IMG/VR virus record: IMGVR_UViG_3300049044_000033
Coordinates: 350,796-414,795 of that record
Source of the DNA: a virus
Lineage: Duplodnaviria > Heunggongvirae > Uroviricota > Caudoviricetes
DNA length: 64,000 nucleotides
Reading direction: 5' to 3' (one strand)
Position numbers and translations under genes: made by a program. Within the stretch, counting starts at the first letter, position 1. Each line of letters starts with the position of its first letter. Below are positions 1 to 64,000 of the stretch, piece after piece. The notes under the pieces were generated by a model, which made no database searches, was not told the DNA's origin, and saw only the letters and a program-made list of their open reading frames with translations.

Positions 1-117
1 ACTTACCGCAAAGCTTTTGGGACACCTGAAGCAACTGATTATGTGATTGTCACCCATGAGGAATTCTTCAAACAGAATGTCGAAGCTGTGAGGAAACTAG
101 GTGGCACGGTAAATTGA
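1..117 (+). CDS. 3' end of a gene entering from the left edge (...TYRKAFGTPEATDYVIVTHEEFFKQNVEAVRKLGGTVN*)
   Basis: Frame 1 is open from base 1 to TGA at 115-117. Confidence 0.6.
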   Translation, partial: TYRKAFGTPEATDYVIVTHEEFFKQNVEAVRKLGGTVN

Positions 118-143
118 CATTAGCTGATTGAATTCGCTAAACA
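114..143 (+). promoter_or_regulatory. sigma70-type promoter (TTGACA-N16-GCTAAACA)
   Basis: Perfect -35 hexamer and a GCTANA-type -10 as in alphaproteobacterial housekeeping promoters, upstream of ORF 187. Confidence 0.55.
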
Positions 144-186
144 GAGAGCTACCCAAGTGGTAGCTTTCTTTTTCTTTGGAGTCCCT

Positions 187-510
187 ATGAGCAGACTTAG
201 CATAAAGACCTTAGAGCGTAAGTCTCTGCCTTACGGGAAGTTCAAGTTTATGGTCCTTCTCGAGCGAGACATGGTCCAAACCTTCTACTGCCCGAGCAAT
301 GCCTCACAGGTAGAAGAACTCAGAACTCTACTGAGGACTACCTGTAAGGGTCACTATCGTTTGGACTTTGTGCTTAACAGCAAGAAGAAGCGAGTCTATA
401 CCCACTTATACCTCATGGAGGCTATGGACCTTGCTATGATAAAGCTTGTCCATCTGAACAAGCTTTTTAAGCTCTATCGGATTAAGGTTCAAACACCTGA
501 AGAATCTTAA
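187..510 (+). CDS. hypothetical protein, possible distant member of the small 'AxxFKL' family
   Basis: GGAG RBS before ATG 187; motif YLMEAMDLAMIKL. Confidence 0.7.
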   Translation: MSRLSIKTLERKSLPYGKFKFMVLLERDMVQTFYCPSNASQVEELRTLLRTTCKGHYRLDFVLNSKKKRVYTHLYLMEAMDLAMIKLVHLNKLFKLYRIKVQTPEES

Positions 511-709
511 TATTAGGTTCAAAGAACATCCTCAATTCGAAGATGACTTGAAGGTCATTTGTTGAAACAAACGACCCTCCTACTTTGTAATCGCTAGACA
601 GACGCCCAGAGAGCCATTGACTAGCTTCCTGGGCTTTCTTGTTATCGAAAAACTGAGCTTGGTAAGTCCACTTACCCTGGATTTTGTTCTGGACTTTCTG
701 AAATTTCAT
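482..709 (-). CDS. hypothetical protein (MKFQKVQNKIQGKW..., 75 aa)
   Basis: ATG at 709 inside ORF 482..913; follows ORF 672..1037. Confidence 0.55.
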   Translation of the reverse strand: MKFQKVQNKIQGKWTYQAQFFDNKKAQEASQWLSGRLSSDYKVGGSFVSTNDLQVIFELRMFFEPNIKILQVFEP

Positions 710-1037
710 CGGGTGTATCCGTATGCTGTTCCACCCGGTCAAACAGCTTACTAAATTCTTCGTGATTCTGGAGTTTCCACATGAGAAGGATTCCCGAACT
801 CTTGAGGTAAACTTCGACCTCGTTGGTTCTTGGGTGCGTCTGCACCATCCAATCCACGCCTTCCTCGCCGACTTCTCGCCGCAGCCTCTTGGAAATCCTA
901 GAGCGCTGATCAATTGCCGTGATCACATCTGTTGTGCCTGCGAGAACGGCCCGGTGTGTAAAGCCTGAAAAGATTGTGGATGGATCCCAGTCAGCGTCGT
1001 AACGGTTGACCTTAATAATTTCAAGCCTGCTGCTCAT
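672..1037 (-). CDS. hypothetical protein
   Basis: GGAG RBS, upstream TAAATA box; motif VYLKSSGILLMWKL. Confidence 0.75.
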   Translation of the reverse strand: MSSRLEIIKVNRYDADWDPSTIFSGFTHRAVLAGTTDVITAIDQRSRISKRLRREVGEEGVDWMVQTHPRTNEVEVYLKSSGILLMWKLQNHEEFSKLFDRVEQHTDTPDEISESPEQNPG

Positions 1038-1048
1038 CGCCTACTCCG

Positions 1049-1056
1049 TATTTAAC
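1049..1056 (-). promoter_or_regulatory. putative T4-type late promoter (GTTAAATA)
   Basis: TAAATA core just upstream of the RBS of ORF 672..1037. Confidence 0.45.
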
Positions 1057-1088
1057 CTTTCTAGGATTTAGCATAGGATAGGAATTAG

Positions 1089-1322
1089 TCAAAGGAATTC
1101 TAACGTAAAGCGAATGGCATCTATTCGCTCACATCGAAGGGCATAATCTGGTGGATTTGGATCTCTGCGAATCATTACAATACGCCAATCTCTGCCATAT
1201 TGTCCGATAGATTCCGTACACCAAAGTTCAAACTTCCTACGAAACCTTGGGCCTTTCTTTTTCTTCGTGGCCCAGGTTAGGAATTTCTTATGATGAGATG
1301 TAGGAATGATTACGTCAAGCAT
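1089..1322 (-). CDS. small hypothetical protein, 'AxxFKL' family
   Basis: WC..W pattern and C-terminal DAIRFTLEF. Confidence 0.65.
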   Translation of the reverse strand: MLDVIIPTSHHKKFLTWATKKKKGPRFRRKFELWCTESIGQYGRDWRIVMIRRDPNPPDYALRCERIDAIRFTLEFL

Positions 1323-1341
1323 GAAGCCATGCTAACAGGAA

Positions 1342-1578
1342 TTATAGCCAAGTCAACTTGAATAGAGTCGCATGTCTGGGATCAACAAAGTATATAGCGA
1401 CTTCGCGATCTTCTCTAAAGTGGTCCCACCACCAAAGATTTCTACCAAATCTCTCACCGAGATTGACTTCCATCCAATCACGAAAATCTGGGGTGAATAT
1501 CATATCACCCCAAATTATGTCACCTATACCTTGTTTCTCCCAATGAGAAACAGTGTTATGGAAGGAGATTGGGAGCAT
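1342..1578 (-). CDS. small hypothetical protein, 'AxxFKL' family
   Basis: C-terminal [17 protein letters not shown]; ATG 1578 overlaps the end of the upstream gene. Confidence 0.7.
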
Positions 1579-2437
1579 CGACAAACATTCCACATGACGC
1601 CTTAACATCAAATCCAACTCTAGGCACAATACGTGATTTCTCATTGCCAAAAGCTTCGGCCAAGTAATCAAAGTTGCGTTGGATGATCTCTTCGCTGGGT
1701 TCTTTACCCTGAGCCGGGCTATAGGGATTATAGCGAACGAGATTGAACTTTACATCAATGCTTCGAACCAAGATAGCGCGAATGATCTCTTCCAAGACCT
1801 CCAAACTATCGTTCTCACCTTCGATAAAAGCCCAATGGAGGGAAACTAACTCACCTGTCTTTTGCTGCCAATCAACAAGCTTCCAAAGAGCTTCGTGTGG
1901 GTTTATGGCTTTAGGTAGCCAACGTTTGCGAAATTCCTCCCTCATACTGTAGAGGGAGTAATAGATCTGAGCACCAGAATCACCAAACACCTCATAGAGG
2001 GAACGGTCGCTCATCTCCTCAGGCATAATGGTGCTGATGTTATATTTGGCAACGAGCGCATGTTGCTCTGCCAAGCTCTGTAAGGGCCTACGAACGTCAT
2101 TCCACGAGGTGAGCACACTAGGGTTAGCTAGCGGCTCTCCGCGCGACATGAAGTTAAAATTCACCCTGTGGGCATCATCAAATTGCCGATAGTGACGAAA
2201 CACCTGCAAAGCCTGGAGTTCATACTCACTAGGGCTTGCCGGTGTCATCATAGTTTGACGAGTTTGGGTGAGATGGCAGAAACGACAAGCCTTGTTACAG
2301 CCAGAATGACTAGACAGGTAGGCAATGAAGTAATCTTCTTCACGCCTCACGTAACGAGCTTCGAGTGCCCCACCATCTTGGTGGGGCACTACAAAGTTCA
2401 CACTAGCATCTTCTGAACTGTAGAGGACCTTAGTCAT
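1556..2437 (-). CDS. RlmN/Cfr-like radical SAM enzyme (divergent, N-terminally short)
   Basis: [13 protein letters not shown] (CX3CX2C), [10 protein letters not shown] (MGMGEP-like), NLVRYNP, C-terminal DVKASCG (DIxAACG-like). Confidence 0.85.
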
Positions 2438-4214
2438 TCTGCTCCGTATCCGTCACAAAGGATGTGAAATTGTTTTCGTATTGAACCAATAGCACCCTTG
2501 GTACCCTAGATGTCAATTCATCTTTGTGGCTGATAAGGAAGATGTTCTTTGAACGTTCCCTAGCGTTCTTCTTGAGAATCTCAAGAGCAAGGTCCATGCC
2601 CTTACTATCCATACCAGAGTCCACTAGTTCGTCAATCATGACCAAGTTGAGAGGCTTGTTCATAGTTTCCCAAACATCTCGGAATGCCCAAGCAAGTGCT
2701 AGAACGACTCGGTTCTGTTCGCCGTTACTCATCTGCGCAAAGTCATATTCCTTACCCAAACGTGTAATCTCAACACTCAAGTCGCTCTTAAAGGCAACCT
2801 CATGAGGAAGCTGAAGCTTATCCAAGTAAGAGTTCAGACGAAGGTTCAAGTAGCCGAGATTCTGATCAATGATCTTCTTACGGATAAATGAGTTCTTATC
2901 AGTCAGCAACTTCTGCAAGAATTCCTGATGTTGCTGGAGAACAATTAGTTCGTTCTTGTAATCCTCAGTAATCTCTTGGATACCGGAGGTTGACAAGTTG
3001 GCAATCTGATCAATGAACGGGCTATCGAGCATAGCTTCGCGCTGGAAATCACTTTCCAGCTTATCTAAGGTGTGACGATGATTGATCGCTTGCTCCATCG
3101 TATCATACGATGTAACGGGCATATCACCTAAAGCTGTTAGTTCATTGATAGCTTTCTCAAGGTCACTACCTACTGCGAATAGTTCTTCCTCAGCAGTTTT
3201 ACGGTCAGCTTCATACTGCTCTTTCCTTGCCAACAAATCAGCAAGGATTTCAGAGTGCTTGTCATCGTGAACGTCTTGACCACAAGTATGGCACTTCTTT
3301 TGCTCAGCTGTTTCCAACTGAGCTTCGACACGCTGGAAACTCGAGACTGCCCCGTTGTAGGATTTCTCAACCCTAGCAGCATCACGTTCAAACCGCATAA
3401 CTTCTTGAGACAAGCGAGTGAACTCGACCAAAATCCTCTGGTTATTGATCTCTGTCTCGATATCAATTTCCTTGAGCTGATCAATTGCCTTCTGAAGCTT
3501 TTCCAGCTTCTTTAAGTGCTCTTGATCCCAAAGCTTACCCTTGAATTTGAGTTCGTTGATCGTCTTCTGAATCTTCTCATTCGAGTCCTTAACGGTCTTG
3601 ATGCGAATCTCTTCGCCCTTGATCTCGTCCTTGACTTGCTTCACGAGAGTCCTAAGAACTTCGGCCTTGGCTGACAACTGAGTAATACCCAGTAGTTCTT
3701 CAATGACCTCACGCTGATCCTTAGCACTCATGTCCAAGAATGGAACAGTCTTCGAGTGAAGAGCTACAATGTGCTTAAAGAGCAAGTGGGAGCAACCTAA
3801 GACCTTTTCGATTTCTTCTTGAGTATGCTTGTTCTCACCATGTGCTTCATCAGTGCCATCAGCATTAACTAGGCCATCGTTGACATAGAAGCGCAGGAAG
3901 TTTGGTTTGCGACCACGTTCGATGCGATATGTCTTGCTACCAATTTCGAAGTCAAGGCTAACAACCATGCCCTTCTGATTGATCTTATTCACAAGGTTAT
4001 CACGCTTGATGTTTGTGAGAGGAAGACCATAGAGTGCGTAACAGATAGCCTGAATCAATGTAGTCTTACCTACGCCGTTACGGCTACCTTCACTACCCTG
4101 GTCAACGTTCTCACCCAAGATGAGAGTCAAACCATGTTCATCTAACGTAACAGCCTGAGTCGTATTGCCTACGCTCAGGAAATTCTTCATCGTTACGGTG
4201 CGAATTCTTATCAT
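2430..4214 (-). CDS. gp46: recombination endonuclease ATPase subunit, T4 gp46 / SbcC / Rad50-like
   Basis: MKNFLSVGN, Walker A NGVGKTT, CHTC zinc hook in coiled coil, MSNGEQNR signature, IDE Walker B, ISHK. Confidence 0.95.
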
Positions 4215-4221
4215 TATCTTT

Positions 4222-4575
4222 TTATCGCCCCAATTTTGAGTTTACCAATCCAAGACCTGTAATATACTGGGTGATTTCACCTTGGAAATTGATCCCTGTT
4301 GTGAGCTTCACAATAACAGGGTTAAAATCAATCGTTTCTTCAGTGAACACATAGGTTCCAGCGGCATACATTAGGATAGCGTAGTTTACACTCTTTTGAT
4401 CCAACATGTCACATATTGACATATAGGAAGCCTTGAAATCATACCTCGTCATCGACTGATTGTTTTTCACAAAGGAGTAAACATGCTTGAAAGGCTTAGG
4501 AGACTCGTTGTTCTCCTGAACCTTTGCTAAATCTAGAGCCCAACCATCGAATGAAAACTTCTCAACCTCACTCAC
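4222..4575 (-). CDS. hypothetical protein between gp47 and gp46
   Basis: 117-aa ORF overlapping the gp47 stop (GTGA coupling). Confidence 0.7.
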   Translation of the reverse strand: MSEVEKFSFDGWALDLAKVQENNESPKPFKHVYSFVKNNQSMTRYDFKASYMSICDMLDQKSVNYAILMYAAGTYVFTEETIDFNPVIVKLTTGINFQGEITQYITGLGLVNSKLGR

Positions 4576-5600
4576 GAAAGACCTCGGTAAATTTCGATGA
4601 GCAAGTTCTTATCAACGGTCAAGGAATCAATACCCTTGAGACCTTCGATGACAATCTGATCAACTGACTGGAAGATCACATCGTCGCCGAAACCTTGTTC
4701 CTCAGTTTCCTTAGCACCTGGCATGATATCAATCTTGCGAGGACCATAATGGGCTTGGAAAGTTTCCTTGATAAACTGAGCTTCATCATGGTTGATATTG
4801 ATATCAGCTGTGATGCGAGCATAAGTGCGTTCATCGAGAAACTCATTAGGGTTCTCTAGAATCTCACTGATCTTGAGAGTGCGATACTTAGGAGCACCTG
4901 GCCAATTAATGAACTCAGGTTCTTTACCCCATTCCAAAAACATCATCCCGCGTTCATCATCCCACGCATCAGCGAAGTTGTGTGGGAATGGATTACCAGG
5001 ATAGCAGATTTTGTTCTTAGCCTGACGCTTGTGGAAGTGACCCGAGAACGCCCAGTAGGTTACATCATCAAAATGTGTTGCGTTTAAGCCACCATGGTCA
5101 GGCATCTCGACCATCGCATTCATCATGAAGTGCGGCAGTTCGAAGTGACCAAACATATAGTCAGACTTCTTCGCCAGCTTGTTGACTTTCTTCCAATCGT
5201 CACCGACTAACCAAGGACAGAAAGTTACGCCACCTTCAGTCAAAAAGTCGTTGATGATAATCAAGTTGTCAAGGTTGCGACCAATGGCAACGCTGGAAAT
5301 CTCACGCTTCTCCTTGTAGTAGAGATCGTGATTACCAGGAATGAAGTAGAACTTTGGAAACGCATTAGCGAGGCGCTCCATATTGCTCAAACTGTAGTTG
5401 AGCGTAGACACATGAATGGCGTGACGGTTATCATGCCAGTCACCGGTGAAGATGATCGTGTCAACATCACGAGCTTGTGATTGCTCGATAAACCATTTTA
5501 CGAACTCTTCACAATCCTGATTGTGCTGACGGTCATTGTTTTTCTTACCGAAATGGATATCGGTGAAAAGTGCCGCCCGCTTAAAGAGCTGATTGCTCAT
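4572..5600 (-). CDS. gp47: recombination endonuclease nuclease subunit, T4 gp47 / SbcD / Mre11-like
   Basis: DIHFG, GDWHD, GNHD, GHFE, SGHFH metallophosphoesterase motifs; next to gp46. Confidence 0.95.
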   Translation of the reverse strand: MSNQLFKRAALFTDIHFGKKNNDRQHNQDCEEFVKWFIEQSQARDVDTIIFTGDWHDNRHAIHVSTLNYSLSNMERLANAFPKFYFIPGNHDLYYKEKREISSVAIGRNLDNLIIINDFLTEGGVTFCPWLVGDDWKKVNKLAKKSDYMFGHFELPHFMMNAMVEMPDHGGLNATHFDDVTYWAFSGHFHKRQAKNKICYPGNPFPHNFADAWDDERGMMFLEWGKEPEFINWPGAPKYRTLKISEILENPNEFLDERTYARITADININHDEAQFIKETFQAHYGPRKIDIMPGAKETEEQGFGDDVIFQSVDQIVIEGLKGIDSLTVDKNLLIEIYRGLS

Positions 5601-5671
5601 AGCTTGCCTCCTAATTTGTGCTGGCTTAGCACCCTAAACGATGAAAAGTCATTATTCAGGGTGCCTAGACG

Positions 5672-6547
5672 TTAAGCAGACTTCTTAGGAGAACCCTTAC
5701 GAACCAGCTTCTTCTGCTCAGGAACTTCTCCGTTTGCGAGAGCCTTCTGAGCCAAGCTATTGTCAATCTGACGAGTAATCGATGGGGTAACACCGTGCAT
5801 CACAAGTAGGTCATCTCGAATGTTTTGGTTACGCTTTTCCAAGTTAAGCACTCGGGTAAATGCGTTCGAGACCGTGACAGTGTAATAGGCAAATGGGTTG
5901 TCGGAACGTGCTTCATTGAACTGAAGTCCGACGCTCGAGAGCTGAAGCAAAGCCTGGCTACGCATTTCGTCAACGTAGGTGTAACCACGCCAGTTGCCAC
6001 GTTGGCTATAACGCTCGACCAGCTTCATGAACATAAGAGCAAGGCGGTTTGTTGTCTTACCATGATCCTGACAAAACTCACCATTCTCTAGAGCATAACG
6101 CCAGTGACTACGACCTACTTCCTTAGCACCTTCTTCTTCAGTAACAATATAATGCTTAAAAGGAGGGAAGATTAGGCGAACGTGATTATCAGCAGTGCGC
6201 TTTGGGTTCTTTACGCGACCATCTTCAAGTGGAATATGATCGTAGGTCATGACACGCCACACAATATCTTCGACTGCGATACTCTGTGGATCTACATCCT
6301 CTACCTTAATCTGGTGGTTCTTAAACCCTTGGTCCTTTAGGGCCTGCTTTTCGGCACGGGTCATCTTCTTTGCTTTGGTTTCACGGACTGTTTGGATCAA
6401 CTCTACAGTGATTTCATCCAAGCTATCAACGATATGGTCATAAGCAGAATATTTTGGGTCGACGTAGTAGGAATAGGTGTTCTTTGACTTGTGGATCTCG
6501 CTTAGGAGTTCCTTGTTGGTCAGATAATTTACTTTTTGAGTTGCCAT
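5672..6547 (-). CDS. gp55: late-transcription sigma factor, T4 gp55-like
   Basis: NYLTNKELL N-terminus, NWRGYTYVDEM, FNEARSDNPFAYYT; syntenic with gp47/gp46 as in T4-like phages. Confidence 0.85.
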   Translation of the reverse strand: MATQKVNYLTNKELLSEIHKSKNTYSYYVDPKYSAYDHIVDSLDEITVELIQTVRETKAKKMTRAEKQALKDQGFKNHQIKVEDVDPQSIAVEDIVWRVMTYDHIPLEDGRVKNPKRTADNHVRLIFPPFKHYIVTEEEGAKEVGRSHWRYALENGEFCQDHGKTTNRLALMFMKLVERYSQRGNWRGYTYVDEMRSQALLQLSSVGLQFNEARSDNPFAYYTVTVSNAFTRVLNLEKRNQNIRDDLLVMHGVTPSITRQIDNSLAQKALANGEVPEQKKLVRKGSPKKSA

Positions 6548-6770
6548 TTGGTCTTGCTCCCTTTTTCTTTTCTTATTGAGCAGGAAAAATATTGTGCCCC
6601 GTATAGGTTACTGCTATCAGTTAGCACTCTTTCTTTCTAACAGATCGGATACCCTAAATCACTATTCGTGTGACTTTTAGGGCACAATCTATCGCTTTCT
6701 TGACTTTCTTCTGCCCACTATATAGAGCAGGAATAGGTTAGTTAAAACAGCATTTAAACGGATGGTAAAT

Positions 6771-7346
6771 ATGAGTGGAGGACTAAACGACGGAGTAGCC
6801 ATTGCGGCAGGTAGATTAAACCCTCCTACCCGTGGTCATACCGTTATGGTCCGAGAGCTCAAGAGAACTGCTGCTAAACTTGGTCTTCGACCCATTCTCT
6901 ATATTGTGGATGGTGAGAAATCAGGAAAGGACAAGAGCAAAAACCCTCTAACTGCTAATCAGCGTTTAGAGATTGCTCGAAAGCTCTTCCCAGGTGTTAC
7001 GATTGATATCGTGTCATCGGCTTATCAGGTCTTGGATGTCTTATACGTTCAAGGTTACAAGGCCAAAGCCTGGGTTGCTGGATCAGACCGTGCCTCCAAC
7101 TACCGCAAGCTCGTAGCTAGTGAGAAGCTAGACTGTGAGATTGTTGAGGTGGATCGTGAGGCAGGTGATGCTGATGGCGTGAGCGCTACAGCGGCCCGAC
7201 AAGCGGCCCTAGAAGACAATATGGAAGAGTTCTCTCACCATATGCCAGATACCCTCAACGATACTGATCTTGCGGACATAGCAGATATGATTCGTGAGGC
7301 AGTAAATGGCACTGAATGTAAAAAGCTTAAACGATCAACAACTTGA
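6771..7346 (+). CDS. cytidyltransferase-like (HxGH superfamily) protein
   Basis: GRLNPPTRGH, KNPL, VAGSDR, VSATAAR motifs typical of the T4-like phage cytidyltransferase family. Confidence 0.8.
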   Translation: MSGGLNDGVAIAAGRLNPPTRGHTVMVRELKRTAAKLGLRPILYIVDGEKSGKDKSKNPLTANQRLEIARKLFPGVTIDIVSSAYQVLDVLYVQGYKAKAWVAGSDRASNYRKLVASEKLDCEIVEVDREAGDADGVSATAARQAALEDNMEEFSHHMPDTLNDTDLADIADMIREAVNGTECKKLKRSTT

Positions 7347-8805
7347 ATTTTGGATAGCTGAATACACTAGCAGAATCCCAGGGGACAGAGCTGATGTAGA
7401 CAATGCTAAGAGGCAGGTTAGAGAGCAGCAAGAAGTCATTAGCCAGATGGTTTTCAACCATGCGGTTGCAACCAATCTTACGCCTGCCCAAGAACAAGAA
7501 TATCAAGATGATTTAGCACAAGCAAAAGCACTACTGGGGTTGCTTCAGGATCATCTTAAAGACCAACAGAAACTATTAGATTCTGCTACAAATGGCCTGG
7601 CTGAAGTCAGAGCTGAAATAGCCTACAGGGCTAATCCAGTAAAAGAGACTCAACGGGTTCAAACTGAAGCCCTTGACTCTACGCCTAAGCCTGTTTCTAC
7701 ACCTGTAAAGAGTGGTAGTGGTCAGCCCTCCACCTCCTCAAGTGTGAATGGCGAAGCAGTTGCTGCGGGTGATTTTGCGTATGGTGATCTCGGTAGCGGA
7801 ACTGCAGGTGGTATGGGAAATGCTGCTCTTCTGAGCACTACCACAATCCTACCTAATACCAAGCGAACTAATGTCAGCAAAGCTGAGATGGAAGCAGCTG
7901 ATAAGAACTACACGACTGAGATGAATAAGCTCAGTCAGCATTGGTCTGTAGGTGATACTTCTAGTCCCGAATATGAGGAACAGAAGCAAGCAGCTATGAA
8001 GAGCCAGTATGAATGGGAACTGGCTAGAAACAACTTGGAAGAAGTAGCAGGTGAAGAACGTGCTGCCCTATCTGAAGCGCCTATTTCAACTACTGGCTTG
8101 GATGAAGAACTACAGAGACCTGAACTTCCTTCTTTGGAACCCCTGCCTGGTGTTGAACCTGCTACAGAGAGTCCACCGCAGGATGAGATCATTGTCACCG
8201 CTGGCAAGAACGACGATCGCCTTCGCATTTATGCGAAGAGTGCTGATTATCCTCTGCTCTACACTGGTGTTATGGCAAAGCTACAAGAAACTAATGGCGT
8301 AGTCTTCCCCTATACCCCAACGATCACACACCAGCACAGAGCTGAATATAACAAAATCTCTCCAACACATTCCAATACTGACTACTACACCTATGTGAAT
8401 AGTCCAGCAGTATCGATCCAAATTCAAGGTCAGTTTACAGCTCAGAATTTAGCCGAAGCACAATATATGCTGGCTTGTATCCACTTCTTCAGAACTGTGA
8501 CTAAGATGCATTTTGGTAACAGAGACCCTAGCCCTGGTTTGCCACCTCCGGTTTTGAATCTCAAAGGATACGGCGAGTTTATGTTCAATAAGCTCAATGT
8601 TATCGTTACCGATTTCTCTATGGACCTACCTGGTGATGTAGATTATGTTAAAGTTGACATTGATGGCTATGTTGGTTGGGTTCCTGCACTAACTACCTTT
8701 AACGTAACTTGTGTGGTTCAGAATACACCTGCTCAACAGCGTGACGATTTCAGTCTCACTGACTTTGCTAATGGTACACTTCTGGATCAAGGAGGATTTA
8801 TCTAA
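7306..8805 (+). CDS. baseplate/tail-tube-initiator-like structural protein with long coiled-coil/low-complexity N-terminal extension
   Basis: C-terminal FPYTPTI...HSN...FFRTVTKMHFG...PPP...GYG domain; first gene of the baseplate cluster. Confidence 0.7.
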   Translation: MALNVKSLNDQQLEFWIAEYTSRIPGDRADVDNAKRQVREQQEVISQMVFNHAVATNLTPAQEQEYQDDLAQAKALLGLLQDHLKDQQKLLDSATNGLAEVRAEIAYRANPVKETQRVQTEALDSTPKPVSTPVKSGSGQPSTSSSVNGEAVAAGDFAYGDLGSGTAGGMGNAALLSTTTILPNTKRTNVSKAEMEAADKNYTTEMNKLSQHWSVGDTSSPEYEEQKQAAMKSQYEWELARNNLEEVAGEERAALSEAPISTTGLDEELQRPELPSLEPLPGVEPATESPPQDEIIVTAGKNDDRLRIYAKSADYPLLYTGVMAKLQETNGVVFPYTPTITHQHRAEYNKISPTHSNTDYYTYVNSPAVSIQIQGQFTAQNLAEAQYMLACIHFFRTVTKMHFGNRDPSPGLPPPVLNLKGYGEFMFNKLNVIVTDFSMDLPGDVDYVKVDIDGYVGWVPALTTFNVTCVVQNTPAQQRDDFSLTDFANGTLLDQGGFI

Positions 8806-9110
8806 TGTCTACTGTCCAGTATAAACCGTCCAGTCCATATTATGATACTCCTCAGACCTCTTGGTATCTCAGCAATTATGAACCTCGTGAGATCTTTAGA
8901 GATGGAACTGACAAGTTGAAGATTCTCGAACCAAAATATGAGAACCGACCAGATCTACTCTCTTATGACCTTTATGGCACGCCAAACTTTTGGTGGGTAT
9001 TTATGGTATTAAATCCAAACCAGATCAAAGATCCCATCTATGATTTCAAACCGGGGCTAGCATTCTACACGCCTACTATGGCAAGGCTTACTAGCACCTT
9101 GGGAGTATAA
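8805..9110 (+). CDS. baseplate wedge subunit, gp53/LysM-like
   Basis: RPDLLSYDLYGTPNFWWVFMVLNP motif. Confidence 0.8.
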   Translation: MSTVQYKPSSPYYDTPQTSWYLSNYEPREIFRDGTDKLKILEPKYENRPDLLSYDLYGTPNFWWVFMVLNPNQIKDPIYDFKPGLAFYTPTMARLTSTLGV

Positions 9111-9111
9111 G

Positions 9112-12090
9112 ATGACCAAGAAGATAGAAGTTGGCAAAGACTATTATGCTAATCTCAAAAACCAAAGAGCATCTGAGACTCCAACTACTGTTATTCGTCC
9201 AGTAGATGCTCAACCACAAGTAGCAGACATTAAGACCGTCGACACAAAGGCTAGTGAATCTACTAAGAAGACGGCTCCAAAGACTAACCTTGATGCCGAC
9301 TTCGTGAAGAGGCTGTATGAGGGAAAAGATGCTGAACTAGCGGCCTCGTCATCTGGTAAGAACTCCACTACCCCATCTACTTCTACCGCAGTTGTGGTCA
9401 AAGGTCAAGACCCAAAGAATGCTGAGAACCCCGATGGCTTCCTCAAAGGTTGGAAGCCAGAACCTAATATCATGTCCGAGCTCTTTCAGCCCACTTATCA
9501 CTTTTCGTTCTATCTAGATAGTGATATTACTTCCGAGGCTGATACTCAGAATGAGTTTGTGATAGCAGAAACTGGCTTAACTGGTATGAACATCCAGGAA
9601 GTCAACATCGATACTATGGTAGGTCCAAATGTTAGGACTCGTAACGCTATCACGACTAATATTGAGATCAAGATCTACGAACCACTAGGTGCAATGCTTC
9701 CCGACTTGCTCTTTCAAGCTGCGGTTAAGAAGCAAATCTACAATTATCTAAAAGCCCCTTGGTATTTGAAACTCAAGCTTCACGGTTATGATCACGTGGG
9801 TAATGTTGTGCCGGTGGGTGATGGATGGACTTGGAAATTATCTCTGATTGATATTCAGACTAAGATATCAGAAGATGGTTCCTATCATACTATTACGGCC
9901 CTACCACTAGCCGAGGTAGCTCTCAATAACCAGTATTGTATGTTACCAGATGGTAAGTCACTCGACGGTACAACTGTTGGCGAAGTGATGAAGAAGCTAG
10001 CTGAGACAATGAATGATGGGGTTAAGACAAAGTATGGTAATACCCACCCGCCATTTATTGAATATGTGATTGATGACAGAGAATACCCCTATGACACTAA
10101 GGTAGGTGTTACTAAGCCATTCGATCACAAGATTACCTCTTCGGTAGAAACCACTTCAAACCTCAGCAACGTTACCACATATGGCGTTCAGACCAGTCAG
10201 TATGGTGCTGGATCTGATATTCCCGGCTTGCTTGATAGTTTGATGGCTAGGTGTGAGACTGCGGTTAAGATGGCTCGTCTCAGTAGAGAATTGCCGCCTA
10301 GCTCAGGCATAGATGATGAAACTACTATTCGAGATGCTGCGAGTATCCTCCACCGCATTGAAACAAAAGTTGAATATGTTGGCTATGATGTGATCATGGG
10401 TGATTATTGTAAGAAGATCACCTACACGGTAAAGCCCTATAGTTCATTGCGCCTTTTGACCTCTATTGGTCGCGCTATGAATTTTGATAAGGAAAAGGAT
10501 CTCACTAAGAAAAAAGCTGTTCATGCAATCGAGAGGTCTTTCCTCCACAAGCAATATGATTATGTCTTTACTGGTCTCAATACCGAAGTTGAGAAGTTTG
10601 ACATCCAGACTAATTTCAGGTGGGCTGTCTCAGTTCCTCTCCTTCAAGGCTGGGCTGTTAACCAGACCAACACAGCTAAAGTGGATCCTACGGCACAAGC
10701 CAAGGCGCATACTGATCAGCTTGGGTACCATAATTCTACTTTGGCAGAAACCGATGCTAAGATTGCAGAAGCTGACAAAGAGATCAAAGCTGAAGGATTC
10801 GACCCTAACTCGGAACAAGGTAAGGCAACTCAGGCTAGAAGAGCTCAACTACAGGCTGCTCGAGACAAGCATTACAATGCTGTCCAGAGGCTCTCAAACG
10901 CGGTTGGTGCTGAACGAGATAAGATTAATAAGGTCAATCGAGACAAAGTTGATGCTGCGAGAAAGGCTTTGCCTACCGGTAGAACTATCGATGGCGAAGA
11001 CTTAGTTTACGAAAATGCCCGAGATGGCGGAGATGGCTACGCAGGTGCAGGTCGCGGAGGCAATAGCTTCCTACCTATTACTATCAACCAAGATGCTGAT
11101 CGTCCAGCAAGTGAAGCTGGTTACGGATCCTCTAACGATCCTAACTCGAATAAGAGTGTCTATGGTGCCTTGTTGAACCAGCTCTATGGTAGCTTTGACG
11201 GTAACCTCCAGAATCTAGAGCTTGATATCAAGGGAGATCCTTACTGGCTTGGCCCAGGTAGCAACGGTGAGATTTATGACACGCCGAGTTCTGGGGTAAC
11301 ACCTAACTTTACGAATGGTGAACATATCTTTGTCTTCCGATTTAAGCTTCCTATAGGTTATGATCATAGGACAGGTACAGTAGCGTTAAGCCAAGGTGCA
11401 AATGAGGGAAATAACAATCCCGGCGGTAGCAGCAATATCTTCACGGGTTTCTATGCCACTTCACAGGTGGTCCATCATTTCCGTGACGGTGCTTTCACTC
11501 AGACTTTGACAGGAACTCGAATTCAGGGCTGGGATTATGACCATATTCTGAATGGCAAGGAAAACATTGGTGACGACCTCAACTATTCTGATACTCAGAG
11601 TCCTGCTAGCCAGACACAATCGGGCGGATCAGGTAATCAAGGTTCGACTACTGCTATCCCAAGCAATATTGATGAACGAACCCTCTTGGCCTTAACCCTC
11701 TATGGTGAAGCTCGTGGCGAAGGTGCAAAAGGTATGCAGGCCGTGGGCAATGTTATTTCTAATCGCGTTCGAGATCCAAGATATCCTAATAGTGTTTCAG
11801 GTGTCATCATGCAGAAGCGTCAGTTCTCTGTTTGGGCAACTGACGATGTCACAAGAAGAGCAGGAGGAACTACTCCTGCTGCAATGAAATCTTCTATCAA
11901 TACTCCGGCTGAAAAACAACAGTTTGATACAGCTTATAAGATTGCTGGAGATGTATTGTCGGGTAGTTCTTCAGATATTACCCACGGTGCTACTTCTTAC
12001 TACAATCCCAGGGGTGCGGCTCCTTCATGGGGTAATAAGGGAACGACTACTGCTGTTATCGGTAACCACAAATTTGTTAAGGGTGTATAA
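9112..12090 (+). CDS. baseplate hub protein with C-terminal SleB/Hydrolase_2 cell-wall hydrolase
   Basis: IKGDPYWL hub motif; C-terminal LALTLYGEARGEG...AVGNVISNR...QFSVW...GATSYYNP...IGNHKF. Confidence 0.8.
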   Translation: MTKKIEVGKDYYANLKNQRASETPTTVIRPVDAQPQVADIKTVDTKASESTKKTAPKTNLDADFVKRLYEGKDAELAASSSGKNSTTPSTSTAVVVKGQDPKNAENPDGFLKGWKPEPNIMSELFQPTYHFSFYLDSDITSEADTQNEFVIAETGLTGMNIQEVNIDTMVGPNVRTRNAITTNIEIKIYEPLGAMLPDLLFQAAVKKQIYNYLKAPWYLKLKLHGYDHVGNVVPVGDGWTWKLSLIDIQTKISEDGSYHTITALPLAEVALNNQYCMLPDGKSLDGTTVGEVMKKLAETMNDGVKTKYGNTHPPFIEYVIDDREYPYDTKVGVTKPFDHKITSSVETTSNLSNVTTYGVQTSQYGAGSDIPGLLDSLMARCETAVKMARLSRELPPSSGIDDETTIRDAASILHRIETKVEYVGYDVIMGDYCKKITYTVKPYSSLRLLTSIGRAMNFDKEKDLTKKKAVHAIERSFLHKQYDYVFTGLNTEVEKFDIQTNFRWAVSVPLLQGWAVNQTNTAKVDPTAQAKAHTDQLGYHNSTLAETDAKIAEADKEIKAEGFDPNSEQGKATQARRAQLQAARDKHYNAVQRLSNAVGAERDKINKVNRDKVDAARKALPTGRTIDGEDLVYENARDGGDGYAGAGRGGNSFLPITINQDADRPASEAGYGSSNDPNSNKSVYGALLNQLYGSFDGNLQNLELDIKGDPYWLGPGSNGEIYDTPSSGVTPNFTNGEHIFVFRFKLPIGYDHRTGTVALSQGANEGNNNPGGSSNIFTGFYATSQVVHHFRDGAFTQTLTGTRIQGWDYDHILNGKENIGDDLNYSDTQSPASQTQSGGSGNQGSTTAIPSNIDERTLLALTLYGEARGEGAKGMQAVGNVISNRVRDPRYPNSVSGVIMQKRQFSVWATDDVTRRAGGTTPAAMKSSINTPAEKQQFDTAYKIAGDVLSGSSSDITHGATSYYNPRGAAPSWGNKGTTTAVIGNHKFVKGV

Positions 12091-12092
12091 AG

Positions 12093-13946
12093 ATGGCTAA
12101 TCAAGGTTTTAGGCGCTCAACAAGAACCCCGCCTGGGTATAGCCATACACCTGGCGGTCGTATGGCTACGTTCAATCAGGTTTATCTCGGCTATGTGAAG
12201 CACAATGACGACGCCTTCAAGATGGGTCGTCTCAAGGTATGGGTCCCTGAGCTTTCGTCAGATGAAAATGACGAATCACAGTGGTTTACCGTTCAGTATT
12301 GTAGCCCAATGGCCGGTGCAACTTCAGTTAGAGATAACGTCAAGGAAGGTAAAAATCTCACAGACACACAGAGGTCTTATGGTTGGTGGTCAGTTGTCCC
12401 CGACTTAGAGAATGAGATTGTGGTTATGTTCCTTAATGGCGACCCTAACCGCGGCATCTATATCGGTGGTCTCTATCAGCAGTTTATGAACCACATGGTT
12501 CCTGGTATCCCTAGTAACTCTTCTTACCAAGAAGGCAATGAGGGCCAAGATCCTCCAGTGGCAGAATATAACCGTTGGGATCCAAATGTCTCCAATTCTG
12601 ACAACCACACTAGAGCGCGCTACGATCCCCTACACGAGGCGCTAGTCAATCAGGGTCTCTACAGTGATCCCCAGCGCGGACCATCTACTGCTGGCGCTCG
12701 TAGGGCAGGTGTGAGTAAAGTATATGGTTTTCTCAGTCCTAGTGGCTCCCAATTTGTTTTCGATGATTCTGAAGAGAATAGTTATATCAGGATCCGAACC
12801 GCTACTGGTGCCCAAGTCCTTATAAATGACTCTGCGGGTTACGTTTACGTAAACAGCGGCAACGGAAATTCATGGCTTGAAGTTAGCGATGACGGTGTTG
12901 ATGTCTACAGTGCAAAGCCCATTTCACTGAGGAGTCAGGGTGACTTCAATATCCACTCCGACGCATCTATCAATATGTATGCTAAGAAGTCAATTAACCT
13001 CTTTAGCAGCGGCTCAGGTACGATGCAGTTTGGTAAAAGCCTAGATACCATCGTGGGTTCCACGATGAATACCAAGGTCACTGGTGATATCAACCTAGTA
13101 GGTAGTGGAGCTCTAAACCAAAAGATCACTGGCGACTTTGGTCTTAAGGTTAATGGTAAAGGTGCCCTAGAGGTCAAAGGAACTCTAGGAATGGGAGCCA
13201 GTGGAGACATCATCATGAAGGCTCCACAAATCCAGCAGAATGCAGCCACTCCAGATAAACCAGGCAAAACTGCTGATGCTAAAGGCCCAGAACTATCAGG
13301 GGTCGAAGACCGTGAACTTAATGCGGGTTCGAATTATGAGGAAATCTCAACCAACTCTATAGTGAGTCGACTCCCCACACATGAGCCATGGTCAGGTCAT
13401 CCTAGTGGAAAGTCTGAGGCAGCTAGAGCAAGAGTTGACCTTAATGTCAGCTCACGTAGCCAAGTGGACGGAAATGGCAGTTCGTCAAGTGACTCGGGTG
13501 ATATCCAGCCGGGTGAGGAAGAAATTATCCCAACTGATAATGCTACCTTTGTTGCTCCGGCTACTGGTCCGATTACTTCGCTCTACGGTCCACGAGGTAA
13601 TCGTATCCATAAGGGCGTAGACATTGGTATTCCAATCGGCACTAACGTGGTAGCAATGAGGGATGGTACAGTAACAAAGGCCGGTCGAGGCACAGGTTAC
13701 GGTAACGTCATCTATATCAAACACGATGATGGCTACGAAACCCGTTATGCTCACTTGAATAGTTTTAATGTGAGAGCAGGAACAAAGGTAAAGCAAGGCC
13801 AAGTTATTGCAAAATCAGGAAACACTGGTGTAGGTACAGGTCCTCACCTTCACTTTGAAATCCGCAAAGGTGGACAGGCTCTTAACCCAAATAGCAAGTT
13901 GAAGAATATTAGGAAGGGCGTCCGATTAACAGCGGGTAAGAACTAA
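12093..13946 (+). CDS. gp5-like baseplate central spike with C-terminal M23 peptidase
   Basis: N-terminal OB fold GRLKVWVPEL...SYGWW..PD, beta-helix repeats, PTHEPW; C-terminal HKGVD...YAHL...GPHLHFE. Confidence 0.85.
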   Translation: MANQGFRRSTRTPPGYSHTPGGRMATFNQVYLGYVKHNDDAFKMGRLKVWVPELSSDENDESQWFTVQYCSPMAGATSVRDNVKEGKNLTDTQRSYGWWSVVPDLENEIVVMFLNGDPNRGIYIGGLYQQFMNHMVPGIPSNSSYQEGNEGQDPPVAEYNRWDPNVSNSDNHTRARYDPLHEALVNQGLYSDPQRGPSTAGARRAGVSKVYGFLSPSGSQFVFDDSEENSYIRIRTATGAQVLINDSAGYVYVNSGNGNSWLEVSDDGVDVYSAKPISLRSQGDFNIHSDASINMYAKKSINLFSSGSGTMQFGKSLDTIVGSTMNTKVTGDINLVGSGALNQKITGDFGLKVNGKGALEVKGTLGMGASGDIIMKAPQIQQNAATPDKPGKTADAKGPELSGVEDRELNAGSNYEEISTNSIVSRLPTHEPWSGHPSGKSEAARARVDLNVSSRSQVDGNGSSSSDSGDIQPGEEEIIPTDNATFVAPATGPITSLYGPRGNRIHKGVDIGIPIGTNVVAMRDGTVTKAGRGTGYGNVIYIKHDDGYETRYAHLNSFNVRAGTKVKQGQVIAKSGNTGVGTGPHLHFEIRKGGQALNPNSKLKNIRKGVRLTAGKN

Positions 13947-13949
13947 TAG

Positions 13950-13973
13950 GAAAGGGGGCCTAGGCCCCCTTTC
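13950..13973. terminator. bidirectional intrinsic terminator
   Basis: Palindrome GAAAGGGGGCCTAGGCCCCCTTTC between convergent genes. Confidence 0.8.
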
Positions 13974-13974
13974 A

Positions 13975-14577
13975 TCACTTGTTAGGAATACCCTTGATTG
14001 GGGTCATTCCACGAGCTTCTCGAACCATATTGATAAACATGGCTCCTTGCTCAATTGCATCGTCAATCGCCACATGGGTATGTGGGAGATCGTCGAACCA
14101 ATGCTTTGGCATACTGCGCTTGCTACAACTCTGGAAGTGCTTTCCCATTAGAGCCCATGCGTAACTCTTCACGTCTACACAACGCGAGAAGCTGAATGGG
14201 TTATCCCCTAGGAACTTCACAGTATAATAGTCAATCCACTTGAAATCATAGGCTGCTGGATAACCAACAAAAATCGGTTTACCAGGTAGAGTATCTAACC
14301 ATACCTTGTATTCGGTCATAGCAGTCAAGGGATCACGGACATTAACCCGAGTCTTCTTATACTCTTCTGGAAAATCATTCCAGAATTCAGTAGTAGAAGG
14401 ATGCGGTTCAGCACCTTCAAGTAATTCGAGGTTTGCCTCGAACGTTCCTATAAGGTTCTTCTCAATGTCAAACGCGGCTGTGGCAAAGCTGAGCATACTC
14501 GAGAGACCTGGGCACTTGCCGTCAGCCTCAATATCAGTCATACAATAGATTTCGGGTTTACCGCTCATAATGCTCAC
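13975..14577 (-). CDS. DEDD-family 3'-5' exo(ribo)nuclease
   Basis: DIEADG, YDF, HTHVAIDDA motifs. Confidence 0.85.
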   Translation of the reverse strand: MSIMSGKPEIYCMTDIEADGKCPGLSSMLSFATAAFDIEKNLIGTFEANLELLEGAEPHPSTTEFWNDFPEEYKKTRVNVRDPLTAMTEYKVWLDTLPGKPIFVGYPAAYDFKWIDYYTVKFLGDNPFSFSRCVDVKSYAWALMGKHFQSCSKRSMPKHWFDDLPHTHVAIDDAIEQGAMFINMVREARGMTPIKGIPNK

Positions 14578-14605
14578 CTAAGAAAAGAGCCGGCTTTTGA
14601 CCGGC

Positions 14606-14857
14606 TTATGCTTCCTTATCGGATCGCTTTGCTTCTCGAGCTAATGCTCGTCGAGCAGCAATAACCTCCTCTGGATCAGTAACCCACTTTGGGTTCTGTT
14701 CATCGGGGCTCTTGAGTTTAGGAACATCTAGCTTGCGACCCTTACCTCGTGATCCCTTTATGATCACTGGATGGGTTTCAACCTTTTCAATGCTCTCGAA
14801 TTTCTCGCGATCCGCCTTGGCTTTCGCCTTTGGATCGCCATTATCTGGCTTTTCCAT
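14606..14857 (-). CDS. small charged hypothetical protein
   Basis: 83-aa ORF filling the gap, with a TTGACA upstream on the minus strand. Confidence 0.6.
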   Translation of the reverse strand: MEKPDNGDPKAKAKADREKFESIEKVETHPVIIKGSRGKGRKLDVPKLKSPDEQNPKWVTDPEEVIAARRALAREAKRSDKEA

Positions 14858-14929
14858 TTATCCAATGTATAACAGGTTAAACCCGGATGTCAAGAAAGAG
14901 TAATCCATTATATGCTTGGTTTATACACC

Positions 14930-14937
14930 TATAAATA
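14930..14937 (+). promoter_or_regulatory. T4-type late promoter TATAAATA
   Basis: Exact T4 late consensus 20 nt upstream of the gp25 start. Confidence 0.75.
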
Positions 14938-14957
14938 TGCTTATATTGGAGGTAAGC

Positions 14958-15338
14958 ATGGCACGTAGACTGGTTATCGGTTTTAGCACCCAAGAGATGC
15001 AAGGCAAACGTGGATGGACTGTCTATGATATTGACCTTATCAAGCGTGACCTCCTGAATCATTTTCACACCCGCAAGGGTGAGCGTGTAATGCTTCCTAC
15101 TTACGGAACCATAATCTGGGACAAGCTCTTCGACCCATTTACTGAAATGGTAAAGCAAGAGATTGTTGACGATGTAATCAGGATTGTGAGAACTGATACT
15201 CGCGTTTCCTTGAAAGCCGTAGATGTAAGCGTTTCTGACCACGGAATTAAGGTGGCCATTGAACTAAAGTATGAGCCTTGGGATGCAATTGGCACCTTTG
15301 CTCTCGAGTTTGATCGCCGTTCTCTTGAGAGGATTTAA
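14958..15338 (+). CDS. gp25: baseplate wedge subunit gp25-like
   Basis: LLNHFHTRKGERVMLPTYGT..W..LFDP; GGAGG RBS before ATG 14958. Confidence 0.9.
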   Translation: MARRLVIGFSTQEMQGKRGWTVYDIDLIKRDLLNHFHTRKGERVMLPTYGTIIWDKLFDPFTEMVKQEIVDDVIRIVRTDTRVSLKAVDVSVSDHGIKVAIELKYEPWDAIGTFALEFDRRSLERI

Positions 15339-15340
15339 GA

Positions 15341-18300
15341 ATGTCGCAATCCCAGCGCCAGAGTGAGTTGTTTGCAGGTAATGACTGGTTGGCAGTCTAT
15401 CGTGCGTTTACTGAGGTAAACCTAAACGCCTTTGACTTCAACTCTATCCGCCAGTCAATGGTGGATTATATCCGCCTCAACTATGCTGAAGATTTCAACG
15501 ACTGGATTGAATCTTCGGAATTCGTTGCTCTTATTGACCTTCTGGCTTATCTGGGCCAAAGCTTGGCCTTTAGAACTGACATCAATGCTCGAGAAAACTT
15601 CATCGATGTTGCTCGTCGTCGTGAATCGATTCTGCGTCTTGCTCGTTCGCTTTCATATAACGCGAAGCGAAACTACCCGGCTCGCGGCCTAGCTAAGATC
15701 ACTGAAATTCGAACCACACATGATGTTTACGATTCAACCGGCAAGAACCTCAATAACATTTCGATCAAGTGGGATGATGCAAACAATCCTGATTGGTTTG
15801 AACAGTGGGTTTTAGTCCTTAATGCTTCTCTGATTGAAACTAACCCATTCGGTAGTGCGCTTAAATCTGAAAGCATTGGCGGAGTTGAGACTCAGTTGTA
15901 TAGGGTTGATAACCTACAGAATACTCCTGGAAACTTTCCGTTCACCACAAACGTAAACAACCGCTCATACTCCTTTGATGTAGTGAACGCAGACTTCAAC
16001 ACATCGTTTGGTTTTGTGGAACAGACTCCTAATCCTAATTCTAGCTTTCACTTAATCTATAGGTCAGATGGTAACGGCAACAGTTCTCCTGAAACTGGCT
16101 TCTTTGTTTACTTTAAGCAGGGAACCCTACAAAGGACTGATTACTCGATCAGTGAACCTCAAGAAAACCGCACTATCTACCTAGATACTGATAATGTGAA
16201 CGAAACTGACGTATGGGTTCAGAGCGTAGATGACTTGGGATCTATTTTGCCAAACGGTGAATGGACGCGAGTTGGTCACGTTCCTAGTGACGAACTAGTG
16301 AAGGTATTCCTCACAACTGAGAACATTACCTATAACAGTGTTGATGCTGACGTTCAGAACATCTACCAGGTAATCACACAGGAATCTGACAAGATTGCTC
16401 TAAGGTTCGGTGACGGTCGCTTTGGTATGTCACCAGTGGGCAACTTGCGCGTTTGGTATCGTGTATCGGCTAATGAGAATTTGAATGTTCGTCCGGAAGA
16501 TATCCAGGGCGTTAACATTGATATTCCATTCTATACCCGCAACAATACTCAGAAGCGTCTCAGCTTGACCTTTAGTCTACAGGAAGCTGTAAACAACGGC
16601 ATTGCTACTGAGACGTCAGCTGAGATTCGTCGCCGTGCTTCGAGGGTTTATTCGACCCAAGGTAGAATGGTTAGTGGCGCTGACTATAATGAGCTTCCAA
16701 TTCAGACTAACTTGGCTGTTAAGCTAAAGGCAGTGAATCGCGTTTACTCTGGTCAGTCACGTTATCTAGACCTTAATGACCCAACGGGCAACTACCAGAA
16801 CACTCACGTATTTGCAGACGATGGTGCATTCTATCTGCTACCGTCAAATGAGAGTATAGAAATTTCCCACACGGTCGCAAGTGTTGATGAAATGATGACC
16901 AATTACATCCAGGATGTAATCAGCGGTATCTCGCTGAAGGACTTCTATCACAATTACCTATATGAGAAGCTACCAAGCACGGACCTAATAGGAATTACTA
17001 GCTACTTTTCGAATGATTATTTGAAGAAGAGCGAAGTTGCTCGTCAGATCAAGGAAAACCTTGAACTAAATCGAACCTTTGCTCTAGGCTTTGATAACAT
17101 AACCTCCGGTGACGGTTGGTATGTTCTTACATCAAGTGAAATTAATCCAGACCTTACAGCTGATTACCAATTTGTTGACTCGATCAATCCGGGTCCAAAC
17201 AGTTGGTTAGTCCACTTGGAATATACCAGTAACTTCTGGCGTATCACTGCTCGAGGCTTGTCATACGTCTTTGAAAGCAAGGAAGATTGTAAGTTCTTTT
17301 TCGCATCTGAATATAGGTCTATTGACCCTCAGACTGGTAAAGCAGGCTCGGATACTATTGGCCTACTGAGGAAGCCTAACAACTTCAACGGTGTTAGGAT
17401 CTATAATTCGACGGGCGACAAGACAACAAATAATTTCCTAAATCCCTTATCACATGACCTCATGTTCAAGCTAGAAGGTATGTTCACTTATCCAGATGGC
17501 TTTAATGAACCATCTAGGGTTAAGGTACGATTCAACGATAGCAACAGTGATGGCATTGCAGATGTTCCATATTCCTACAAACTGTTGAAGAACTTGGATC
17601 CAACGATGAATACGATTGTTCATCTGGATACCTTCAGCACTGATGGTTATCCGATTCAGAAGCTAGTAAAGCGTTTGGAAAAGGCTTCTAATGGTTCGAT
17701 CATAACCCCTCTACAACCGGGTGAGTTTGGCTATTTGGAAGACAACAGCCATAATGTAAAAATTTATATGGGCAATAGCGTAAACATTCGTCCTACGGAG
17801 ACAGATGTTTGTCGTAATCCAACTACGCTTGCTCCGGCAGTTCTAAGTCGTAGCCAAAACTCACAGAGGGTTCTATACCCTTCTAGTGCGCCAACTGGTT
17901 CGGCATATTTTACTGTTCGTGAAGGCGTAAATGATTTGATCTTCCAGTGGAAGCACTTTGCTCCATCGAGTCATCGAATTGATCCAGCTATCAGCAACAT
18001 CATTGATATCTTTGTCCTCACACGAGAATATAATGATGCAATGATTTCATGGCGCAATGCCGGTGCTGATCCGCTTTCGCAGCCGAAGAGCCCAAGTGAA
18101 CTCTCTTTGAGGACAACTTTTAGTCCTCTCGAAGAATTTAAGATGTTCAGTGATGAGATCATTTGGCGCCCAGTTAAGTTTAAGCTGCTTTTCGGTCAGA
18201 GTGCTGATCCATCACTCCAGGCAAAGTTCAAGATTGTTAAGCTAAATGGTACAAGTATGAGTGATGGTGAGATCAAGAGTCGAGTCATCGAGGCTATGAG

Positions 18301-18556
18301 AACGTACTTTGACTTTGATGTAAATAGCTGGGACTTTGGTGAGACTTTCTTCTTCTCTGAACTAGGTGGTTATATTCATAGGCAGTTGAGCACCGCTATT
18401 TCGAGTATTGAAATTGTCCCAGTGTTAAATGATAGTTACTTTGGTAATTTGCGTGAAATCCGTTGCGCACCTGATGAATTGTTCTTCGTAACAGCCCAGG
18501 TCAGCGATATTGATATCATCACAGCAAATACTCCAACAAACCTCAGGATCAGGTAA
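15341..18556 (+). CDS. gp6: baseplate wedge subunit gp6-like
   Basis: FDFNSIR, ENFIDVARRRESILRLAR, FGDGRFG, MVSGADY motifs. Confidence 0.85.
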   Translation: MSQSQRQSELFAGNDWLAVYRAFTEVNLNAFDFNSIRQSMVDYIRLNYAEDFNDWIESSEFVALIDLLAYLGQSLAFRTDINARENFIDVARRRESILRLARSLSYNAKRNYPARGLAKITEIRTTHDVYDSTGKNLNNISIKWDDANNPDWFEQWVLVLNASLIETNPFGSALKSESIGGVETQLYRVDNLQNTPGNFPFTTNVNNRSYSFDVVNADFNTSFGFVEQTPNPNSSFHLIYRSDGNGNSSPETGFFVYFKQGTLQRTDYSISEPQENRTIYLDTDNVNETDVWVQSVDDLGSILPNGEWTRVGHVPSDELVKVFLTTENITYNSVDADVQNIYQVITQESDKIALRFGDGRFGMSPVGNLRVWYRVSANENLNVRPEDIQGVNIDIPFYTRNNTQKRLSLTFSLQEAVNNGIATETSAEIRRRASRVYSTQGRMVSGADYNELPIQTNLAVKLKAVNRVYSGQSRYLDLNDPTGNYQNTHVFADDGAFYLLPSNESIEISHTVASVDEMMTNYIQDVISGISLKDFYHNYLYEKLPSTDLIGITSYFSNDYLKKSEVARQIKENLELNRTFALGFDNITSGDGWYVLTSSEINPDLTADYQFVDSINPGPNSWLVHLEYTSNFWRITARGLSYVFESKEDCKFFFASEYRSIDPQTGKAGSDTIGLLRKPNNFNGVRIYNSTGDKTTNNFLNPLSHDLMFKLEGMFTYPDGFNEPSRVKVRFNDSNSDGIADVPYSYKLLKNLDPTMNTIVHLDTFSTDGYPIQKLVKRLEKASNGSIITPLQPGEFGYLEDNSHNVKIYMGNSVNIRPTETDVCRNPTTLAPAVLSRSQNSQRVLYPSSAPTGSAYFTVREGVNDLIFQWKHFAPSSHRIDPAISNIIDIFVLTREYNDAMISWRNAGADPLSQPKSPSELSLRTTFSPLEEFKMFSDEIIWRPVKFKLLFGQSADPSLQAKFKIVKLNGTSMSDGEIKSRVIEAMRTYFDFDVNSWDFGETFFFSELGGYIHRQLSTAISSIEIVPVLNDSYFGNLREIRCAPDELFFVTAQVSDIDIITANTPTNLRIR

Positions 18557-21500
18557 TGACCAGTAAGAAAAACCGCAGCCCATTTGCTTTTACACCGATT
18601 GTTCTAGATCAGGACAATCACGAAAAGCGCCGCGTTATTAAGCAGCTACCAACTGTCCACCAAACTGAAACTCTACAGAAGTTCTTTGGTGCGACAGCTG
18701 ATCATCTGTTTGATACAGGTAAGGGTAAGCCAATTAACGGCTATGTGGGTCAGAAGCCACTATGGTATGATCCTGACCAAGATTACTACTTGGAAGAAAC
18801 AACCGGTGATCGTTCTTTCTATCAGCTTGAAGCAAGCATGGTTAGCAAGAACGAAGAAGGCGAGCTTACCGATCTCCTCCCTTATTCTGATCTTGTTAAT
18901 CAGTTAAGATTCCAAGGCGCACTGACAAACAACCACAACAGGTTGTTTAGCCAGGACTTCTACACTTGGTGCCCGCCGATTGATTTAGATAAAATCATCA
19001 ACTTCCGTCAGTATGTCTGGCTTCCTATCAATGATGTTGCTCCTACGAGCACGTTTGAGAATGGCCAGTATGATGGATGGGTTTTGGCTAACGGTCAGCC
19101 TGGGCCAGTTGAGGGACCGTCAGCAGGTTTTAGTAAATTCCTTGGTCGTTTTGCAGGATCCAATGGAGATCAGGTCGTAAGCAAAACCTACAGTCTAAAT
19201 GGTAATCTCACCAATACTGAAATTGAGTTCGACTTCCTGAAGATTGACTCTTGGGATGCAAGTAGCCAAAATGCAGGATCCAATGAACGCATTGTTGTCT
19301 ATGTGAATGATCAGATTGCCTTTGAGTATATTCCAGTTGGTATCTTCTCCGAAGGCGGTCAGAGCATTGGCTCGGGCTCAATTGCTATCGACGATATTAA
19401 TGGCACCTATCAGGTAACATCTCCAGGAGCAGACAGTCATCTGGGCGGAAGTTCAACATGGACTGATCGTGTCTATCATGTGAAGATGAAGCTGCAAGGC
19501 ACCGGGCATACTCTTAAGCTAGGATTTGGTTCAACCACAAATCAGGTGCTTAATGACGAATCCCTCGGCATCGATAATATCAGAGTTAGTCAGAGTTCAA
19601 ACACTGCTATGGTCCTCAGGGGTCCTACGGTTAAACTAAAGAGTAAGGGAACCACGAAGGAATTCTGGCTCCCAGGCTATGGTCCTAATGGCGATATTGA
19701 TCTACGTCAGTTTTATGACCTCTCAGTTCTAACTGACAGTTTGATTAAAGTTTCTGTAGATGGTTCAGCTCGTCCTTTTACCTACACTACTGGTCAAGAA
19801 AAGATTGTATTCTCTCAGACTCCTGCAGAAGACTCTGAAGTAATCATCAGTGTCTACAGTGATCTTGAGAACAATGCTATTGGTTTAGCATCTGCAAATC
19901 CTAAGGCGTTTGGTGGTCTCCAGCTAAGTTCAAATATGCGAGTCTCTGTTCTTCTTGATAAGAACTCGGACTTTAAGGCTGATGAAGTCTATATCATCGA
20001 AAATGTTGGTAGCTCTATTGAGTTAATCAAAGAAGAAGATTTGGGTGCAGGTAGCAGTCCAGATTACATGGTTATGGCACGTGGTGCCAAGGATCGTAAT
20101 GAATGGTCCACACGCAATCGCTGGTTCCATGTCAATACTTTGTCGGAAAACTTTGATCCAGACTATGTGTTGAATCAGAGGGCTGATCGTCCAATCGTAG
20201 AGTTTAAGCGTGGTTTGGAGCTCTACAACTATGGTATTGCTCGTCGTCTAGATGTTGACCTGGTGGTCGAAAACATCGAAGACTTGAATGGCTACATGAA
20301 TCAGAACCCGGCTAATATTGTTCTTGATGGTATTGCAATCAAGGCAATCGGCAGCAACTTGATTAATGTAACAGCCGTGGACCCAATCAGCGGAGTCACC
20401 TATGGTGATCGCACTAGCATCCGTATTATGGTACGCAACACTGTTAATAGCCTCCTCAATAATAACGTCCTAGTGCTAGTAAACCAAAATGGCGTTCTCA
20501 AGCTAATCCTAGAGACCGATGGTGAGAACCCTAGTGGTATTCCGGTGTATGGCGAAGTGTTCAAGGTCAAGCTGGGAACATACTCTGGCGAAAACCTACA
20601 CTGGAACGGGACCAGTTGGGTAGTAGGTCAGAAAAAGACCAAGGTCAATCAGTCTCCACTATTTGAGCTGTATGACTTGAACCAGAACAGCTTGAGTGAT
20701 ATTGGTCTGTATCCTAACAGCACATTTGAGGGTTCAAAGCTGTTTAGCTACCAGGAAGATAATACTGGTGTTCGAGTAGCTGATCCTATCCTAGGTATTG
20801 CGCTAGTTCACGATAATAAGGGACAGATCCAGTTTGAGAACTACCTAAATACTAAGACTTACCAGTATAATGTAGCGGGTAAGTTCTACGACATTGGTGG
20901 CTTCTATTTCCATAGAAACAATGAAGAGAATTCTTTCTCCAATGACTGGTACAAAGCACCTGAAACAACTCAACAGTTCATGATTGATCGCTATGTGAGC
21001 GATGGTCGAAGCAAGTTGTTTGACATTAGTCAGAATGCTGAAAAGCTCATTGTTACGCTTGGTAGGATCAATGAGAGTAAGTCTTTTGAACAGACGGTTT
21101 TAGTTGAAGACGTTGACTTTATTAGGGTCGGACGTCAGATCATGATCTTTGTTATCAAATCTGGCGATGTAATTGAGATTCGTTCCTATAGTTCGGAGAA
21201 CCCACCACTTGACGCTAAGGGACATTATGAGGTTCCTCTGAACCTACAAGCCAACCCAGACAATGCTGAAGTAACGACCTTGACCAAGGGTGACTTCTAC
21301 AGTCACTTCAGTGAGATCATGAAGAAGCAGACTGGCTTTAATGGCGCAGAATACGCTCTGAACAATTACCGAGATACCGCTAAGGTTCTAAACCTTGGTA
21401 CTCACATTATTCAGCATTCTGCCGGTCTTCTTAAGACTATGCTTCTAGCTAGTAACCAGCAGTTGGATCTGACCGCTGCTATTCGCTTTGTTGAATCTGA

Positions 21501-24500
21501 GTATTCCAGGTTCAAGGCTAAGTTCCAGCAGAAAATCATAACCTATGATAACCAAGGTTCGTTGTCTAATGCGTCTTCCGATAACGTGTGGATCAATACG
21601 GCTCTGGATGACTTAAACAAAGGCAAAACTAAGCAGTTCCCATTCTACCTCAGTGGTATGGCAAAGAATGAAGACAATCAGTTACCTACATTCATTCCAC
21701 CCACTCCTAGCTTCCTAGGTGTATATCCCCTATATGCCCCTGAGGTTGTCAGTGAGAATGTGTCTGATGATGAAGGTAACGTGGCTGCTGTTTGGTTCGT
21801 AAGGGGACATGACGGGTCCCTAACCCAAGCAGAGAACGAAACATGCGCCCGAGTATTGTTTGCTTTAGAGCAGCGCATCTTCAATAGCGTTCCATCTACA
21901 ATCCGAGATCGCGAACGTCCGGCTTGTGACATCTTGCTTGCTTATGGTGATCAATACCGCAGGAATGACTACACTTATGACGAGTTCAAGCAGATTCTTC
22001 GTCCTTCTTTTGAACGTTGGGCTGTAGCTTATCGCTTGGATGTAAGGTCGAATGAAAGCTTTGAGGAAAACAATCCTTGGACCTGGAACTGGTCATCGGT
22101 CCCTTCAACTAACGGTGATAAGATTCCTGGTCACTGGCGCGGTATCTATGAAAAGTTCTATGGAACTCAGCGTCCAGACTTGACTCCTTGGGAATCGCTA
22201 GGATTCGCAATTAAGCCAGTTTGGTGGGATAACCGTTATGGTGGTGCCCCTTACACAAGTGAAAACCTTGTCCTGTGGGATGACCTCGAAAAGGGCTATA
22301 TCCACGACGGTGATCGCAAGGGTATTAACACCTCTTTGGCTCGTCCAGGTCTATCGCAGTTCATCCCAGTAGATCTCCGTGGTCGTTTGCGTCACCCTGG
22401 GCCACGTGATCTTATCGCTTACAATGAAGTAACCGAAGATACAGACTTAGCTTATGCCGGAGATCCGGAAGCTTGGGAAGACGAGCACGACGACGGGGTG
22501 CTAGGCTGCGGTATCATTCCACATGTGCCATTAGTGACCGATAGAAAGGCTGAATGGAACTATGGAGACATGGGTCCAACCGAACAGAACTGGAGGCGTT
22601 CGAGCTCATTTGCTTTTGCAATGGCCAATGCTACCTACTTGATGAAGCCAGCAGCTTTTGTTGAGCTTGGATGGAATACTCAAGACATTGATCTGTATTT
22701 TAAGGGAACTGCTAACGAACAGTGGTTGAACCAGGATACTATGGGCCGTCCAAGTCATAAGGAACTGCAGGTTCATGGTGAGGTCCTCGATGATTTCAGC
22801 TTGGTCACAAAGGTAGGTATCCAGCAGTGGGTCAGTGATTTCCTCACTAACCGCAATTCGGATATTAACACAAACTTGGCCGAAAAGGTCCGAGGTCTAG
22901 GAAGCCAGCTTTCCTATAAGGTTGGAGGCTTTTCCGACTCTTCGACTCTAGTTGCTGTGAGTGATGCTTTTGGTCGAATCCCAAGTGAAGATGTTACGAT
23001 CACAAACTACAGAAGCCCTAGTATTCGTGAAGAAACCTACAGCGGTGTCTTGATTGAATACAAAGGTGATAGCTATGAGGTATATGGATATGATTCACTG
23101 AATCCATACTTCACAACAGCTCTTCCTGATGTGAGTGGTCGTCGTATAACTGTTGGTAGTGGAATCAAGGCCTCTACTCCTACTCCACTATGGCGTCCGA
23201 CTACCTATTACCAGGTCAACATTACTGTCAAGCACGAAGATGAATTCTTCCGTGCTACAAAGACCCACACTAGCTCTAGCTTCTTTGAACCAGAATTTTG
23301 GACTGCTGTGCCTCGCCCTCAATATGCAGACGGTGGTGCGTTGACCTGGTATCTAGACGCTAATATCAACAATGCTGTTGATAAGGTAGCATATGGTACA
23401 GTCTTCAAGACTCCACAGAGTCTGGCTGACTTTATCAATGGCTATGACCGCTATTTGAAATCAAGGGGATGGGTATTTTCTGCGGTAAATGACGATCAGA
23501 GTGATATCCGAGATTGGAGGTCTGCTCTAACTAGCTTTATCACATGGAGTAGCAACCCCGAGCGCCAAGAAGGTGACTTCTTAGCTTTAAGTCCATTCTC
23601 TACTTTGGCACAGTTTACTTCAGAGCATGGTTCTATCCAGCCTGTAGAACAGATTGTAAATGGCCTTTACGCTGTGGTTGATCAAAATGGTCAACCAATT
23701 GATCCAAAAGATACGCATGTTGTTCGAACAGATGGTAACATTAACATTGCCTGTAATGCAACTAAGCAGGGTATCTTTGGTCTTCGTCTATATATCAGTG
23801 AAATTGAACACGTTCTGGTATTCAACAATCAGACTATCTTCGGAGATACTATCTATAGCCCACTGCTGAATATCAAGCAGCCACGTATTCGCTTACAGGG
23901 CTTTAAGACTATCAATTGGAAGGGACGTCTAGATGCTCCGGGCTTCATCGTTACCGGTGACACCTTGACACCTAACTTTGAACGAGCAGCAGACGACTTC
24001 CGTCGCTTCTTCGAAATTGAAACTATGGAGAACAAGACACTCCAGGATCGTGCCCGTGCTAACTTTGGGTATGAAGAGCGTGAATACCTCAACAACCTAT
24101 TGCTGACTTCTACTAACCAGTTTGAATTCTATCAGGGTATGATTCAGCAGAAGGGTTCGCCAACGTCTATGACTAGGCTTCTTCGCAGCAATTTCATCCG
24201 CCACAACAAGGGTCTGAAGCTGTTTGAAGAATGGGCTTTCCGAGTTGGCGACTACGGCGGTCAAGAAGTTACTCCACAGCTTGATATCCACATCCGTCAA
24301 AGTGAGTTTAAGAACAATCCTCAGTTGATCAAGTTCTCAAATGTCGAAGAAGAAAACACCTATGGTGTGATCACGGTAGTGGATACTAAGAATCCAGATG
24401 GTTCTCTTGATCAGCTTGATACTCGTTGGAACTGGCGCCCTGATATCTCTGATATCAATTGGCCGACTAAGGATTATGTTGATACCATCGGTTTACCACC

Positions 24501-27500
24501 AACGGCTGGTCCAGTTAATTTGGATGAGGTAAGGTTTACTGTCTCAACTCATGAGGAATTCTCTAATCTCTATAGCCAGACCTTGAGCAATGAAGAAGAG
24601 GTAAATGACCGTGATCGTGCATGGGTCTACGGTATCGGAGAAGGAGATCCAAGGACAGCATGGAAGACCTATAAGTTCAATGATACTGGTTACAAGATTG
24701 TTTCAGCTTTTGAATCAACCTTCCCAGACCAGGGTGCTGTAATTCAGCTAAACCAGAACGTTAAAGGCTTCAATGGTTCAAACAATCCTTGGAACTCGAC
24801 TTTCTACCTCAACCAGCCAATAAACTCAGGCCAGGTCGATGAGAATGGATTCACAATTTCGGGTGAGATGCTTCATCTCAAGAACCTTGCGGGTTCGGAC
24901 CTCAGTGATCATTTGACCTATGTCCCAAGGTTCAGGAATAGATTAGTAGAGGAATTTAATCAGACCAACAACGCAATGTTGATGGGATTCGTACCAAGCG
25001 CAGGACAGTTTATTAAGAGCATTACTGTAGTGGTTGATGAAGCATTTGCACCTGGTTCTACTTTGGCGATAGGTCACACTGAAACACCTGAACTATTCTT
25101 GGCTGAAGGTGTATTGAACCTGAGCGTTGAAGGTTCATTTACTATTAGCCCATCGATGTTCCCTTGGAATACTACTTTGGCTAATGGAGCAACCTTCATG
25201 ACCGTGGACCTAGTGTCCATGAGTTCGTATGGTAGCTTGAGGGTGATGGTTGATTACTATTACACCAAGGGTTTCGAAATCCAGGAAGTGCTCAATGGAG
25301 GCTTAGTACCGCATTATGTGAATGTTGAAGGCGGCACGGGCGATATCTTCACTTGGACGCTGACACGTTATCCAACCCTAGCCTCGATTCCAACTCTCTC
25401 GGGATTGTGGGATGAAGGTGATATTGTGGAAGTTGATTCAGGTATTGAATCAAATCGCTGGAGCACCTTTAAGCGAGTAAATGGTTCTTGGTCTGAGATT
25501 CGTCGCCAGAATCGTAAGATCAACAGCGAACTACTCACAAGCGCGGCGATCTTTAATTCTACTGAGAACAAAATGAAGCTTGTTCTACAGCTTTATGATC
25601 CACTAAAGGGTTACATTCCTGGCACTGCGGATCGTGAACTTGAATTCAAGACCAAGAATGATCCAGCAATTTACAGTTCTGGACTAATGGTCTGGGGCAA
25701 GGATCAAGTAGGTAAGCTTTGGTGGGATCTGAACTCTGTTCGTTACTTGGATTATGAAATCTATGATAACCTACAGGGAGACATTAACTACCGCTGGAAG
25801 AACTGGGGTCGTGTTGCTCCTAATTCTAATGTTGATATCTACGAATGGACCCGTAGTCCAGTTGCGCCTAATGCTTGGCAGGATTATGTGGAAAGCCGTT
25901 CTAACCTGAAGATTGACAACAAGCCTACAGGTGAAGCGTTTGACACTACGCCTTATATCATTGATATTGAATGGAATGATGATATTCAGGCTGAGGAAAC
26001 AGTTTACTACTTCTGGGTTAAGAATCCCTCAGTAGTACCTGGTATCCCTGAGCGCAAATTGTCAGCTCGTCAGGTCTCGAACATCATTGCTAACCCAAGC
26101 GCTCAGGATATTCCTTACTTTGCGGTTATTGATACCAACAAGGTAGTTGTTGGTGGTATAAGGCAGCACTTGGATGAAGACAATACAGTTCTGAAAATCA
26201 AGTGGACCAAAGACACTGAGGTAGTGAATAACCACCATAAGCAGTGGATGATCCTGCGCGAAGAAGATGAGCGCAATACAATCAATGACTCGCTTTGGAA
26301 CAAGATGCGCGACTCGATTGTTGGTTGGGACGCAACTCAGGCTTACGTGCCTGATGCTCGTTTGCCAAAAGCTCAGCAGGTTGGTGCTCTAATTCGTCCA
26401 CGTCAGTCTTGGTTCCCAGTTGATAACACAATTGCTGGACCTCGTCCGAGCCGTGACGCACGTGAAGCTTTTGTGGATATCATAAATGATATCTTGGCTG
26501 CTTCTCCCTTCATCGAGCAGTGGACAGATTGGGAAGGTCTATTCAATGTTGGCGAAAGCCTTCCAAGCTCTGATCGCTACGTTGCTACAGCTTTGGATCT
26601 AGCAGACCTTGCCAACTTGCTTCCAGCAAGTCGTAATATGGTCCAAGTGGACGAATGTGTTCTTATTGAGAATACTGCTGAGGCTTCGGGTTTCTGGACC
26701 CTATGGAAGCTTGTAGAAGTTAATGGCCAGAGAACCTTTATCCTAGAAGATCTACAGAAGTGGAGGATGCAGGAAGGAGAGTTGTGGAACCTAGCCGATT
26801 GGTATGCTGAGGGTTGGGCAGCAAGCAACTTCCCCAACTATCGTTTCGCTACTGAGGCAGACCGCACCGCAGCTGGTAACCTAGACATCACCCTCTTGAA
26901 GGGCACATTGGTTCAGGTTGACCACAGCGATACTGATAACCGTTGGACATGGGACGTTTATACCAGCACTACAAAGTATCAGGTTGCTAAGGCAAAGAGC
27001 ACAATGAAGCTGAGTAATGCGTTCTATGATAGCTCGCGCGTAGCTTTTGGTCCAAATGAAGTAAAGGACATTCTTACCACTAACGTAGAAACACGAATCA
27101 CTCCTAGCAGGATTCAGGAACTCGCTGATATCATCAACAACCGTGATGGTAGCCGCGAAATTGAGTTCATGCTCAACATGTTGAAGAACTCACTCTTTGA
27201 TGTGTTACAGAGGAACAAGCTGTTCTTCAGCATGGTTAAGAGCGCGTTCAAGCAGAGCCAAGTTATCGATTGGGCATTTAAGACTTCCTTCCTCTACTTG
27301 GGTGGATATTCGGAAACCCTGCGTCAAAGTCCAGTGGCATTTAAGGACCAGATTGACAACGTTATTGCTTACTTGGAAGAGGTAAAGCCATACCACGTTA
27401 AGATTCGTGAATATGTGCGTCGTCTAAGCTATGGCCCAGATGTGGCCGACTTGGCTATGACTGACTTTGATAAGCCGGTCTATCCAGATGGTCAGGCCAA

Positions 27501-29055
27501 TAAGGTACTGGATCCTAATAATTTGGCTGACCAAAAGATTCTAAGCCTTCAGCGTCCTTGGAAGGACTGGTATGAAAATTACCAGAAGCCAGTTGCTGAT
27601 TTAGAAGATTGGGATCTAAACTGGAATGGTGTTCGTAAGCTGAAGGTCAAAGTGAAGTTTGACCGTATTGCTTGTGGAACTGTTAATGGATGGGACACGA
27701 CTCCTTGGGATCCGGCACTTATGGTTTATAGCCAAATTGGTGGCGAAACTCAGAGCCTCAGTTCTCTTAATGCTCTCTACAGGAGCCAGAACACTCAAGG
27801 TGATCCGCTCTATTATAGGGATCAGGTTGTCGAGACTATTGAGGACCGTAACTATCTAGTCCGTAAGGGTATTGTGACAGAGGATCGCCCTGGAACAATC
27901 GTAACGGTTCTAGCAAGTGGCGAACACTTCATGTGGTCCGGCCAGGAATGGTTTGCTTTTGAATCAATCGGTTGGGATAAGGGACCAGACATGGGTGCTG
28001 TTTCTAGAACCGAAGCAGCTTACCGCCCGCTGCCCGGAATGACTAGGGCAGATGACCCAGGCTTAATTGCCGGCTGTGAATTTGACGGAACTGTGATCAG
28101 CAGCAATTTCGTACAGGATGAATGGGATATCTTTGAATGGGATTCCACTGGTTACAGTCAGGGTCTTCGCGAACATGTTGGTGTGGATCTGGATACTATC
28201 GAGGGCAACACAACGGCTCAGGACGAAAGTGATCCAACTAACATCAAGATCTCTGGCAACGAGTTTGCTCAGCCTAATAGAGATTCGGGTCGCCCGCACG
28301 AACTAGTTCAGATTCGTGGTCTAGAAAGCATTGTGATCAATGTAAAGCAAAATGGTACACCTTACCAGAAGAGCTTTATGAATGCTATGCAGGTATGGCA
28401 GGATACGAAACTTGAAGCTAACGGTATGACCTTTAGTGCTTGGGATCAGAACCTCAAGACCCTAACTGTTAATGTTAGTGGCTGGTCCGAAGATGCCAAT
28501 GGATTTACCCCGCTTCATGATCCACAGAACCCATCAACTGGCTTTATCCGCGATATCATGCTGTCGAAAGGCTACAGGTCAGCAAGCAATGTAAACATGA
28601 CCACGGCTGGAACTAAGACCTTCAAGCTTCGTGATCTTGCCGATGTTGACGGTATCCCTGCAGGTCTGATGGGTAATGGAGTCAAGGTTGCAGTAGTTAA
28701 TACTCAGGATCCTTCGAAGAGAGCTATCGGTGTAGTGTCTAATACACGCGGTAATGAGAAGACCTGGAATGGTTCAATCTCGGTTACCTTTACCGATGGC
28801 TTTGTGGATCTTGGATCTGGTAAGTCTTGGAACATTATTCCAGTTGATATGTTCAATGAACCAGGTATTGTGTGGATTGACAATGCTCGCTTCACCTACA
28901 CTGAAGTTCAGCGCAACGGTAACCTGGTAACTCTCAAGAATGCGAGACTATCAGCAAGTTCTCTTGGCTGTCTAGAGATTGCCGAAGATAACAGCTTGAC
29001 TCTGAAGAGCACTAACACCGTTCTTGATGGTTCAAAGCACCGTCAAAACACCTAA
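18556..29055 (+). CDS. giant (3499 aa) baseplate wedge/structural protein
   Basis: Uninterrupted 10.5-kb ORF coupled to gp6; WCPPIDLDKIINFRQYVW, EEWAFRVGDYG, YLEEVKPYHVKIRE motifs of jumbo-phage baseplate proteins. Confidence 0.8.
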   Translation: MTSKKNRSPFAFTPIVLDQDNHEKRRVIKQLPTVHQTETLQKFFGATADHLFDTGKGKPINGYVGQKPLWYDPDQDYYLEETTGDRSFYQLEASMVSKNEEGELTDLLPYSDLVNQLRFQGALTNNHNRLFSQDFYTWCPPIDLDKIINFRQYVWLPINDVAPTSTFENGQYDGWVLANGQPGPVEGPSAGFSKFLGRFAGSNGDQVVSKTYSLNGNLTNTEIEFDFLKIDSWDASSQNAGSNERIVVYVNDQIAFEYIPVGIFSEGGQSIGSGSIAIDDINGTYQVTSPGADSHLGGSSTWTDRVYHVKMKLQGTGHTLKLGFGSTTNQVLNDESLGIDNIRVSQSSNTAMVLRGPTVKLKSKGTTKEFWLPGYGPNGDIDLRQFYDLSVLTDSLIKVSVDGSARPFTYTTGQEKIVFSQTPAEDSEVIISVYSDLENNAIGLASANPKAFGGLQLSSNMRVSVLLDKNSDFKADEVYIIENVGSSIELIKEEDLGAGSSPDYMVMARGAKDRNEWSTRNRWFHVNTLSENFDPDYVLNQRADRPIVEFKRGLELYNYGIARRLDVDLVVENIEDLNGYMNQNPANIVLDGIAIKAIGSNLINVTAVDPISGVTYGDRTSIRIMVRNTVNSLLNNNVLVLVNQNGVLKLILETDGENPSGIPVYGEVFKVKLGTYSGENLHWNGTSWVVGQKKTKVNQSPLFELYDLNQNSLSDIGLYPNSTFEGSKLFSYQEDNTGVRVADPILGIALVHDNKGQIQFENYLNTKTYQYNVAGKFYDIGGFYFHRNNEENSFSNDWYKAPETTQQFMIDRYVSDGRSKLFDISQNAEKLIVTLGRINESKSFEQTVLVEDVDFIRVGRQIMIFVIKSGDVIEIRSYSSENPPLDAKGHYEVPLNLQANPDNAEVTTLTKGDFYSHFSEIMKKQTGFNGAEYALNNYRDTAKVLNLGTHIIQHSAGLLKTMLLASNQQLDLTAAIRFVESEYSRFKAKFQQKIITYDNQGSLSNASSDNVWINTALDDLNKGKTKQFPFYLSGMAKNEDNQLPTFIPPTPSFLGVYPLYAPEVVSENVSDDEGNVAAVWFVRGHDGSLTQAENETCARVLFALEQRIFNSVPSTIRDRERPACDILLAYGDQYRRNDYTYDEFKQILRPSFERWAVAYRLDVRSNESFEENNPWTWNWSSVPSTNGDKIPGHWRGIYEKFYGTQRPDLTPWESLGFAIKPVWWDNRYGGAPYTSENLVLWDDLEKGYIHDGDRKGINTSLARPGLSQFIPVDLRGRLRHPGPRDLIAYNEVTEDTDLAYAGDPEAWEDEHDDGVLGCGIIPHVPLVTDRKAEWNYGDMGPTEQNWRRSSSFAFAMANATYLMKPAAFVELGWNTQDIDLYFKGTANEQWLNQDTMGRPSHKELQVHGEVLDDFSLVTKVGIQQWVSDFLTNRNSDINTNLAEKVRGLGSQLSYKVGGFSDSSTLVAVSDAFGRIPSEDVTITNYRSPSIREETYSGVLIEYKGDSYEVYGYDSLNPYFTTALPDVSGRRITVGSGIKASTPTPLWRPTTYYQVNITVKHEDEFFRATKTHTSSSFFEPEFWTAVPRPQYADGGALTWYLDANINNAVDKVAYGTVFKTPQSLADFINGYDRYLKSRGWVFSAVNDDQSDIRDWRSALTSFITWSSNPERQEGDFLALSPFSTLAQFTSEHGSIQPVEQIVNGLYAVVDQNGQPIDPKDTHVVRTDGNINIACNATKQGIFGLRLYISEIEHVLVFNNQTIFGDTIYSPLLNIKQPRIRLQGFKTINWKGRLDAPGFIVTGDTLTPNFERAADDFRRFFEIETMENKTLQDRARANFGYEEREYLNNLLLTSTNQFEFYQGMIQQKGSPTSMTRLLRSNFIRHNKGLKLFEEWAFRVGDYGGQEVTPQLDIHIRQSEFKNNPQLIKFSNVEEENTYGVITVVDTKNPDGSLDQLDTRWNWRPDISDINWPTKDYVDTIGLPPTAGPVNLDEVRFTVSTHEEFSNLYSQTLSNEEEVNDRDRAWVYGIGEGDPRTAWKTYKFNDTGYKIVSAFESTFPDQGAVIQLNQNVKGFNGSNNPWNSTFYLNQPINSGQVDENGFTISGEMLHLKNLAGSDLSDHLTYVPRFRNRLVEEFNQTNNAMLMGFVPSAGQFIKSITVVVDEAFAPGSTLAIGHTETPELFLAEGVLNLSVEGSFTISPSMFPWNTTLANGATFMTVDLVSMSSYGSLRVMVDYYYTKGFEIQEVLNGGLVPHYVNVEGGTGDIFTWTLTRYPTLASIPTLSGLWDEGDIVEVDSGIESNRWSTFKRVNGSWSEIRRQNRKINSELLTSAAIFNSTENKMKLVLQLYDPLKGYIPGTADRELEFKTKNDPAIYSSGLMVWGKDQVGKLWWDLNSVRYLDYEIYDNLQGDINYRWKNWGRVAPNSNVDIYEWTRSPVAPNAWQDYVESRSNLKIDNKPTGEAFDTTPYIIDIEWNDDIQAEETVYYFWVKNPSVVPGIPERKLSARQVSNIIANPSAQDIPYFAVIDTNKVVVGGIRQHLDEDNTVLKIKWTKDTEVVNNHHKQWMILREEDERNTINDSLWNKMRDSIVGWDATQAYVPDARLPKAQQVGALIRPRQSWFPVDNTIAGPRPSRDAREAFVDIINDILAASPFIEQWTDWEGLFNVGESLPSSDRYVATALDLADLANLLPASRNMVQVDECVLIENTAEASGFWTLWKLVEVNGQRTFILEDLQKWRMQEGELWNLADWYAEGWAASNFPNYRFATEADRTAAGNLDITLLKGTLVQVDHSDTDNRWTWDVYTSTTKYQVAKAKSTMKLSNAFYDSSRVAFGPNEVKDILTTNVETRITPSRIQELADIINNRDGSREIEFMLNMLKNSLFDVLQRNKLFFSMVKSAFKQSQVIDWAFKTSFLYLGGYSETLRQSPVAFKDQIDNVIAYLEEVKPYHVKIREYVRRLSYGPDVADLAMTDFDKPVYPDGQANKVLDPNNLADQKILSLQRPWKDWYENYQKPVADLEDWDLNWNGVRKLKVKVKFDRIACGTVNGWDTTPWDPALMVYSQIGGETQSLSSLNALYRSQNTQGDPLYYRDQVVETIEDRNYLVRKGIVTEDRPGTIVTVLASGEHFMWSGQEWFAFESIGWDKGPDMGAVSRTEAAYRPLPGMTRADDPGLIAGCEFDGTVISSNFVQDEWDIFEWDSTGYSQGLREHVGVDLDTIEGNTTAQDESDPTNIKISGNEFAQPNRDSGRPHELVQIRGLESIVINVKQNGTPYQKSFMNAMQVWQDTKLEANGMTFSAWDQNLKTLTVNVSGWSEDANGFTPLHDPQNPSTGFIRDIMLSKGYRSASNVNMTTAGTKTFKLRDLADVDGIPAGLMGNGVKVAVVNTQDPSKRAIGVVSNTRGNEKTWNGSISVTFTDGFVDLGSGKSWNIIPVDMFNEPGIVWIDNARFTYTEVQRNGNLVTLKNARLSASSLGCLEIAEDNSLTLKSTNTVLDGSKHRQNT

Positions 29056-29061
29056 TAAATA
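29054..29061 (+). promoter_or_regulatory. putative late promoter AATAAATA
   Basis: TAAATA core upstream of structural gene 29087. Confidence 0.55.
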
Positions 29062-29086
29062 CACTGATAATAGGATTGGAGAGGTC

Positions 29087-29650
29087 ATGAGCGAAGAATT
29101 CCACGACGATGTTCTGCCCAAGATGACAGGTCACGTTTTGATTCGTGACCCAGAAACTGGTCAGGTAATCCTCGATAAGAAGAACGCTATTCACTATGAG
29201 AACATGAGTTTGGCTATTGGCTATGCTCTTGCGAATAAAGGTGAAGGTATCATCTACAGTATGGCTTTTGGTAATGGCGGTAGTGCGGTTAGTGGAACAG
29301 GTGCAATCACTTATTTCCCTACAAACACTCAGGATCCAAAAGCAGACCTATATGATCCTACCTACACAAAGAATATCGATGGTTCGACTAGCAACTTCAT
29401 CGAAGTAAAGCATCTTCTCGGTACACCTTATACTGATATCGTTGTTACCTGCACCCTAGATTATAACGAACCTAGTGGTCAGGCAGCTTTTGACGATGCC
29501 TCAAATTCCAATGACTCCTTTGTGTTTGACGAACTAGGTTTGAAAAACTCTGAGGGTATGTTGCTTACTCATGTGGTATTCAACCCAATCCAAAAGGCAC
29601 TCAATCGTCTTATTGAAGTGGTATATACCCTTCGAATCCAGATGAATTAA
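29087..29650 (+). CDS. virion structural (baseplate/tail) protein
   Basis: GHVLIRD...KKNAIHYEN...FDELGL...LLTHVVFNPIQK; GGAGAGG RBS. Confidence 0.75.
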   Translation: MSEEFHDDVLPKMTGHVLIRDPETGQVILDKKNAIHYENMSLAIGYALANKGEGIIYSMAFGNGGSAVSGTGAITYFPTNTQDPKADLYDPTYTKNIDGSTSNFIEVKHLLGTPYTDIVVTCTLDYNEPSGQAAFDDASNSNDSFVFDELGLKNSEGMLLTHVVFNPIQKALNRLIEVVYTLRIQMN

Positions 29651-29668
29651 CAGCGCGCTTTATAGGGC

Positions 29669-29676
29669 ACTAAATA
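29669..29676 (+). promoter_or_regulatory. putative late promoter ACTAAATA
   Basis: TAAATA core upstream of a fibre gene with AGGAGG RBS. Confidence 0.55.
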
Positions 29677-29696
29677 TCTAGGATTCAGGAGGGAAT

Positions 29697-30689
29697 ATGA
29701 GCTACAAAGTCAACAAAGCAGATGGTAATTCAGTTATCGTTGCTGATCTCGAAAAGGAGATCGTCGGCGGCCTCACCTTATTGGGCTATGGTTTCACGAA
29801 CTATGGCGACGAAATTGCTCAGAACTTTGTCAAGGATCTAGAGAATAATGCTGGTGCAGCAGAACCTGTTAAGCCGGTTCTAGGTCAGTTTTGGTTCCAG
29901 ATTCCTCTAAACCCTGCTACTGAAAACCGTAACCTTCGAATCTGTACCAGCACAAGTGCATCTACTCTTGATACCCGTTGGAAAACTATATTCAGTATCA
30001 CCCCGTCGGGTGCCATACAGTTAGATGCCTGGACTCTAAGGGGTAAGGCTCCGGTTACGCCTGGAGGCGGCTCTACGGGCGTTGGACAACCCGTAGTCTT
30101 GGATTCGAATGGTAAGGTCAATACTAGCTATCTGCCCTATACGGGCGGAGGTATTATCACCGTCAACCAAGCAACTGGTGTTATTTCCACAGATGGCACA
30201 ACTGGTCCAATGGGGCCACAAGGTCCGACTGGCGCCACTGGCGCTACTGGTCCGCAAGGTCCTATGGGACCTATGGGCCCAATGGGTCCGCAGGGACCGC
30301 AAGGGGCTAAGGGTAATACTGGATCTACTGGTAGCCAAGGCCCAGCAGGCGCTACCGGGCCACAAGGTCCACAAGGCCCGGCCGGCCCATCAGGTCAAGC
30401 AGGTTCAGGTATCTCAGGTTCAGGCGGATCTTGGGTTCAATTTTCAAATGGTTTTAAGATGTGTTGGGGACAGATCGCGGTCAAGCCACACGGCGTTGTT
30501 TATCCCAATTTTCCTTTCACATTTAATAATATTCCTTCTTTGGTGGTAAGTGGTACCAGTAGTAAAGGTGGTGACCCACAAGTTAACGATTCGTCGACTT
30601 ACCACCCTGATGTAACAACAACAAGAGCAGCAATTACCAGTGGTCGTGATGAGAACTACACCGCTCACTGGATAGCAATGGGATTCTAA
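29697..30689 (+). CDS. tail fibre protein with collagen-like repeat
   Basis: N-terminal L.G.G..NYG..IA.NF..LENN anchor, (Gly-X-Y)n tract, C-terminal SNGFKMCWG...WIAMGF tip domain. Confidence 0.85.
30204..30410 (+). repeat. collagen-like Gly-X-Y coding repeat
   Basis: [18 protein letters not shown]... repeats; boundaries approximate. Confidence 0.85.
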
Positions 30690-30690
30690 T

Positions 30691-31074
30691 ATGAAGTATT
30701 TCTACAGTCCATCAGTGGGTGGGTTCTTCATCGAAGGTATCAATTCAATTATACCTGAAGATGCCTTTGAAATTTCTCAAGAAGAACACCAGGCTCTTCT
30801 TGATGGTCAAAGCAGCGGCAAATCAATTGTTTACAAGAGCAGGAAACTACAGCTCGTTGAACCTGAAAAAGTATCCAAGACTTGGGACGATATTAGGGCT
30901 CGTCGTGATCGCATTCTAGCCAATTGTGATTGGACCCAAATGGCAGATAGCCCTTTGTCGGACCAAACCAAGACAAAGTGGGCTACATACCGACAGAAAC
31001 TGCGTGACTTGACTGAAACCTATTCTGATCCCAACAAAGTGGTTTGGCCAGTCTCGCCATCTGAGGAGGCATAA
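30691..31074 (+). CDS. tail fibre assembly chaperone (Tfa-like)
   Basis: YFYSPS..GFF...IP.DA.EIS.E.H..LL.GQ..GK; R..RD..L...DWTQ..DSP...W..YRQ.LRD. Confidence 0.85.
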   Translation: MKYFYSPSVGGFFIEGINSIIPEDAFEISQEEHQALLDGQSSGKSIVYKSRKLQLVEPEKVSKTWDDIRARRDRILANCDWTQMADSPLSDQTKTKWATYRQKLRDLTETYSDPNKVVWPVSPSEEA

Positions 31075-32168
31075 TGAGCTATACGGTAAACAAAACCAAT
31101 GGCGACATTGCAACCATTGTTGATGAGTATAAGAAGGAAATTATTGCCGGTTTGGCAATACTAGGCTTGGGTTATGTAAACTATGGTGAAGAGATTGCTA
31201 ACAATTTTGTTAGACTAGCTGAGAACTTTGCCTATAACGTAGCGCCTTCTAATCCTCTAAAAGGGCAGATTTGGTACGATACTTCGTCCACTAATCCAGT
31301 AGTTAGATCTTTCAACGGTTCCACCTGGAATCCACTATTTGCAATTGATTTAGCCAACAATAGAGCTGGTCCATATTATAATGGCAGTCCGGCTTTTCCT
31401 GATATCAATCCAGTAGCTGGGACTTTAGTGGTTCGTGGTAGTGACGGTAAGATTGCACCTTCAAGTATCCCATCTGGTTTGAATGCAGGTAGTGCCACAA
31501 CCTCGAGTCGATTAGATCCTGGATCTAAGATCAATGGTATAACATTTACTGGCGCACAAGATATTATTCTCACAACGGCAAATGTTCCCGAGTCAGGTAA
31601 TCTGTATTATACGAATGGCCGCGCTCGTGCTGCTCTATCCGGTGGACGTTATATTACGGTAGATACAAATACAGGCCAGATCTCATTCAACGGTCCAGAT
31701 CCAACGAGCGGTGCTACAGGTCCACAAGGCCCAGCTGGTCCACAAGGTCCTATGGGGCCTACGGGACCACAAGGCCCAGCAGGTGCTAATGGCGCTACAG
31801 GCCCGGCCGGTCCACAAGGACCACAAGGTGCTCCGGCTGTTGTGAATTTCCACTACGATACTGCAGGGTATGGTGCTGGCGGCACAGGCTATGCCGTTTA
31901 TAGTGGCGGTTTACTAGTTCAATGGGGGAGAGTTCGTAGATCTTTTACCGATGAAGGCGCTTGGACTCTTAATTGGCCTGTAAGCTTCGGAGGTGAGCCT
32001 ATTGCTATAAACGCCACAGCTTATATCCAAACTTCTTCGAAATACCGAGATCTTATCCCGCAGGTTGTTTCAGCTAACGCAACTGGCGCTACATTCTACC
32101 TGCAGACATCGAGTTCGGATGACCCTAAGGGTTACGGTTTCGACTGGATAGCTTACGGAACAACTTAA
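31074..32168 (+). CDS. second tail fibre protein with collagen-like repeat
   Basis: Paralogue of 29697..30689; [27 protein letters not shown] tract, GLLVQWG...WIAYG tip. Confidence 0.85.
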
Positions 32169-32199
32169 AAGAAAGCCCCGGATTGCTCCGGGGCTTTTT
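32168..32199. terminator. bidirectional intrinsic terminator
   Basis: AAAGCCCCGGA-TTGC-TCCGGGGCTTTTT between the convergent fibre and thyX genes. Confidence 0.85.
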
Positions 32200-32202
32200 G
32201 TA

Positions 32203-33135
32203 TTAGAGCTTAAAGGTTGTCTTAAACTCTGTAAGTTCACGCTTACTCATTCGGAAATGATCCAAGAATTCTGCCTCAGTTTCAAACTGGGCTTGAATAT
32301 GATCATATGCTTCCGAGAAGCTCAGATCAAATTCATTCGAACGCGTCACTAGAGCCTGAAGAAGCTCAACTTCCATACCCGAGAAGGTCTTGGAATCACG
32401 AATGTAATCCTCATAAGCCTCACAAGCAGCAGGGAAGATAGGCTTGATCAGCTTGTAGATTGCACGAGCAAATTCCTGGATTTCCCACTGAGCATGACTA
32501 TCTTCACGAAGCTTCAGCATGTGGAAGAGGTTGTGAAGGTTCTGCTTCCAGTAGAGCTCAGTGTAACCAGCTACTGGCATAACAGTGCGAGCTAGTTCAC
32601 GAGTCATACCCTCGTATTCGTCAGTGAAGCCGAAATGTTCCTCAAGAGTTCCTTCACCGAGAAGATTCTTGTAGATCGTATAGCTATCTTGGGTTGCTTT
32701 ACGAAGCAACTTCTGTGCTGCTAACTGGTCGCTAGCTTCCATAACACCGCCACGACCCTGCTTGTTTAGGGTGCTCTGTGGCTGGATGTTCTCGAGATTT
32801 GGTACATACATCTCGTCAGTCAGAACCGAGTAGCGACCCGAATATTCATTCAGACTCGAAGTGCGGTGTCGCACCAGCTGACGCATAACAAAGATGGGAA
32901 GCTTGAGATGGAGTTTAACTTCTGCCATTTCAAGTGGGCTGGTATGCTTGTGGCGAACCAGGTAGCGGATAAGACCACGGTCTTCACGAACACTCTTAGT
33001 GCCGTCGCCGTAGGATACTCGAGCCGCGCTGACAATTGCGGCATCATCTCCCATTGTGTCAACTAGACCAACGAAACCGTGATCAAGGACTGGGACATAG
33101 CGGTCGTTGCCAGCAACATCGCTCTGAAGGGTCAT
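32203..33135 (-). CDS. thyX: flavin-dependent thymidylate synthase
   Basis: AARVSYG, HTSPLE, RQLVRHRTSSLNEYSGRY ThyX motif, HAQWEI. Confidence 0.95.
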   Translation of the reverse strand: MTLQSDVAGNDRYVPVLDHGFVGLVDTMGDDAAIVSAARVSYGDGTKSVREDRGLIRYLVRHKHTSPLEMAEVKLHLKLPIFVMRQLVRHRTSSLNEYSGRYSVLTDEMYVPNLENIQPQSTLNKQGRGGVMEASDQLAAQKLLRKATQDSYTIYKNLLGEGTLEEHFGFTDEYEGMTRELARTVMPVAGYTELYWKQNLHNLFHMLKLREDSHAQWEIQEFARAIYKLIKPIFPAACEAYEDYIRDSKTFSGMEVELLQALVTRSNEFDLSFSEAYDHIQAQFETEAEFLDHFRMSKRELTEFKTTFKL

Positions 33136-33195
33136 TCTACACTCCTATTATGTTATTCAGGATTGAGTGTTTGTTTCTCAATCCTGAATATACAC

Positions 33196-33477
33196 TCAGA
33201 GCGCAATATCCTTCAATATGATTTCGGCGAAATGTCGGATTGTTTCCTTCACTTCGGCGAGATTTAGGATAAGACCAATCTCGTCAATACCTTGATCTTC
33301 TAGGCTCTCATCATCCATCATGATCTCATTGAGTTCTTCACGAGAAATGATGTAAGTCTCACCCTCAAGGTCAGTAACACAAGCCCCAGAAACAAATTCC
33401 TCAGGCACGTGATCAGGTTCAATTTCAGCTAGGATCTTATCCAGGTCCTCAAACTCCGGTGTCGCCATTGTCGTCAC
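33196..33477 (-). CDS. acidic hypothetical protein
   Basis: AGGAG RBS; IL.EIE..HVP.EF pattern; start may be 33468. Confidence 0.7.
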   Translation of the reverse strand: MTTMATPEFEDLDKILAEIEPDHVPEEFVSGACVTDLEGETYIISREELNEIMMDDESLEDQGIDEIGLILNLAEVKETIRHFAEIILKDIAL

Positions 33478-33922
33478 TCCTAACGAGTTTGACCGCTACT
33501 TGGTAGCGCTCATACATTGTGCGAACAGCTTCATTTTCTTGAATGAGCTTTCGTTCACTAATGTATTTAATCAATTCCTCGCGAGTGACACTTTCTTGGC
33601 TACCGTTATCCATGTGAACCTCAATCTTCACATCATACTTTCCTACACTCGGATTGATGTGGAGAGAAGGATATTCGGTTAGAATCTTCCAATTGATGTT
33701 TTTGATATTACTGATGGAAGTGTTGATTGTACTGGGAACATTGTTGTAGGTGATAGATTGCTTAGGCACCATAGCAACCTGCATCTTCTCATACATCTTA
33801 TCAAGTGCCTGAGTTGAGAAGTAATCATCAGAATACAAGCTAGAGTTGTAGATTGGAAGAGTATTGTCTTCCTTTTCATCCTTGTCTGGATCAACTTTAG
33901 GATACTGGGTCATTTTTATCAC
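33449..33922 (-). CDS. hypothetical protein, member 5 of tandem family with shared C-terminal helix
   Basis: C-terminus IQENEAVRTMYERYQVAVKLV; start may be a few codons downstream. Confidence 0.7.
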   Translation of the reverse strand: MIKMTQYPKVDPDKDEKEDNTLPIYNSSLYSDDYFSTQALDKMYEKMQVAMVPKQSITYNNVPSTINTSISNIKNINWKILTEYPSLHINPSVGKYDVKIEVHMDNGSQESVTREELIKYISERKLIQENEAVRTMYERYQVAVKLVRSDDNGDTGV

Positions 33923-34247
33923 CTCCGACTAAACGGATAGTCATAACAAGCTTATCCCACTGTGATGATAGGGTCTCGTTACTTTGAATCAAGTCGAGCA
34001 TCTTCTTGATCTTCTGATATTCAAGCAGCTGGGTGTCGAGGTTGTCTAGGACTTTATCCAAATCAGGTTCAACATCTATGATACTAGTAAGGTTGTGAAG
34101 GCGATGATGAATCCTAGCCCATTTAAGTTCTTTATTCGTTACTGTGTTTTCCCGCTGACGAAGCTGCTCATAGGCTTGCTCATACTCTTCACGAGCAATT
34201 TTATCAGCTTGTTCCTGGATTGCCCAGATGTCAATGTCATTACTCAT
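33897..34247 (-). CDS. coiled-coil protein, member 4 of tandem family
   Basis: C-terminus IQSNETLSSQWDKLVMTIRLVG. Confidence 0.75.
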   Translation of the reverse strand: MSNDIDIWAIQEQADKIAREEYEQAYEQLRQRENTVTNKELKWARIHHRLHNLTSIIDVEPDLDKVLDNLDTQLLEYQKIKKMLDLIQSNETLSSQWDKLVMTIRLVGGDKNDPVS

Positions 34248-34708
34248 TCAGTCATCCTCATCATAACAAGAAGTTTATCCCACTGGGCTTTGACCATTGG
34301 ATTTGTCTCGAAGGCATCAAGTAGAATCTGAAAGTCAGTGGCCTTAGTTATAACTTGTAAAAAGGCATGGACAAACTCGGTCATATCCTCAGGTAGATGC
34401 ATGTGATGACCTATACCATCTATTCGAAATGTCTCATGGCCAAATAAAAGCTGGTAGCAGTATCTGTCCTTAGTCTCATCTCTCCACTGGGCAGGTTGAT
34501 TAGACATCTTTGCCCATTCGTCTCGAATGCGACTTACAGCTTTGTTCCAGGAACTAACCGCATGAGATATTTGTGCTTTGCCTTCATCAATTTCAGCCAA
34601 CCTTTCTTGAATGTCTGAAATAGCCGCTTGATAGCCTTCATGACGAGCTTGAGCTTTCATCACTTCTAGCTCTTCGCTCATGGATTTCCAATCATTTGGA
34701 TTTGTCAT
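34244..34708 (-). CDS. coiled-coil protein, member 3 of tandem family
   Basis: C-terminus FETNPMVKAQWDKLLVMMRMT. Confidence 0.75.
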   Translation of the reverse strand: MTNPNDWKSMSEELEVMKAQARHEGYQAAISDIQERLAEIDEGKAQISHAVSSWNKAVSRIRDEWAKMSNQPAQWRDETKDRYCYQLLFGHETFRIDGIGHHMHLPEDMTEFVHAFLQVITKATDFQILLDAFETNPMVKAQWDKLLVMMRMTE

Positions 34709-34949
34709 AACCTGCTAACCTCAAAGCCATCATAAATTTGTCCCAAGTTCCCCTCACGACGTCATTCTCATTGATGGCTTTTATGATAATATTAAAGTGC
34801 TCTGCTTTGACTTCGCAATCGGCTAGCTTTTTATTCAAGCGAGCAATCTCTTTGCGATACTCATAACAGTTGGTATTCAGCTGGCTGACGAGTTCCTGGC
34901 TTCTCTGTAATTTACTCTCTACGGAGCGCCAGTTGAAATCATCAGACAT
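34692..34949 (-). CDS. coiled-coil protein, member 2 of tandem family
   Basis: C-terminus INENDVVRGTWDKFMMALRLAG. Confidence 0.75.
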   Translation of the reverse strand: MSDDFNWRSVESKLQRSQELVSQLNTNCYEYRKEIARLNKKLADCEVKAEHFNIIIKAINENDVVRGTWDKFMMALRLAGYDKSK

Positions 34950-35385
34950 TTTGAGAACCAGATAGTTTCCTCATCAGTTGGAGATCATCAAACATCTTCT
35001 TTATCTGAGGATTGTTTTCAATGTCCTGTGAGAGATAGAACCACTTCAAGGCATGATGAGCCATCCTCTGGTGAGCGACCCTGAACTTACGCTTGATGTG
35101 ACGAAGGTTCTCTGCCAGCTCTTGAGGTGTCTCAATATCAAGTTCTTCCTGATATCGGAAGTGGTAGCTGTGAAGCTCGCCATTGAATAGATCCTCTGGA
35201 TCTAGCTTTTCTTCACGTTCTCCATAATAGTCAGATGCCTCAACAGCACAATCATCATCGCCGTAGTCGTAGGCGTCAAAAATGTGAGCGGCCATTTCGG
35301 GACCAAAGGGGTCGCTTACTTTTGGAATGACACTGCCATTTGAATAAGCAGGCGTAACGGCGTATGCTTTGCGGTATTTGCTCAT
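34942..35385 (-). CDS. hypothetical protein, member 1 of tandem family
   Basis: C-terminus IENNPQIKKMFDDLQLMRKLSG. Confidence 0.75.
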   Translation of the reverse strand: MSKYRKAYAVTPAYSNGSVIPKVSDPFGPEMAAHIFDAYDYGDDDCAVEASDYYGEREEKLDPEDLFNGELHSYHFRYQEELDIETPQELAENLRHIKRKFRVAHQRMAHHALKWFYLSQDIENNPQIKKMFDDLQLMRKLSGSQNV

Positions 35386-35388
35386 AAG

Positions 35389-35420
35389 AAAATCCTGGAA
35401 AATTGCTTTTCCAGGATTTT
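35389..35420 (-). terminator. 14-bp-stem hairpin (terminator and/or RBS-occluding)
   Basis: AAAATCCTGGAAAA-TTGC-TTTTCCAGGATTTT immediately before ATG 35385. Confidence 0.6.
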
Positions 35421-35443
35421 ACACAATTAGGTGAAAAAACTCA

Positions 35444-35704
35444 CTAAAGAAGTTCACCTCTTTGTTTCATAGCAGGAAGATTTTCTAGAGCTGCTAAGAT
35501 GACAGCCGCAGCTTTAACAAAGTTATCCTCAAACTCTGACGCTTCTGGATTGATACCATTGCGACGAACTTCAGAACTCACATAGTGGCTGATAATAGCC
35601 ACCCAGTCACCTGGGGTATTCTTAGCATCCCATTCGCTTCCGGGGAGGTCAGCTTGACGCTGACGCTCCGCACGGATTCGTTCCAAGAGAGTATCTAGGT
35701 TCAC
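35444..35704 (-). CDS. small helical protein (MazG-like pattern); ends TAG-TGA
   Basis: I..ER.RQ...W...LVK.AAV..AALE-like pattern. Confidence 0.7.
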   Translation of the reverse strand: MNLDTLLERIRAERQRQADLPGSEWDAKNTPGDWVAIISHYVSSEVRRNGINPEASEFEDNFVKAAAVILAALENLPAMKQRGELL

Positions 35705-36693
35705 TTCTTAGCCTTTGGCGGACGACCGCGCCTCTTAGGAGCCTGTGGAGTAGCTACCAAGGCATCCTTGTTTCCAGCCGGCTGACCATCCTTACGAGGA
35801 CGACCTACTGGATTCTTAGGCTGCATTGCGGCCCACTTTTCCTTGTCTTCCTTGTCTTCACGCAGAGCAGCGCGATCCAGGAATTCCTGAATAGCTGAAT
35901 CAGAGGTATCTACCTGATTGCCTTCTACGTCGCCTTCTTCGATGACAGGAACAAAGCTTGCCTGCGCCGCAGCTAGAGCCGCCTTAACATCATCGGGGAG
36001 AGTAGGATCAATAGCTTCTACGACGACCTCTGGCTGCGAGTTCTCAGCTACGTTAAGCTGGACAGCCTCAGTTACTTCTACCTGTTCTACAGGAGCCACA
36101 GGGGCTTCTAGGGCAGTAACCGATGCCTCGATTACTTCAGGACTATCCGTCACCTGTGGACGTAGTTCAGGAACCATGCGATAAGCCTGCTCGCGCTTAC
36201 GCGAAGCTTCAGCTTCCAAATCTTCAGCCTGGCGGATGATGTTCTGGGCAATGTCTACCTGTGCCTGAACCGTTTCGGATTTCTGATTCTCAAGAATCCT
36301 GTTCTCAAGCTGAACTTCTGCTTCCTTAGGTGCTTCTTCGCCGTTCATGAAATCTACGATCGTGCGTAGAGGACATGGTGCGTTAGGAGCAGGATACATG
36401 ACGATTTCGTCAATCCCTACAGCACGAAGCAAGCCATAGGTGTGAAGTGCGTTCATAACATCTAGGCCTAGATCAGGCAAGATGCGGCGCGACAGAAGGG
36501 TATGTAGGTGTGGAGTCTGCTGGCCTTCAGTTGAATCAACAATATCCATGAGAGCGTCATGGAAACGATCCGGCAGAGCATCAGTATCTACGATCAGGGC
36601 GTTCTGTTCGTTACCAGGAATCTGCATGTAAACTACCACGCAGCGGCGGTCAGTATTCTTGATACGACCTACGTGCTTTTTGAATGTGCTCAT
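35701..36693 (-). CDS. conserved phage protein with acidic linker and two AT-hook-like C-terminal motifs
   Basis: KKHVGRIKNT N-terminal domain; PVGRPRK and KRRGRPPK. Confidence 0.75.
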   Translation of the reverse strand: MSTFKKHVGRIKNTDRRCVVVYMQIPGNEQNALIVDTDALPDRFHDALMDIVDSTEGQQTPHLHTLLSRRILPDLGLDVMNALHTYGLLRAVGIDEIVMYPAPNAPCPLRTIVDFMNGEEAPKEAEVQLENRILENQKSETVQAQVDIAQNIIRQAEDLEAEASRKREQAYRMVPELRPQVTDSPEVIEASVTALEAPVAPVEQVEVTEAVQLNVAENSQPEVVVEAIDPTLPDDVKAALAAAQASFVPVIEEGDVEGNQVDTSDSAIQEFLDRAALREDKEDKEKWAAMQPKNPVGRPRKDGQPAGNKDALVATPQAPKRRGRPPKAKK

Positions 36694-36707
36694 TTTTTGA
36701 GTTCTCC

Positions 36708-36992
36708 TTATTGGACGATCGAGAAGGTTCTAGTTCCTACTGGCTTCAGCTGGTCTTCCCTAACTAATGCCAAGCCTTGACCTTCCTTTACATCAATCTT
36801 TGCTCTCTCCATTGGAACCACTAAATGGTTCTTAGAGAAAACCTCCTGGTTACCTATCACGATATACCAGGGTGTTGCAGAATTGCCGCCATTCTTGCGA
36901 ACTATTTCAACAAAACTGGAACGGTTATTGCCATGCTCGTCAGTGTAGACAAGCATGGCAGAAGTGCCCGGCAGATAATTGATATCTGCCAC
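36708..36992 (-). CDS. hypothetical protein
   Basis: 94-aa ORF tightly packed in the operon. Confidence 0.65.
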   Translation of the reverse strand: MADINYLPGTSAMLVYTDEHGNNRSSFVEIVRKNGGNSATPWYIVIGNQEVFSKNHLVVPMERAKIDVKEGQGLALVREDQLKPVGTRTFSIVQ

Positions 36993-36997
36993 TGCTA

Positions 36998-37207
36998 TTA
37001 ACCTTCAGCTTTTTCTTCAGCAGCTGGCTCTTCCTTGGGAAGAACCGACTCGAGGAAGGTAGCAATCTTGTCGCGAACTGATCCCACGCTCGAGAGTTCG
37101 CCGCCCTTGAACGCACCGCGTTCGGCAGCAAAATCGATAATGCGAAGGGCATTCTGCAGGTCAACCAGAGTAATCTGTGGGGCTTCCTGCGGGGTCTCTT
37201 CAGCCAT
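36998..37207 (-). CDS. small conserved phage protein
   Basis: AAGGAG RBS; DL......IID.A..RGAF.G.E...VG pattern. Confidence 0.8.
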   Translation of the reverse strand: MAEETPQEAPQITLVDLQNALRIIDFAAERGAFKGGELSSVGSVRDKIATFLESVLPKEEPAAEEKAEG

Positions 37208-37322
37208 GAGTTATTCTCCTTAATGCGGCTTATTCGATCTCTGGAGAATACTAGAAGATAGCCAAATATTCAATATTCTGGCGGCACCCAACCATATTTA
37301 GTCGAGAGCCGCCAGTCTATTT

Positions 37323-37898
37323 TTACAGGCTGATCTTACGACGCTTCTTGGGCTTCACAGTCACAAGGTCAGGGTTCCAACCAGTGAACTGTGCCCAGGA
37401 TTCGTGCGGAACATCAATGGGCAAGTTCTGCGCCTTGGCCACTAGCTGGTAGTAGTCAGGACGCTTCGGAGCACCACAGTTGGGCTTCATGCTCATGAAG
37501 TGTGCCTTTTCGAGGTTACACTTGCTACATGCCGCCACAACGTTTTCCCAACGAGTCTTACCACCGTGGAAGCGAGGAACAACGTGGTCAAGCGTCAGCA
37601 GGTTCTTGTCATGCTTTGCATCCAGACCACAGTATTGACACTTGTAATCGTCACGAAGCAGAACGTTAGAGCGGCTGAACTTAACTCCACGGTTGACCTT
37701 CACATACTCACGCAGGAGAAGAACAGCTGGCACTTCGATGGTTGTCGAAGGGCTGTGAACGTCCCAATCCTCATAGGTCGCCAGAACTTCGGCGTTCTCG
37801 AGGAACATGAGCTTTATGGACTGTTGCCACGGAAGTGTGCTCAGGGGCACTACGCTCAGTGGCAAACCGTCCGCATTCAGAATTAGAGTGTCAGACAT
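37323..37898 (-). CDS. HNH endonuclease
   Basis: LILNAD..PL, RD.Y.CQYCG, TLDHVVPR..GG...WENVVAAC..CN. Confidence 0.9.
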   Translation of the reverse strand: MSDTLILNADGLPLSVVPLSTLPWQQSIKLMFLENAEVLATYEDWDVHSPSTTIEVPAVLLLREYVKVNRGVKFSRSNVLLRDDYKCQYCGLDAKHDKNLLTLDHVVPRFHGGKTRWENVVAACSKCNLEKAHFMSMKPNCGAPKRPDYYQLVAKAQNLPIDVPHESWAQFTGWNPDLVTVKPKKRRKISL

Positions 37899-38004
37899 GA
37901 TTCACCAGATTTCTACGTTTGTTTGTACCCCTACAGTTCTACTTATACAGGACGACAACACAGAGTCAACCTATGAGTGGAGTAAGCGTCACTTTCCTCA
38001 TAAC

Positions 38005-39276
38005 TTAATGATACTTAAAGTTTTTAATGGAGAGCTTATCACCCTCAAATAAGATATCTGCCGAGGTCAAACGACCACCTTTGCCCGAACCAGTATCCAT
38101 GAAATAGGCTTCGCCACCCATGGCTCCTTGGACAACTAGTGGCTTGAAGGTATTCCTTATGTCGTGACCTACCATGACGCGTTTTCCCTGAGGAATCCTA
38201 TCTACCCATTCGTAGATGCGTGTAGGGTATCCATCAGCTCTCGGAGGAGCATTATTATCCACTTCTCCGAATAGCGCCATCGTCTCAAAACGACCATGTA
38301 GACGTGGGCTATTGATACTGAACATTTCAGGTTCAGCAGCGCCATGAGTGAAGAGTGTTTCTCCAATAATCCAGTGATGCCGAGAGAAACCCATCAGGGA
38401 CTTGAACTTGACTTCAAACTTCCTACGTGCATCCAGGCTCAATGACTCGATAGCATTGGTAGTAACCTTGTTACCATCTGACAGCCTAACCCTAACATCA
38501 TTAAAACGGACCTGTTCTAACCAGCGTTCAATCTTACGTTCATGGTTACCTATTAGACAGATACCACGACCGCGAGTAACAATATTGTAGACGTGATCAA
38601 CACAATCGAGGCTATTGGGCCCGTAATCCACAACATCACCCAGGAATACACAGAACAGATTCCTCTGAGTTGCCCACTCGGTAGCGTTCTTGAGAGGTTC
38701 AACCATTCCATGAACGTCTCCTACTACCATCACGCCTCGATAACCTTTTGCCTCAATGGCTTCTTTCAGCTGGAAGTTGGTCAGCTTTTCAACAACGTCG
38801 AAGTCTTCCTGTCTTGTGTCAATCACGTTAGCAACGTGGTCACCGCGTATAATATCTCTCTCGTTGGCGCGGAAGATCTGATCATGCTTTGTAATAGCAC
38901 CAGTGGCTCCTGCCCTCCAGCTTGTCTTACTCGATTGGAGTTTATTATCTAACTCTTGATTACAGACCACGTAGAAGATAGGCACTCCTACCCTTAAAGC
39001 AATATCAGCTAGGCCGAGACGATCTTTCTTTCGCAAGTTAGTAGCATCTACGACTACCCTCTCACCTAACTCAAGCTTCATTTGAGTTCTTCGGTGTATT
39101 TCCTTGAACACAATATCGTTGATATCAAGGCGCTGATAGTCTCCCAAGATCTCGAATCGAATTTCTTCACTCCCTAGGATCTCGTAGGAAGAAAACTTCT
39201 GATTTGCCCAGTAGGTTTTACCGCCATTGGCAGGACCGACCATGATAACCAGACTGTGGAGTGGAATTTTTTTCAT
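38005..39276 (-). CDS. polynucleotide kinase-phosphatase (Pnkp; kinase plus metallophosphatase, no ligase domain)
   Basis: GPANGGKT P-loop, VVDATNL; GDVHG, GDVVDYGP, GNHE, VGHD, DTG. Confidence 0.85.
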   Translation of the reverse strand: MKKIPLHSLVIMVGPANGGKTYWANQKFSSYEILGSEEIRFEILGDYQRLDINDIVFKEIHRRTQMKLELGERVVVDATNLRKKDRLGLADIALRVGVPIFYVVCNQELDNKLQSSKTSWRAGATGAITKHDQIFRANERDIIRGDHVANVIDTRQEDFDVVEKLTNFQLKEAIEAKGYRGVMVVGDVHGMVEPLKNATEWATQRNLFCVFLGDVVDYGPNSLDCVDHVYNIVTRGRGICLIGNHERKIERWLEQVRFNDVRVRLSDGNKVTTNAIESLSLDARRKFEVKFKSLMGFSRHHWIIGETLFTHGAAEPEMFSINSPRLHGRFETMALFGEVDNNAPPRADGYPTRIYEWVDRIPQGKRVMVGHDIRNTFKPLVVQGAMGGEAYFMDTGSGKGGRLTSADILFEGDKLSIKNFKYH

Positions 39277-39347
39277 ATTTCAGCTTACTTGGTATTTGAC
39301 TTCGCTGTCAATTTTGCTACATAATAGAACTATAGGTGAGGGTCCGT

Positions 39348-39797
39348 ATGCGTCGAGCAATTTTAATGACGGGTATTGCTGCTGGAACAGCAATCCTATT
39401 TACTGTCGGTCTATTTGCTTCCCCTAATAAGGAAGAAAAGATCAAAACGCATATGGACAAGGTTCGCGCCATTGCTCTGTGCCAAAAAGGGTATGAGATT
39501 GCAAGCTCGTTCCCTTCTTATGCAAGCCGAAATGTTAAGGACGACTCAGTTCGAACCGAATTGATTGATCAAGCTGATACACTTGAGGCAAAGAGTAAGG
39601 CGCTTGAGGAACTTTTAACCGTAGAGTTTAAGGAAGAAGCCAAAAAGCTTGGCTTGGACGATACAACTTATGACGCCCGTCTTGCGTCTATCATTTCCGA
39701 AGCAGAATTCCAGGCCGTTATGGCTTTCCAGCAGACTGAGGAACCCCTAGAAGTTCTCAGCCAGCTGGATGAAGTCTGCCAATCCATTACCGAATAA
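39348..39797 (+). CDS. membrane-anchored/secreted hypothetical protein
   Basis: N-terminal basic plus hydrophobic segment MRRAILMTGIAAGTAILFTVGLFA; lone + strand gene with upstream TTGACT. Confidence 0.7.
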   Translation: MRRAILMTGIAAGTAILFTVGLFASPNKEEKIKTHMDKVRAIALCQKGYEIASSFPSYASRNVKDDSVRTELIDQADTLEAKSKALEELLTVEFKEEAKKLGLDDTTYDARLASIISEAEFQAVMAFQQTEEPLEVLSQLDEVCQSITE

Positions 39798-40365
39798 CCG
39801 CGTTACCCTCAGCATCGATGACCAGGGTGCCACGCTTTACCCTAAGCGAACCCTTGGTCTTTGGGTTATCGGGCGTCTCGCGAGTAGTGAATCCTGCCAA
39901 ACATTCCATGTGATGGACATAGTAGGTTTTACCCTTAGCCTTCACAACCCACATAGGGATGAATTCGTGTTCCATTGACTTCTTGTTGAAGTGGAAGTCG
40001 ATGTTCTTGGATTCAACTTCCAGGGGATATTCTTTGAACTGTTCCTTGATGCCCTTCTTCATATTCTTGATGTTCTGCCAATGGATCTTGGCTTCCTCGA
40101 GGACGGTCAGAAGCTTGCGAGCAGTTACCTTCTTGTAGGGATGCTCCCTCTGTTGACGCCTGAGTTCCTGAGCAATCTCAGCATAACCCTCATAAGGACC
40201 ATCTTCGTCCTGATGCTCTTCGAGTTCCTTGGATAGACTCTTGATCTTGGCTCGGCTTTGACGAATGTCCAGGCTGGCGTAAGCATAGAGCTTACGCCAT
40301 TCTGAACGCCACGCTATATAGCCCTCGTAGTCTTTGAACTGCGGCTTCATACCATGAACGCTCAT
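39787..40365 (-). CDS. hypothetical protein; N-terminal half paralogous to 40376..40627
   Basis: AAGGAGG RBS before ATG 40365; F...E.Y.AWR.EWR..Y motif; C-terminal FHFNK...W.VK..GKTYYV. Confidence 0.75.
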   Translation of the reverse strand: MSVHGMKPQFKDYEGYIAWRSEWRKLYAYASLDIRQSRAKIKSLSKELEEHQDEDGPYEGYAEIAQELRRQQREHPYKKVTARKLLTVLEEAKIHWQNIKNMKKGIKEQFKEYPLEVESKNIDFHFNKKSMEHEFIPMWVVKAKGKTYYVHHMECLAGFTTRETPDNPKTKGSLRVKRGTLVIDAEGNAVIR

Positions 40366-40375
40366 CTGGACCTCC

Positions 40376-40627
40376 TTACGCTTCGACGGTTGCGTTGAGC
40401 TGTTCATTCTTGAACAACTTCGCAGCTTCGAGTTGGGTCATCATGGCCGCAGCCTTGTTGCGCTTGCGCTGGAGAACGTCCTGCTGGGTTCCCTTACCGG
40501 AACGCTGCTCATCCTTGACCACAATCTTGAGGTCTCGGATTTCCTGCGAGAGAGCCTTATACTGAGTGCGCCATTCTGCACGGTAGGCCAGGTAGGTTTC
40601 ACGCGAGTTGAAGTTAAAAGTAGTCAT
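40376..40627 (-). CDS. small helical hypothetical protein
   Basis: FNSRETYLAYRAEWRTQY; GGAGG RBS. Confidence 0.75.
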   Translation of the reverse strand: MTTFNFNSRETYLAYRAEWRTQYKALSQEIRDLKIVVKDEQRSGKGTQQDVLQRKRNKAAAMMTQLEAAKLFKNEQLNATVEA

Positions 40628-40929
40628 TAGATTGATCCTCCAAAAGTCAGTTTGAAAAGTAGTGCGGTGTCATGGTTCTCAAAATACCATTTGTCACCAC
40701 CGCCATTGTGCCAAAAGCTTCCATGTTGTTCATCGCACCACGGCATCATTTCGGGAGTTTTACCCTTAACCGTTACTGTGGTGCATTCTGGCCAAGCTTC
40801 ACGAAGTCGTTTGCTCCAGTGTTTGTCTCGGGTTGAGTTGCCTACTGGCGGGCAAAATTTCATACCGCATTCTCTCCAAGCCTTGATATAGGCCTGAGTA
40901 GCGATACCTTGTGCTTCATTGAAGTCCAT
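40627..40929 (-). CDS. small protein, 'AxxFKL' family
   Basis: WC, WYFENHDTALLFKLTFGG. Confidence 0.75.
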   Translation of the reverse strand: MDFNEAQGIATQAYIKAWRECGMKFCPPVGNSTRDKHWSKRLREAWPECTTVTVKGKTPEMMPWCDEQHGSFWHNGGGDKWYFENHDTALLFKLTFGGSI

Positions 40930-40932
40930 CGG

Positions 40933-41391
40933 TCACTCCACTGCGCTAAAACGCTTGGTGATCTGATGTGCCTCTTCTCTGGTACAAGGACCAATACCGA
41001 GGGCAGTGACGATGGGTTGACCATCGAACGCCGTTCCAGGGATAACGTGGTTCTTGTCTTCGATGAGGGAGGTGATCAGACCCGCAGCCTCAGCTTCTTC
41101 GAACGCACGCCTGAGGGCGTTTTCGTTCTTAGCTTTGAGGATAACTTGGGTGCCGATGAAGTCTGGGCCCTGATAAACACGCAGGAGTTCAGGATCGCGC
41201 CGACTTGCTAGGAGGACACAATTCTTGGCCGCATGACAAGCCTGGCTTGCCAACTTACCTGGCTTCATATCCAGGTCGCCACGAATTATGCTATAAACGC
41301 GAAGCTTTTCAGAGGCAGCTTCGAAGGCCTCATAGTCGTTGTCGTTATCAAAACGAGCAGCGGCTTCCTACAAGAACGAGTTACTGAGCAT
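40933..41391 (-). CDS. pth2: peptidyl-tRNA hydrolase type 2 (Pth2) with in-frame amber codon at codon 8 (TAG, 41370-41368)
   Basis: ATG CTC AGT AAC TCG TTC TTG TAG GAA GCC..., then KLRVYSIIRGDLDMKPGKLASQACHA...VILKA...IED...VTALGIGP; AAGGA RBS before ATG 41391; no ATG/GTG/TTG between the TAG and the first beta strand. Confidence 0.85.
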
Positions 41392-41431
41392 TTGCTTTCC
41401 TTTCTATTTGCGTCCAACATCGGACGTCCTC

Positions 41432-41459
41432 AACATATGACACATCTAGGATGTGTCAA
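41432..41459 (-). promoter_or_regulatory. sigma70-type promoter (TTGACA-N16-TATGTT) overlapped by a perfect 9-bp inverted repeat
   Basis: TGACACATC-TAG-GATGTGTCA at 41438-41458; upstream of pth2. Confidence 0.6.
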
Positions 41460-41467
41460 CACTTTTC

Positions 41468-41800
41468 TTATCTCCACCTCAATTTAAACATCATCGCATC
41501 TCGGGGAGATTCAAAAACCACGCCAACACTATAAGAACAACCGGTTTCCCAACCTACCTTCTTCCAAACGCCGTGCTTGACATTCTCAGAACACCATTCC
41601 TCAACAGGAATAAAGGTGTTCCAAGTAAAACCTAGCATCTTTACAAGATACCAGCCTGGGAATTGGTTGTTGATGGTGGCCACGAAATCACCGTCTTCCC
41701 ATTCGTCTTCTTCGAATAGGGCAGAGTTTTCGGGTTCTTCGGAAATTTGGCCGTCATGGGAATCGAAATCATCCCACAGCCATGTTACTTCACTTGTCAT
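41468..41800 (-). CDS. small protein, 'AxxFKL' family
   Basis: EWCSEN...W...VVFESPRDAMMFKLRW. Confidence 0.8.
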   Translation of the reverse strand: MTSEVTWLWDDFDSHDGQISEEPENSALFEEDEWEDGDFVATINNQFPGWYLVKMLGFTWNTFIPVEEWCSENVKHGVWKKVGWETGCSYSVGVVFESPRDAMMFKLRWR

Positions 41801-41921
41801 ATAATCCTACTGTCTATTAAGCTTTGATTGCCTAACAGTGGAGGAGGGCCTCTTTGGACCTAGTGATGCTTATTCGTGTTCATGTAACTACTTATAAGGC
41901 ACTAGGTCCCTAGAGTCAAAA

Positions 41922-42572
41922 TTAAAGTTTGCTGCCCATTCGAGCATAAATCCAGTTCTTTTCCTCAGTGGTAATATCGAACTTCACGTTGGGATATTTT
42001 GCCTGGATCTTGCTAACGATCTGCTTTATCTGCTGACCGCTCTCATGAGTCAAAACCTGCCAGTCGTAATCTTCTTCATCTTCTTCACCTTCGGGATTCT
42101 CCCATGAACCCCAATCTCGAACTTCGAATGAATCAGATGATGAACGAAACTCTGAATACCTATTCGCAGTCTGTTTGAACGCTGACAATAGTTCAGAAGT
42201 TGCCTTGGAAATTTCTTCCGGAGTAGCTTTAGCAGTAGGCTCACCTGCACGAACCGGTTCTTCTTGCTTATTAGCAGATGTGCCTTTAGGCTTTTCAGCA
42301 ACCTTGCCGAAGCCATAAGTGACTGCACCACGACCCGCAACGTTACTAGCATCGGTGGTTTCCCACATGCCAACAACATTACCCTGTTGATCAATGATGT
42401 GGTAGACCCCAAGAGTAAAGCCCATCTTGGAACCCTTACTTTGAACTAGCTTGGATTCATGGTCTGATTCACCCCAAACACTATATATGGCTTTCTTCAA
42501 GCTTGGGCGATCAGTATAGGTTGCGTTAATGAACTTTGGTTCATTCGCCTCGAAAATTTCATGAGCTCGCAT
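41922..42572 (-). CDS. putative late/virion-internal protein
   Basis: MRAHEIFEA N-terminus, own late promoter, AAAGGAG RBS. Confidence 0.65.
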   Translation of the reverse strand: MRAHEIFEANEPKFINATYTDRPSLKKAIYSVWGESDHESKLVQSKGSKMGFTLGVYHIIDQQGNVVGMWETTDASNVAGRGAVTYGFGKVAEKPKGTSANKQEEPVRAGEPTAKATPEEISKATSELLSAFKQTANRYSEFRSSSDSFEVRDWGSWENPEGEEDEEDYDWQVLTHESGQQIKQIVSKIQAKYPNVKFDITTEEKNWIYARMGSKL

Positions 42573-42593
42573 ATTAGGCTCCTTTCTCTGGCC

Positions 42594-42601
42594 TATTTAT
42601 T
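42594..42601 (-). promoter_or_regulatory. putative late promoter AATAAATA
   Basis: TAAATA core 21 nt upstream of ATG 42572. Confidence 0.6.
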
Positions 42602-43040
42602 CAAGCAATCCACGGTCAAAGCATTCATTCAAAACGCCTCGATAAACGCGCATATTTGGCCGATAGGGACCGCGCCCGAAATACTTTGCGTCGTCCCCGT
42701 TAAGGGCCTTCTCAAGCGCCGCAGCAACCGCCGCGCTCCGACATTGCCCCATAAGACAATGAACGTATATGACGCTCGTTCCCGCTTTATTCATGTCTTC
42801 ATAGAAGTCCAAAATAGTCTTCGCATGGGAATCGTCAAACAAGATTCGAGTCTCATTCTCCGGCTCGCCGTTCTTGTATGCATCAATATCGTGGAACTTG
42901 AGATTGAGACGACCCTGAAGGAATTCATTCTCATGAACCTCAGGGAAGTCACCTTTCTCACAGATGCTGATCAGCGCCCAAGGCTTCTCTGGTGGATTAG
43001 CGGCCATCATAGTGGCCCGGCTATAGACTACAAACTTCAT
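42597..43040 (-). CDS. protein-tyrosine/dual-specificity phosphatase-like protein
   Basis: ISI, L.FHD, VHCLMGQCRSAAVA (CX5R), PN..VY; probable start ATG 43040. Confidence 0.85.
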   Translation of the reverse strand: MKFVVYSRATMMAANPPEKPWALISICEKGDFPEVHENEFLQGRLNLKFHDIDAYKNGEPENETRILFDDSHAKTILDFYEDMNKAGTSVIYVHCLMGQCRSAAVAAALEKALNGDDAKYFGRGPYRPNMRVYRGVLNECFDRGLLE

Positions 43041-43071
43041 ATCCAGAGCTTTACTGGTTATTAGGCCTGTG

Positions 43072-43887
43072 TCAAGCTTCGGACCAAATATCCAGGGCAA
43101 GATCTTCGCGTTGCGCTTGCTGCCAGTTATAGACGCAACGGTCAAGACCAAGGGCAATTTCGAGCACAAGTGCGTCTTTCTCGATTAGACCTTTCTTGCC
43201 CTGGAAGCGAAGCTTCTCGGGGAAATCAGTCCGCTTGCTGATGCTGCAGACTTCCATCCACTTGTCGCCATTGTAGACTTCAACGTCCATCGTGCGAAGT
43301 GAATAAGCGGGAAGGCGGTCTGACTCTACTAGACGAGTGGGCAGGTGAACCATGCTAGCAATCATCTTGCGAACCGGTTCAAGCATTGCTTCCTGATAAT
43401 CATCAGCGGTATCTGCACTGTAGACGCACTGGAATTCCTGCTGGTAGAACTCCTTAAGGCGCATGTGCTTCGTGGGCTGCACGATTTCCCGACGGAAGCT
43501 CTTGCCCGCCTGCCAAACCACGAAGGGCGGCTGAACGCCCGTATGACTATTGAGCAGGTATTGCGCGTAGGAGTAGCTGCCAGGTGTGGTCTCAGGACGC
43601 AGGGCGAGGGCACGAGGAGCAGGACGAGTGCCAGCTTGGATCTCTGTCAGTTCTTCCAACGGCACAACAGAGTTCTGTTCCCAGATATCCTGACCGGTAT
43701 AGTTGACGTTCAGAAGATCTCGCGGTGTAAGCAGCGGTGCTTCGATGAAGTGGAAAGCCCAACGAGGATTGATAGCCAGCAATTGGCTTTGAACCTCACG
43801 AGCAAAGAAATCCCGGAAGGTTTCACGAAGCCTGATCTCCTGCTCATTCCAAAAGACCAAGCCATTAATTTCGTAGGGATTCTGCAT
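43072..43887 (-). CDS. minimal class II aminoacyl-tRNA synthetase catalytic domain, GlyRS(alpha2)-like, without anticodon-binding domain
   Basis: Motif 1 P (IEAPLLTP), LRPETT, motif 2 GKSFRRE...RLKEFYQQEF, EVCSISKRTDF, motif 3 VLEIALGLDR; ends about 20 aa after motif 3. Confidence 0.85.
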   Translation of the reverse strand: MQNPYEINGLVFWNEQEIRLRETFRDFFAREVQSQLLAINPRWAFHFIEAPLLTPRDLLNVNYTGQDIWEQNSVVPLEELTEIQAGTRPAPRALALRPETTPGSYSYAQYLLNSHTGVQPPFVVWQAGKSFRREIVQPTKHMRLKEFYQQEFQCVYSADTADDYQEAMLEPVRKMIASMVHLPTRLVESDRLPAYSLRTMDVEVYNGDKWMEVCSISKRTDFPEKLRFQGKKGLIEKDALVLEIALGLDRCVYNWQQAQREDLALDIWSEA

Positions 43888-44024
43888 CAGACATAGCCTT
43901 TAAGCAATGAGGTGAAAAGAAGAGACAACATGGCAACTACAAAGAGCAGGAAGAGTGCTCCGGCCCAAGGAAGACCTTTAGTTTCAGTTCTTAACTTAGG
44001 CGGTTCAGGTCTTTCGGGCATCAT
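43887..44024 (-). CDS. 45-aa single-TM membrane protein (not in the ORF track)
   Basis: MMPERPEPPKLRTETKGLPWAGALFLLFVVAMLSLLFTSLLKGYV*; its TGA overlaps the synthetase ATG (TGATG). Confidence 0.65.
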   Translation of the reverse strand: MMPERPEPPKLRTETKGLPWAGALFLLFVVAMLSLLFTSLLKGYV

Positions 44025-44037
44025 GTTTTCTCGTATT

Positions 44038-44113
44038 TGGCGCGCCTAGCGAGGCTCGAACTCGCGACCCGCAGATTTAGAGTCTGCTGCTCTACCAACT
44101 GAGCTATAAGCGC
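44038..44113 (-). tRNA. tRNA with CUA anticodon (amber suppressor), CCA encoded
   Basis: GCGCTTA TA GCTC AGTTGGTA GAGC A GCAGA CT-CTA-AA TCTGC GGGTC GCGAG TTCGAGC CTCGC TAGGCGC G CCA; 76 nt, all stems pair; anticodon at 44080-44078. Confidence 0.95.
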
Positions 44114-44124
44114 ATTCAACCTTT

Positions 44125-44583
44125 TTAGGACTTATTTTCCAGCTTGTCAAGTCGCTCGACGATTTGACGAAGCAATTCTGTTTGCTCCCGATCGTTTTCT
44201 TTGAGGTGTTCCTGCTCTTCATGTGTGAAGGCGTCGCTGTTAACGATCAGCTGAGCAGAGAACTTGGCGACCAGAAGTGGCTGGATATAGAATACACTGA
44301 AGAACATAAATGCCCCGCCAACGAGCTTGCTGATCAACTTTGTGGGATAGAGGTCACCATATCCAACAGTAGTCGAGGTAACAGTTGCCCACCAGAAGCT
44401 ATTGGTGAGGTCCTTGTCTTCAACAATACTGAAGGTCACTGCCGCGACGGTCATAGCAGAGATAAAGGTTAGAATGAGCGGGAGGGCTTTATTGGCCATC
44501 TTCTGTATGAAGTTAAGTTCCTGGCCTGCCCCTGCAGCGGCCTTTAGAAAGTCGTTACCTGCCCGTTCGATCTGTTTACGCAT
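44125..44583 (-). CDS. two-TM potassium channel (KcsA-like)
   Basis: WWATVTSTTVGYGDLYP selectivity filter between two TM helices; AGGAGG RBS before ATG 44583. Confidence 0.9.
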   Translation of the reverse strand: MRKQIERAGNDFLKAAAGAGQELNFIQKMANKALPLILTFISAMTVAAVTFSIVEDKDLTNSFWWATVTSTTVGYGDLYPTKLISKLVGGAFMFFSVFYIQPLLVAKFSAQLIVNSDAFTHEEQEHLKENDREQTELLRQIVERLDKLENKS

Positions 44584-44603
44584 GAATGTTCCTCCTTGCA
44601 CTC

Positions 44604-44631
44604 TCGATAACACAGGAGAACAATTTGTCAA
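44604..44631 (-). promoter_or_regulatory. sigma70-type promoter for the K-channel/tRNA/synthetase operon
   Basis: TTGACA at 44631-44626, 16-nt spacer, TATCGA; directly after a hairpin. Confidence 0.5.
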
Positions 44632-44635
44632 GCGA

Positions 44636-44661
44636 ATAGGTGCTAGTTTCCTAGCACCTAT
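44636..44661 (-). terminator. hairpin/terminator after the membrane-protein gene
   Basis: ATAGGTGCTAG-TTTC-CTAGCACCTAT. Confidence 0.6.
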
Positions 44662-44681
44662 CTCTCTAAGCTACTTCGCTA

Positions 44682-45290
44682 TTAGGAGAGTTCGCTATAC
44701 TTGCTTGCCATGCGATCCGACATCGCCTGGAGCATACCGGAGATGTTCCGATAAATCGTCGCAAACACACGGCTGAGGAAATCACCGAAGAACGTGCCGA
44801 CGATTGAGAACGGCCAATAAACCATCCAGGTCGTGATACGAGCCTTGTTATTGCGGGCCATACGCTTTACCTGAATGTTCAGGACCTGGACTTCTCGAAC
44901 GTTATTGAACCGGTCACGAACCGTTGGATCTGCTGGAAAATCCTTGAGCGTTTCGCCATTCGGACCAGCAGTTTTGAGGAACTTGGTCCGAATCATATCG
45001 TAGCTCTTAAACAAATCAGGCAAGAAGAAAACTCGCCACTTGATTGTAGCCCAGATTCCGGCCATGCCTAGATAACCTAACAGCCCGTAGACTACATAGA
45101 TTGGGTGAGCCTTGACCGTGGCAACAATCGGGAGATTGCTGAATAGGACGAGGATCAGGACACTTATAAGGAAGGTGAGAGTTGCCTGACCGGCCTTATC
45201 CTGGCTAACCTGAGACGAGAGGATGAGAGTAACGAGGCCGAGGAAGGTCCAAAACAGGATGCCCCCGACGACAAGAAAACTAAAAAGCAT
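44682..45290 (-). CDS. multi-pass membrane protein
   Basis: Several hydrophobic helices, NK.RI..W..YWPFS; ATG 45290 just after the cysS stop. Confidence 0.75.
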   Translation of the reverse strand: MLFSFLVVGGILFWTFLGLVTLILSSQVSQDKAGQATLTFLISVLILVLFSNLPIVATVKAHPIYVVYGLLGYLGMAGIWATIKWRVFFLPDLFKSYDMIRTKFLKTAGPNGETLKDFPADPTVRDRFNNVREVQVLNIQVKRMARNNKARITTWMVYWPFSIVGTFFGDFLSRVFATIYRNISGMLQAMSDRMASKYSELS

Positions 45291-45291
45291 T

Positions 45292-46635
45292 TTACGCCTT
45301 CTTCCATTCTGTGCCGTGGATTCCATCGGCAAGTGTGATACCAGCGTCTGCAAGTTGCTGGCGAATTTCATCTGCTCGTGCGTAGTCTTTGTTCCTACGC
45401 GCTGCTTGACGTTCGCTTATTAGTTGTTCAACCCACTCTTTGTCAACACCAAAGGTGCGCCATTGGTGAGGAGTTTGGTTAAACAATCCGAGAAGCTGCC
45501 CACCCCTAATAAACTTTGCCTTCGCTGGCGCCCCTCCGCCATGCTCAAGATCATCAGCTAACTCATGCAGAGCAGAGAGTGCAGCCGTGGTATTGAGGTC
45601 GTTGGATAGAGCTTCTAAGACATTCTCTGGTGCATCAACGGCTTCTGGGTAGTTGAGTTCGTCGAACCTCCACAAGACATTATAGAGACGATCTAGCGCA
45701 CGATGAGCACTAGCAAGCTTCTCCATAGTAAAGTCCATAGGACTGCGATAGTGTGATTGCAGGAAGAGATAGCGAACCGATTCGCCAGGATATTGGTCCA
45801 ATAGGTCTCGGAGCAAAATCACGTTGCCTCGACTCTTGCTCATCTTCTCACTGCCTACAGTCAAGAGACCATTGTGGAGCCAATATTTGGCCAGAGGTTG
45901 ACCAGTCACGCACTGACTTTGGGCACATTCTGCATCGTGGTGTGGGAACCTGAGATCCTGTCCACCTCCATGAATATCAATAGTAGATCCACCATAAAGG
46001 CTGTAGATCATAGCTGAACATTCAATGTGCCATCCGGGACGTCCGTGACCCCAAGGTGAAAACCATTTAGGCTCTCCTTCCTTAGCGGGCTTCCAGAGAA
46101 CAAAGTCCCTTGGATCCTTTTTCTTTGGATTCACCTCCACCCGAGCGCCACTATTCCAATGAGTATGGTTAGCCAGACCAGGATGAGGATTACTGGGAAC
46201 GTGGAAGAACACCTCTCCGTCGACTTCATAAGCGTGACCATCGTCTATGAGTTTATGGATGAGAATGATCATACTCGAGACATAATCCGTGGCTTTAGGC
46301 TCCATGTAGGGAGACAAGCAGCACAAATCTTCGAGATCCTGATGATAAGCAATCGTTGCAGTATCAGTGATCTGACTGATCGGTACACCTCGCTCAATCG
46401 AGGCAGTAATAATCTTATCATCAATATCAGTGATATTGCGGGCGTATCGAACCGACTCAGGATAGGTGTATTCGAGAAGCCTATAAAGCTGGTCAAACAC
46501 GATAGCCGGACGAGCATTCCCTATGTGGGCTGGACCATACACAGTTGGTCCGCAGACATACATTGTGATAAGACGATCATCACGAGGGATGAACTCTTCA
46601 AGGCTTCGTGTCTGACTATTGTGTAGCTTGATCAT
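45292..46635 (-). CDS. cysS: cysteinyl-tRNA synthetase
   Basis: MYVCGPTVY, HIGN, NITDIDDKI, DFVLWK, GRPGWHIECS, DIHGGGQDLRFPHH, KMSKS, intact anticodon domain. Confidence 0.95.
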   Translation of the reverse strand: MIKLHNSQTRSLEEFIPRDDRLITMYVCGPTVYGPAHIGNARPAIVFDQLYRLLEYTYPESVRYARNITDIDDKIITASIERGVPISQITDTATIAYHQDLEDLCCLSPYMEPKATDYVSSMIILIHKLIDDGHAYEVDGEVFFHVPSNPHPGLANHTHWNSGARVEVNPKKKDPRDFVLWKPAKEGEPKWFSPWGHGRPGWHIECSAMIYSLYGGSTIDIHGGGQDLRFPHHDAECAQSQCVTGQPLAKYWLHNGLLTVGSEKMSKSRGNVILLRDLLDQYPGESVRYLFLQSHYRSPMDFTMEKLASAHRALDRLYNVLWRFDELNYPEAVDAPENVLEALSNDLNTTAALSALHELADDLEHGGGAPAKAKFIRGGQLLGLFNQTPHQWRTFGVDKEWVEQLISERQAARRNKDYARADEIRQQLADAGITLADGIHGTEWKKA

Positions 46636-46665
46636 CCGACCAATTTAAGGTGGAATGACTAGATG

Positions 46666-47061
46666 TCAACCAAAAGTCAGCTTGAAGAGACTAGCAAGAC
46701 CTTTATTGGAGAATTTTGCCCTCAAGACACACTTAGGAGGCAGCTTCCGCAATACGTCGTCAAAGGGATCACCAGCATCAACAATAAAGGTAAATTCAAC
46801 CTTGCCTGTGATAGTCATAGAACGAACCCATTCCATGACATTTGAACCTCTGATGCAGAAATCAGGATTCTTCAATACCGCGTTGTGACCTAATATACAA
46901 CCACGGGTATTCAGTTCAATGGTAGAGAATGGAAGATTGAGTTCCACCCGATATGGTGTGAAAACTCTAGTCCATTTATCTTTGAAACGATAGCGATAGA
47001 CTCGACGATCCTGGTACGGAACATCTCCGCCACCCCTATAGAATGTCTCTTCATTCCACAT
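46666..47061 (-). CDS. small protein, 'AxxFKL' family
   Basis: C-terminal AKFSNKGLASLFKLTFG. Confidence 0.75.
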   Translation of the reverse strand: MWNEETFYRGGGDVPYQDRRVYRYRFKDKWTRVFTPYRVELNLPFSTIELNTRGCILGHNAVLKNPDFCIRGSNVMEWVRSMTITGKVEFTFIVDAGDPFDDVLRKLPPKCVLRAKFSNKGLASLFKLTFG

Positions 47062-47345
47062 TACCGACCACCCATTTGAAGCTTACACAGGACGGCAACC
47101 TTAGAATCAGTGAAACCGATCTCTACTGGAATTTTGGCCCCGATGAGATTGTCTCGAGTTGGGTGACAAGTAAACCGCATCAATCCCTTACCATGCTGCT
47201 TAAACCATGTCTCGAGGTTGATTCCACCAGCTTCAACCTTCCAATCCATTCCTCGGTATTTTAAGAAGAGTCGGACGTCAGCTTCATGCAGGACGACACG
47301 GTAATAATAGCTAGGTCGCCATTGCCAACGACGCCACCGACCCAT
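47061..47345 (-). CDS. small protein, 'AxxFKL' family (start uncertain)
   Basis: C-terminal IGFTDSKVAVLCKLQMGG; first ATG clear of the upstream gene is 47345. Confidence 0.65.
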   Translation of the reverse strand: MGRWRRWQWRPSYYYRVVLHEADVRLFLKYRGMDWKVEAGGINLETWFKQHGKGLMRFTCHPTRDNLIGAKIPVEIGFTDSKVAVLCKLQMGGR

Positions 47346-47379
47346 TACCCGAATGTGAGCATTGTCTCTTCCACGAGTC

Positions 47380-48216
47380 TTAGACCAAGTCCAAACCGGC
47401 CCACTCTCTAGCAGCCGCTCGACTAACTCCCTCAACGACTTTCGCAAGGTCACAAGCATAGAGTCCCGCGCAGCTAAATCCGTTGAGTTCGACAATCTTC
47501 GGCCCTTCTTCTGTCAACGCAACGTCGCAGGTGTATGCGACGTCTACTTGCCATCCCTGTTTAGCTACTTTCTCGGCTAGAGTAAAGCACTCTTCTGGCC
47601 AGTCGCGTCGGATATCCAGCTTGCCGTCCCAGCGGTATTCTGAACCTGTAATCACTTCCTTGTCAGCGATCACAAAACGAAACTCGCCTTGTATATCCTG
47701 GCACTGGTTGACCAGAATCAAAGTATCATCGACCACACTACTGGTCTGATCCAGAGAGGATATGTCATGATCAATCGTACCAAACTTGACCTTATGACCC
47801 GCGAAGGTTTTGAGGCCACTATTAGGGCGAATGAATAGCTCTCCTGCATCGAAATTGTAGAACAACTCTCGGGCACGATGCTTAAACATCGCCCAGGTCA
47901 TCATATTGGCATTTCGATTCATGAACCAATCGAGTGGGAGATTGCTCATGTAGGAAGAGGCTTGGGTTCTAGCATTCACACCTAAGGCACCAGGCTGATA
48001 CTGGTGGGATTCTACATATCGGGTGAATTCATGTGACCCGTAGAGAACCACACATTTGTCGTTGGCAACCAGGGGATCACTGTAGGTGCCGTCAGGGTGA
48101 CGATCAACAAAGATTGCTTCGTGACCGGCCTCGCGGACGTAGTGGTCAATGGTATGGCGATCATATGAGAGTTTCTCAAGAATGCCGCGGTCTAAGAGCC
48201 AGATAATAGGAACCAT
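47380..48216 (-). CDS. ATP-grasp domain protein (R2K/DUF4343-like)
   Basis: LFIRPNSGLKTFAG, EFRFVI, DVA, IVELNGFSCAGLY. Confidence 0.8.
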   Translation of the reverse strand: MVPIIWLLDRGILEKLSYDRHTIDHYVREAGHEAIFVDRHPDGTYSDPLVANDKCVVLYGSHEFTRYVESHQYQPGALGVNARTQASSYMSNLPLDWFMNRNANMMTWAMFKHRARELFYNFDAGELFIRPNSGLKTFAGHKVKFGTIDHDISSLDQTSSVVDDTLILVNQCQDIQGEFRFVIADKEVITGSEYRWDGKLDIRRDWPEECFTLAEKVAKQGWQVDVAYTCDVALTEEGPKIVELNGFSCAGLYACDLAKVVEGVSRAAAREWAGLDLV

Positions 48217-48256
48217 CCCTCCTTTGTAAAGAGGGATGGTTTTTAAGTCAACCTAT

Positions 48257-48619
48257 TCAAGCAGCGTAACGCTGCTCAAACGGCAATTCGGTTTGAATTG
48301 GTGTGGACTCTGCAATTGGCGTGACCGTCATATTACATTCGGCCATCATGCTGAACATGATCTTTCGAAGCTGCTCAGCCATTTTAATTGCCTTGACGTC
48401 CGAATCCAAGACAGCATCGCGCCGAATATTATGTAATTCGGCCTTGGCATGCTGTCTAGCTTCGTTGAGGATCATCGTGCTAAACGCTTCCTCAACTTGC
48501 TCCGGAGAAACGGCCTTACCCTCAGCTAGGAGTTCAGGCGCAATATTCTCGATATCTACATTCAACGAAATGTTAAATTTTGGCACGTCGATCTCCACTG
48601 AGAAAGTGTTTCGACTCAA
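48257..48619 (-). CDS. hypothetical protein ending in -YAA
   Basis: 120-aa ORF, TTG start uncertain. Confidence 0.65.
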   Translation of the reverse strand: MSRNTFSVEIDVPKFNISLNVDIENIAPELLAEGKAVSPEQVEEAFSTMILNEARQHAKAELHNIRRDAVLDSDVKAIKMAEQLRKIMFSMMAECNMTVTPIAESTPIQTELPFEQRYAA

Positions 48620-48752
48620 AACACGAACCCATATTAACTAATACTTTTTAGTTCTAAGTCGATCTCTTGCCAGCGGTTATCCACCGTAGCAATCTCGATT
48701 TAACTGATTACAGGATAGAGTCAAGGAAAATATGACTAAGTTTAAAATTAAT

Positions 48753-49070
48753 CTATAAAGTATTAACTAGTAGATTAAGAAACAGGGGAATCTGCGGTTT
48801 GTCATATAGGAGATAGGGGCCTAGCTTGAAATACAGGGCCTCCTTAACATCACTGAACTGGATGCGAATATATACATGATTTTCATGGTCTTTTGGTTGA
48901 ATCTCTTCAATCTGCTCAAGCGTCCATTCGCTCTTACAGTTCTTCAAAAGCCAGATTTCAATAAAGCTGTATAGGAGATCAACCTTAAGTTTTGCCAGGT
49001 GCGTAACTTCGAGAACAACGGCAGCTCTGCTATCTAGAGCTTGAGGGTGAGTTGTCCTTAATAGGTTCAT
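48753..49070 (-). CDS. small protein, 'AxxFKL' family; TAG stop
   Basis: WLLKNCKSEW...IQFSDVKEALYFKL; late box CATAAATA 4 nt upstream. Confidence 0.7.
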   Translation of the reverse strand: MNLLRTTHPQALDSRAAVVLEVTHLAKLKVDLLYSFIEIWLLKNCKSEWTLEQIEEIQPKDHENHVYIRIQFSDVKEALYFKLGPYLLYDKPQIPLFLNLLVNTL

Positions 49071-49074
49071 ACTA

Positions 49075-49082
49075 TATTTATG
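49075..49082 (-). promoter_or_regulatory. putative late promoter CATAAATA (transcript probably leaderless)
   Basis: TAAATA core 4 nt before ATG 49070, no RBS between. Confidence 0.5.
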
Positions 49083-49127
49083 AGCATAACATAGCCCACA
49101 AATATAGTCATGCCTTAAGGCAGGATG

Positions 49128-50330
49128 TTACTCCTGCCCCTTAGCATCCCTCAAGTCATACCAGGACAACCCGCCCCATAGATGCCTCACAGAATCTACT
49201 CGGCTTTGGCTTGCCAGTTTGTTACCCACGAACTTGACAAGGTATTCATAGAGAGCAGCCTCTCCCTCTTCTAAGCGATCCCACATCCAGAACTTGATGC
49301 CATTCAGAATATCATCCTTGCCCTGCAGGTTCTTTTCGGCGAACTTCTTCTTGCTTCCGTTGAAGTTGTCGAAATCGGCTTGAACTTCCCAGTAGAGATC
49401 ACTTGCGAGCTTCTTCAAACCTGTGAAGATAGTCATGCCAAACTCGTCAGCCTTGGCAACTAGATCTTCAGGTAAGAAAGGCTTGGCATCATCAAGTTTC
49501 TCGTCAATGATCAACCGGATGACATCCTTCTCAAGAGTCATGTGCTCCAGAGTCTTGTGGATCTGGCAATACCATTCACCCTTGAGCTTGCGAGCATGTC
49601 CGTTAATGTCACGCCATACATCGCCTTCTGCACCCTCGAGGGCACGGATTTCCTCAAGGAGTTCCTGGTCAAAACCAGTCATCTCATAGCTGGCATAGAC
49701 TAGAGGGATATCATAGGCTTCTGCCTCTTCCTTCATTTCCTCATAGGTCTTATATTCACCGGTGATGTTTTCACGAATAGCCGTTAAGATCAACTTGGAA
49801 TCAGGATAGTCGATAACAATCCTCTGCTCGCGAGAGCACCATTCAAAGATAGGTGTCCAGCCCTGGCTCATCCAATACTTTGCGAACTCGTGATAGTTGA
49901 CCTTGTCCTTAGTGAATCGGTCAACAGGCTTTGCCACATCAGTCAAACCCATCTTCGTAGCCCAACGAACTTCTCCATTGATCAACAGAGGAGTGATCAT
50001 TGAACCATCAAGCTTTTCGAAGCGACGATAAGGGATTGACCAGTCAATGTTCTGCGGCAAAGTCTCGGGGCGTTCTCCCAAGTTGAAGAACTTGTGATAC
50101 TTGCGTGAGATGATCTCACCCGTCGATGTGCGGAACGTAACACCACGACACTCGCGCAGAATTGCCGTGCGCTCATCGGTCACCGGAGGGAAGGTATCAT
50201 CAAAGTTTACCGCATAGTTGATGATTGTGTAGTCGTGCTCTTCATTGACACGAATCACAAACTCTTCATGACCTTCGATGGCTTTGAGCACTTGGTCGAT
50301 ATGAGTGATGCGAGGAAACTGGTAAGTCAT
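49128..50330 (-). CDS. rnlA: RNA ligase 1 (T4 RnlA-like)
   Basis: ECRG, KFFNLGE, motif I EKLDGS, FEW....RIVIDY, EG, KLKGEWY. Confidence 0.9.
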   Translation of the reverse strand: MTYQFPRITHIDQVLKAIEGHEEFVIRVNEEHDYTIINYAVNFDDTFPPVTDERTAILRECRGVTFRTSTGEIISRKYHKFFNLGERPETLPQNIDWSIPYRRFEKLDGSMITPLLINGEVRWATKMGLTDVAKPVDRFTKDKVNYHEFAKYWMSQGWTPIFEWCSREQRIVIDYPDSKLILTAIRENITGEYKTYEEMKEEAEAYDIPLVYASYEMTGFDQELLEEIRALEGAEGDVWRDINGHARKLKGEWYCQIHKTLEHMTLEKDVIRLIIDEKLDDAKPFLPEDLVAKADEFGMTIFTGLKKLASDLYWEVQADFDNFNGSKKKFAEKNLQGKDDILNGIKFWMWDRLEEGEAALYEYLVKFVGNKLASQSRVDSVRHLWGGLSWYDLRDAKGQE

Positions 50331-50361
50331 ACGTGGCCCCTAGGCAGTAAATCGATCTGCT

Positions 50362-50391
50362 AAAAAGTAGGGAGCCCGAAGGCTCCCTACT
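50362..50391 (-). terminator. intrinsic terminator after clpP
   Basis: AGTAGGGAGCC-TTCG-GGCTCCCTACT followed by a U-tract on the minus strand. Confidence 0.85.
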
Positions 50392-50414
50392 GGGACCACA
50401 ACCAGTGGGTTTAA

Positions 50415-51035
50415 TTAGGGACGATGCTCAATGACCTGATCGCCCAGACCCATAGCAACAGCTTCTTCGGCCGAGAGGAAGGTGTCGAACTTCATGTTCT
50501 CAAACATTTCCTCATAGGTCTTGCCAGCAGTGTTGTGGCGAACATAAAGTTCAGTGAGGCGCTGGTTGATGCGCTCCGACTCTTCGAACGAACGCTTGGC
50601 ATCTTCGAACTGAAGGGCCTGAACGTGAACCGAACCCGAAGTGCCACGAGTGCCCGACGACACACGATGGATCATAGTGCGCGACTCGGGAAGCAGATAA
50701 CGCTTACCGCCAGCACCGGCCTGAGCCAAGAAGGAACCCATGGAGCAAGCCTGACCCATAACGAGAGTGCAGACGTCTGGCTTGATGAAACGCATCGTGT
50801 CGTAGATGGCCAGACCAGCCGTTACGGCACCACCTGGCGAGTTGATGTAAAGCCAGATATCCTTGGTCAGATCTTCTGATTCAAGAAAGAGAAGCTGGGC
50901 GCAAACAATCTGCGCCATGTGGTCTTCAACTTCGCCATTGAGGAACACAATGCGTTCCTTCAGCAGACGGGAGTAGATGTCGTATGCGCGTTCGCCACGA
51001 TTGGTAGATTCAATGACTGTTGGAACCAGAGGCAT
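50415..51035 (-). CDS. clpP: ATP-dependent Clp protease proteolytic subunit
   Basis: [28 protein letters not shown] (Ser), MIH (His), FD (Asp); short insertion in the handle region. Confidence 0.95.
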
Positions 51036-51099
51036 TTCTTGAAAACTCCTTATTGCTAGACCGGTTTATTGCCTAGCTGACCTTATTATCAATATTCTT

Positions 51100-51414
51100 T
51101 TACGAAATTTGCCACGCCTGGTGACCACCTCGAAGTTTAAACATCAAGGCATCGTTATTGTCCTCAAAGCGAACAACCATAGTGTATTCGCCTGACTTCT
51201 TGGACTTTGGATGTTGGAAATTATACGAGGACCACTCGCCGGGGCAGTTCTCTTTAAGCCACTCTTGGACCTTCTTTACAGCATCCCAGCTATCGGGAAC
51301 TATAAACTGAACGCGAGTCCAAGATAGGTTCATTGGACCCTGTTGGTTCAGGCGTAGAAGTTCTCTGGTCGAGACTTCTAAGTCAGTAAATCGGATAACT
51401 TCTGGCTGTTTCAT
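51100..51414 (-). CDS. small protein, 'AxxFKL' family
   Basis: EWLKENCPGEW...VRFEDNNDALMFKLRGG. Confidence 0.8.
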   Translation of the reverse strand: MKQPEVIRFTDLEVSTRELLRLNQQGPMNLSWTRVQFIVPDSWDAVKKVQEWLKENCPGEWSSYNFQHPKSKKSGEYTMVVRFEDNNDALMFKLRGGHQAWQIS

Positions 51415-51527
51415 ATCCCCATATTAGTGGTCTGGGGATCTTAGAGTCTATATTGAAGTGCAGGTGCTAGGGCGGGAGAACCATGTCCTATGGGCTTCGT
51501 AGGGCACTCATGATATAGTTGATATGT

Positions 51528-51559
51528 GAACGAGCAGGGAGGCGCCTCCCTGCTCGTTC
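51528..51559. terminator. perfect 32-bp palindrome (terminator-like)
   Basis: GAACGAGCAGGGAGGC|GCCTCCCTGCTCGTTC. Confidence 0.6.
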
Positions 51560-51618
51560 TTTACTTCGCCCCGTAGGGCGAGTGAGGAAGGCGCCGAGTT
51601 ACCGGCGACAACCATCCC

Positions 51619-52908
51619 TTATGCGGCGCGCTTTGCCTCGTCCTTGACGTAGTAGGCAGTCATGCCCCACGGAGCAACAATCGAGGTGTTGCCGTGGACG
51701 ATGAACAGCGTATCGCAATATTCCTCTTCACCCCAAGTACCACAGGGGTAGCCGTCAGTGAACATCACGAACTTCTTGGGTTCGATTGCGTCGCCCAGAC
51801 CTTCAACGTTGGGGAAGCCGTAGCCGGCTGGATCGCGCATGAACTCCCAGTTACATTCGAACATGGTGCCACCACCGCCTTGCGGATTGTAGTCCATGAT
51901 CTCGTCGATGTTCGCCGAAGTGAAGACCTTCGGGTTATAAACGCGAGTATCGAAAGTCCACAGGGTCAGCTTGAACTCGTCGAACGTTTCCATGATGCCC
52001 TTGGTTTCCGAGAGGAAGTCCCGCAGCATTTCGTCCGTCATCGAGCCCGAGGTATCGATGCAGACCGCAACGTCAACAGTGTCCTTGAAGTTCTGACCCG
52101 GCAGGATGACCGAAGCACCACCGTCAATCGACCACGACCGCTTCGAAGGACGCGCAAACGTATAGTCGTCCTTGATCGAGGACTGAATGTGCATCTCGAG
52201 AAGCGAGCGCCAGTCCATGATGGGGTTCGTGAAGTCTTCGATGAGGCGCTTAACACCAGCAGGGACCTTGCCAGCGCCAACAGCCTGTGCGGCGTTAATG
52301 GTAGCTGCCTTGATCTCGTTGCGGATCTTTTGCTTGTCTTCCTCAGTCAGCTGCGGAGGACCATCGGGACCACCCTGAACCGTAACAGTGACTTGCTTGC
52401 CGCCGTTGCCGTCGCCGTCCTGCTCGTCGCCATCGCTGCCGTCCATTTCCAAGTGCTCGTCCAGCGTCATCTGGAACTTGGTCTGGTTCTGCTCAAGCAA
52501 ACGGTAGACTTCTTCCGAAGTCATCTCGTCGGTGTAGCGGTCATCATAGAGGCCGCCCTTGGGCATGGCGCCCAGCTTTTCCTTAACCAGCGTATAGTTG
52601 ACGATGTAGTCGTTGGCCATGTTCCACAGCTTGTGCTCGCGTGAGCCCTTACGACCAAGATGGTCATAGACGCAGTGGAGGACTTCGTGGCCAATAAGGA
52701 ACAGCAGCTCGTCGGGAGTCAGTGCCTTAATGAACTCGCGGTTGTAATAGAGCTTGCGACCGTCAGTGGCCGCAGTCTTGCACCACTTAGAAGCGTCCAC
52801 GAGCTCCATCCGGGTAGCAAGGTTGCCGAAGAACGGCTGATTGAAGAGGAGACCCACGCGCGCCTGCACAATCGCCTGCACCACTGGATCCGACATATTA
52901 GCTGCCAT
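51619..52908 (-). CDS. metallopeptidase-like (HExxH) plus VWA domain protein (DUF2201-type)
   Basis: TAATDG, HEVLH, WN.A.DY, DTSGSM MIDAS, GGGGT, FTDG. Confidence 0.85.
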   Translation of the reverse strand: MAANMSDPVVQAIVQARVGLLFNQPFFGNLATRMELVDASKWCKTAATDGRKLYYNREFIKALTPDELLFLIGHEVLHCVYDHLGRKGSREHKLWNMANDYIVNYTLVKEKLGAMPKGGLYDDRYTDEMTSEEVYRLLEQNQTKFQMTLDEHLEMDGSDGDEQDGDGNGGKQVTVTVQGGPDGPPQLTEEDKQKIRNEIKAATINAAQAVGAGKVPAGVKRLIEDFTNPIMDWRSLLEMHIQSSIKDDYTFARPSKRSWSIDGGASVILPGQNFKDTVDVAVCIDTSGSMTDEMLRDFLSETKGIMETFDEFKLTLWTFDTRVYNPKVFTSANIDEIMDYNPQGGGGTMFECNWEFMRDPAGYGFPNVEGLGDAIEPKKFVMFTDGYPCGTWGEEEYCDTLFIVHGNTSIVAPWGMTAYYVKDEAKRAA

Positions 52909-52935
52909 GGGAGCCTTCCTTTCTTGTTCTTACTC

Positions 52936-52963
52936 AATATAGCAGGAGCAGAACTAGTGTCAA
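52936..52963 (-). promoter_or_regulatory. sigma70-type promoter TTGACA-N16-TATATT
   Basis: Upstream of the VWA gene, right after a terminator. Confidence 0.65.
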
Positions 52964-52975
52964 CCTATTTGCCAT

Positions 52976-53009
52976 AAAAACGGGGTGGAACGTTGCCATT
53001 CCACCCCGT
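52976..53009 (-). terminator. intrinsic terminator after the AAA ATPase
   Basis: ACGGGGTGGAA...TTCCACCCCGT followed by a U-tract on the minus strand. Confidence 0.8.
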
Positions 53010-53036
53010 CCCGTTAGGCCACGGGAACCGCTTGGA

Positions 53037-54230
53037 TCAAGCGCCCAGGATCAGGTCCTGGTACTTGTCCGAGAAGTCGTCCCAGTTCTTCATGCCCGAA
53101 GGATCGAACTGGATCTTGAAGATCGCCAGTGCGGTGCGCGCACCCATGATCACCATTTCCGACTGGAAGTTGGCCATCATGAAGCCCAGGAAGTTGTCAA
53201 CGTTGACGTTGAACTTCTTCTTGTCTTCGGCCTTGCCCTTGGCTGCAGAATCGAAGCGATCCTTCAGTTCGTAGCAGAGAGCGGTCGTCAGCGCATACAT
53301 CAGCGAAACGTCGGCGCCCTTCTTCAGGTCAGTGACCTTGCCCTCGAGGATGTCGCTCGCAGCCGGCAGATTCGCAGCATTCTTGCGGTATTCGAGGAAC
53401 TTGACCGCAATACCGTCACCAACAGCGCCGGCGATCAGAGCCATCTGAACCGTCTCAGGAATGTTCGGGTCACCGCGCAGGATATCCGAAACGCTTTCCC
53501 ACGAACGAGGAGTCGGGAAGCCGCGCGATGCGCTGGTCGCTTCGAACTGGAACAGTTCGTGCTTGAACGCAGTCAGGTAGCCAACCACTGCCTGGTGGAA
53601 CTGAGTGTTGAGTGCGAAGTTCTGGAAGTCTTCGAAGTCAACCCGCATTTCAATGTGGGTGAAACGATTCTGCAGGGGCGTCGGCATCTTAAACGTTGCG
53701 CCCTTGTCAGTGTCGCGGTTACCGGCTGCCATCACGATCACGTTCGTGGGGCACAGCCATTCACCGAGCGCACCGTCGAGAACAATCTGGTAAGAACCAG
53801 CCTGGACTGAAGGAGCAGCGTTGGGCAGCTCGTCGAGCAGGATGATGGCGCCATCATACTTGTGACCGAAATCGTCTTCGATGGTTGCAGTGCCGTTGGC
53901 GTTGCCGACGTCGCGCTTGGGAAGCAGTGCCGGGATAGCCCATTCGACGTAGGCCTTGCCCTCGTCGTTCTTGAAGGGAACCGGAATACCGCGAAGGTCG
54001 GTCGGTTCCATCTGCGTCAGTCGAATATCGATGAGCTTGAAGTTCAGTTCGTCGGCGACCTGCTCGACAACCGAGGACTTAGCAATACCTGGGGCACCCC
54101 AAATAAACAGACCGCGGCGCTTCTTGCCACGCTTTGCGTTTTCGAGGTTGACTTCGACCATGTGCTTGATCGCAATGGACGCTTCCGACGGCTTCACCGT
54201 CAACGTATCGATACGAGCCTTCTTAGACAT
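53037..54230 (-). CDS. MoxR-like AAA+ ATPase
   Basis: WGAPGIAKS, DLRGIP, LLDEL, AAGN, NRF, TPRSW; paired with the VWA gene. Confidence 0.9.
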   Translation of the reverse strand: MSKKARIDTLTVKPSEASIAIKHMVEVNLENAKRGKKRRGLFIWGAPGIAKSSVVEQVADELNFKLIDIRLTQMEPTDLRGIPVPFKNDEGKAYVEWAIPALLPKRDVGNANGTATIEDDFGHKYDGAIILLDELPNAAPSVQAGSYQIVLDGALGEWLCPTNVIVMAAGNRDTDKGATFKMPTPLQNRFTHIEMRVDFEDFQNFALNTQFHQAVVGYLTAFKHELFQFEATSASRGFPTPRSWESVSDILRGDPNIPETVQMALIAGAVGDGIAVKFLEYRKNAANLPAASDILEGKVTDLKKGADVSLMYALTTALCYELKDRFDSAAKGKAEDKKKFNVNVDNFLGFMMANFQSEMVIMGARTALAIFKIQFDPSGMKNWDDFSDKYQDLILGA

Positions 54231-54278
54231 TTGAACTCCTTGTGGGTGGCCTAACGGTTACAAACTAACCTGCCCTCA

Positions 54279-54306
54279 CCTATACTACTAAAAAGTGGTA
54301 TGTCAA
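54279..54306 (-). promoter_or_regulatory. sigma70-type promoter TTGACA-N16-TATAGG
   Basis: Upstream of the AAA ATPase, which has an AAGGAG RBS. Confidence 0.55.
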
Positions 54307-54415
54307 CCTACTTTTTGGTTTCTAGGGGAGGAAGTTGTTTGTCCCCGCCGCTGTTTGCTGGTTAGCGGCACCTTATCAGAAGCGCAATAAGAAAATCACC
54401 ATGTGGTGAAATTTT

Positions 54416-54811
54416 TCAACTCACAAAGGCTTGAAGGAGAGTATCGAGATTGCCAACCAGCTTTGCCTTCATGGCAAGGTCGGCTTCGAAGAGTATGATC
54501 GTGATAGGGAGATATGCAGTGGCATACCAGGGCATACGACATATACGATCCAAATACAGTATATGGCGACTGCTGAAAATCTGTTGCTCAGGGAAGACTA
54601 TTTCATACTTCTTAAAATAGCTGGTCATGATTGCCAGCCCGCCTTGGCTCAATTGGAGCCCGTGCTTATTGTCGTTCCCTCCACGGAAGTTCACAAACAT
54701 CAAGCGGATAATCTCATCATCAGTCATGCCAGGTAGCTGCGATACAGCAGCAACAGGTTTTTCAACCATTGCTTTCTTTATCGCAGCTATTATGGCGTAA
54801 TGGATACTCAC
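54416..54811 (-). CDS. conserved hypothetical phage protein
   Basis: GL.LS..G...LYLDR....PWY...LFEADLAM..KL. Confidence 0.7.
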   Translation of the reverse strand: MSIHYAIIAAIKKAMVEKPVAAVSQLPGMTDDEIIRLMFVNFRGGNDNKHGLQLSQGGLAIMTSYFKKYEIVFPEQQIFSSRHILYLDRICRMPWYATAYLPITIILFEADLAMKAKLVGNLDTLLQAFVS

Positions 54812-55095
54812 TCTGAGATCGGCTTACCACCGGTTAGCTCATAGACCTTGAACTTGTCGGTCTTGAAGAGCTTGTTGAGTTTCTCAGCCAAATTAAAAGC
54901 ATGTCCAGGGTTGCTGAAGCTTACTTTCTTATACTTTGGACCGGGATAGTTGATCAAACTGTTGATCGATCTTAGGTTAATTGGTTTACCATCATAGAAT
55001 ACAGCGTAGATCGCCTCAGCCTCGAGAACCTGTTCGGCCTTGTAGGTCTTGGGATCCGTGTAATCCAAAAGGATCTTTGGCTTTGGCCTGCTCAT
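54808..55095 (-). CDS. conserved hypothetical phage protein
   Basis: MSRPKPKILL...PKYKKVSFSNPGHAFNLAEKLN. Confidence 0.8.
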   Translation of the reverse strand: MSRPKPKILLDYTDPKTYKAEQVLEAEAIYAVFYDGKPINLRSINSLINYPGPKYKKVSFSNPGHAFNLAEKLNKLFKTDKFKVYELTGGKPISE

Positions 55096-55634
55096 TTGTT
55101 TTCTCCCTTTAGAGCTTTCTTTGCTTCATGAGCACGACGTCTAGCTTCTGGCCAAGGCTTGCCTTTTAGGGCATCGATAGCTGCCTGTCGAATTTCAGGA
55201 CGATGAAACGCATTGTTTTTACTAATTAATTTCTTAGTTTCATCAGAATGCTTCTTACCATAAAAGGGGTTTCCCTCTCCTTGGTATTTGGCCTTTTTAT
55301 CCAAGCTCATTTGGCGTTTTGTTTCTTCAGAATGTTTTCCGAAGGAACCACCAGACATTTTGTTATAACCTTTTGATGGATCGCATGAATTCATTTTAGA
55401 AATCCAATAAATCTCTCGGTCATTTAGAACGCTCTGATCGGAAGCAGTTTGCTCAAGAATTTCAAATTTGAAATTCTCTAGCCCATCCCTGGCTATAGCA
55501 TTTCGAAGATGCAGACTTGTTGACTTGCTACGGTGCTGAGCCCAACGACCTTCAATGCTATGACTTTGGCCTATATAGACTTTATTATCTAGCAGATTAG
55601 TGATCATATAGATCCCAGGGGTGTGGCGAGACAT
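55092..55634 (-). mobile_element. free-standing GIY-YIG homing endonuclease with NUMOD3-type repeats
   Basis: GIYMITNLLDNKVYIGQS, R, E, GYN; HSEETK repeats, NPFYGKKHS; GAGAGG RBS before ATG 55634. Confidence 0.85.
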
Positions 55635-55660
55635 TTGCGACCTCTCTTTTAAGCACACGA

Positions 55661-55668
55661 TATTTATC
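55661..55668 (-). promoter_or_regulatory. putative late promoter GATAAATA
   Basis: TAAATA core upstream of the GIY-YIG gene. Confidence 0.55.
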
Positions 55669-55670
55669 CG

Positions 55671-55698
55671 TTGACATTTGGATAAAGGGTGTTAGACC
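55671..55698 (+). promoter_or_regulatory. sigma70-type promoter TTGACA-N16-TAGACC for coaE-coaD (probably leaderless)
   Basis: -10 ends 6 nt before ATG 55705; no SD sequence. Confidence 0.55.
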
Positions 55699-55704
55699 CA
55701 ATGT

Positions 55705-56295
55705 ATGAGCGAATATACGAAAATCGTAGGCATGACAGGCGGCATGGGTGCTGGAAAGAGCACTATGATCAATGTTGCGCTGGAAATGGGTATCCCAATC
55801 TTCGATTACGACTACCATGTTCGTAAAGCTTACGAAGACCAAGAATTCGCAAATTTTGTTGGTCGTGCGATCTACCTCAATGAGGAGACCGTCACAAAAG
55901 CTATGGTCGCTGAGGCTATCGTGGCAGACCCCACTAAACTTCCAGTAGTGGAACGGTGCGTGATGGCCAAGATTGAGAAAGAGTTTGCAGAGGTCAAAGC
56001 AACTAACCCTGCGCCGTTCCTCCTCGTCGACGCGCCTATGCTATTTGAAATGGGCTGGGACCAAGAATGCGATTTTGTTATTGCTATTCAGTGTCCTAGA
56101 GAGATTCGCGAAGAACGGGTTATGAAACGACCTGGCATGACAGCCGAAAAGATGAAGCTGCTCATGGATAAACAAATGTCCGAAGAGGATCGTCTCCTCA
56201 AAGGACAATTCATCATCCACACAAATCAGCCAGTTGAAAAGTCCATCCGATCAATGGGTGGCATACTAGATCATTTACGGGAATTTTACGCATGA
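55705..56295 (+). CDS. coaE: dephospho-CoA kinase
   Basis: VGMTGGMGAGKST, D.D...R..Y, DAPMLFE, R..R...RPGMT. Confidence 0.9.
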   Translation: MSEYTKIVGMTGGMGAGKSTMINVALEMGIPIFDYDYHVRKAYEDQEFANFVGRAIYLNEETVTKAMVAEAIVADPTKLPVVERCVMAKIEKEFAEVKATNPAPFLLVDAPMLFEMGWDQECDFVIAIQCPREIREERVMKRPGMTAEKMKLLMDKQMSEEDRLLKGQFIIHTNQPVEKSIRSMGGILDHLREFYA

Positions 56296-56813
56296 GCACG
56301 TTTGGCCTATATGCTGGATCATTTGATCCATTGACACGTGGTCATCTTGACATCATCAGCAAGGCAGCTCAGACGTTTGATGGGCTTCATGTTGGTATCG
56401 GAAAGAATGCTGCTAAAAAGGGCTTCTTCGATACTCAGAAGAGAATCGAACTCATCTATAGCGCGATTGAGGAGTGGGAAAATCCCATACTTCAACAGGC
56501 GGTCCAGCAAGGTCGCTTAACTGTTGGTGAATATTCCAGCATCTCGGTTATCAAATATGCCAACCAAATTGGCGCCACGCATATTGTCCGAGGGCTTCGA
56601 CAAGCCGGTGACTTCAATGATGAATTCGCGCTCACAGGTATTGCGGGGCAATTGGATTCAACCCTGATATTCACTCACTTCATCTGCAAAGAGAAGTATC
56701 TCCATGTCTCGAGTTCAACTGCTCGAGAATTGGCTAAGTTGGATGAAGACGTGAACTGGCTTGTCACTCCTAGTGTTGCTGCTGCGTTAAAGGACGAATT
56801 CAAGAATTCGTAA
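56292..56813 (+). CDS. coaD: phosphopantetheine adenylyltransferase
   Basis: YAGSFDPLTRGHLDII, IVRGLR..DF..E, VSSS..RE. Confidence 0.9.
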   Translation: MSTFGLYAGSFDPLTRGHLDIISKAAQTFDGLHVGIGKNAAKKGFFDTQKRIELIYSAIEEWENPILQQAVQQGRLTVGEYSSISVIKYANQIGATHIVRGLRQAGDFNDEFALTGIAGQLDSTLIFTHFICKEKYLHVSSSTARELAKLDEDVNWLVTPSVAAALKDEFKNS

Positions 56814-56856
56814 ATACTAGATCGATCGAGAGAAACTCGACGATTGGAGAGTGACA

Positions 56857-57068
56857 TGGATGCTAGCTATCTTTTGACATTTGGATTGTGGCTATTTCTG
56901 CTATTCGCAATCCCATCAGCTTGCTATTCTACCTACACGGAAATTAAGGGAAGAACGATGTGTTCTTCCCTTATGATTTCAATGATGATCGCTATCTCGT
57001 TCATGGGATACGCATTCTACGTATTCACGAAGGTCTGCTTCCCAGAGGTCAGCACGTCCTTCCTGTAA
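56857..57068 (+). CDS. small two-TM membrane protein
   Basis: GGAGAG RBS, two hydrophobic segments, TAAATA box at 56809-56816. Confidence 0.55.
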
Positions 57069-57257
57069 CGTAGATTCCCCAAACCACTTGCGGGGATTAC
57101 CGCAGCAATAACTGGAACAAGGAGTAGGAGTTACGGCTGACCGCCTGATCCATTTAACTTGATTCCTGTGACCGCACCAACCGGATGCACTCGCACGTTG
57201 TTCTGCCCGAGCAATTGAACGCGCCCTCTGAGCGCGTCTCCAAGACCTATCTCGCAT
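56979..57257 (-). CDS. small Arg/Cys-rich phage protein
   Basis: GGAGG RBS before ATG 57257; TP.PCS..CCGNPR..FG..TLQE motif. Confidence 0.7.
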   Translation of the reverse strand: MRDRSWRRAQRARSIARAEQRASASGWCGHRNQVKWIRRSAVTPTPCSSYCCGNPRKWFGESTLQEGRADLWEADLREYVECVSHERDSDHH

Positions 57258-57341
57258 GTTAACCTCCACACGCCTAGGCCCCAGCTTGATTGCCAGGGTC
57301 AGGGTGTGAAGGGTGGTCCAGAAGTGTAGAAATCCATAACG

Positions 57342-58214
57342 TTACTTACTGGAAATTTCCAATTGAGTCAAGGTAAAGGGTGGATTTTCCCTCGGATAGC
57401 CCCTGGCATTGTTGGCATACACGACACCATCCTTCTCTACCATTTGCCTCTGGTGAGTATGGCCATATATCCAACCTTTGATCTTCTTGTTTGTGTCGGC
57501 CTTGATGACCTGATCCAAACAAGTATTCACATAAGAGGGAGTAAGGGCATTCCAGACTGGATTGTTGTCCTTCCACTCCATGAGATCAGCTCTCGGACTC
57601 ATATGGGTGACCATAACGATGGATTCTACGTTTGCGTCATTTTGAGCGCCACGCACTTGATCAGCAAGATTGAGACTTTGTGTCATAGCCAAGCGAAGTG
57701 GCGAATCCTTCCCGAAGTCAGGGTAACGAGAGTCATTGGAATAGGAGTTCCAAGCTCGCTGCGCCATAAAGCTTGAGATACCACGATCCGCATAAGCCTC
57801 AAAGTCATACCAAGCAGTGGCACCAAAGAATGCCACCCCATCTAGGATGAGGCTATTCTGTGAATCCAAATAGTAGACGTTTGGCAACCTAGATAGCTCT
57901 TCGGCTAAGAACTGCATCGCATTCTCGACCGTCATCTCGTCACTATAATGCTCATGGTTCCCATCGACAACAATCACATACTCATATTCGGCTGCGGCTG
58001 CTTCAATGACTTCCTTGGTGGTCATCATGCTATTCGAGGTGTCACCGGCAATGACAAGAACCCTACTATCGGGATTCCTATACTGCGCCCAATCCAAATA
58101 CAAGAACGTAGACTCATGAGGCTCACCCATCCAGCGACGGTGAGTTGGATCATGAAGTTGAGTAGTCCCGTGCCATGCATCAACATGGAGATCTGAACAG
58201 AAATCAATCTTCAC
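57342..58214 (-). CDS. calcineurin-like metallophosphoesterase
   Basis: SDLH, AGD, GNHEHY, THMSP, WIYGHTH, N.RGY. Confidence 0.9.
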   Translation of the reverse strand: MKIDFCSDLHVDAWHGTTQLHDPTHRRWMGEPHESTFLYLDWAQYRNPDSRVLVIAGDTSNSMMTTKEVIEAAAAEYEYVIVVDGNHEHYSDEMTVENAMQFLAEELSRLPNVYYLDSQNSLILDGVAFFGATAWYDFEAYADRGISSFMAQRAWNSYSNDSRYPDFGKDSPLRLAMTQSLNLADQVRGAQNDANVESIVMVTHMSPRADLMEWKDNNPVWNALTPSYVNTCLDQVIKADTNKKIKGWIYGHTHQRQMVEKDGVVYANNARGYPRENPPFTLTQLEISSK

Positions 58215-58429
58215 TTGAACGATCCTCCATTGACTACAATCTCAGTCATGGTAGATTGGCTCTTCAATTGGCTAATCTCTTGGAGGAGTTCGTTCTCACG
58301 TAGGAGGAGTAAAGCCAAGCTATTCGAGAGATCATTGGCTTCGTCGATAGACATATTGAATGTCTTACTCTGGCTTCTGGATTGCTGCCTCACCCGATCG
58401 ATGAAACGCTGAATAGCACTAACGCTCAT
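58211..58429 (-). CDS. small conserved hypothetical protein
   Basis: Coupled to both neighbours; C-terminal GGSFK. Confidence 0.7.
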   Translation of the reverse strand: MSVSAIQRFIDRVRQQSRSQSKTFNMSIDEANDLSNSLALLLLRENELLQEISQLKSQSTMTEIVVNGGSFK

Positions 58430-58893
58430 GACTTATTACTCGACTGAATGGCTTCTTGAGTAGTCAACATAGTGACATGATTGGCTAGCTCTAACTTGCT
58501 TCGGAATGGACCCACTGATTCATAGTCCTGAGTTGTCTTCAGCTTAGGGCAGAGAACCAACGTCCAACCCTTGGGGAATTTGAGACCCCAGTAGCCGGCG
58601 GCAAAGATTACCTTACCACCAATTGTGTAATGGGCAGGGCTTTCGCTCTTGACCATGATATGCTCGTGGCGAACGGGATAACCCGCAATGGCGCTGACTT
58701 CTACTTCTTCCTGACGTTCTTCAAGCTTGAGCTTGCCGAACTTCTTTTCAACATCAGCATAAGACTCGAATTCAATTCTCGACTGAGGGCTCATAAAGAG
58801 ATAACCCTCGTCGATTTTGAATAACAGACCTGATGTGCCAGTGTTTGCGCGAATGAGCCAGCTATTGCTGGTCAGTTGGAGCATTTTGCTCAT
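58426..58893 (-). CDS. conserved hypothetical phage protein
   Basis: GGAGG RBS; FAAGYW.....W....CPKL.T...Y...GPF. Confidence 0.75.
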   Translation of the reverse strand: MSKMLQLTSNSWLIRANTGTSGLLFKIDEGYLFMSPQSRIEFESYADVEKKFGKLKLEERQEEVEVSAIAGYPVRHEHIMVKSESPAHYTIGGKVIFAAGYWGLKFPKGWTLVLCPKLKTTQDYESVGPFRSKLELANHVTMLTTQEAIQSSNKS

Positions 58894-58951
58894 TACGACC
58901 TCCAGTTAATAGAACTACCATAGCAGAACTATTAACCAGAGTTCAATAAAC

Positions 58952-59290
58952 TCAGTCGGTTTTGCGATCGAGCGTTTCGGGCTTCTTCCAACCCATCGCC
59001 ACATAGGCTTCATGGAAAAACGGGCGGGTTCTATCCCGTTCCTTGCTAGGATCCATAATACCACGGCAGGTCAATACGCCCTGAACGTAGCCGATCCACC
59101 GGCTGATCTTATCAGCCGGCCATTCGTTGAGGTGAGCAATACACTGGTCAATCATCCAGTGGAGATGCTCATAGCACGTGTCGTCCCCTTCGAAGCCCTG
59201 CGCATACTCTTGGTCAAATGTGGGGAACTGCGTCTTAAGACCAGTCAACGTCTGCTCTAAGGCTACTCGAAGGGGCTTGTCGTCAATCAC
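58952..59290 (-). CDS. hypothetical phage protein
   Basis: HL.WM...DKISRWIGYVQGVL. Confidence 0.75.
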   Translation of the reverse strand: MIDDKPLRVALEQTLTGLKTQFPTFDQEYAQGFEGDDTCYEHLHWMIDQCIAHLNEWPADKISRWIGYVQGVLTCRGIMDPSKERDRTRPFFHEAYVAMGWKKPETLDRKTD

Positions 59291-59718
59291 TCTGCGGCTT
59301 CCGTAACTGACGGGCGATAATAGTCACTGGAAGAGCGACTATCCAGACGATGATCATCATTCTTGTCGTTGGCCCAGGCACTCACAATGTAGCCTTCACG
59401 CGCCAGCACATAAGAGAAGTCATAGTCCTCATGTAAATTGTGGACACGAATAAGCATCTTCTGGATGCGATTCATTGACTCACCATACTCGTTGAGCAAT
59501 TCATAATACTCAACAAGAGTGTTGGAGGAGTGGAAGATCTCTTCCCTCGTGGGCAAAACAATGATGCAACGCTTGTCTTCCATCAACTGCTCAGCAGCGT
59601 GGTAGGTTACATCAACATCTTTGATCTGACCCAAAAACTCCATACACATTTCGCCAGTGTTTTCGGGGAAATAAATTTTATGGTGGTAACGACGAAGGTT
59701 AAGGCGTTCACGTGCCAT
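59287..59718 (-). CDS. hypothetical phage protein
   Basis: YH..IYFP...HA...W.NDK.D.H. Confidence 0.75.
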   Translation of the reverse strand: MARERLNLRRYHHKIYFPENTGEMCMEFLGQIKDVDVTYHAAEQLMEDKRCIIVLPTREEIFHSSNTLVEYYELLNEYGESMNRIQKMLIRVHNLHEDYDFSYVLAREGYIVSAWANDKNDDHRLDSRSSSDYYRPSVTEAAE

Positions 59719-60293
59719 TACTGTGCGATCTCCTTGAGAAGCTCTTCGACCTTTTTACGTTCGCAGAGCCTGCGGTTTTTAAAGCGGCTATCATCTTCAG
59801 GGACAGAAAAAACTAGGTAGTCCCTGACAAGCGGATGTAGCCGATCCGGTGGTCCTGCTTCTGCGGGGACCTCAAATTCCGCCATTGCCAAGTAGATGCC
59901 TTGTTCGTCTTTGAAGAAGTCGATTTCCCAAACACCTGCGGTATTTGTGCAGGGCAGTAGAAAACGTGTTTTCGAAATCCTGTGATCTGCTTCGCTCCAC
60001 GCGAGCCAATAGTCCTCCTCTGACATTGCGGTTTCGATCTCTAAACAGCCGGGTTGGCTGGTCAGATCATACTTGTATGTAAAAATGTTCTCAGTGAGGT
60101 TCTCACTAAGAACTTCCCCCTTATGGACAGACCAAACTCGACGACGAATCCGGCCTCCCTTGCCCAAATACGCTTGCGCGATTTCGGCCCTCCCCACAAT
60201 TAACCCGGAAGTCGTAGCAGCTGAAAGCCTCTCCCATAGCTCATCGGGCGAGCGAAGGACATATTTAAATTCACGTTCAATTGGCATTTGCAA
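59718..60293 (-). CDS. CYTH-domain protein (triphosphate tunnel metalloenzyme)
   Basis: IEREFKY, Q.YL, RIR, EIE, K.R, WEIDFF, AEFE, N..L. Confidence 0.85.
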   Translation of the reverse strand: MQMPIEREFKYVLRSPDELWERLSAATTSGLIVGRAEIAQAYLGKGGRIRRRVWSVHKGEVLSENLTENIFTYKYDLTSQPGCLEIETAMSEEDYWLAWSEADHRISKTRFLLPCTNTAGVWEIDFFKDEQGIYLAMAEFEVPAEAGPPDRLHPLVRDYLVFSVPEDDSRFKNRRLCERKKVEELLKEIAQ

Positions 60294-60387
60294 CTTTCCC
60301 CTACGCTCATGCGTTGTATTGCGTCACAGGGGCGGGGTGTCAACACCTTTATTAACTTCTAACACCACCGCCTCTGTTAACTCTAAT

Positions 60388-61437
60388 TCAAACCTGACTG
60401 TAGCCTGCTTGTAGTAAAGTAGCGTAGTCGTTGGGGTTTTTTGCCAAATTGTGCAGAGCCATCTCTTCACAGAACTTCAAGAAGTAAATACCCACGCCCT
60501 GTTTCCTGGGTTGCTGACAGGCTTGAATAATCACAGAATCCATGAGTTCTTTGACTTCGTCGGGCTGTTGCCTGAGGTCGATGAGCTGCTGATTGCGCTT
60601 GTAGGCATCGAGGACTTTGACCATATTGCCTTCATGATCCTCCCACTCATCCTGCATAAACATCGTCCAGTCATAGCCACGACCCTGTCTATCATCGAAC
60701 GCCTCCTTGATTCCCGGCTTCTTCGAACTTCCGTTCTCACGAACTCCAGGCTTGGCCGACATGATGTTGTCAGTTGCGTCGCCTCTGATGATCTTCTTGA
60801 AGAGTTCATACTCTGGGTTAGGAGGTAGAATCTCTTCCTTGATCTTCTTCTTGACCTCGCGAACCTTGCCAGTCTTACCGATGATCTTCTCTATAACGGT
60901 CTTTTCCTTAACAGCAGGTTTACCGTTCTCATCCAAGACTGAATCAACGGTAAAGGTCACAGACTTCACACCGTCGTAGATCTTGACGTTTGGAGCAAGT
61001 AGCTGGTAGAAGTCCGAGTCACTAGACATGATGATATGCTGGTCATCGGGATGAAGATCAATCCAGCGAGCAATGAAATCATCAGCTTCGCATCCAGGCG
61101 ATTCGAGGATGGTTACGTTGGTGCGCTTTTTGAGGAACTCGATAAAGAGCTTCATCGTGTCAAAGTAGAGTTCATCTTCTTCGCGCTCTGCCTTAGTCTT
61201 AAGAGCGTCTTGAACTCGGCGATGTGCCTTATATTCGGGATAGATTTCTTTGCGCCACGAGCTCTTATCTAGAGCCACAACAATGTGAGTGGCTTTGTAA
61301 TCACGCCACAGTTTCCTGAGGCTGTTGAAGCAGATGTGAAGCGCCATTCCTGCCTTCGTCACAGCGTCGCCCATAGTGGCGTGCTTACAACGGTGGAACA
61401 AATTGCTGACATCTACGATTGCGTAGGTTGCAGTCAT
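60388..61437 (-). CDS. rnh: T4-type RNase H / 5'-3' exonuclease
   Basis: IVD.SN, SWRK..YPEYK, EADD.IA, SSDSDFYQL, RGDATDNI. Confidence 0.9.
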   Translation of the reverse strand: MTATYAIVDVSNLFHRCKHATMGDAVTKAGMALHICFNSLRKLWRDYKATHIVVALDKSSWRKEIYPEYKAHRRVQDALKTKAEREEDELYFDTMKLFIEFLKKRTNVTILESPGCEADDFIARWIDLHPDDQHIIMSSDSDFYQLLAPNVKIYDGVKSVTFTVDSVLDENGKPAVKEKTVIEKIIGKTGKVREVKKKIKEEILPPNPEYELFKKIIRGDATDNIMSAKPGVRENGSSKKPGIKEAFDDRQGRGYDWTMFMQDEWEDHEGNMVKVLDAYKRNQQLIDLRQQPDEVKELMDSVIIQACQQPRKQGVGIYFLKFCEEMALHNLAKNPNDYATLLQAGYSQV

Positions 61438-61493
61438 AAAAACTCCTGAGTGTCACCTAATGTAACACCCAGGAGTCTAGAAAATCATTATTC

Positions 61494-62348
61494 TTAACGG
61501 TATTCTGTCAGACCATCATCCCGTCTCGTCCTCTGACTACCGGCTAGTGGCATGGGATCATCCGATCCATCATCAATAGAATCTAAGTCTTCTAAGTGAA
61601 GCATTTGCCTCATCGCACCTTCGAACCATTTGTCAATGATATCATCAGCCGATACACCAGTGTAGCCTAGCTTTTCGAGGAACTGAATGAAATACTCATT
61701 CCAATCGAGTTCAATAGCCATCTGGACGTTATCGCCCTTTATGGACTGATCCCCTCCGACCATGGTCCACCAAGGTTCACGAAGCAAAGTAGCTACTTCT
61801 TTATCGTGCTGATTTTGAGAAATGTTTCCCCATTTGAGTTCAAGACCCAGTTGGTCGACCTGATAATCAATTGAGGTCTTGTCCTCAAACTTCATATCAA
61901 GCAAGTCGTGATCAGCTTCCTCTTCGGTCTTCTTACCAAAGCGAACATCTAGCTTGAGCTTTTCTTTCTTATAATGCTCAGTATCCTTGGTAGCATACTG
62001 AAGCTCAAAAAGCTTATATTCTAGTTCTTCATCAGTTATTCGACCAAAACGCTTTAGGTAATGCGCAATCTTACGTTCACGATCAACATCAGCACTGGTT
62101 GGATCATTCTCAATCAAGCCAAGACCGTAATCAAATTCGCCAACCTTATGGTAGCGATAATCCAGCTTTAGCTTGTCGAGACGATACTCTTTGGACTCTT
62201 TGTCATCATGGTTGATTTCTAGGAGTTTATAGGCGAGGTCTTCGCCATCCCAGTGATACTCCGCGAGGGCAATCTCTCGACGCTTGCCTGCCATGCCCCA
62301 ATTTGCGGGCCACCAACTAAATGGGATAACTCTATTAATCTTTGCCAT
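61494..62348 (-). CDS. conserved hypothetical protein with internal repeats
   Basis: Repeated KLKLD...K..E.E.D units; C-terminal AT...EPW...ELDWN.YF; late box at 62369-62376. Confidence 0.75.
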   Translation of the reverse strand: MAKINRVIPFSWWPANWGMAGKRREIALAEYHWDGEDLAYKLLEINHDDKESKEYRLDKLKLDYRYHKVGEFDYGLGLIENDPTSADVDRERKIAHYLKRFGRITDEELEYKLFELQYATKDTEHYKKEKLKLDVRFGKKTEEEADHDLLDMKFEDKTSIDYQVDQLGLELKWGNISQNQHDKEVATLLREPWWTMVGGDQSIKGDNVQMAIELDWNEYFIQFLEKLGYTGVSADDIIDKWFEGAMRQMLHLEDLDSIDDGSDDPMPLAGSQRTRRDDGLTEYR

Positions 62349-62360
62349 GATTCACCTCTT

Positions 62361-62885
62361 TTACTGTGTATTTAACCCGACAAAGTTGAGTATCTGAGTT
62401 ATGCGATCCACCTTTGGATCATTCGTGACCTTAGTGTAAGGAGTCGAAGTTGAATCAAGAAGGTTCTTGATCTGATCGTCTAAGTGGACAGCTTGCTCAG
62501 CAGTCTGATTCCTACCAGCAGCCTTATACTCAAAGTCTCGACCAATGAGGAAGTTGTGATTCTCATAAGAGTTGAACACTTCCAAGGAGAGCGGCTTGAA
62601 GTTAGAGAAGTAGGGTTCAGGCATATAGCAGAGACCTAGGATCAACGGGCTATCAGTGACAACCCATTCGACTTGTCCCTTGAGACGAGAAAGTCGACGA
62701 TTCTGCTTTGCTAGGATGTAGAGCTGGTCCTGGAGAACATTGTGACGTGCTTCCCAGGTCAAGTCCTTGGCATACTCGGTTACTAGCTCAACTTCAAGCT
62801 GCTGCTTCTTCATCTCAAAGAATAAGCCTGCCGCTGTGGTAGACTTACCTGCCCCTGGTCCGCCGAAAACATTTATGATTTTCAT
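62361..62885 (-). CDS. P-loop NTPase/kinase (NadR C-terminal / AAA_28-like)
   Basis: GGPGAGKST, EYAK, TDSPL, GRNQT. Confidence 0.85.
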   Translation of the reverse strand: MKIINVFGGPGAGKSTTAAGLFFEMKKQQLEVELVTEYAKDLTWEARHNVLQDQLYILAKQNRRLSRLKGQVEWVVTDSPLILGLCYMPEPYFSNFKPLSLEVFNSYENHNFLIGRDFEYKAAGRNQTAEQAVHLDDQIKNLLDSTSTPYTKVTNDPKVDRITQILNFVGLNTQ

Positions 62886-63016
62886 TTGCTAGATACCCTG
62901 TCTTCCATCTTCTTGATCTGTGCTTCGATCACTCGTAGGCGTCTCTGGAGAGTATCCCGTAATTCGAGAAGACTCTCCAGATCCAAGAACTCAACATGAA
63001 AGCGTTCGTTCTTCAC
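62882..63016 (-). CDS. 44-aa coiled-coil protein (not in the ORF track)
   Basis: GTG start after AAGGA; MKNERFHVEFLDLESLLELRDTLQRRLRVIEAQIKKMEDRVSSK*; ATGA overlap with the next gene. Confidence 0.6.
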   Translation of the reverse strand: MKNERFHVEFLDLESLLELRDTLQRRLRVIEAQIKKMEDRVSSK

Positions 63017-63025
63017 TTCTAGTCC

Positions 63026-63277
63026 TTAGATGGACGTCACGTCAGTGACTGTGCCCCACAGGTGAGCCGCCACGTTATCACGCTTTGCTTCAATGATGCT
63101 GCGGTTTGTAGAATCGTCGGGAAGTTCAGCAATGATGAAACGTTCGCCGATATTGCTCTGAACTACGAGCTGGAGAATGATTCCAGTGCTGTCTTCGGTT
63201 GGGGTTTCCCAAATCTCGAGGTCGATTAGTTCGCTCGAGTTCACGATAGAACCGCTGGGAAAGAGTAGTGCTGCCAT
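63026..63277 (-). CDS. hypothetical protein
   Basis: AAGGA RBS, 83 aa. Confidence 0.65.
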   Translation of the reverse strand: MAALLFPSGSIVNSSELIDLEIWETPTEDSTGIILQLVVQSNIGERFIIAELPDDSTNRSIIEAKRDNVAAHLWGTVTDVTSI

Positions 63278-63289
63278 TTTATTTTGTCC

Positions 63290-64000
63290 TTATTTGCCAA
63301 TAACGTTGCCAAAGACCCAGGTATGAACTCGGGCACTCACAGAGTATCCACGTTCAACTGCCTGTTCGGCAATCTTAGCCTGATGGCTTTCCTGCATTTC
63401 GCGATCAGCACCAACAGGCATAATCCATACGTCCCAGTTGATACCAGCTTCGCGATAAGCCTCAGTGGCCCGCTTCACTTCATCCCAGGAACGGTCACTG
63501 CCGTTGCTTACAAACTTCAGCTGCCCGTGATCACTAATTTTCTTGTATTCAGCTAAAACCTCTGGCTTAATAGCGTTAGACCAAAGTTCACCCGACAAGT
63601 AGAGCTTAGGGGAAACCGACCAGAAGAGTTCACCAGCATAGGAACCTGCATGCCAATCAAAATACTTCTGGAATGGCTCACGAGGCTTCTGGGTACCATT
63701 AGTCTCGAAGGTCACAAACTTAGGAGTATTGAGACGCGCTTCAAAGTTCTGCATCACATCAACAACTGCGGTCTGGCTCATCATCGGCTCGCCACCTGTG
63801 AATGCCATATGGTGCCACTGCTTTGATTCAGGATGAAGAAACTTACCACCGGGCAACACTGCTTCAATCTTATCGCAGATTTCTGCTGCCGTGCTCTTGT
63901 GAGCTAAGTGACCAAACTTTTGCGCCCAGCTGTAAGAGCTATCACAGCCACGATGAAAAACTGGAAGAGCTTCCATGGACTTGTATTCCGATGGATCAAT
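63290..64000 (-). CDS. queE: 7-carboxy-7-deazaguanine synthase QueE-like radical SAM enzyme (5' end outside the window)
   Basis: GCDSSYSW, FTGGEPMM, ETNGT, SVSPKL, IMPVG, R.H..VFGN. Confidence 0.85.
   Translation of the reverse strand: MDPSEYKSMEALPVFHRGCDSSYSWAQKFGHLAHKSTAAEICDKIEAVLPGGKFLHPESKQWHHMAFTGGEPMMSQTAVVDVMQNFEARLNTPKFVTFETNGTQKPREPFQKYFDWHAGSYAGELFWSVSPKLYLSGELWSNAIKPEVLAEYKKISDHGQLKFVSNGSDRSWDEVKRATEAYREAGINWDVWIMPVGADREMQESHQAKIAEQAVERGYSVSARVHTWVFGNVIGK

What the first reader, a model, noticed from the sequence alone, without database searches (positions are those of the whole stretch)
40933..44631. Candidate phage-encoded amber-decoding system: tRNA(CUA), a minimal GlyRS-like synthetase and an amber-gated Pth2 gene
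Seen in sequence: (i) a fully paired 76-nt tRNA with CUA anticodon; (ii) 150 nt downstream in the same apparent operon, a 271-aa class II synthetase with only the catalytic core; (iii) 2.6 kb further on, a Pth2 gene with an in-frame TAG at codon 8; (iv) the window is otherwise standard code, and only 2 of the genes I checked stop on TAG. Established knowledge: G1-C72, C2-G71 and G3-C70, present here, are tRNA-Gly acceptor identity pairs. A synthetase lacking an anticodon domain must rely on acceptor-stem recognition, and anticodon-blind pairs such as PylRS/tRNA-Pyl suppress amber efficiently. Inference: this is a dedicated, possibly orthogonal aaRS/tRNA pair that acts as a translational switch for selected phage genes rather than a genome-wide recoding. 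It could also read through host UAG stops. If orthogonal, it would be useful for genetic-code expansion.
Basis: partly seen in the sequence, partly recalled or inferred. Interest (0 to 1): 0.95.

Follow-up and report, generated by a model that had tools for sequence, protein, structure and literature searches.

The report
Stop-codon-gated phage operon with suppressor tRNA
A jumbo phage that uses the normal genetic code carries its own UAG-reading tRNA and two nearby reading frames that can only be completed if UAG is read through, a design kept in dozens of relatives; whether the small synthetase-like enzyme next door charges that tRNA is still open.

Summary
Observation confirmed. In this 462-kb standard-code jumbo phage the tRNA(CUA), a 271-aa GlyRS-like core and pth2 with TAG at codon 8 are real and conserved. 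In the phage Pth2 clade, 44 of 52 distinct genes have an early in-frame stop, in unrelated N-termini. All 26 suppressor tRNAs found within 5 kb match that stop. TGA replaces TAG at least twice, each time with a UCA suppressor (Atu_ph07 included). The best reading is a suppressor-tRNA-dependent readthrough switch (0.8). The dedicated orthogonal Gly pair is only weakly supported (about 0.25). For it: this G73 tRNA and the synthetase are present or absent together in the syntenic clade. Against it: the Gly acceptor pairs are not conserved (G3-C70 3/16, G73 16/16); 0 of 65 more distant synthetase loci have a suppressor nearby; 7 of 10 near-complete gated genomes lack the synthetase; and this phage has two further CUA tRNAs plus its own LysRS1. 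I found no paper on either module. This scan noted both before on other DNA. Nothing is tested experimentally.

The parts
44125..44583 (-). Small two-helix K-channel-like gene (PF07885), first gene of the tRNA/synthetase unit; a TTGACA hexamer lies at 44631-44626. Often but not always present in relatives.
44038..44113 (-). Amber suppressor tRNA(CUA), G73, short variable loop, encoded CCA
   Evidence: 16/16 syntenic loci
43887..44024 (-). 45-aa ORF between tRNA and synthetase, no homolog found in relatives' loci
43072..43887 (-). Stand-alone class IIa (alpha2 GlyRS-like) catalytic core without anticodon-binding domain; invariant E99, R132, E151, Y195, S215, S217, E243, A245
42597..43040 (-). 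Protein-tyrosine-phosphatase-like gene, syntenic in the clade
41922..42572 (-). 216-aa ORF (phrog_38558), not syntenic in relatives; probably unrelated
41797..41883 (-). Second amber gate: apparently leaderless leader, 7 sense codons, TAG (41860-41862), then Val-Gln-Arg-Gly-Pro-Pro-Pro; its TGA overlaps the next ATG; a predicted hairpin pairs the Pro codons with the next gene's Shine-Dalgarno
41468..41800 (-). Conserved 110-aa viral protein of unknown family, the likely target of the leader
41432..41459 (-). Sigma70-like promoter of pth2 (TTGACA-16-TATGTT) with a 9-bp palindrome over the spacer
   Evidence: similar sites upstream of pth2 in relatives
40933..41391 (-). pth2 with in-frame TAG at codon 8 (41368-41370); the readthrough product has 152 aa and the Pth2 fold
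45292..46635 (-). Full-length CysRS, upstream neighbour in the syntenic block

Best explanation
The locus is a stop-codon-readthrough switch in a standard-code jumbo phage. Phage-encoded suppressor tRNA competes with host RF1 at UAG. Without readthrough, ribosomes end pth2 after 7 residues and leave the leader before its Arg-Gly-Pro-Pro motif. With readthrough, full Pth2 is made, and ribosomes reach and stall on the RGPP motif, opening the hairpin over the ribosome-binding site of the 110-aa gene. Shown by comparison: conservation of both stops, translation of the pth2 N-terminus in that frame, and the stop-to-anticodon match. Inferred: actual readthrough, stalling, hairpin opening, and the purpose (Pth2 recycles peptidyl-tRNA dropped when termination is disturbed, a prfB-like feedback). 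The decoder may be the adjacent G73 tRNA or the A73 Lys-type CUA tRNA elsewhere in the genome, most simply charged by an ordinary host or phage synthetase. The GlyRS-like core is a separate, widespread phage enzyme for a small amino acid that rides in a cassette with the G73 tRNA in this clade.
For: Early in-frame stop in 44 of 52 clade members: 41 TAG, 3 TGA, never TAA. It sits at codons 3-10 of unrelated N-termini, e.g. Phosso codon 4 and G003 codon 3. The distant Pth2 genes shown have ordinary starts. 26/26 suppressor tRNAs within 5 kb match the stop. TGA arose at least twice on the tree, with UCA tRNAs in L115/L116 and in Atu_ph07 (PMC6102473). Codons 2-7 vary like the Pth2 core (0.36 synonymous vs 0.13 non-synonymous differences per codon; core 0.32 vs 0.12; 13 loci chosen for this N-terminus). 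The internal ATG loses the first strand. The leader TAG precedes an xPP motif in the close relatives, Phosso and G023, against 1 hit in 1.02 Mb of control loci. Two other in-frame TAG junctions of this genome are not conserved.
Against: No expression, ribosome-profiling or proteomic data. The leader hairpin is weak on its own (z = -1.5). The gated Pth2 keeps K46, H53 and D112, but has His-Ile/Val where canonical Pth2 has DAGxT; from memory that Thr is catalytic, so hydrolase activity is not certain. G001 has a gated pth2 and no CUA tRNA was found by my patterns. Four relatives put the domain in the +1 frame after TAG, with no amber tRNA nearby, so suppression is not the only way through.
Confidence: 0.8

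Rival explanations
1. One reading: the GlyRS-like core specifically charges the adjacent G73 tRNA(CUA), forming a dedicated and possibly orthogonal pair that drives the gates.
For: tRNA(CUA, G73) lies just upstream of the synthetase in 16/16 syntenic loci. Syntenic relatives without the synthetase (G023, G021, Atu_ph07) also lack this tRNA. Many relatives keep a second, A73 amber tRNA as well, suggesting two charging routes. The active site is intact and the family has no anticodon domain.
Against: An anticodon-blind enzyme needs acceptor identity, but pairs 1-7 vary (G3-C70 3/16, C2-G71 10/16), and G73 alone is shared with ten tRNAs of this phage. 0 of 65 distant loci have a suppressor within 4 kb; the nearest upstream tRNAs are Gly, Ala, Glu, Arg, Cys, Tyr, Val, His. 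7 of 10 near-complete gated genomes lack the enzyme, and two of them have G73 CUA tRNAs. The joint loss in G023 is one contiguous block of about 1.1 kb, so adjacency alone explains it.
Confidence: 0.25
2. The gates sense low release-factor activity (host defence, phage inhibition of RF1, or stress). The suppressor tRNA is a rescue device for ribosomes stalled at UAG rather than a timing switch.
For: Same layout as prfB autoregulation (own knowledge; PMC12421855 abstract). The +1-shifted TAG variants on megaplasmids have no amber tRNA nearby. G000 encodes no release factor.
Against: Readthrough still needs a decoder, and the stop follows the anticodon. No RF1 inhibitor was identified. This overlaps with the best explanation and differs mainly in the signal.
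Confidence: 0.3
3. pth2 is a pseudogene, or starts downstream; the TAG is neutral.
For: Databases call most homologs from the internal ATG, 110-111 aa. Four clade members have an in-frame ATG after the stop.
Against: The stop is kept across 40-90% protein divergence, the frame upstream of the internal ATG is under purifying selection, TAA never occurs, and the first strand would be lost.
Confidence: 0.04
4. The GlyRS-like core is not a tRNA synthetase; it aminoacylates a protein or carrier, or makes Ap4A, like EpmA or the amino acid:carrier-protein ligases.
For: Truncated class II paralogs with other acceptors are known (PMC9437257). 38 of 65 distant loci have no tRNA within 4 kb. The pocket differs from GlyRS (Ser of motif 3 to Ala; Gly/Ala to Ser/Ser).
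Against: 27 of 65 loci lie among tRNA genes, several within 15-35 nt of one; no carrier-protein neighbour was seen in the annotated loci.
Confidence: 0.3

Closest known systems
Stop-codon-recoded phages with suppressor tRNAs, including the Jade 'code change module' of suppressor tRNA, TrpRS and RF1 (Borges et al., 10.1101/2021.08.26.457843)
   Same: A phage suppressor tRNA lets in-frame stops act as an expression switch; a synthetase can sit next to the tRNA.
   Different: No genome-wide or block recoding here, only two conserved gates near N-termini; no release factor; the targets are Pth2 and an arrest-type leader, not structural or lysis genes.
prfB (RF2) autoregulation
   Same: An early in-frame stop makes a translation-quality factor depend on failure to terminate.
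   Different: In-frame suppression by a co-encoded tRNA instead of a +1 frameshift (except four relatives); the product is Pth2-like.
RAPP/RGPP arrest peptides (ApdA, ApdP, ApcA; PMC10951233, PMC12992588)
   Same: Short upstream ORF with RGPP/RAPP before a gene whose ribosome-binding site lies in a hairpin.
   Different: The motif lies behind a UAG, about 10 codons from the start, with no signal sequence; the input is readthrough rather than secretion.
Alpha2-type GlyRS (M. tuberculosis 8t5n, T. thermophilus 1ati)
   Same: Fold and motifs; the three pocket glutamates and the motif-2 Arg are kept.
   Different: No anticodon-binding or insertion domain; about 20% identity; remodelled pocket; far below the NCBIfam cut-off (61 vs 312 bits).
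PylRS/tRNA-Pyl
   Same: CUA anticodon, G73, anticodon-blind charging (own knowledge).
   Different: Canonical cloverleaf (ARAGORN's 'Pyl' label reflects only the anticodon); the enzyme is class IIa, not PheRS-like.
Orphan suppressor tRNAs of Atu_ph07 and XacN1 (PMC6102473; PMC5852040 listed)
   Same: A suppressor tRNA in a standard-code jumbo phage.
   Different: The Atu_ph07 paper names no target; here its pth2 carries the matching TGA at codon 7.

Membership tests
Pth2 (PF01981) | Profile match above cut-off and Pth2 fold | tested here: met
   73.6 bits vs 23; model matches bit1 and archaeal Pth2, TM 0.83-0.91 by target
Pth2 (PF01981) | Catalytic Lys, Asp, Thr (residues from memory) | tested here: inconclusive
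   K46 63/66 and D112 66/66 kept; the Thr of DAGxT is replaced by Ile/Val after a conserved His; I could not retrieve the paper
Pth2 (PF01981) | Peptidyl-tRNA hydrolysis | not testable with these tools
   needs an assay
Alpha2 GlyRS | Class IIa core with three pocket glutamates | tested here: met
   E99, E151, E243 invariant in 87 sequences; best PDB hits are GlyRS
Alpha2 GlyRS | C-terminal anticodon-binding domain | tested here: not met
   absent in the protein, in the genome, and in the best 150 representatives, all <=352 aa
Alpha2 GlyRS | Glycylates tRNA-Gly | not testable with these tools
   needs an assay
tRNA-Gly identity | G1-C72, C2-G71, G3-C70, U73 (bacteria), C35-C36 | tested here: not met
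   13/16, 10/16, 3/16; G73 16/16; anticodon CUA
tRNA-Pyl/PylRS | Non-canonical Pyl cloverleaf and a PylRS-type enzyme | tested here: not met
   canonical tRNA model matched 1-71, no Pyl family hit; the enzyme is GlyRS-like
TAG-recoded (code 15) phage | Many genes with in-frame TAG; coding gain under TAG-as-sense | tested here: not met
RAPP/RGPP arrest peptide | Conserved RAPP/RGPP motif upstream of a regulated gene | tested here: met
   RGPP/RAPP in the close clade, RSPP, RPPP or RDPP/HDPP in others
RAPP/RGPP arrest peptide | Ribosome stalling that raises downstream translation | not testable with these tools
   needs toeprinting; predicted hairpin only z = -1.5
Orthogonal aaRS/tRNA pair | Mutual specificity; tRNA not charged by host enzymes | tested here: inconclusive
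   linked in one clade, unlinked elsewhere; biochemistry not testable

The most novel reading that the evidence does not exclude
The 271-aa anticodon-less GlyRS-like core charges the adjacent G73 tRNA(CUA) with a small amino acid, using the discriminator and tRNA shape. It would be a natural minimal, phage-borne amber-decoding pair that feeds two readthrough-gated switches.
Probability: 0.25. Interest if true: 0.92.

Novelty: new variant of a known kind. Interest (0 to 1): 0.74.

Why it matters
It gives the 'orphan' suppressor tRNAs of standard-code jumbo phages concrete, conserved targets. It points to a natural stop-readthrough circuit that could be the step before full recoding. It is directly testable in two cultured phages that use different stops: Sinorhizobium phage Phosso (TAG, with the synthetase) and Agrobacterium phage Atu_ph07 (TGA, without it). 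It also shows that many phage pth2 genes are mis-annotated as 110-aa fragments. If the small synthetase charges tRNA at all, it would be among the smallest natural synthetases; if it is specific for the amber tRNA, it would be a candidate tool for genetic-code expansion.

Tried and rejected
Sequencing error or pseudogene: rejected. Genome-wide recoding: rejected. Gln as the ancestral residue at the stop: the database 'Q' in P0141 and P0147 is a TAG read under code 15, so it says nothing about the inserted residue. A separate anticodon-domain gene: none. A phage release factor: none in G000. Other TAG junctions noted by earlier readers (RHH-ParB, ligase): not conserved as amber gates; TAA or out of frame in relatives, and the ligase junction is kept only in G017. 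G73 as a mark of the synthetase's substrate genome-wide: not enriched; my pattern survey was not exhaustive. My first genome scan found only pth2 and missed the leaderless leader, so further short gates may exist. Paper searches for stop-gated pth2, for the mini-synthetase and for readthrough-gated arrest leaders found no description; subscription journals are mostly not covered. Searches failed on slips or a time-out. No complex was predicted.
Full report
Setting. The window lies in a complete 462,455-bp virus record with terminal repeats and 62 called tRNAs, three with CUA. The closest cultured relatives are Sinorhizobium phage Phosso (469 kb) and Agrobacterium phage Atu_ph07 (490 kb), so an alphaproteobacterial host is likely (inference). 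The code is standard: reading TAG as sense adds no special coding gain, and 21 of 385 likely genes end in TAG. Besides the small synthetase, the genome encodes CysRS, class I LysRS, GluRS and a 426-aa class II enzyme with a SerRS-type motif 3, and no release factor.

Observation. All three parts are at the stated coordinates. The order cysS, membrane ORF, K-channel (optional), tRNA(CUA), synthetase, phosphatase, 110-aa ORF, pth2 recurs in seven viral contigs, in Phosso and in six assembly loci. pth2 has its own promoter-like site, so the parts are probably not one transcript.

The pth2 gate. In the phage-type Pth2 clade (52 distinct sequences, support 100/96), 41 have ATG, a few codons, then TAG in frame; 3 have TGA; none has TAA. 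Four have the domain in the +1 frame after TAG, and four are ungated. The N-termini are unrelated and the stop lies at codons 3-10. The distant Pth2 genes shown start normally. Every suppressor tRNA found within 5 kb, 26 in all, matches the stop. The tree forces at least two switches to TGA. L115 and L116 have UCA tRNAs. Atu_ph07 has TGA at codon 7 and a UCA tRNA elsewhere in its genome, which PMC6102473 reported without a target. Codons 2-7 show the same synonymous excess as the enzyme core. Starting at the internal ATG would remove the first strand of a confident Pth2 model. Two other TAG junctions in this genome change to TAA or lose frame in relatives, which shows what a neutral junction looks like. 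Together this makes programmed readthrough the best reading, although no translation was observed.

A second gate. Following a lead from earlier notes of this scan, I found a leader at 41883-41797. It has a promoter-like site ending a few bases before the ATG, seven codons, TAG, then Arg-Gly-Pro-Pro-Pro, and a stop overlapping the start of the conserved 110-aa gene. It recurs with TAG and RAPP/RGPP in the close relatives and with related xPP motifs in Phosso, G023 and others; control loci gave one hit in 1.02 Mb. RAPP and RGPP are known EF-P-resistant arrest motifs (PMC12992588). The predicted fold pairs the Pro codons with the downstream ribosome-binding site, but only at z = -1.5. Stalling and unmasking are inferred.

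The tRNA. In 16 syntenic copies the D-arm, the anticodon and G73 are invariant, while all seven acceptor pairs vary: G1-C72 13, C2-G71 10, G3-C70 3. The Gly-like end in this window is therefore not a conserved identity. Three of the phage's four tRNA-Gly have U73. A second amber tRNA with A73 and the same acceptor end as the phage's tRNA-Lys lies elsewhere in this genome. A73 amber tRNAs also occur in the close relatives, and in three loci A73 and G73 versions stand side by side. The inserted amino acid cannot be read from sequence.

The synthetase. It folds as a class IIa core (pLDDT 94), closest to alpha2 GlyRS. The TxE-loop, motif-2 and motif-3 glutamates and the motif-2 arginine are invariant. 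The motif-3 Ser of GlyRS is Ala, and two nearby positions are Ser. A small amino acid is likely, glycine first (inference). The family is large (1,367 proteins; 115 clusters at E<=1e-30), always short, and mostly viral. Outside this clade, none of 65 loci has a suppressor within 4 kb, while 27 have ordinary tRNAs of many kinds. Seven of ten near-complete genomes with a gated pth2 lack the enzyme, and two of these have G73 amber tRNAs. In favour of pairing: G023, G021 and Atu_ph07 lack both the enzyme and the G73 tRNA while keeping the pth2 gate; G023 and G021 also keep the leader, and G023 has an A73 amber tRNA elsewhere. In G023, sister to Phosso, the missing piece is one block holding the tRNA, a 105-aa ORF and the synthetase, so physical linkage is enough to explain it. 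I put dedicated charging at about 0.25.

Mechanism. Shown by comparison: two conserved amber gates, a matching suppressor, and a standard code elsewhere. Inferred: suppressor versus RF1 decides the output; Pth2 recycles peptidyl-tRNA when termination is disturbed; the leader couples the 110-aa gene to the same signal. One caveat is that the clade replaces the Thr after the catalytic Asp (role of that Thr from memory), so the protein may have changed activity.

Novelty. The ingredients are known: suppressor-assisted recoding in phages (10.1101/2021.08.26.457843), prfB feedback and RAPP leaders. I found no paper on their combination or on this synthetase family. Earlier unchecked notes of this scan describe both modules on other DNA; the counts above are my own. 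This locus adds the two modules side by side, the cassette behaviour of the G73 tRNA, and a natural pair of cultured test phages. Verdict: new variant of a known kind, interest 0.74.

Noticed in passing
L182, L184, L185 (Mesorhizobium contig; Pseudomonas megaplasmids CP185741 and pPLMAXa) and phage L118, just upstream of the pth2 match at about 5001: ATG, a few codons, TAG, with the Pth2 domain in the +1 frame. L184 and L185 have an atypical tRNA(GCU) 200-300 nt upstream (L185: A-C mismatch opening a 9-nt loop; L184: no long Ser arm).
   Followed up: partly
G000 c153582-153658 and c185829-185902 (outside the window): Two further CUA tRNAs with A73; the first has the acceptor end of the phage's tRNA-Lys and is conserved in G016.
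   Followed up: partly
G000 about 124-126 kb, 58-60 kb, 161-163 kb: Phage class I LysRS, GluRS and a SerRS-like enzyme. LysRS1 is in the close clade but not in Phosso or Atu_ph07.
   Followed up: partly
G000 c117861-118169: A second, ungated Pth2-like gene, also present in relatives.
   Followed up: partly
window 41438-41458 and about 41415-41428: Operator-like palindrome over the pth2 promoter, and a small conserved hairpin just before its ribosome-binding site; similar elements in relatives and Atu_ph07.
   Followed up: no
L344:8750-9970; L045/L041 (G001): pth2 is split by an insertion shortly after the MxPGK motif in two relatives, probably an intron or homing element; the amber gate is kept.
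   Followed up: no
L299-L304: Seven of 25 genomes carry an RF-1-domain gene in open frames of only 185-204 aa (ArfB-like size), several alongside gated pth2.
   Followed up: no
L187:4770-5000: pth2 with two in-frame TAGs, directly after its CUA tRNA, in a Verrucomicrobiota bin contig.
   Followed up: no
window 38005-39276, 49128-50330, 47380-48216: PNK/metallophosphatase, and ORFs whose syntenic counterparts are annotated as RNA ligase and ATP-grasp proteins, flank the locus: an RNA-repair neighbourhood.
   Followed up: no
L486:172-2595 (-): Ligase-like N-terminal ORF in frame with ligA across two TAGs; the same in G017, not in four other relatives.
   Followed up: yes
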